From Escherichia coli (GTDB lineage Bacteria > Pseudomonadota > Gammaproteobacteria > Enterobacterales > Enterobacteriaceae), in the NCBI RefSeq assembly GCF_017348835.2, contig NZ_CP071375.1: a DNA stretch of 64,000 nucleotides; one strand, 5' to 3'. How positions within the stretch are numbered: position 1 is the stretch's first letter; each line of letters opens with the position of its first letter. Shown here one piece after another: positions 1-64,000 of the stretch. The notes below the pieces were generated by a model. That model searched no databases. It was not told where the DNA came from and worked only from the letters and a program-made list of their open reading frames with translations. The translations under genes and the position numbers were made by a program.

Positions 1-135
1 CATGTACTGGTCATATTGAAAACCGTGATAAGAACTGCTCTTACGACTACCTGCTGCACCCGGCAATTTCTATTTCTAAAATCATTGGCGGCTGCGGTCC
101 TACTGCACAGTAAGTCTCTGACAGAAATCGGCTAA
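1..135 (+). CDS. 3-prime end of a convergent upstream gene (partial; by synteny possibly the GntR-family regulator frlR)
   Basis: Frame 1 is open from the window edge to TAA at 133-135 and is followed by a hairpin plus T-run; too short for the ORF track; identity not verified. Confidence 0.3.
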   Translation, partial: HVLVILKTVIRTALTTTCCTRQFLFLKSLAAAVLLHSKSLTEIG

Positions 136-153
136 CACCGGTTTAATTGCCCG

Positions 154-190
154 ACGCCCTCGGGATTACCCGAGGGCGTATTTGTTTCTG
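154..190 (+). terminator. Rho-independent terminator-like hairpin (ACGCCCTCGGG-loop-CCGAGGGCGT) followed by T-rich tract
   Basis: Perfect inverted repeat 154-179 then ATTTGTTTCTG. Confidence 0.5.
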
Positions 191-219
191 CATTCTTTTC
201 GAAAACATCATTCACAAGA

Positions 220-1305
220 TTAAATACTCGCAATACTCTCACGCAAAATCCGCAGCACCGTCTCTTCACCGCTGCGATTCGGGTTAATGCGAATCGCACA
301 ATGTTCGAGTTGCGGATTCGCCTGGCGGAATGTTCCGGAAAGACGGTAAAAGAGCGGCGGGATCTCATATTTCGACTCTGCACCGACCGGGTAAGGCAAC
401 GCGCCACGCTTTTGCGCTTCTTCCAGCACCCTGGCGGCAATCGGCTGATGAAACTCCACAATCAATACCTTCGACTGCGCATTGGCAATGACGGCGCTTT
501 TCACTTCCGCCACCGCGCCACCGTTGAGCAAGGCCAGCAACCGTTCAGATACCCCTGCCTGCACCGCGTGCATCACTGGCGCGAACACCAGACCACGCAA
601 GACTTCCAGCGCCTGTGAGCCCTGGATCTGGCTACCGCCGGAGTAAAGCGTGGCGCGAATCCGACTAATAACATCGGCATCGCCTACCACTGCGCCAACG
701 CCCTCTGGCCCAAACAGCTTGAAGCAGGAGAATGTCGAGACATTCGCGCCGCATTCGCAGCCAATTCGCGCCACCTTCATCACCGCATAGTTGTCATCGG
801 TTAACGCTGGAACACCTGCCAGGCGCAACGTTGCCAACACATCTGCCAGCACGTAGCTGTCCTGCGGCTGCTGGCGCGTATGCTGCACCAGCGCCGCATC
901 CGGTAGTTGCTCTTCGACAACCTGCTTCAGTGCCGACAGGTTATTGAAATCAGCTGTAATAAGCGTCAGCCCCATCTGTTCAATAATGACCTGAGTCGTC
1001 GGGTAAACAGGCGCGTCATGCACCAGAAGACGCTGCCCCGGTTTGAGCAAAGCCGCCAACGCCGCACGGATCGCGCCAGTACCCGCGCCCTGTACCAGCG
1101 CCACAGCCTGTGCGTGAAATGCATTAGCCAGCACCTGTTCCACACGCTGGGTAATGCGCGGTTGATTCAGCCCCGGCGTTAAGCCTAAATCACCGCCAGT
1201 AAGAAACTCGCTGCCGGGAAAATGGCGACAAATGCTATCCACCAGCGCAAACTGCTTTTGCTGCGCCTCAATAAGCGTCAGGCTTTGCAGAGGAAACGTC
1301 TTCAT
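220..1305 (-). CDS. yhfS: YhfS, PLP-dependent aminotransferase/lyase-like protein of the cryptic yhf cluster
   Basis: 361-aa ORF, recognised protein sequence and synteny. Confidence 0.85.
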   Translation of the reverse strand: MKTFPLQSLTLIEAQQKQFALVDSICRHFPGSEFLTGGDLGLTPGLNQPRITQRVEQVLANAFHAQAVALVQGAGTGAIRAALAALLKPGQRLLVHDAPVYPTTQVIIEQMGLTLITADFNNLSALKQVVEEQLPDAALVQHTRQQPQDSYVLADVLATLRLAGVPALTDDNYAVMKVARIGCECGANVSTFSCFKLFGPEGVGAVVGDADVISRIRATLYSGGSQIQGSQALEVLRGLVFAPVMHAVQAGVSERLLALLNGGAVAEVKSAVIANAQSKVLIVEFHQPIAARVLEEAQKRGALPYPVGAESKYEIPPLFYRLSGTFRQANPQLEHCAIRINPNRSGEETVLRILRESIASI

Positions 1306-1316
1306 AGGTGCCTTCC

Positions 1317-2621
1317 TTAAGCCGGAACGAACAGGCCAAGCCAGTAAAGAACATTCAGCAGAATACCGGTGATCATTACTGCCACGACCGGTGCCGCCAT
1401 TTTCTGTACCGGACGGCCCAGGGATTCGTTGAGGAAGTAAATGGCAACCGCGATAGAGAATCCGGTATATCCCGCCATTTTAATTGCTGCGAAAATCGAA
1501 CCGACCAGCAGCGCCACTTCCATCAGCATATTCATGGCGTTACGGATGTTATCCGACGCATTACGCACCGACGGGTAGCGTCCCAGCCATTTGCCGATCG
1601 AACGAAGTAACAGGACTTCTGCCGAAATAACCACTGCGCCTAATACCGCCGCAACCATCGGATTCGGCGAGAGATAGCCCACCGCATAAACAAAGGTAAA
1701 GCCCGCAACTGCATATACGCCGGTGGCTAACGCGGTGGTGGCAATCAACGGCACAAAACCCAGTCCGCGCATAAACTCCGCCAGAGCTGCCTGGTTGATC
1801 AGCGTTTGCGATTGTTCCGGCGTTACGCCTGCGGAATACGCTTTCTCCAGGGTGAAGATCGACACTTCGCTACCGGCGAAAATCTTCATGCTGGCAACGG
1901 CGGCAATCAGCGCCCCGACAATAGCGATATACGGTAAGTTTTTGATAATCCGCGACGTGCGTTCTTCAAACACCGAAAGCCCGCTGGCATCGATGTCATT
2001 TTCATCACGATGACGCAGGTCGTGCGTTATCGCGATCCCCAGCAGCATTACCATGCCAATAAAGATTTCGATGGATTCAGGGTTGAGATGTGGGAAATAG
2101 CGCACCACCACTACACGGGTCATCAGTACCACCACGGCGGCGACCAGACTTTGCTTCCAGCCGAACTGGTAAAAAATCGCCACCAACGGGAACAGCGCAA
2201 AAGCAGAAACCACTGGCGAGCTTAATTCCCCCAGACTACCTAATACATCCACCGGCAGTGCGGTCAGCAGCTGGTTTACCGGCAACAGACAGGTGAGGAT
2301 CAACACGCCCCAGATAGCGCCAAGACCAAACGCCATCAGGCTGTTTATCGCCAGTACGCCGAGGATATCGGTAGGAAGAAAGAGTAACCATGCGTTGAGC
2401 AGCCCGGTTTTCAGGGTAAAAGAGATCCCCACCGAGGCCACAAAACCAATGCTCAGACCAAAAGCGATACTCCCCGCCTCGCGACGGTTCATATAGCCTT
2501 CAATCAGTTGCGGCAGGATCGGGCGGATGCCGTCATGAAAAACAGCCGCCGAGCGATGCGCCAGAAGCGATGTCATACCCGTCAGGCACGCCACCACGAT
2601 AATCTGAATATACAGATCCAT
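1317..2621 (-). CDS. yhfT: YhfT, polytopic inner-membrane (transporter-like) protein
   Basis: 434-aa hydrophobic ORF, synteny. Confidence 0.85.
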   Translation of the reverse strand: MDLYIQIIVVACLTGMTSLLAHRSAAVFHDGIRPILPQLIEGYMNRREAGSIAFGLSIGFVASVGISFTLKTGLLNAWLLFLPTDILGVLAINSLMAFGLGAIWGVLILTCLLPVNQLLTALPVDVLGSLGELSSPVVSAFALFPLVAIFYQFGWKQSLVAAVVVLMTRVVVVRYFPHLNPESIEIFIGMVMLLGIAITHDLRHRDENDIDASGLSVFEERTSRIIKNLPYIAIVGALIAAVASMKIFAGSEVSIFTLEKAYSAGVTPEQSQTLINQAALAEFMRGLGFVPLIATTALATGVYAVAGFTFVYAVGYLSPNPMVAAVLGAVVISAEVLLLRSIGKWLGRYPSVRNASDNIRNAMNMLMEVALLVGSIFAAIKMAGYTGFSIAVAIYFLNESLGRPVQKMAAPVVAVMITGILLNVLYWLGLFVPA

Positions 2622-2632
2622 AGTCGTACCTT

Positions 2633-2986
2633 TTATTTCAGATGGTTAATCAGCATCGGAATCGCGTGTTCGACGTGCTCAACGGAAAGGGCAAACGCCA
2701 CTTTTCCTTCAGCGATCATTTTGGCGATATGCTCGTCTTTCGCTTTAATGCCCGGCTTGGCAATAGTGCAACTTTTGTTATAGCCAATCACCGCGATGGC
2801 AATCGACAATGCCGCGCCCGCACCGGTATTACACGCGCCGATGTAATAATCCAGTTGCCCGGATTTCACTTTCATTGCCGCTTCCATGTCGTTGTGAATG
2901 AAAACTTCAAAACAGCCAGGAGCCGTCGCTTCAATAGTTTTTTTAATCTGCTCACGCTGTAAGCCTGCAACGCCAATCTTTTTCAT
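2633..2986 (-). CDS. yhfU: YhfU, small conserved protein of unknown function
   Basis: ORF 2633-3025; start placed at internal Met (MKKIGVAGLQ...) giving 117 aa. Confidence 0.7.
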   Translation of the reverse strand: MKKIGVAGLQREQIKKTIEATAPGCFEVFIHNDMEAAMKVKSGQLDYYIGACNTGAGAALSIAIAVIGYNKSCTIAKPGIKAKDEHIAKMIAEGKVAFALSVEHVEHAIPMLINHLK

Positions 2987-2996
2987 GAGTCTGTCC

Positions 2997-3875
2997 TTAT
3001 TGGAAAAATTGAGAGGGATTTTCACGTAACATCACATCCACATCGGCCTGACTGAATCCTGACTGGCGCAATTGCGGAATAAAGGTGGTTAGTAAATAGT
3101 CATAGCCATAACCACCGTTGGCTTTTAAATGGGAGCGGCGCGTAATATCCATCGACAGCATGACGCGGTTCAGCAACCCACGGTCGCGTAGCGCATGAAG
3201 CATCGCAATACGCTTTTCGTCCGGGTAGTAACTGTTCTTACCAATGGTGTCGAACTGCACGTACGCGCCGAGATCGATCATCTTCAAAATGTTGTCGAGG
3301 TTGTCTTTCAGATCGCAGTGACCAACGGTGACGCGCGAAAGATCAACTCCGTGGGCTTGCAACAAAGCCAGTTGCTCCAGCCCCATCGTGCTGAACGACG
3401 TATGCGTGGAGATCGGGCGTCCGGTCTGGTTATGTGCCAGCGCAGCGGCAATAAATACCTTCTCTTCCAGCGGCGTAATCTTCCCTTCGCTGGAGCCGAT
3501 CTCCGCGATGATCCCGGCTTTCAGTTCCGTGCCATCGATACCCTGCTCAATTTCATCGACCATCTCCTGCGCCAGTTCCTGCACGCTGCGGGTCGCCACA
3601 TGTTCCGGGAAAAACGCGTCCTGGTAATAACCGGTACAGGCCACCACGTTGATCCCCGTCTCGCGCATTACATCGAGCATAAATTGCGCATTGCGCCCCA
3701 TGTAACGGTTGGTCATCTCAATCACATTACGCACGCCCCGGGTCATCAGGTCGTTCATCTCCTGGCAAATGAACGCATACTGATCAAGGCGGCAGTCCAC
3801 GTTGTTTTTAAAGCCGGAAAGATCAATATGCAGATGTTCATGGGCGAAGGTGTAGCCCGTCGGATCAAAACTCAT
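2997..3875 (-). CDS. php: Phosphotriesterase homology protein (amidohydrolase superfamily)
   Basis: 292-aa ORF with metal-binding His motifs ([10 protein letters not shown]-terminus), synteny. Confidence 0.9.
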
Positions 3876-5098
3876 AGGGTGTCTCCTGCAAACCGGAGGG
3901 AGGAAAGAAAAGAGCGACCATTTTGTGGCGGTGGCGCACGGAAAAATTCACACACGGTAGCCCCCACATCAGAAAGCGTGGTGCGCACACCGATCTGCGT
4001 AGTGACCAGCCCTTGCTGATAAACCAGCACTGGCACCACTTCACGGGTATGGTGGCTGTGACCAATGGTCGGATCGTTACCGTGATCCGCCATCACGACC
4101 AGGCAATCATCTGGCTGCATCGCCTCGACAAGCCGGGCAAGATTACGGTCAACGACCTGCAAACGTTCGGCATAACGTGCGACGTCTTCTGCGTGACCAG
4201 CGAGGTCGGTTTCCTGAATGTTGGTGCAAATAAACGCTGTCTGATGGGTGATAAATTCGTCGAGGGTGATATCCATAATCCGCTGGCTATCCACCAGATT
4301 TTGCCAGCTCACGCCATAAGGATTGTTGACGATATCTGCCACCTTGCCCACCAGCACGGTTGGCACGCCTGCTTCATACAGTTTTTGTGGCACCTGCACT
4401 TTTTCATCGACGCCATAGCCCATATGCACGACCTGGAAACCGTTGTCATAAGCGCCAGAACGCGGCGCATTAATACCAATAAAGCGCCCTTCTTTGCTTT
4501 CTGCGGCATCGAGAATGCGTTGACTGTCGGGTAACAAGCCGCCAAATGTAATGACCCGACCGACCTGTACCTGCTCACGCACAATACGACCAATTTTGAT
4601 TGCGTCGTCAAAAGAGATCACAGAGAGATTGGCGGTGATGTTATAGACCTGGCCTAAATCCGCCTCGAGATTATCGCCAATCGCAACCGCCTGATTGACC
4701 CACAGAAATTGCAGTTCATCGCCACGGCGCTCCACCTGCCAACCGGCGGAAACTAATGCCTGCTCAACACGGTCAATCACATCGCGAAAGGGCATCCGCA
4801 GCGGCGGTAACGGGCGCGTGCCTAAAATTTCCTGATGCCCCATAAAGGTATCGCCACCTTCATGTTGCAGCTCTGCCACGCCCCAGGTTGCGGAGTCTGA
4901 CGGCTGCATATCGCCTGGCGCATAACCCAATGCGTTGATTAGCCCCAGCTTCTCCAGCGTTGGTAGCTGCAAATGCGGCAACTGGCTCAGGATGTGACCA
5001 CAGGTATTCGCCCCGGCATCCTGCGGACGCACCAGCGTGACATCTTTCATTGCGCCTACGCCAAAGCTATCAATCACTAACACCACAAATCGCGCCAT
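3872..5098 (-). CDS. yhfW: YhfW, phosphopentomutase-like metalloenzyme-superfamily mutase
   Basis: 408-aa ORF, 4-bp overlap with php start, synteny. Confidence 0.85.
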
Positions 5099-6262
5099 TT
5101 ACGCCTCCAGAGGGTTGCCGAGACTGTCATAACGACCAACGATTTTCGGTTCGCCACGGTGAATACCGGACACCAGCACCACATCGCTACGGGTGACAAA
5201 AATCTGCGTGCGGAAACAGAGCACCACTGCACTGCTTACCGGAAACTCGCCTGCCAGCGACAGGGTGTAGTCGATACTGCTGTCATCCACAGTTTTGAGA
5301 TTGGTTTCAGTAATCTTTTGATTTTCTGACGTAAACACCAGCGCATGTTGCGCATGACCACGACGGTAGTAACCGCCGCCGTAGCAGTAGCTGTCGCCAC
5401 GGAAATGATGGGAGATTTCACTTAACCAGAGCATCGCGATACGTTCAGGCTGATCGCCCTGCTGGTTTGCCGGAATAGTACCGGTCAGCGCATGACCGGG
5501 TTCGGCATGAGTCGCACCGTATTCCGCCAGCAATGGCAGCGAAGTGCAGCTGGTCGCTGAAGGCGCGTTCAGTTGCTCAATCGCAATACCAGATTTCGCC
5601 AGTTGATCCCGTGCTTGTACCAGCGTGTGAAGATTCGGTGTTGGCAAAACTTTCCCGGCAGCCTCATCCCAAAGCAGGCAAGGGAAATGGGTTAGTCCGG
5701 CTAAATGCAGCCCCGGCAGTTTCTTAATTTCAGCAACCACCTCGTGCAGCGAATGCTGTACAAAACCGCTCTCCTGCCCCGGATAAAGAAAATCATCGTC
5801 GCTATAAACTTTGAGCAGCACAGACTGGATTCGCCCGGCCTTCACCGCCGCCGCAGAAACTTCCCGCGCTTTGTCGAGAGTAAACACGGTGATGACGTCG
5901 GTGCCCTGTTCAACGGCGTCAGCAACCTGATGACAAGGGATTTGTACCAGATGCCCCTGATGCGCCACCGGCAAACCAGCGCGGCGCATGACTCGCGCCT
6001 CTTTGTAATCCACCGCCACAATGCCGCTGTAGCCCAATGCCAGCAGTTTTTCCGCCAGCCATGGGTTACGACCGAATTGTTTGGTCATCAGATACAGTTC
6101 AATGCCGTAAAGCCGCGCCGTCTCAATCAGCCGCTTACCGTTTTCCAGTATCTGATCCACGTCGATCACCCAGCTGTCCGGGGCGATCTTGCCCTGCTGC
6201 CACAGGCTTAGTGCGGCGGAAATCAGCGCCGGGTTCTGGCGTTTCAATGCTTCTACAAACAT
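5099..6262 (-). CDS. yhfX: YhfX, alanine-racemase-like PLP-binding barrel protein
   Basis: 387-aa ORF abutting yhfW. Confidence 0.8.
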   Translation of the reverse strand: MFVEALKRQNPALISAALSLWQQGKIAPDSWVIDVDQILENGKRLIETARLYGIELYLMTKQFGRNPWLAEKLLALGYSGIVAVDYKEARVMRRAGLPVAHQGHLVQIPCHQVADAVEQGTDVITVFTLDKAREVSAAAVKAGRIQSVLLKVYSDDDFLYPGQESGFVQHSLHEVVAEIKKLPGLHLAGLTHFPCLLWDEAAGKVLPTPNLHTLVQARDQLAKSGIAIEQLNAPSATSCTSLPLLAEYGATHAEPGHALTGTIPANQQGDQPERIAMLWLSEISHHFRGDSYCYGGGYYRRGHAQHALVFTSENQKITETNLKTVDDSSIDYTLSLAGEFPVSSAVVLCFRTQIFVTRSDVVLVSGIHRGEPKIVGRYDSLGNPLEA

Positions 6263-6345
6263 CTTGTTGCCTCGTTTCTGTTCCTTGAATTAAATATTCA
6301 TTTTTTTGAATATTTAGGTTGTGCGACGTGGATTTGTCGGGAGCT

Positions 6346-6708
6346 TCAAACCTCTTCGTTAGCAGCCATCCATAATCCATAAAGGTTGGCCAGCAAATAG
6401 CCTTCTTCACACGGGTTAACTTCCAGTGCGAATTCCTTCAACAACACCTGATGCAATTGCACAATGGCTTGCCAGTGGCTGGATTGCGCCAGCTCTGCCA
6501 GCAACTCGTTATCCAGTGGCTCAATTTCTTCACCACGGCGACTGCGCATCAGTGCACTCGCCATATGTGTCATCGCCATCGTTCCTTGCTCACTGCGCAC
6601 CGGCAGATGGCACTCTGTTTCCAGTACCTTGACGACCTGCATCATGCCTTTGCAGATGTCCTTATCAATAACGCCTGCATCGCAAAGCAGGTTGAGTCTG
6701 GTTTCCAT
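6346..6708 (-). CDS. yhfY: YhfY, small conserved protein
   Basis: ORF 6346-6750; start placed at internal Met (METRLNLL...) giving 120 aa. Confidence 0.7.
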   Translation of the reverse strand: METRLNLLCDAGVIDKDICKGMMQVVKVLETECHLPVRSEQGTMAMTHMASALMRSRRGEEIEPLDNELLAELAQSSHWQAIVQLHQVLLKEFALEVNPCEEGYLLANLYGLWMAANEEV

Positions 6709-6724
6709 ATCAGATGCCTTTCGT

Positions 6725-7630
6725 TTAATAACTCGGTTCCTGTTCCCCACTCACCACCCGTTGTTGATGGGCGAGCAGGGCGTGTTTATCTACAACGGCA
6801 CGCAGCAGTTGTTGCATTGGGTAATCATCGACTCGCGTCAGGACCACGGCTTCGGTGGCCTGTAAAAATCGCGGATCGTCTGTGAGCGGCGTCGCCTCTA
6901 ATCCCAGCATGGTCAGTTCGTTTTCCGCCACCACGTTCCAGATAACCGCATCAACATCGCCTTTAACAATGCGTTGTAAACTCTCGTGATAAGAGAGATC
7001 GACTCGTTCCACATCACTACCGCCAAAAAAGACATCAGTCATGATTTTCTGATCCGCCGAACGGTTATCCAGCCCCACGCGCTTCACGTTTGCGGACTCG
7101 CCTTTACGGCAAATCAACTGGTGCTCTCCAACGTAGGTGTGCGGCCCCAACTCCAGCGCGAGGCATAACCCTTTTTGCGTGAGATAACTTTCCGCCGCCA
7201 GTCGGGAAACCACCGCCATGTCATACACGCCGTTAAGTAAACACTCCACGCGAATATCCGCGCCGCGCATATGCGCATAGTAAAAAGGAATGCCATCAAA
7301 CTGGGCTTTCAATCCGCTCGCTAAACCTTCGTACAAGCGGGTATAGGGCAAAGGCATCGCACATACCACGTTGTTAATATCCACATGACTCAGCAATGCT
7401 TTGTTATCCATCTCGACCAGATAACTGCCATTGCGCCCACGGCGTTCAATCCGTATCGCTCCGCTTGATTCCAGCGTTTTCAACGCGGCCTGCGTCAGGC
7501 CAACGGATGAACGGCATTCAGTTGCCAGCTCATCTATGGTTTTCAACCTATTACCGCATTTTTCACCCAACAAATAACGGGCCAGCGTCGTGATAACGAC
7601 GCCTTCTTTTTTGATAAACGTTCGACGCAT
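6725..7630 (-). CDS. yhfZ: YhfZ, putative transcriptional regulator heading the yhf cluster
   Basis: 301-aa ORF, synteny. Confidence 0.8.
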   Translation of the reverse strand: MRRTFIKKEGVVITTLARYLLGEKCGNRLKTIDELATECRSSVGLTQAALKTLESSGAIRIERRGRNGSYLVEMDNKALLSHVDINNVVCAMPLPYTRLYEGLASGLKAQFDGIPFYYAHMRGADIRVECLLNGVYDMAVVSRLAAESYLTQKGLCLALELGPHTYVGEHQLICRKGESANVKRVGLDNRSADQKIMTDVFFGGSDVERVDLSYHESLQRIVKGDVDAVIWNVVAENELTMLGLEATPLTDDPRFLQATEAVVLTRVDDYPMQQLLRAVVDKHALLAHQQRVVSGEQEPSY

Positions 7631-7748
7631 AATAAATTTTCAGTAAATTGAATATTTATATCTTCAGGAATTTGAAGATAAGGCGCAACAGCGAGATGTG
7701 GAAACGGCGAGGCACTTCACATTTTTTCGGATTATTGCAAATGAGGAT

Positions 7749-7778
7749 AAAAAAACCGGGTTTCCCCGGTTTTTGGCA
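7749..7778 (-). terminator. Rho-independent terminator downstream of trpS
   Basis: AAAAAACCGGG-TTTC-CCCGGTTTTT hairpin with flanking A/T runs (bidirectional shape). Confidence 0.65.
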
Positions 7779-7789
7779 TTAATGTTAAA

Positions 7790-8794
7790 TTACGGCTTCG
7801 CCACAAAACCAATCGCTTCGTACACCGCTTTTAGCGTACGGGAAGCGTGCGCGCTGGCTTTTTCTGCGCCGTCTTTCATCACCTGTTGCAGGAAGGCTTC
7901 ATCGTTGCGGAAACGGTGGTAACGTTCCTGCAATTCAGTCAGCATACCGGAAACGGCATCAGCCACTTCACCTTTCAGATGACCATACATCTTGCCTTCG
8001 AACTGTTTTTCCAGTTCCGGGATACTCTGGCCCGTTACCGCAGAAAGGATATCCAGCAGGTTGGAAACGCCCGCTTTGTTCTGCACATCGTAGCGAACTA
8101 CCGGCGGCTCGTCGGAGTCGGTGACCGCGCGTTTGATTTTCTTCACTACCGATTTCGGATCTTCCAGCAGGCCAATAACGTTATTGCGGTTATCGTCAGA
8201 CTTGGACATCTTCTTGGTCGGCTCCAGCAGCGACATTACGCGCGCGCCGGATTTCGGAATAAACGGCTCCGGCACCTTAAAGATATCGCCGTACAGCGCG
8301 TTGAAACGCTGGGCGATATCACGGCTCAGTTCGAGGTGCTGTTTCTGGTCTTCACCCACCGGTACCAGATTAGTTTGATACAGCAGGATGTCCGCTGCCA
8401 TCAGCACCGGATAGTCAAACAGACCAGCGTTGATGTTCTCGGCATAACGCGCAGATTTATCTTTAAACTGCGTCATGCGGCTCAGTTCGCCGAAGTAGGT
8501 ATAGCAGTTCAGTGCCCAGCCTAACTGCGCATGTTCCGGTACGTGGGACTGAACAAAAATGGTGCTTTTCTCAGGATCGATACCACAAGCCAGATACAAG
8601 GCCAGCGTATCCAGCGTCGCTTTACGCAGCTTCTGTGCATCCTGGCGCACGGTGATCGCGTGTTGGTCAACGATACAGTAAATGCAATGGTAGTCATCCT
8701 GCATGTTTACCCACTGACGCAGCGCACCCATGTAGTTACCAATGGTCAATTCACCTGAGGGCTGTGCGCCACTAAAAACGATGGGCTTAGTCAT
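7790..8794 (-). CDS. trpS: Tryptophanyl-tRNA synthetase
   Basis: 334-aa ORF, class I aaRS motifs (TIGNYMG HIGH-like, KMSKS), synteny. Confidence 0.95.
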
Positions 8795-9545
8795 TTTTCG
8801 ATTCCTGATTTTCGCTATGCGGAAGCCCTAATGCGGGCAGAAGGTCATTTATAGACTGATAAATTACATCAGGCTGGCTGAGATCGATAGCCTCGCCGTA
8901 GTTATATCCGTAGGTTAAGCCAACTGATGGACAACCTGCCGCTTTTGCTGCCTGAATATCATTGCGTGAGTCGCCAACAAACAGCATCTGTTGTGGGGCA
9001 ATGCCCATCCGCTCAGCCACCAGTAACAGCGGGTCCGGATGCGGTTTTTTGTTTTGCACATCATCACCACCAATCACCACGCTGAAGTATTTGGCGATAT
9101 CTAAGGCTTCGAGCAGCGGCGCGACGAACGGCGTCGGTTTGTTGGTGACCAGGCCTAGCGGCAGGCCTTTAGCCTGCAACGCGCCCAACGTATCGGCAAC
9201 GTGCGGGAACAAAAACGTCCCCTCTTCGGCAACCTCGCCATAATAGCGATCGAACAGTTTACGCAGAATACGTACCTGTTCTTCTGCCGGAATGTCGTCA
9301 TCAACGGGCGGTTTACCCATTGTTTTACGCAGAGTCGCACGTTCCTGACGCGCCCAGGTCAATGCGCGCTCCATCAGAACATCTGCGCCGTTACCAATCC
9401 AGGTAATAACACGTTCTTCACCTGCAACGGGCAACTCCAGCGCATACAGCGCCATATCTACCGCAGCAGCAAGACCGGGAGCACTGTCCACCAGCGTACC
9501 GTCGAGATCAAAAGCGACGCCGCGAATATCTTCAAACTTACTCAT
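8787..9545 (-). CDS. gph: Phosphoglycolate phosphatase (HAD family)
   Basis: 252-aa ORF with HAD motif ([10 protein letters not shown]), 8-bp overlap with trpS. Confidence 0.95.
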
Positions 9546-10215
9546 GACTTACCTTTGCCAGTTCACTGCGCATTTCATCAATGACTTTTTTGTAGTCTGG
9601 CTGGTCGAAGATTGCCGAACCGGCGACGAACATATCCGCGCCCGCCGCGGCGATTGCGCCAATGTTGTTCACCTTCACGCCACCGTCCACTTCCAGACGA
9701 ATGTCAAAGCCAGACTCGTCGATACGACGACGTACTTCGCGCAGTTTATCCAGTGTTTGAGGAATGAAAGACTGACCGCCGAAACCAGGGTTGACGGACA
9801 TCAGCAGGATCACATCCAGCTTATCCATCACGTAATCCAGATAGCTCAGCGGTGTCGCCGGGTTAAATACCAGACCCGCTTTACAGCCATTTTCTTTAAT
9901 CAGTTGCAGCGTGCGGTCAACATGCTCGGAGGCTTCTGGATGAAAGGTAATGATGCTGGCACCAGCGGCAGCGAAATCAGGCACAATGCGATCGACGGGT
10001 TTCACCATCAGATGTACGTCGATAGGGGCGGTAATGCCATAGTTACGCAAGGATTTCAGCACCATTGGCCCAATCGTCAGATTGGGAACATAGTGGTTAT
10101 CCATGACGTCAAAATGCACGACATCAGCGCCAGCTGCCAGGGCTTTTGCGGTATCTTCACCCAGGCGGGCAAAATCAGCCGACAGAATTGAGGGGGCAAT
10201 CAAATACTGTTTCAT
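9538..10215 (-). CDS. rpe: Ribulose-phosphate 3-epimerase
   Basis: 225-aa ORF, synteny. Confidence 0.95.
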
Positions 10216-10232
10216 CCGCTTCTCCTTGAGAA

Positions 10233-11069
10233 TTATTTTTTCGCGGGTGAAACGACTCCTGGTTTGTACAAAGCCAGCAGTTCGTCCACCTTTTTACGTG
10301 TGCCGCCGTTGCTGCTTATACTGCGTCGAACTTTGACGACATGCAATTTTGCGCGCTGATACCACTCACGCGTTAACATCGTATCGTGATTGGAGATCAG
10401 CACAGGAATATGGCGATCAACCAGACCTTCGGCGATCTCCGCCAGATGCGCTTGTTGTTCAAGCGTAAAACTGTTTGTGTGATACGCCGTAAAGTTGGCG
10501 GTCGCAGACAGCGGTGCATAAGGCGGATCGCAATAGACGACAGATGCATCATCTGCGCGCGCCATGCTATCGGCGTAAGACTCACAATAGAAAAAGGCAT
10601 TCTGCGCTTTTTCAGCGAAGTGATACAACTCTGCTTCCGGGAAATAGGGTTTTTTGTAGCGGCCAAACGGCACATTAAACTCACCGCGCAGATTGTAACG
10701 ACACAGGCCGTTGTAACCGTAGCGGTTCAAATATAAAAACAGTACCGCCCGACGGAACGGATCCTGGCTTTTGTTGAACTCTTCGCGGAACTGATAGTAA
10801 ACCTCGGCGCAATTTGTTTCGGGAACAAACAGCTCGCGTGCGGCCTGTACGTACTCATCAGTACGCATCTTCACAATGTTATAGAGACTGATCAGGTCGC
10901 TATTGATATCGGCAAGGATATAACGAGAAAAGTCGGTGTTGAGAAACACCGACCCGGCACCTACAAAAGGCTCAACCAGACATTCGCCCTTGGGCAAATG
11001 CCGTTTAATATCATCAAGCAGGGGATACTTGCCCCCTGCCCACTTCAAAAAAGCGCGATTTTTCTTCAT
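10233..11069 (-). CDS. dam: DNA adenine methyltransferase (GATC)
   Basis: 278-aa ORF with DPPY catalytic motif. Confidence 0.95.
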
Positions 11070-11175
11070 GCTGACTAACTAATTACACCTTCTCCGGCTG
11101 TGGAGAAAGCTCCGACAGCATCCAGCGCTTCAGGCAACTCCCGCAACGATAAACCATTGCGGGAGATAACCTTGA

Positions 11176-21637: not shown

Positions 21638-23773
21638 ATGAGCACCATTGTGATTTTTTTAGCTGCTTTGCTGGCCTGCTCACTACTTGCGGGATGGCTG
21701 ATAAAAGTGCGATCCAGACGGCGTCAGCTGCCCTGGACCAACGCCTTCGCGGATGCGCAAACGCGTAAACTCACACCTGAAGAACGTAGCGCCGTTGAAA
21801 ATTATCTTGAGAGCCTGACGCAGGTATTACAGGTGCCTGGCCCAACGGGAGCCAGCGCGGCACCGATCTCTCTGGCGCTGAATGCCGAAAGCAACAACGT
21901 CATGATGCTGACACACGCTATCACGCGTTACGGCATCTCTACCGACGATCCGAATAAATGGCGTTACTACCTCGATTCGGTAGAAGTCCACCTGCCCCCT
22001 TTCTGGGAACAGTACATCAACGATGAGAATACCGTTGAACTGATTCATACCGATTCGCTGCCGCTGGTTATTTCACTCAACGGTCATACGCTGCAGGAGT
22101 ACATGCAGGAAACGCGCGGCTATGCCTTGCAACCTGTTCCGTCCACGCAGGCGTCGATTCGCGGGGAAGAGAGTGAGCAAATCGAGCTACTCAATATTCG
22201 CAAAGAAACGCATGAAGAATATGCGCTGAGTCGTCCGCGCGGGCTGCGTGAAGCGTTGCTGATCGTCGCCTCCTTCCTGATGTTCTTTTTCTGCCTAATT
22301 ACCCCGGATGTATTTGTTCCGTGGCTGGCAGGTGGCGCGTTACTGCTGCTGGGCGCAGGTCTGTGGGGGCTATTCGCCCCCCCGGCAAAATCCTCCCTGC
22401 GGGAAATTCATTGTCTGCGCGGTACACCCCGTCGTTGGGGATTGTTTGGCGAAAACGATCAGGAACAGATCAACAATATTTCACTCGGTATTATCGACCT
22501 GGTCTATCCCGCACACTGGCAGCCATACATTGCTCAGGATCTCGGTCAACAAACCGATATCGATATCTATCTCGACCGCCACGTAGTGCGTCAGGGGCGA
22601 TATCTTTCGCTGCATGATGAAGTAAAAAACTTTCCGTTACAGCACTGGCTGCGCAGTACGATTATCGCTGCGGGCTCGCTGCTGGTGCTGTTTATGCTGT
22701 TATTCTGGATCCCGCTGGATATGCCGCTGAAATTCACTCTCTCATGGATGAAAGGCGCACAGACCATTGAAGCCACCAGCGTAAAACAACTGGCTGACGC
22801 TGGCGTGCGGGTTGGTGATACATTGCGTATTAGCGGTACTGGAATGTGTAATATTCGCACTTCCGGTACCTGGAGCGCGAAAACCAACTCACCTTTTTTA
22901 CCGTTTGACTGCTCGCAGATCATCTGGAATGACGCCCGCTCATTGCCATTACCAGAATCTGAATTGGTCAACAAAGCGACGGCATTGACCGAAGCAGTTA
23001 ATCGCCAGCTGCACCCTAAACCGGAAGATGAATCTCGCGTCAGTGCCTCATTACGTTCAGCAATTCAAAAATCCGGTATGGTATTGCTTGATGATTTTGG
23101 CGACATTGTACTGAAGACAGCGGATCTGTGTTCTGCCAAAGATGACTGTGTGCGACTGAAAAATGCGCTGGTCAATCTCGGCAACAGTAAAGACTGGGAC
23201 GCGCTGGTAAAACGCGCCAACGCCGGGAAACTCGATGGCGTGAATGTGTTATTACGCCCGGTGAGTGCGGAATCGCTGGATAACCTGGTGGCAACCTCCA
23301 CCGCGCCGTTTATCACGCATGAAACGGCGCGAGCGGCACAATCACTAAACAGTCCGGCCCCCGGCGGATTCCTGATTGTCAGCGACGAAGGCAGCGATTT
23401 TGTTGATCAGCCCTGGCCTTCGGCATCACTTTACGACTACCCGCCGCAAGAACAGTGGAACGCTTTCCAGAAACTGGCACAAATGCTGATGCATACGCCG
23501 TTTAACGCCGAGGGTATCGTCACAAAAATCTTCACTGACGCCAATGGTACGCAGCATATAGGCCTTCATCCGATCCCGGATCGTTCCGGCCTGTGGCGCT
23601 ATCTCAGCACCACGCTGCTGCTACTGACGATGCTGGGTAGCGCCATTTACAATGGCGTACAGGCCTGGCGGCGTTACCAGCGTCATCGCACTCGCATGAT
23701 GGAGATTCAGGCCTATTATGAAAGCTGCCTGAACCCGCAACTGATCACCCCTTCAGAAAGCCTTATCGAATAA
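21638..23773 (+). CDS. igaA: IgaA, inner-membrane negative regulator of the Rcs phosphorelay
   Basis: 711-aa ORF with TM segments, synteny. Confidence 0.9.
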   Translation: MSTIVIFLAALLACSLLAGWLIKVRSRRRQLPWTNAFADAQTRKLTPEERSAVENYLESLTQVLQVPGPTGASAAPISLALNAESNNVMMLTHAITRYGISTDDPNKWRYYLDSVEVHLPPFWEQYINDENTVELIHTDSLPLVISLNGHTLQEYMQETRGYALQPVPSTQASIRGEESEQIELLNIRKETHEEYALSRPRGLREALLIVASFLMFFFCLITPDVFVPWLAGGALLLLGAGLWGLFAPPAKSSLREIHCLRGTPRRWGLFGENDQEQINNISLGIIDLVYPAHWQPYIAQDLGQQTDIDIYLDRHVVRQGRYLSLHDEVKNFPLQHWLRSTIIAAGSLLVLFMLLFWIPLDMPLKFTLSWMKGAQTIEATSVKQLADAGVRVGDTLRISGTGMCNIRTSGTWSAKTNSPFLPFDCSQIIWNDARSLPLPESELVNKATALTEAVNRQLHPKPEDESRVSASLRSAIQKSGMVLLDDFGDIVLKTADLCSAKDDCVRLKNALVNLGNSKDWDALVKRANAGKLDGVNVLLRPVSAESLDNLVATSTAPFITHETARAAQSLNSPAPGGFLIVSDEGSDFVDQPWPSASLYDYPPQEQWNAFQKLAQMLMHTPFNAEGIVTKIFTDANGTQHIGLHPIPDRSGLWRYLSTTLLLLTMLGSAIYNGVQAWRRYQRHRTRMMEIQAYYESCLNPQLITPSESLIE

Positions 23774-23837
23774 CACGTTTGCGCGGCAGGTTATGCTACC
23801 CTGTCGCGCAAATTGCTTCACTCTGGAGATTTCCCTC

Positions 23838-24506
23838 ATGCATATCAACATTGCCTGGCAGGACGTAGATACCGTTCTGCTGGATATGGACGGCACGTTG
23901 CTCGACCTCGCCTTCGATAACTATTTCTGGCAAAAGCTGGTGCCTGAAACATGGGGCGCGAAAAACGGGGTTACGCCACAGGAAGCGATGGAATATATGC
24001 GCCAGCAATATCACGACGTACAGCATACGCTAAACTGGTACTGTCTTGATTACTGGAGTGAGCAACTGGGTCTGGATATCTGTGCGATGACCACCGAGAT
24101 GGGACCGCGTGCCGTACTGCGTGAAGATACCATTCCGTTTCTTGAGGCACTGAAAGCCAGCGGTAAGCAGCGAATTTTGCTCACCAATGCGCATCCGCAC
24201 AACCTGGCGGTAAAACTTGAGCATACCGGTCTGGACGCACACCTTGATTTATTACTTTCCACCCACACATTTGGTTATCCGAAAGAGGATCAGCGGTTAT
24301 GGCATGCGGTGGCCGAAGCTACGGGTCTGAAAGCTGAAAGAACGCTGTTTATTGATGACAGCGAAGCGATTCTCGATGCTGCCGCGCAATTTGGTATTCG
24401 TTACTGCCTCGGCGTGACTAATCCTGACTCCGGGATTGCCGAGAAACAGTATCAACGCCATCCGTCACTGAATGACTACCGCCGCCTGATCCCCTCGCTA
24501 ATGTGA
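23838..24506 (+). CDS. yrfG: HAD-family nucleotidase YrfG
   Basis: ORF 23793-24506; start placed at MHINIAWQDVDTVLLDMDGTLLDL (HAD motif I) giving 222 aa. Confidence 0.9.
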   Translation: MHINIAWQDVDTVLLDMDGTLLDLAFDNYFWQKLVPETWGAKNGVTPQEAMEYMRQQYHDVQHTLNWYCLDYWSEQLGLDICAMTTEMGPRAVLREDTIPFLEALKASGKQRILLTNAHPHNLAVKLEHTGLDAHLDLLLSTHTFGYPKEDQRLWHAVAEATGLKAERTLFIDDSEAILDAAAQFGIRYCLGVTNPDSGIAEKQYQRHPSLNDYRRLIPSLM

Positions 24507-24516
24507 AGGAGACGCC

Positions 24517-24918
24517 ATGAAAGAAAAACCTGCTGTTGAGGTTCGACTGGATAAATGGCTATGGGCTGCCCGTTTTTATAAAACCCGCGCGCTGGCCCGT
24601 GAAATGATTGAAGGCGGTAAGGTGCATTACAACGGGCAGCGCAGCAAGCCGAGCAAAATCGTCGAGCTGAATGCCACGCTCACTCTGCGCCAGGGAAATG
24701 ACGAACGCACGGTGATTGTAAAGGCGATTACTGAACAGCGTCGCCCCGCCAGCGAGGCAGCCTTGCTGTATGAAGAGACTGCGGAAAGTGTAGAGAAACG
24801 CGAAAAAATGGCGCTGGCACGTAAACTTAATGCCTTAACCATGCCGCATCCGGACCGACGCCCGGACAAAAAAGAGCGCCGCGACCTGTTACGATTTAAA
24901 CACGGCGACAGTGAATAA
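24517..24918 (+). CDS. hslR: Heat shock protein 15 (ribosome-associated, S4-like RNA-binding)
   Basis: 133-aa ORF, synteny. Confidence 0.9.
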   Translation: MKEKPAVEVRLDKWLWAARFYKTRALAREMIEGGKVHYNGQRSKPSKIVELNATLTLRQGNDERTVIVKAITEQRRPASEAALLYEETAESVEKREKMALARKLNALTMPHPDRRPDKKERRDLLRFKHGDSE

Positions 24919-24942
24919 CTGTCACCTGCAAGAGAGATGATT

Positions 24943-25821
24943 ATGCCGCAACATGACCAATTACATCGCTATCTGTTTGAAAACTTTGCCGTGCGCGGCG
25001 AACTGGTAACCGTTTCGGAAACCCTGCAACAGATCCTTGAGAATCATGATTATCCGCAGCCCGTTAAAAACGTGCTGGCAGAACTGCTGGTTGCGACCAG
25101 CCTGTTAACCGCTACGCTGAAGTTTGATGGTGATATCACAGTACAGCTGCAGGGCGACGGTCCGATGAATCTGGCGGTTATTAACGGTAACAATAACCAG
25201 CAAATGCGCGGTGTGGCGCGCGTGCAGGGCGAAATTCCAGAAAATGCCGACCTGAAAACGCTGGTCGGCAATGGTTACGTGGTGATCACCATTACCCCGA
25301 GCGAAGGTGAACGCTATCAGGGCGTGGTGGGTCTGGAAGGTGATACCCTGGCGGCCTGCCTGGAAGATTACTTTATGCGTTCTGAACAGCTGCCGACGCG
25401 CCTGTTTATTCGCACCGGCGACGTAGACGGCAAACCGGCTGCAGGCGGTATGTTGTTGCAGGTAATGCCTGCGCAAAATGCCCAGCAGGACGACTTTGAC
25501 CACCTGGCAACGCTAACCGAAACCATCAAAACCGAAGAACTGCTGACCTTACCGGCAAACGAAGTGTTGTGGCGTTTGTATCACGAAGAAGAGGTGACGG
25601 TTTACGATCCGCAGGATGTGGAGTTCAAATGCACCTGCTCGCGTGAACGTTGCGCCGATGCACTGAAAACGCTGCCTGATGAAGAAGTCGATAGCATCCT
25701 GGCGGAAGATGGCGAAATTGACATGCATTGTGATTACTGCGGTAACCACTATCTGTTCAATGCGATGGATATTGCTGAAATCCGCAATAACGCGTCTCCG
25801 GCAGATCCGCAAGTTCATTAA
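24943..25821 (+). CDS. hslO: Hsp33 redox-regulated chaperone
   Basis: ORF 24937-25821; C-terminal CxC...CxxC zinc centre ([16 protein letters not shown]). Confidence 0.95.
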
Positions 25822-25829
25822 TGAGTATG

Positions 25830-25857
25830 TCCGGCAGAGAGGACTCTGCCGGATTTT
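25830..25857 (+). terminator. Rho-independent terminator after hslO
   Basis: TCCGGCAGAG-AGG-ACTCTGCCGGA hairpin followed by TTTTAC. Confidence 0.7.
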
Positions 25858-25955
25858 ACGACTTAATGGCCTGATGTGCTGCGCTTACCAGGCCTATGAA
25901 ATAAATCGTAAATTATTGTTGGTCAGATACAGCGTCGTATCCGATAAAAGCGTTG

Positions 25956-27680
25956 TCACTTACTTAAGTTTATTTCCAGCGTTTCACCATCTACCGTCAG
26001 ATCGCGCCACGCTTTCGGCCTCGTCCCCAGTTTTCCATCCTTCGCAGCTGTGAGTAATTTTTCTTTCGTTATTTCGTTCGGAAGTAAACTCATATCAAGC
26101 GCGTCCCATTCTTTTCTGTCTGAGTCAAAGCCATAGACAATGACTCTGTCATCATTAAAAGCAAACAGGATCCGCTCCGCCTGACCATCACTATTCAGAT
26201 CTTGCTCGACCAGGACGCAGGCGTCTTTTTCAATGCAGGTCATCACGTTATAGCGATCCTGGATTAAGGCCGACCAGAATGTCGCATCCGGTTTAACAGA
26301 ACCAGGGGCAATTAACACATTTTCGGCTAATACTTTTTCCGATATCTGTTGCTGAAGATGTTGCTCTCCATCTAACGCCATCAACAGATCCCGCGCACGT
26401 TTCGGGTCTTTCATAAACCCGGCATCGCTTTTCAGCGACTCAAGCGCCGCACGTCCATAGCGACCGCTCTGTTCGAGCATATAGAGACTTACCTGGTCTG
26501 GCGTGTTTTTGCCGCTCTGATAATGCGCCATATGACTGTTCACGCTAATGCGCATACTGTCCAGCACCGGCGAATTAAGAAGCACCAGTATTACCAACAC
26601 TAATAACGAAACCGCAAGGTTCACTTTGCCCTGAAGAGCAAGGGGATTTTGCCCATTACGCCAGACGATACTGACAAAATATCCCAGCGACCACACCAGT
26701 AACACCAGCACCGCCAGCGCGCCCTGCAAGCGGTCGACAGTCCAGCCGTACTGAGCGACCCGCAGCCATAACGCCCAGGCGGCGACGAACACATACAGCG
26801 GAGCAACCAGCAAAGCGGTTTTAATCAGGCAACGCAACGGCCCCGTCCAGGGAAGAGACGCTTTTTGCGGATCGCGGACAATAGCCATTAAGATCAATTG
26901 CAAAAAGGCCAGCGTTAACAGCAACCCAGCGGCGGAGATGTGGCGAGAAATCGCGCTCAGGCCCGTAAACGGCAGGGTGATGATAAACATCAGGGTTAGC
27001 AATGATACTAACGGCAGCAACCCCGTGGCGATTAACGTGAACAACTTTTGAATAGAGTCGATTAAACGTGACTGTGTTCGCGCGAGGATCACCGCCAGCG
27101 CGGTAACCAGACCTAACGTGAGATAAATAAACCAGTCGGTTGCAAAAAAGAGCGTATTGAAAAACGTGATGCCAACAAGTTTAAACAACTCACTCCACAG
27201 TAAAAGCACCAGCCACGTCAGGCCATTGGCGAGAAAAATCACCAGTAATATAAGTACGTTATGCCATACTGACTGGTAAAAGTAGCTATAGCGGCTACTG
27301 CCATTACGGATACGAAGGCTTTGTTGTATCCACGGTAGCAACAACATTGCCATCAACAGCAGATAGCAGCCAAAATCCCAAAGCGCCTTTTCAGCTCTCC
27401 AGGGGGTCATGCCATCAGTTTGCCACTTCAGCCAGCCGCTCATCCCTGTCGTGGCAATAAACACCAGCGCCAGCCATCCCCAAAGGCGCTTCTGTTTAAA
27501 GGAGATCACGGAGAAGAGTAAAACGGATGAAAACGCGACGGTCGCAGGCACGCCATAAACAATCCAACTGTGATTTTTTCCGGCAAGCCAGGCGATCAGC
27601 AGGTAGCAAACCAGCCCCTGAAGTAATCCGGTAGCAATCATCCCCCAGCGTGTTGCTGGTGAAAGTTCAACGTTATCCAT
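25956..27680 (-). CDS. yhgE: YhgE, large polytopic inner-membrane protein
   Basis: 574-aa hydrophobic ORF, synteny. Confidence 0.85.
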
Positions 27681-28058
27681 GTTGGTTATCCAGAATCAAA
27701 AGGTGGGTTAATTATCGCATCCGGGCAGTAGTATTTTGCTTTTTTCAGAAAATAATCAAAAAAAGTTAGCGTGGTGAATCGATACTTTACCGATTGAATT
27801 TGCATCAATTTCATTCAGGAATGCGATTCCACTCACAATATTCCCGCCATATAAACCAAGATTTAACCTTTTGAGAACATTTTCCACACCTAAAATGCTA
27901 TTTCTGCGATAATAGCAACCGTTTCGTGACAGGAATCACGGAGTTTTTTGTCAAATATGAATTTCTCCAGATACGTAAATCTATGAGCCTTGTCGCGGTT
28001 AACACCCCCAAAAAGACTTTACTATTCAGGCAATACATATTGGCTAAGGAGCAGTGAA

Positions 28059-29681
28059 ATGCGCGTTAACAATGGTTTGACCCCGCAAGAACTCGAGGCT
28101 TATGGTATCAGTGACGTACATGATATCGTTTACAACCCAAGCTACGACCTGCTGTATCAGGAAGAGCTCGATCCGAGCCTGACAGGTTATGAGCGCGGGG
28201 TGTTAACTAATCTGGGTGCCGTTGCCGTCGATACCGGGATCTTCACCGGTCGTTCACCAAAAGATAAGTATATCGTCCGTGACGATACCACTCGCGATAC
28301 TTTCTGGTGGGCAGACAAAGGCAAAGGTAAGAACGACAACAAACCTCTCTCTCCGGAAACCTGGCAGCATCTGAAAGGCCTGGTGACCAAGCAGCTTTCC
28401 GGCAAACGTCTGTTCGTTGTCGACGCTTTCTGTGGTGCGAACCCGGATACTCGTCTTTCCGTCCGTTTCATCACCGAAGTGGCCTGGCAGGCGCATTTTG
28501 TCAAAAACATGTTTATTCGCCCGAGCGATGAAGAGCTGGCAGGTTTCAAACCAGACTTTATCGTTATGAACGGCGCGAAGTGCACTAACCCGCAGTGGAA
28601 AGAACAGGGTCTGAACTCCGAAAACTTCGTGGCGTTTAACCTGACCGAGCGCATGCAGCTGATTGGCGGCACCTGGTACGGCGGCGAAATGAAGAAAGGG
28701 ATGTTCTCGATGATGAACTACCTGCTGCCGCTGAAAGGTATCGCTTCTATGCACTGCTCCGCCAACGTTGGTGAGAAAGGCGATGTTGCGGTGTTCTTCG
28801 GCCTTTCCGGCACAGGTAAAACCACCCTTTCCACCGACCCGAAACGCCGCCTGATTGGCGATGACGAGCACGGCTGGGACGATGACGGCGTGTTTAACTT
28901 CGAAGGCGGCTGCTACGCGAAAACTATCAAGCTGTCGAAAGAAGCGGAACCTGAAATCTACAACGCTATCCGTCGTGATGCGCTGCTGGAAAACGTCACC
29001 GTGCGTGAAGATGGCACTATCGACTTTGATGATGGTTCAAAAACCGAGAACACCCGCGTTTCTTATCCGATCTATCACATCGATAACATTGTTAAGCCGG
29101 TTTCCAAAGCGGGCCACGCGACTAAGGTTATCTTCCTGACTGCTGATGCTTTCGGCGTGTTGCCGCCGGTTTCTCGCCTGACTGCCGATCAAACCCAGTA
29201 TCACTTCCTCTCTGGCTTCACCGCCAAACTGGCCGGTACTGAGCGAGGCATCACCGAACCGACGCCAACCTTCTCCGCTTGCTTCGGCGCGGCATTCCTG
29301 TCGCTGCACCCGACTCAGTACGCAGAAGTGCTGGTGAAACGTATGCAGGCGGCGGGCGCGCAGGCTTATCTGGTTAACACTGGCTGGAACGGCACTGGCA
29401 AACGTATCTCGATTAAAGATACCCGCGCCATTATCGACGCCATCCTCAACGGTTCGCTGGATAATGCAGAAACCTTCACTCTGCCGATGTTTAACCTGGC
29501 GATCCCAACCGAACTGCCGGGCGTAGACACGAAGATTCTCGATCCGCGTAACACCTACGCTTCCCCGGAACAGTGGCAGGAAAAAGCCGAAACCCTGGCG
29601 AAACTGTTTATCGACAACTTTGATAAATACACCGACACCCCTGCGGGTGCCGCGCTGGTAGCGGCTGGTCCGAAACTGTAA
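28059..29681 (+). CDS. pck: Phosphoenolpyruvate carboxykinase (ATP)
   Basis: ORF 27990-29681; start placed at [17 protein letters not shown] with RBS AAGGAG upstream; kinase-1a motif GLSGTGKTT. Confidence 0.95.
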
Positions 29682-29726
29682 TGATTTGAAGCTGGAGAAT
29701 ATCTATCCAGTATCTTATAGAAAGCA

Positions 29727-29756
29727 AAACGGGAGGCACCTTCGCCTCCCGTTTAT

Positions 29757-29757
<1 letters not shown>
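29727..29757. terminator. Bidirectional rho-independent terminator between convergent pck and envZ
   Basis: AAAACGGGAGGCACCTTCGCCTCCCGTTT hairpin. Confidence 0.8.
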
Positions 29758-31825
<2,068 letters not shown>

Positions 31826-32052
31826 TGTTTGTACTCCCAAAGGTTCGCAACAATTTGTAAGCGTGTATTCTTAAAAAAGCTCACGTTCGTCACCAGCTAA
31901 ATCTGGTATGAATTTCAGCCTAAATTGTTACAAAGCATATTAAACAGCAGCTTAAGTATACAATTTATTCGGCGAAACATTATTGATTCTGTTGATATGA
32001 TCACGTTATACCCAATGTGCGCATTATCAAACAGACAAAGGGAATCAACGAG

Positions 32053-32529
32053 ATGAAAACGCCCCTGGTTACCCGGGAAGGGTATGAAAAACTCAAACAA
32101 GAGCTTAATTATCTCTGGCGTGAAGAACGCCCGGAGGTCACAAAAAAGGTGACCTGGGCCGCAAGTCTGGGCGACCGCAGCGAAAATGCTGACTATCAGT
32201 ATAATAAAAAGCGTCTGCGTGAAATCGACCGTCGCGTGCGCTATCTCACTAAATGCATGGAAAATCTCAAAATCGTCGATTACTCCCCTCAGCAGGAAGG
32301 CAAAGTCTTTTTTGGCGCGTGGGTGGAGATTGAAAACGACGATGGCGTGACTCACCGTTTCCGTATTGTCGGCTACGATGAAATTTTTGGCCGTAAAGAT
32401 TACATCTCTATCGATTCCCCGATGGCCCGCGCATTGCTGAAAAAAGAAGTCGGCGATCTGGCTGTGGTGAATACTCCTGCCGGGGAAGCGAGCTGGTATG
32501 TTAATGCTATCGAGTACGTGAAACCGTAA
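32053..32529 (+). CDS. greB: Transcript cleavage factor GreB
   Basis: ORF 32017-32529; start placed at MKTPLVTREGYEKLKQEL giving 158 aa. Confidence 0.95.
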   Translation: MKTPLVTREGYEKLKQELNYLWREERPEVTKKVTWAASLGDRSENADYQYNKKRLREIDRRVRYLTKCMENLKIVDYSPQQEGKVFFGAWVEIENDDGVTHRFRIVGYDEIFGRKDYISIDSPMARALLKKEVGDLAVVNTPAGEASWYVNAIEYVKP

Positions 32530-32625
32530 GGAAGAGTCTTAACCTCCTGCCGATGGCTGGCATTTTTGCCAGCCAGTCCGTATAACTATCCCCTGATTTT
32601 TGATCCGAAAAGATGAACTCAAACC

Positions 32626-34947
32626 ATGATGAATGATTCGTTCTGCCGCATTATTGCGGGTGAAATTCAGGCGCGCCCGGAACAGGTTGACGCTGCCGTT
32701 CGCCTGCTTGACGAAGGGAATACCGTGCCGTTTATCGCACGTTATCGTAAGGAAATCACCGGCGGTCTGGATGACACGCAGCTGCGTAATCTGGAAACGC
32801 GTCTGAGCTATCTGCGCGAGCTGGAAGAGAGACGTCAGGCGATCCTCAAGTCCATTTCCGAGCAAGGCAAACTCACCGATGATCTGGCGAATGCCATCAA
32901 CGCCACCCTAAGCAAAACCGAACTCGAAGACCTCTACCTGCCCTACAAACCTAAACGCCGCACCCGCGGGCAAATCGCCATTGAAGCAGGGCTTGAGCCG
33001 TTGGCTGACCTGCTGTGGAGCGATCCGTCACACACGCCAGAAGTCGCCGCTGCGCAATATATTGATGCAGATAAAGGCGTGGCAGATACCAAAGCCGCGC
33101 TGGACGGCGCGCGCTATATCCTGATGGAACGGTTTGCCGAAGATGCCGCGCTGCTGGCGAAAGTGCGTGATTATCTGTGGAAGAACGCGCATTTGGTTTC
33201 TACGGTGGTGAGCGGTAAAGAAGAGGAAGGGGCGAAATTCCGCGACTATTTCGATCATCACGAACCGTTGTCCACGGTGCCTTCTCACCGCGCGCTGGCG
33301 ATGTTCCGTGGGCGTAACGAAGGCGTACTCCAGCTTTCGCTGAATGCCGATCCGCAGTTCGATGAGCCGCCAAAAGAGAGCTATTGCGAGCAAATCATCA
33401 TGGATCATCTCGGCCTGCGCCTGAACAATGCTCCGGCGGATAGCTGGCGCAAAGGCGTGGTGAGCTGGACCTGGCGCATCAAGGTGCTGATGCATCTAGA
33501 AACCGAACTGATGGGCACCGTGCGCGAACGCGCGGAAGATGAAGCAATCAACGTCTTTGCCCGTAACCTGCACGATCTGCTGATGGCGGCCCCTGCCGGA
33601 CTGCGTGCAACGATGGGCCTCGATCCGGGTCTGCGTACTGGGGTAAAAGTGGCGGTGGTCGATGCCACTGGCAAACTGGTAGCGACCGATACCATTTACC
33701 CGCACACCGGACAAGCCGCAAAAGCAGCGATGACTGTTGCTGCGCTGTGTGAAAAGCATAACGTTGAACTGGTGGCGATCGGCAACGGTACAGCTTCCCG
33801 CGAAACCGAACGTTTCTATCTCGACGTGCAGAAGCAGTTCCCGAAAGTGACCGCACAGAAAGTGATCGTCAGCGAAGCTGGCGCGTCGGTTTACTCGGCT
33901 TCCGAGCTGGCAGCGCAGGAGTTCCCGGATCTCGACGTTTCGCTGCGTGGCGCGGTTTCTATCGCCCGCCGTTTGCAGGATCCGCTGGCGGAGCTGGTGA
34001 AAATCGATCCGAAATCTATCGGCGTAGGTCAGTATCAGCATGACGTTAGCCAGACGCAACTGGCCCGCAAACTGGACGCAGTAGTAGAAGACTGCGTAAA
34101 CGCCGTTGGCGTCGATCTCAACACTGCTTCTGTTCCGCTGTTAACCCGCGTGGCGGGCCTGACGCGCATGATGGCGCAAAACATCGTGGCCTGGCGCGAT
34201 GAGAACGGCCAGTTCCAGAACCGTCAGCAACTGCTGAAAGTCAGCCGTCTGGGGCCGAAAGCCTTCGAGCAGTGCGCGGGCTTCCTGCGCATTAACCACG
34301 GTGATAACCCGCTGGACGCCTCTACCGTTCACCCGGAAGCCTATCCGGTGGTGGAACGCATTCTGGCAGCAACACAGCAGGCACTGAAAGATCTGATGGG
34401 TAACAGCAGCGAACTGCGTAACCTGAAAGCGTCTGACTTTACTGATGAAAAATTCGGTGTGCCGACAGTAACTGACATCATCAAAGAGCTGGAAAAACCG
34501 GGTCGCGATCCGCGTCCGGAATTTAAAACCGCTCAGTTTGCCGATGGCGTCGAGACAATGAACGACCTGCAACCGGGTATGATCCTCGAAGGCGCTGTCA
34601 CCAACGTCACCAACTTTGGCGCGTTTGTCGATATCGGCGTGCATCAGGACGGCCTGGTTCACATCTCTTCATTGTCGAACAAGTTTGTGGAAGATCCGCA
34701 TACCGTGGTGAAAGCGGGCGACATTGTGAAGGTGAAAGTGCTGGAAGTGGATCTTCAGCGTAAACGTATCGCCCTGACTATGCGTCTGGACGAGCAGCCT
34801 GGCGAAACCAACGCCCGTCGCGGCGGCGGTAACGATCGCCCGCAAAACAACCGCCCGGCAGCCAAACCACGCGGTCGTGAAGCGCAGCCTGCCGGTAACA
34901 GCGCGATGATGGACGCGCTGGCGGCAGCAATGGGCAAAAAACGTTAA
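32626..34947 (+). CDS. tex: Tex/YhgF transcription-accessory protein (YqgF/RuvC-like, HhH and S1 domains)
   Basis: 773-aa ORF; C-terminal S1 domain followed by basic tail. Confidence 0.9.
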
Positions 34948-35028
34948 ACGCCCGGACTGGCCCCTAAACCTGCGCGATAAGGCGTTCACGCCGCATCTGG
35001 CAACGAACGCCTTGTCTGACATAAAAGT

Positions 35029-35055
35029 GCCGGAGAATATCTCCGGCATATTTAT
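35029..35055 (+). terminator. Rho-independent terminator after tex
   Basis: GCCGGAGAATATCTCCGGC hairpin followed by ATATTTATT. Confidence 0.7.
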
Positions 35056-35248
35056 TCCACAGCCAAACTCACAATATATTCCGTTAATATTTATCACTTC
35101 ATTAACAACTGAAACCTTAATTAAACATTAGCCAGTCCTGGTAATTCGCTATTCGAATTATATTTTCGCTGCGATATAACCTTGAGCCACATCAACATTG
35201 AGTCAGATTATTATTCAAACCAACATTCGCACACATTTTAAGTATTGC

Positions 35249-35275
35249 TGATAGAAACCATTCTCATTATCATTG
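35249..35275 (+). promoter_or_regulatory. Fur-box-like operator in feoA promoter region
   Basis: TGATAGAAACCATTCTCATTATCATTG resembles GATAATGATAATCATTATC consensus; ~110 bp upstream of feoA. Confidence 0.55.
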
Positions 35276-35384
35276 TACTGTTGATTATTTAATCTCTCCT
35301 TCGTTGGCAAATCATCTGGTCTCATGTCGCTGTCAAACGCCCCATGAGGTAGTTATCCAGTTAATGAGAAACAAGTAGGCACCT

Positions 35385-35612
35385 ATGCAATACACTCCAG
35401 ATACTGCGTGGAAAATCACTGGCTTTTCCCGTGAAATCAGCCCGGCATATCGCCAAAAACTGCTTTCTCTTGGCATGTTACCTGGCTCCTCTTTTAATGT
35501 GGTGCGCGTCGCTCCACTCGGCGACCCCATTCATATCGAAACCCGTCGTGTGAGCCTGGTATTACGCAAAAAAGATCTGGCCTTATTAGAAGTGGAAGCG
35601 GTTTCCTGTTAA
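35385..35612 (+). CDS. feoA: Ferrous iron transport protein A
   Basis: 75-aa ORF, synteny. Confidence 0.95.
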
Positions 35613-35628
35613 TACGGTGATAACAACA

Positions 35629-64000: not shown

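Follow-up and report, generated by a model that had tools for sequence, protein, structure and literature searches.

The spacer between tex and feoA in Escherichia coli: the 3' end of tex and the regulatory region of feoABC

We analysed a 64,000-nt stretch of Escherichia coli DNA (hereafter the window, to which all positions refer unless stated otherwise), and asked what occupies the spacer between tex (yhgF) and feoA. We consider it highly probable that the spacer consists of elements that have already been characterised, namely the 3' end of tex followed by the promoter and regulatory region of feoABC. Control of feoABC by iron and anaerobiosis through this spacer, which the earlier note on this DNA had proposed from the letters, is correct and long established; indeed, published Fur ChIP-exo, FNR ChIP-seq and ArcA ChIP signals are all located at the spacer. 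The feoABC promoter is a textbook case of iron (Fur) and oxygen (FNR, ArcA) signals being joined at a single promoter for ferrous-iron uptake. The useful outcomes of the present analysis are a corrected map of the feo regulatory sites in window coordinates, a rigid spacing of 78-79 bp between the FNR site and the -10 element that holds in most of the 75 Enterobacteriaceae species compared, and two minor, unexplained features of the feoA leader that are conserved and may be of interest for post-transcriptional control of feo.

We propose the following scheme. A REP-like hairpin and an intrinsic terminator (35027-35049) would form the end of tex transcripts, and feoABC would be transcribed from a weak sigma-70 promoter, TTGCTG-17-TATCAT, with its start at about 35279. 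When iron is sufficient, Fe(II)-Fur would occupy 35247-35280; since this stretch spans the start as well as both promoter elements (-35 and -10), RNA polymerase would be blocked. Without oxygen, FNR bound to TTGAGCCACATCAA would activate transcription from upstream in a class I manner, and ArcA-P, bound further upstream at 35088-35108 (-191 to -171), would also activate. The AT-rich DNA between the sites would be a target for H-NS, and the feoABC mRNA would begin with a leader of about 106 nt, in which a Shine-Dalgarno sequence of the ordinary kind lies 5' of feoA. Published experiments, which we mapped here by sequence, have shown that Fur, FNR and ArcA occupy the region and that expression depends on ArcA and Fur; we infer the class I mode of FNR action, and occlusion as the mode of Fur repression. 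A conserved block at +1 to +16 and a palindrome in the leader fall outside what this scheme explains.

The tex-feoA spacer and the 3' end of tex

The spacer extends from 34948 to 35384 and is exactly 437 bp long, as the earlier note had it: the stop codon of tex at 34947 sets its left edge, and the feoA ATG lies at 35385. The ORF list and the RefSeq annotation (K-12, PE164) agree on tex/yhgF (32626-34947, plus strand), which encodes a Tex family RNA-binding protein; the ORF list and RefSeq annotation likewise give feoA (35385-35612, plus strand; 75 aa), with feoB (35629-37950) and then feoC (37950-38186) located 3' of it. The 521 bases around the spacer are 100% identical to those of E. coli strain PE164, and of 5426 complete E. 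coli genomes, 5425 contain this 521-base query, with the annotation always yhgF (Tex family protein) followed by feoA. The spacer of K-12 measures 456 bp, compared to 437 bp here, the difference being a 19-bp indel in the REP zone just 3' of tex. Relative to K-12 MG1655, this zone (34975-34995) has several substitutions in addition to the 19-bp indel, and within E. coli no other part of the spacer varies as much. 3' of the REP zone, the window and K-12 differ by scattered single-base substitutions only, including one within the ArcA site (35097) and two just 5' of the start site (35276-35277); the core motifs are untouched, and the FNR box and the Fur box are identical in the alignment.

Strong AT-richness, a second property noted earlier, is evident from a GC fraction of 0.31-0.39 from about 35000 to 35300, compared to 0.5-0.68 in the flanking genes. 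The description of the spacer as unusually long is accurate for its surroundings, where it ranks second among the 34 spacers in 40 kb, but not for the locus: tex-feoA spacers across 75 Enterobacteriaceae species range from 256 to 745 bp, with a median of 411, and a long spacer at this position is the rule across Enterobacteriaceae.

The tex-proximal part of the spacer includes a REP-like element and a terminator hairpin. Both had been recognised in the earlier note, which listed the terminator first; the order is in fact REP-like element, then terminator. The REP-like element (34971-35008) is a weak match to the REP-derived Rfam family naRNA4, with a score of 24.7 bits where the gathering score is 59.5; the homologous Salmonella locus reaches 46 bits with naRNA4. 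The likeness of 34971-35008 to the REP consensus was judged by eye. In the predicted fold, the element forms part of a hairpin with a 12-bp stem at about 34976-35016. The putative intrinsic terminator of tex (35027-35059, plus strand), identified with a terminator scan, consists of a GC-rich stem-loop at 35027-35049, with a 10-bp stem that includes six GC pairs and a 3-nt loop, followed by ATTTATTCCA (an ATTTATT tail). The region 34948-35060 as a whole folds at -47.3 kcal/mol, with z = -5.68 relative to shuffled sequences. In an Enterobacter cloacae locus (L078, positions 1167-1265), a long, GC-rich, perfect palindrome is located just 3' of tex and gives a string of spurious microRNA-family matches; this palindrome is probably a repeated extragenic element of Enterobacter.

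The feoABC promoter and its Fur, FNR and ArcA sites

To place published K-12 coordinates in the window, we used an offset of 3,502,800 relative to U00096.2, fixed by an exact match of the published ArcA 21-mer. The ArcA site is listed at -191 to -171 from the mapped feoABC start (Park et al., 2013; Table S6), which puts the start at about 35279, a position derived from the offsets in the published table. The searched text of the Cappable-seq, Kim 2012 and Adams 2021 start and 3'-end supplements contains neither a feoA entry nor coordinates within the spacer. With a start at about 35279, the -10 would be TATCAT at 35268-35273 and the -35 would be TTGCTG at 35245-35250, with 17-bp spacing. This putative core promoter (35245-35273, plus strand) was read from the sequence relative to the recorded start; the promoter scan missed it because the -35 matches the consensus at only three of six positions, which is below the scan threshold. 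In an alignment of 22 genera, most of the invariant columns fall in the core promoter, and the -35 is TTGATG in most genera. The anchor CCATTCTCATTATCAT was located in all 75 species, allowing up to three mismatches. Between the FNR box and the -35, the alignment also reveals a direct repeat, ACAT-N6-ACAT (35223-35236, plus strand; -56 to -43), that is kept in Salmonella, Citrobacter, Enterobacter, Lelliottia and Yokenella, and not in Klebsiella, Kluyvera or Raoultella. The repeat resembles an OmpR-family (RstA-type) box. It is possible that the repeat is a response-regulator box of the RstA type, or a contact zone for alpha-CTD.

The Fur operator (35247-35280; -32 to +2) overlaps the -35, the spacer between the promoter elements, the -10 and the start at about 35279, with the overlap calculated from the derived start. 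These boundaries are those of the K-12 Fur ChIP-exo peak P104 (3538047-3538080), which was detected under iron-replete conditions only and maps to 35247-35280; the Fur-box-like sequence that had been picked out at 35249-35275 thus lies within the region of Fur occupancy. Two 13/19 matches, at 35253-35271 and 35259-35277, come closest to the 19-bp Fur box GATAATGATAATCATTATC. With DNA this rich in AT, one 13/19 match on its own does not exceed chance (P about 0.17-0.2), but the cluster of seven overlapping matches of at least 12/19 does (P about 0.01-0.02). The operator is also the most conserved part of the spacer, with 0.89-1.00 identity across 22 genera. Like the Fur-repressed promoters of fepA, fhuA and ryhB, where the operator lies over the -35 and -10, the feo promoter has an operator from -32 to +2 that is occupied only when iron is replete. 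The feo promoter differs from these in that its match to the 19-bp consensus is modest (13/19), and in that repression is mainly anaerobic. Indeed, a feoA-lacZ fusion is repressed by Fur mainly under anaerobiosis, and this has been attributed to a need for activation by ArcA and FNR (Beauchene et al., 2015); repression would be visible mainly under anaerobiosis because activation is needed first.

The FNR site TTGAGCCACATCAA (35182-35195), found with a consensus scan, matches TTGAT-N4-ATCAA at nine of ten positions, with a P of about 0.04-0.05 within the spacer. Its centre is at about -90.5 with the start at 35279, or at -92.5 if the start is 35281, the start being derived rather than measured. 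The same feoA motif, TTGAGCCACATCAA, was reported at U00096.2 position 3537982 (35182 in the window), with a ChIP peak at 3537996 (35196) (Myers et al., 2013). The summit in the main table of FNR ChIP data is at 3538050 (35250), from 25-bp bins; it lies between the FNR box and an element at 35281-35294 that we discuss below, and on its own separates neither from the other. The genomic comparison settles the matter. In most of the 75 species, the best upstream FNR match (8-9/10) is at a constant distance of 78-79 bp, measured from the centre of the box to the start of the -10, and this holds also in genera where the 35281-35294 element has diverged. The exceptions are Cedecea, Silvania, one Enterobacter and one Enterobacteriaceae isolate, together with two further loci in which the FNR box and a chance AT-rich match scored equally in the scan. 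The two Cedecea loci (L069 and L079) appear to have no FNR box at 78-79 bp, and they have a perfect TTGATnnnnATCAA located 240-250 bp 5' of the -10, which suggests that the anaerobic input may have been rearranged in Cedecea. Class I promoters dependent on FNR or CRP have their sites near -61.5, -71.5, -82.5 or -92.5; the feo promoter likewise has a near-consensus box well upstream of the -35, held at a rigid spacing, but the centre of this box, at -90.5 with the start taken from the table, is 2 bp off the canonical phase.

The ArcA-P site TTGTTAATGAAGTGATAAATA (35088-35108, minus strand; -191 to -171), which differs from that of K-12 by one base, is the site published at U00096.2 3537888-3537908 on the minus strand, and was matched to the window by sequence (Park et al., 2013). 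The site matches the ArcA consensus at 12 of 15 positions, with a P of about 0.04. ArcA ChIP peaks are located at the feo spacer, and expression of feoABC is 3.7-fold lower in an arcA mutant (Park et al., 2013). A second predicted ArcA-like match, CTTAATTAAACATTA (35116-35130; 12/15), is in the same conserved island, 35090-35129; the ArcA operator may therefore exceed the published 21-mer. The yhgF-feoA spacer is also bound by H-NS (Shimada et al., 2014).

Conservation across 22 genera forms three islands, covering the ArcA zone (35090-35129; about 0.7), the FNR box (35180-35199; 0.64-0.73), and the core promoter and Fur operator (35240-35289; 0.72-1.00), with troughs of 0.20-0.35 at 35060-35079 and 35130-35179. 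This pattern of islands and troughs is that of a promoter with multiple inputs, not that of an RNA gene. The locus is the same as the feoABC promoter region of E. coli K-12, and the coordinates published for Fur, FNR and ArcA correspond to the window base for base. Studies of this Fur-repressed, FNR- and ArcA-activated promoter region of K-12 include those of Kammler (1993), Myers et al. (2013), Park et al. (2013) and Beauchene et al. (2015). The feoABC operon of Yersinia pestis similarly has a long spacer upstream of feoA, with Fur, Fnr-like and ArcA-like motifs, and no significant DNA similarity between the feo regions of the two species is reported. Unlike in E. coli, Fnr and ArcA are reported not to regulate feoABC in Y. 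pestis. Two Y. pestis promoters have been reported, P1 located over the Fnr site, and P2 repressed by Fur; unlike Y. pestis P1, there is no promoter-like site over the E. coli FNR box in our promoter scan.

Conserved features of the feoA leader

The feoA leader, from the recorded start to the ATG, is about 106 nt long (35279-35384, plus strand), with the start taken from the offsets of Park et al. (2013). A Shine-Dalgarno region, AGTAGG (35374-35379, plus strand), is located 5 nt 5' of the ATG and is nearly invariant in the alignments. Folding of the leader reveals a GC-rich palindrome at 35319-35350 (plus strand), in which G·U and U·G pairs are followed by CUCAUG...CAUGAG. One interpretation, compatible with the regulatory scheme described above, is that the feoA leader is a structured cis-regulatory RNA in which this palindrome is a functional stem-loop that affects mRNA stability, pausing or translation. 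We regard this as improbable, although several observations point towards it: every genus with a long leader has a hairpin at the same place, with stems that differ between genera (CUCAUG/CAUGAG in E. coli, CCGGCGC... in Klebsiella, UUCAUGCGC/GCGCAUGG in Phytobacter, and GCUUUAUC/GAUAAAGC in Cedecea); the mean fold z for the palindrome is -1.3 across 55 sequences; and the palindrome is a GC-rich island in an AT-rich region.

Nonetheless, most tests of a conserved RNA structure argue against this possibility. The whole E. coli leader folds at -21.3 kcal/mol, no better than shuffled sequences (z = 0.05), and RNAalifold gave no consensus structure for the 55 long leaders. An outer helix that pairs 35300-35308 with 35360-35368 is 78% paired across species, but covariation in an alignment that was not fitted to the structure is no greater than in shuffles; since both blocks are conserved, the pairing is explained without covariation. 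A covariance model of the leader module (R1) recovers other genera only at E = 0.3-8, and the alignment fitted to this model has marginal covariation that is dominated by one clade. Moreover, in 36 of 53 cases the fold of the minus strand is at least as good as that of the plus strand; with no folding preference for the plus strand, selection on the RNA strand is not demonstrated. A GC-rich module of about 70 nt, centred on the palindrome, is entirely missing from the Enterobacter, Leclercia, Lelliottia, Silvania and Huaxiibacter loci (L039, L041, L047, L055, L059, L062, L068, L071, L072, L075-L078 and L080). Their leaders measure 38-41 nt from the -10 to the ATG, and the module is therefore dispensable. 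The palindrome is not an attenuator, since no U-tract follows it. Overall, we see a small chance that the ~70-nt module controls feoABC post-transcriptionally in a way not yet described, such as through a stem-loop governing mRNA stability, pausing or the access of a small RNA. Elsewhere in the window, the R1 model has a weak match at 50859-50916 on the minus strand (15.7 bits, E = 0.68), which we judged to be due to chance.

The second conserved feature is the block TGTTGATTATTTAAYC at +1 to +16 (35279-35294, plus strand), which contains the 35281-35294 element, matches neither FNR nor Fur, and has a conservation of 0.80 at 35280-35289 across 22 genera. Comparison of this block by eye with the consensus sequences of Fur, CRP, IHF, NsrR, PhoP, RstA and PmrA gave no convincing match. 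The block could be an operator for a further regulator. Alternatively, the block would be explained by a second promoter, with a -35 of TTATCA at 35267-35272, a 15-bp spacer, a -10 of TTTAAT at 35288-35293, and a start near 35300. Such a promoter would be compatible with the regulatory scheme proposed here, and exactly this sequence, TTATCA-15-TTTAAT, has been listed as a predicted constitutive RpoD promoter in the yhgF-feoA spacer (Shimada et al., 2014). The good conservation of the +1 to +16 block and the two promoters reported for Y. pestis feoABC are also consistent with a second promoter. Nonetheless, we think that one is unlikely to be present: the published site was predicted from a sequence pattern within a SELEX fragment and does not come from start mapping; 15 bp is a poor spacer length; Klebsiella, Kluyvera and Raoultella do not share the block, whereas TTGATG-17-TATCAT is nearly invariant everywhere; and the start used by Park et al. 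(2013) fits the upstream promoter.

Hidden genes and the element at 35281-35294

The earlier note had left room for an unannotated leader or small RNA in the spacer. The start of feoABC is already on record, giving the leader of about 106 nt, and we found no Rfam match, conserved ORF or promoter-like site that would point to a further transcript. We consider it very unlikely that an independent small RNA or small protein is encoded between tex and feoA. Features that might suggest one are the length of the spacer (437 bp), the fact that the tex terminator hairpin scores on the minus strand too in the terminator scan, a weak match to STnc430 on the minus strand (18.3 bits, E = 6.6), and two short ORFs, at 35012-35131 (plus strand; 39 aa) and 35215-35325 (minus strand; 36 aa). 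However, a permissive Rfam search of the window region and six homologous loci yielded REP-like and chance matches only, with no family at its gathering score, and the promoter scan gave no promoter-like site at its threshold on either strand of the spacer. Conservation is lowest (0.20-0.35) at 35060-35079 and 35130-35179, the parts of the spacer that are free of known sites, and the plus-strand ORF begins with TTG within the hairpins at the 3' end of tex. The 2026 RefSeq record for K-12 has no feature in the spacer, even though it lists new antisense RNAs nearby (asompR), and the literature searched mentions neither a small RNA here nor an element in the feoA leader. The searched part of a 3'-end mapping data set also lacks feoA, which is a weak argument given that feo is poorly expressed aerobically. 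Two candidates were considered individually and rejected: the minus-strand ORF at 35215-35325 does not stay open in E. albertii, Salmonella, Citrobacter and others, and the homologous loci of Salmonella, Citrobacter and Klebsiella have no STnc430 match, such that the match in the window is attributable to chance.

Least probable of all is that FNR acts through TTGAT-N4-TAATC at 35281-35294, which the earlier note had likened loosely to an FNR half-site. This element has one perfect TTGAT half-site, belongs to a block that is conserved in many genera (0.80 at 35280-35289), and lies at much the same distance from the binned FNR ChIP summit (35250) as the upstream box does, but it matches only five of ten positions of the FNR consensus (none of five in the second half-site), protein bound at +3 to +16, inside the transcript, would block transcription even though FNR activates feoABC, Myers et al. 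(2013) assigned the FNR motif to 35182-35195, with the peak at 35196, and the fixed spacing in most of the 75 species belongs to this published and conserved box, about 95 bp upstream, with the 35281-35294 element having diverged in Klebsiella, Kluyvera and Raoultella. By a rough estimate, one TTGAT half-site is about what chance would provide in DNA this AT-rich.

Further along the window, between rpnA and bioH (39339-39970), this strain encodes a 122-aa toxin of the MazF/PemK family (39602-39970). Ahead of the toxin gene lies an antitoxin pseudogene of the AbrB/MazE type, which contains an internal stop; in K-12, unlike in this strain, rpnA adjoins bioH.
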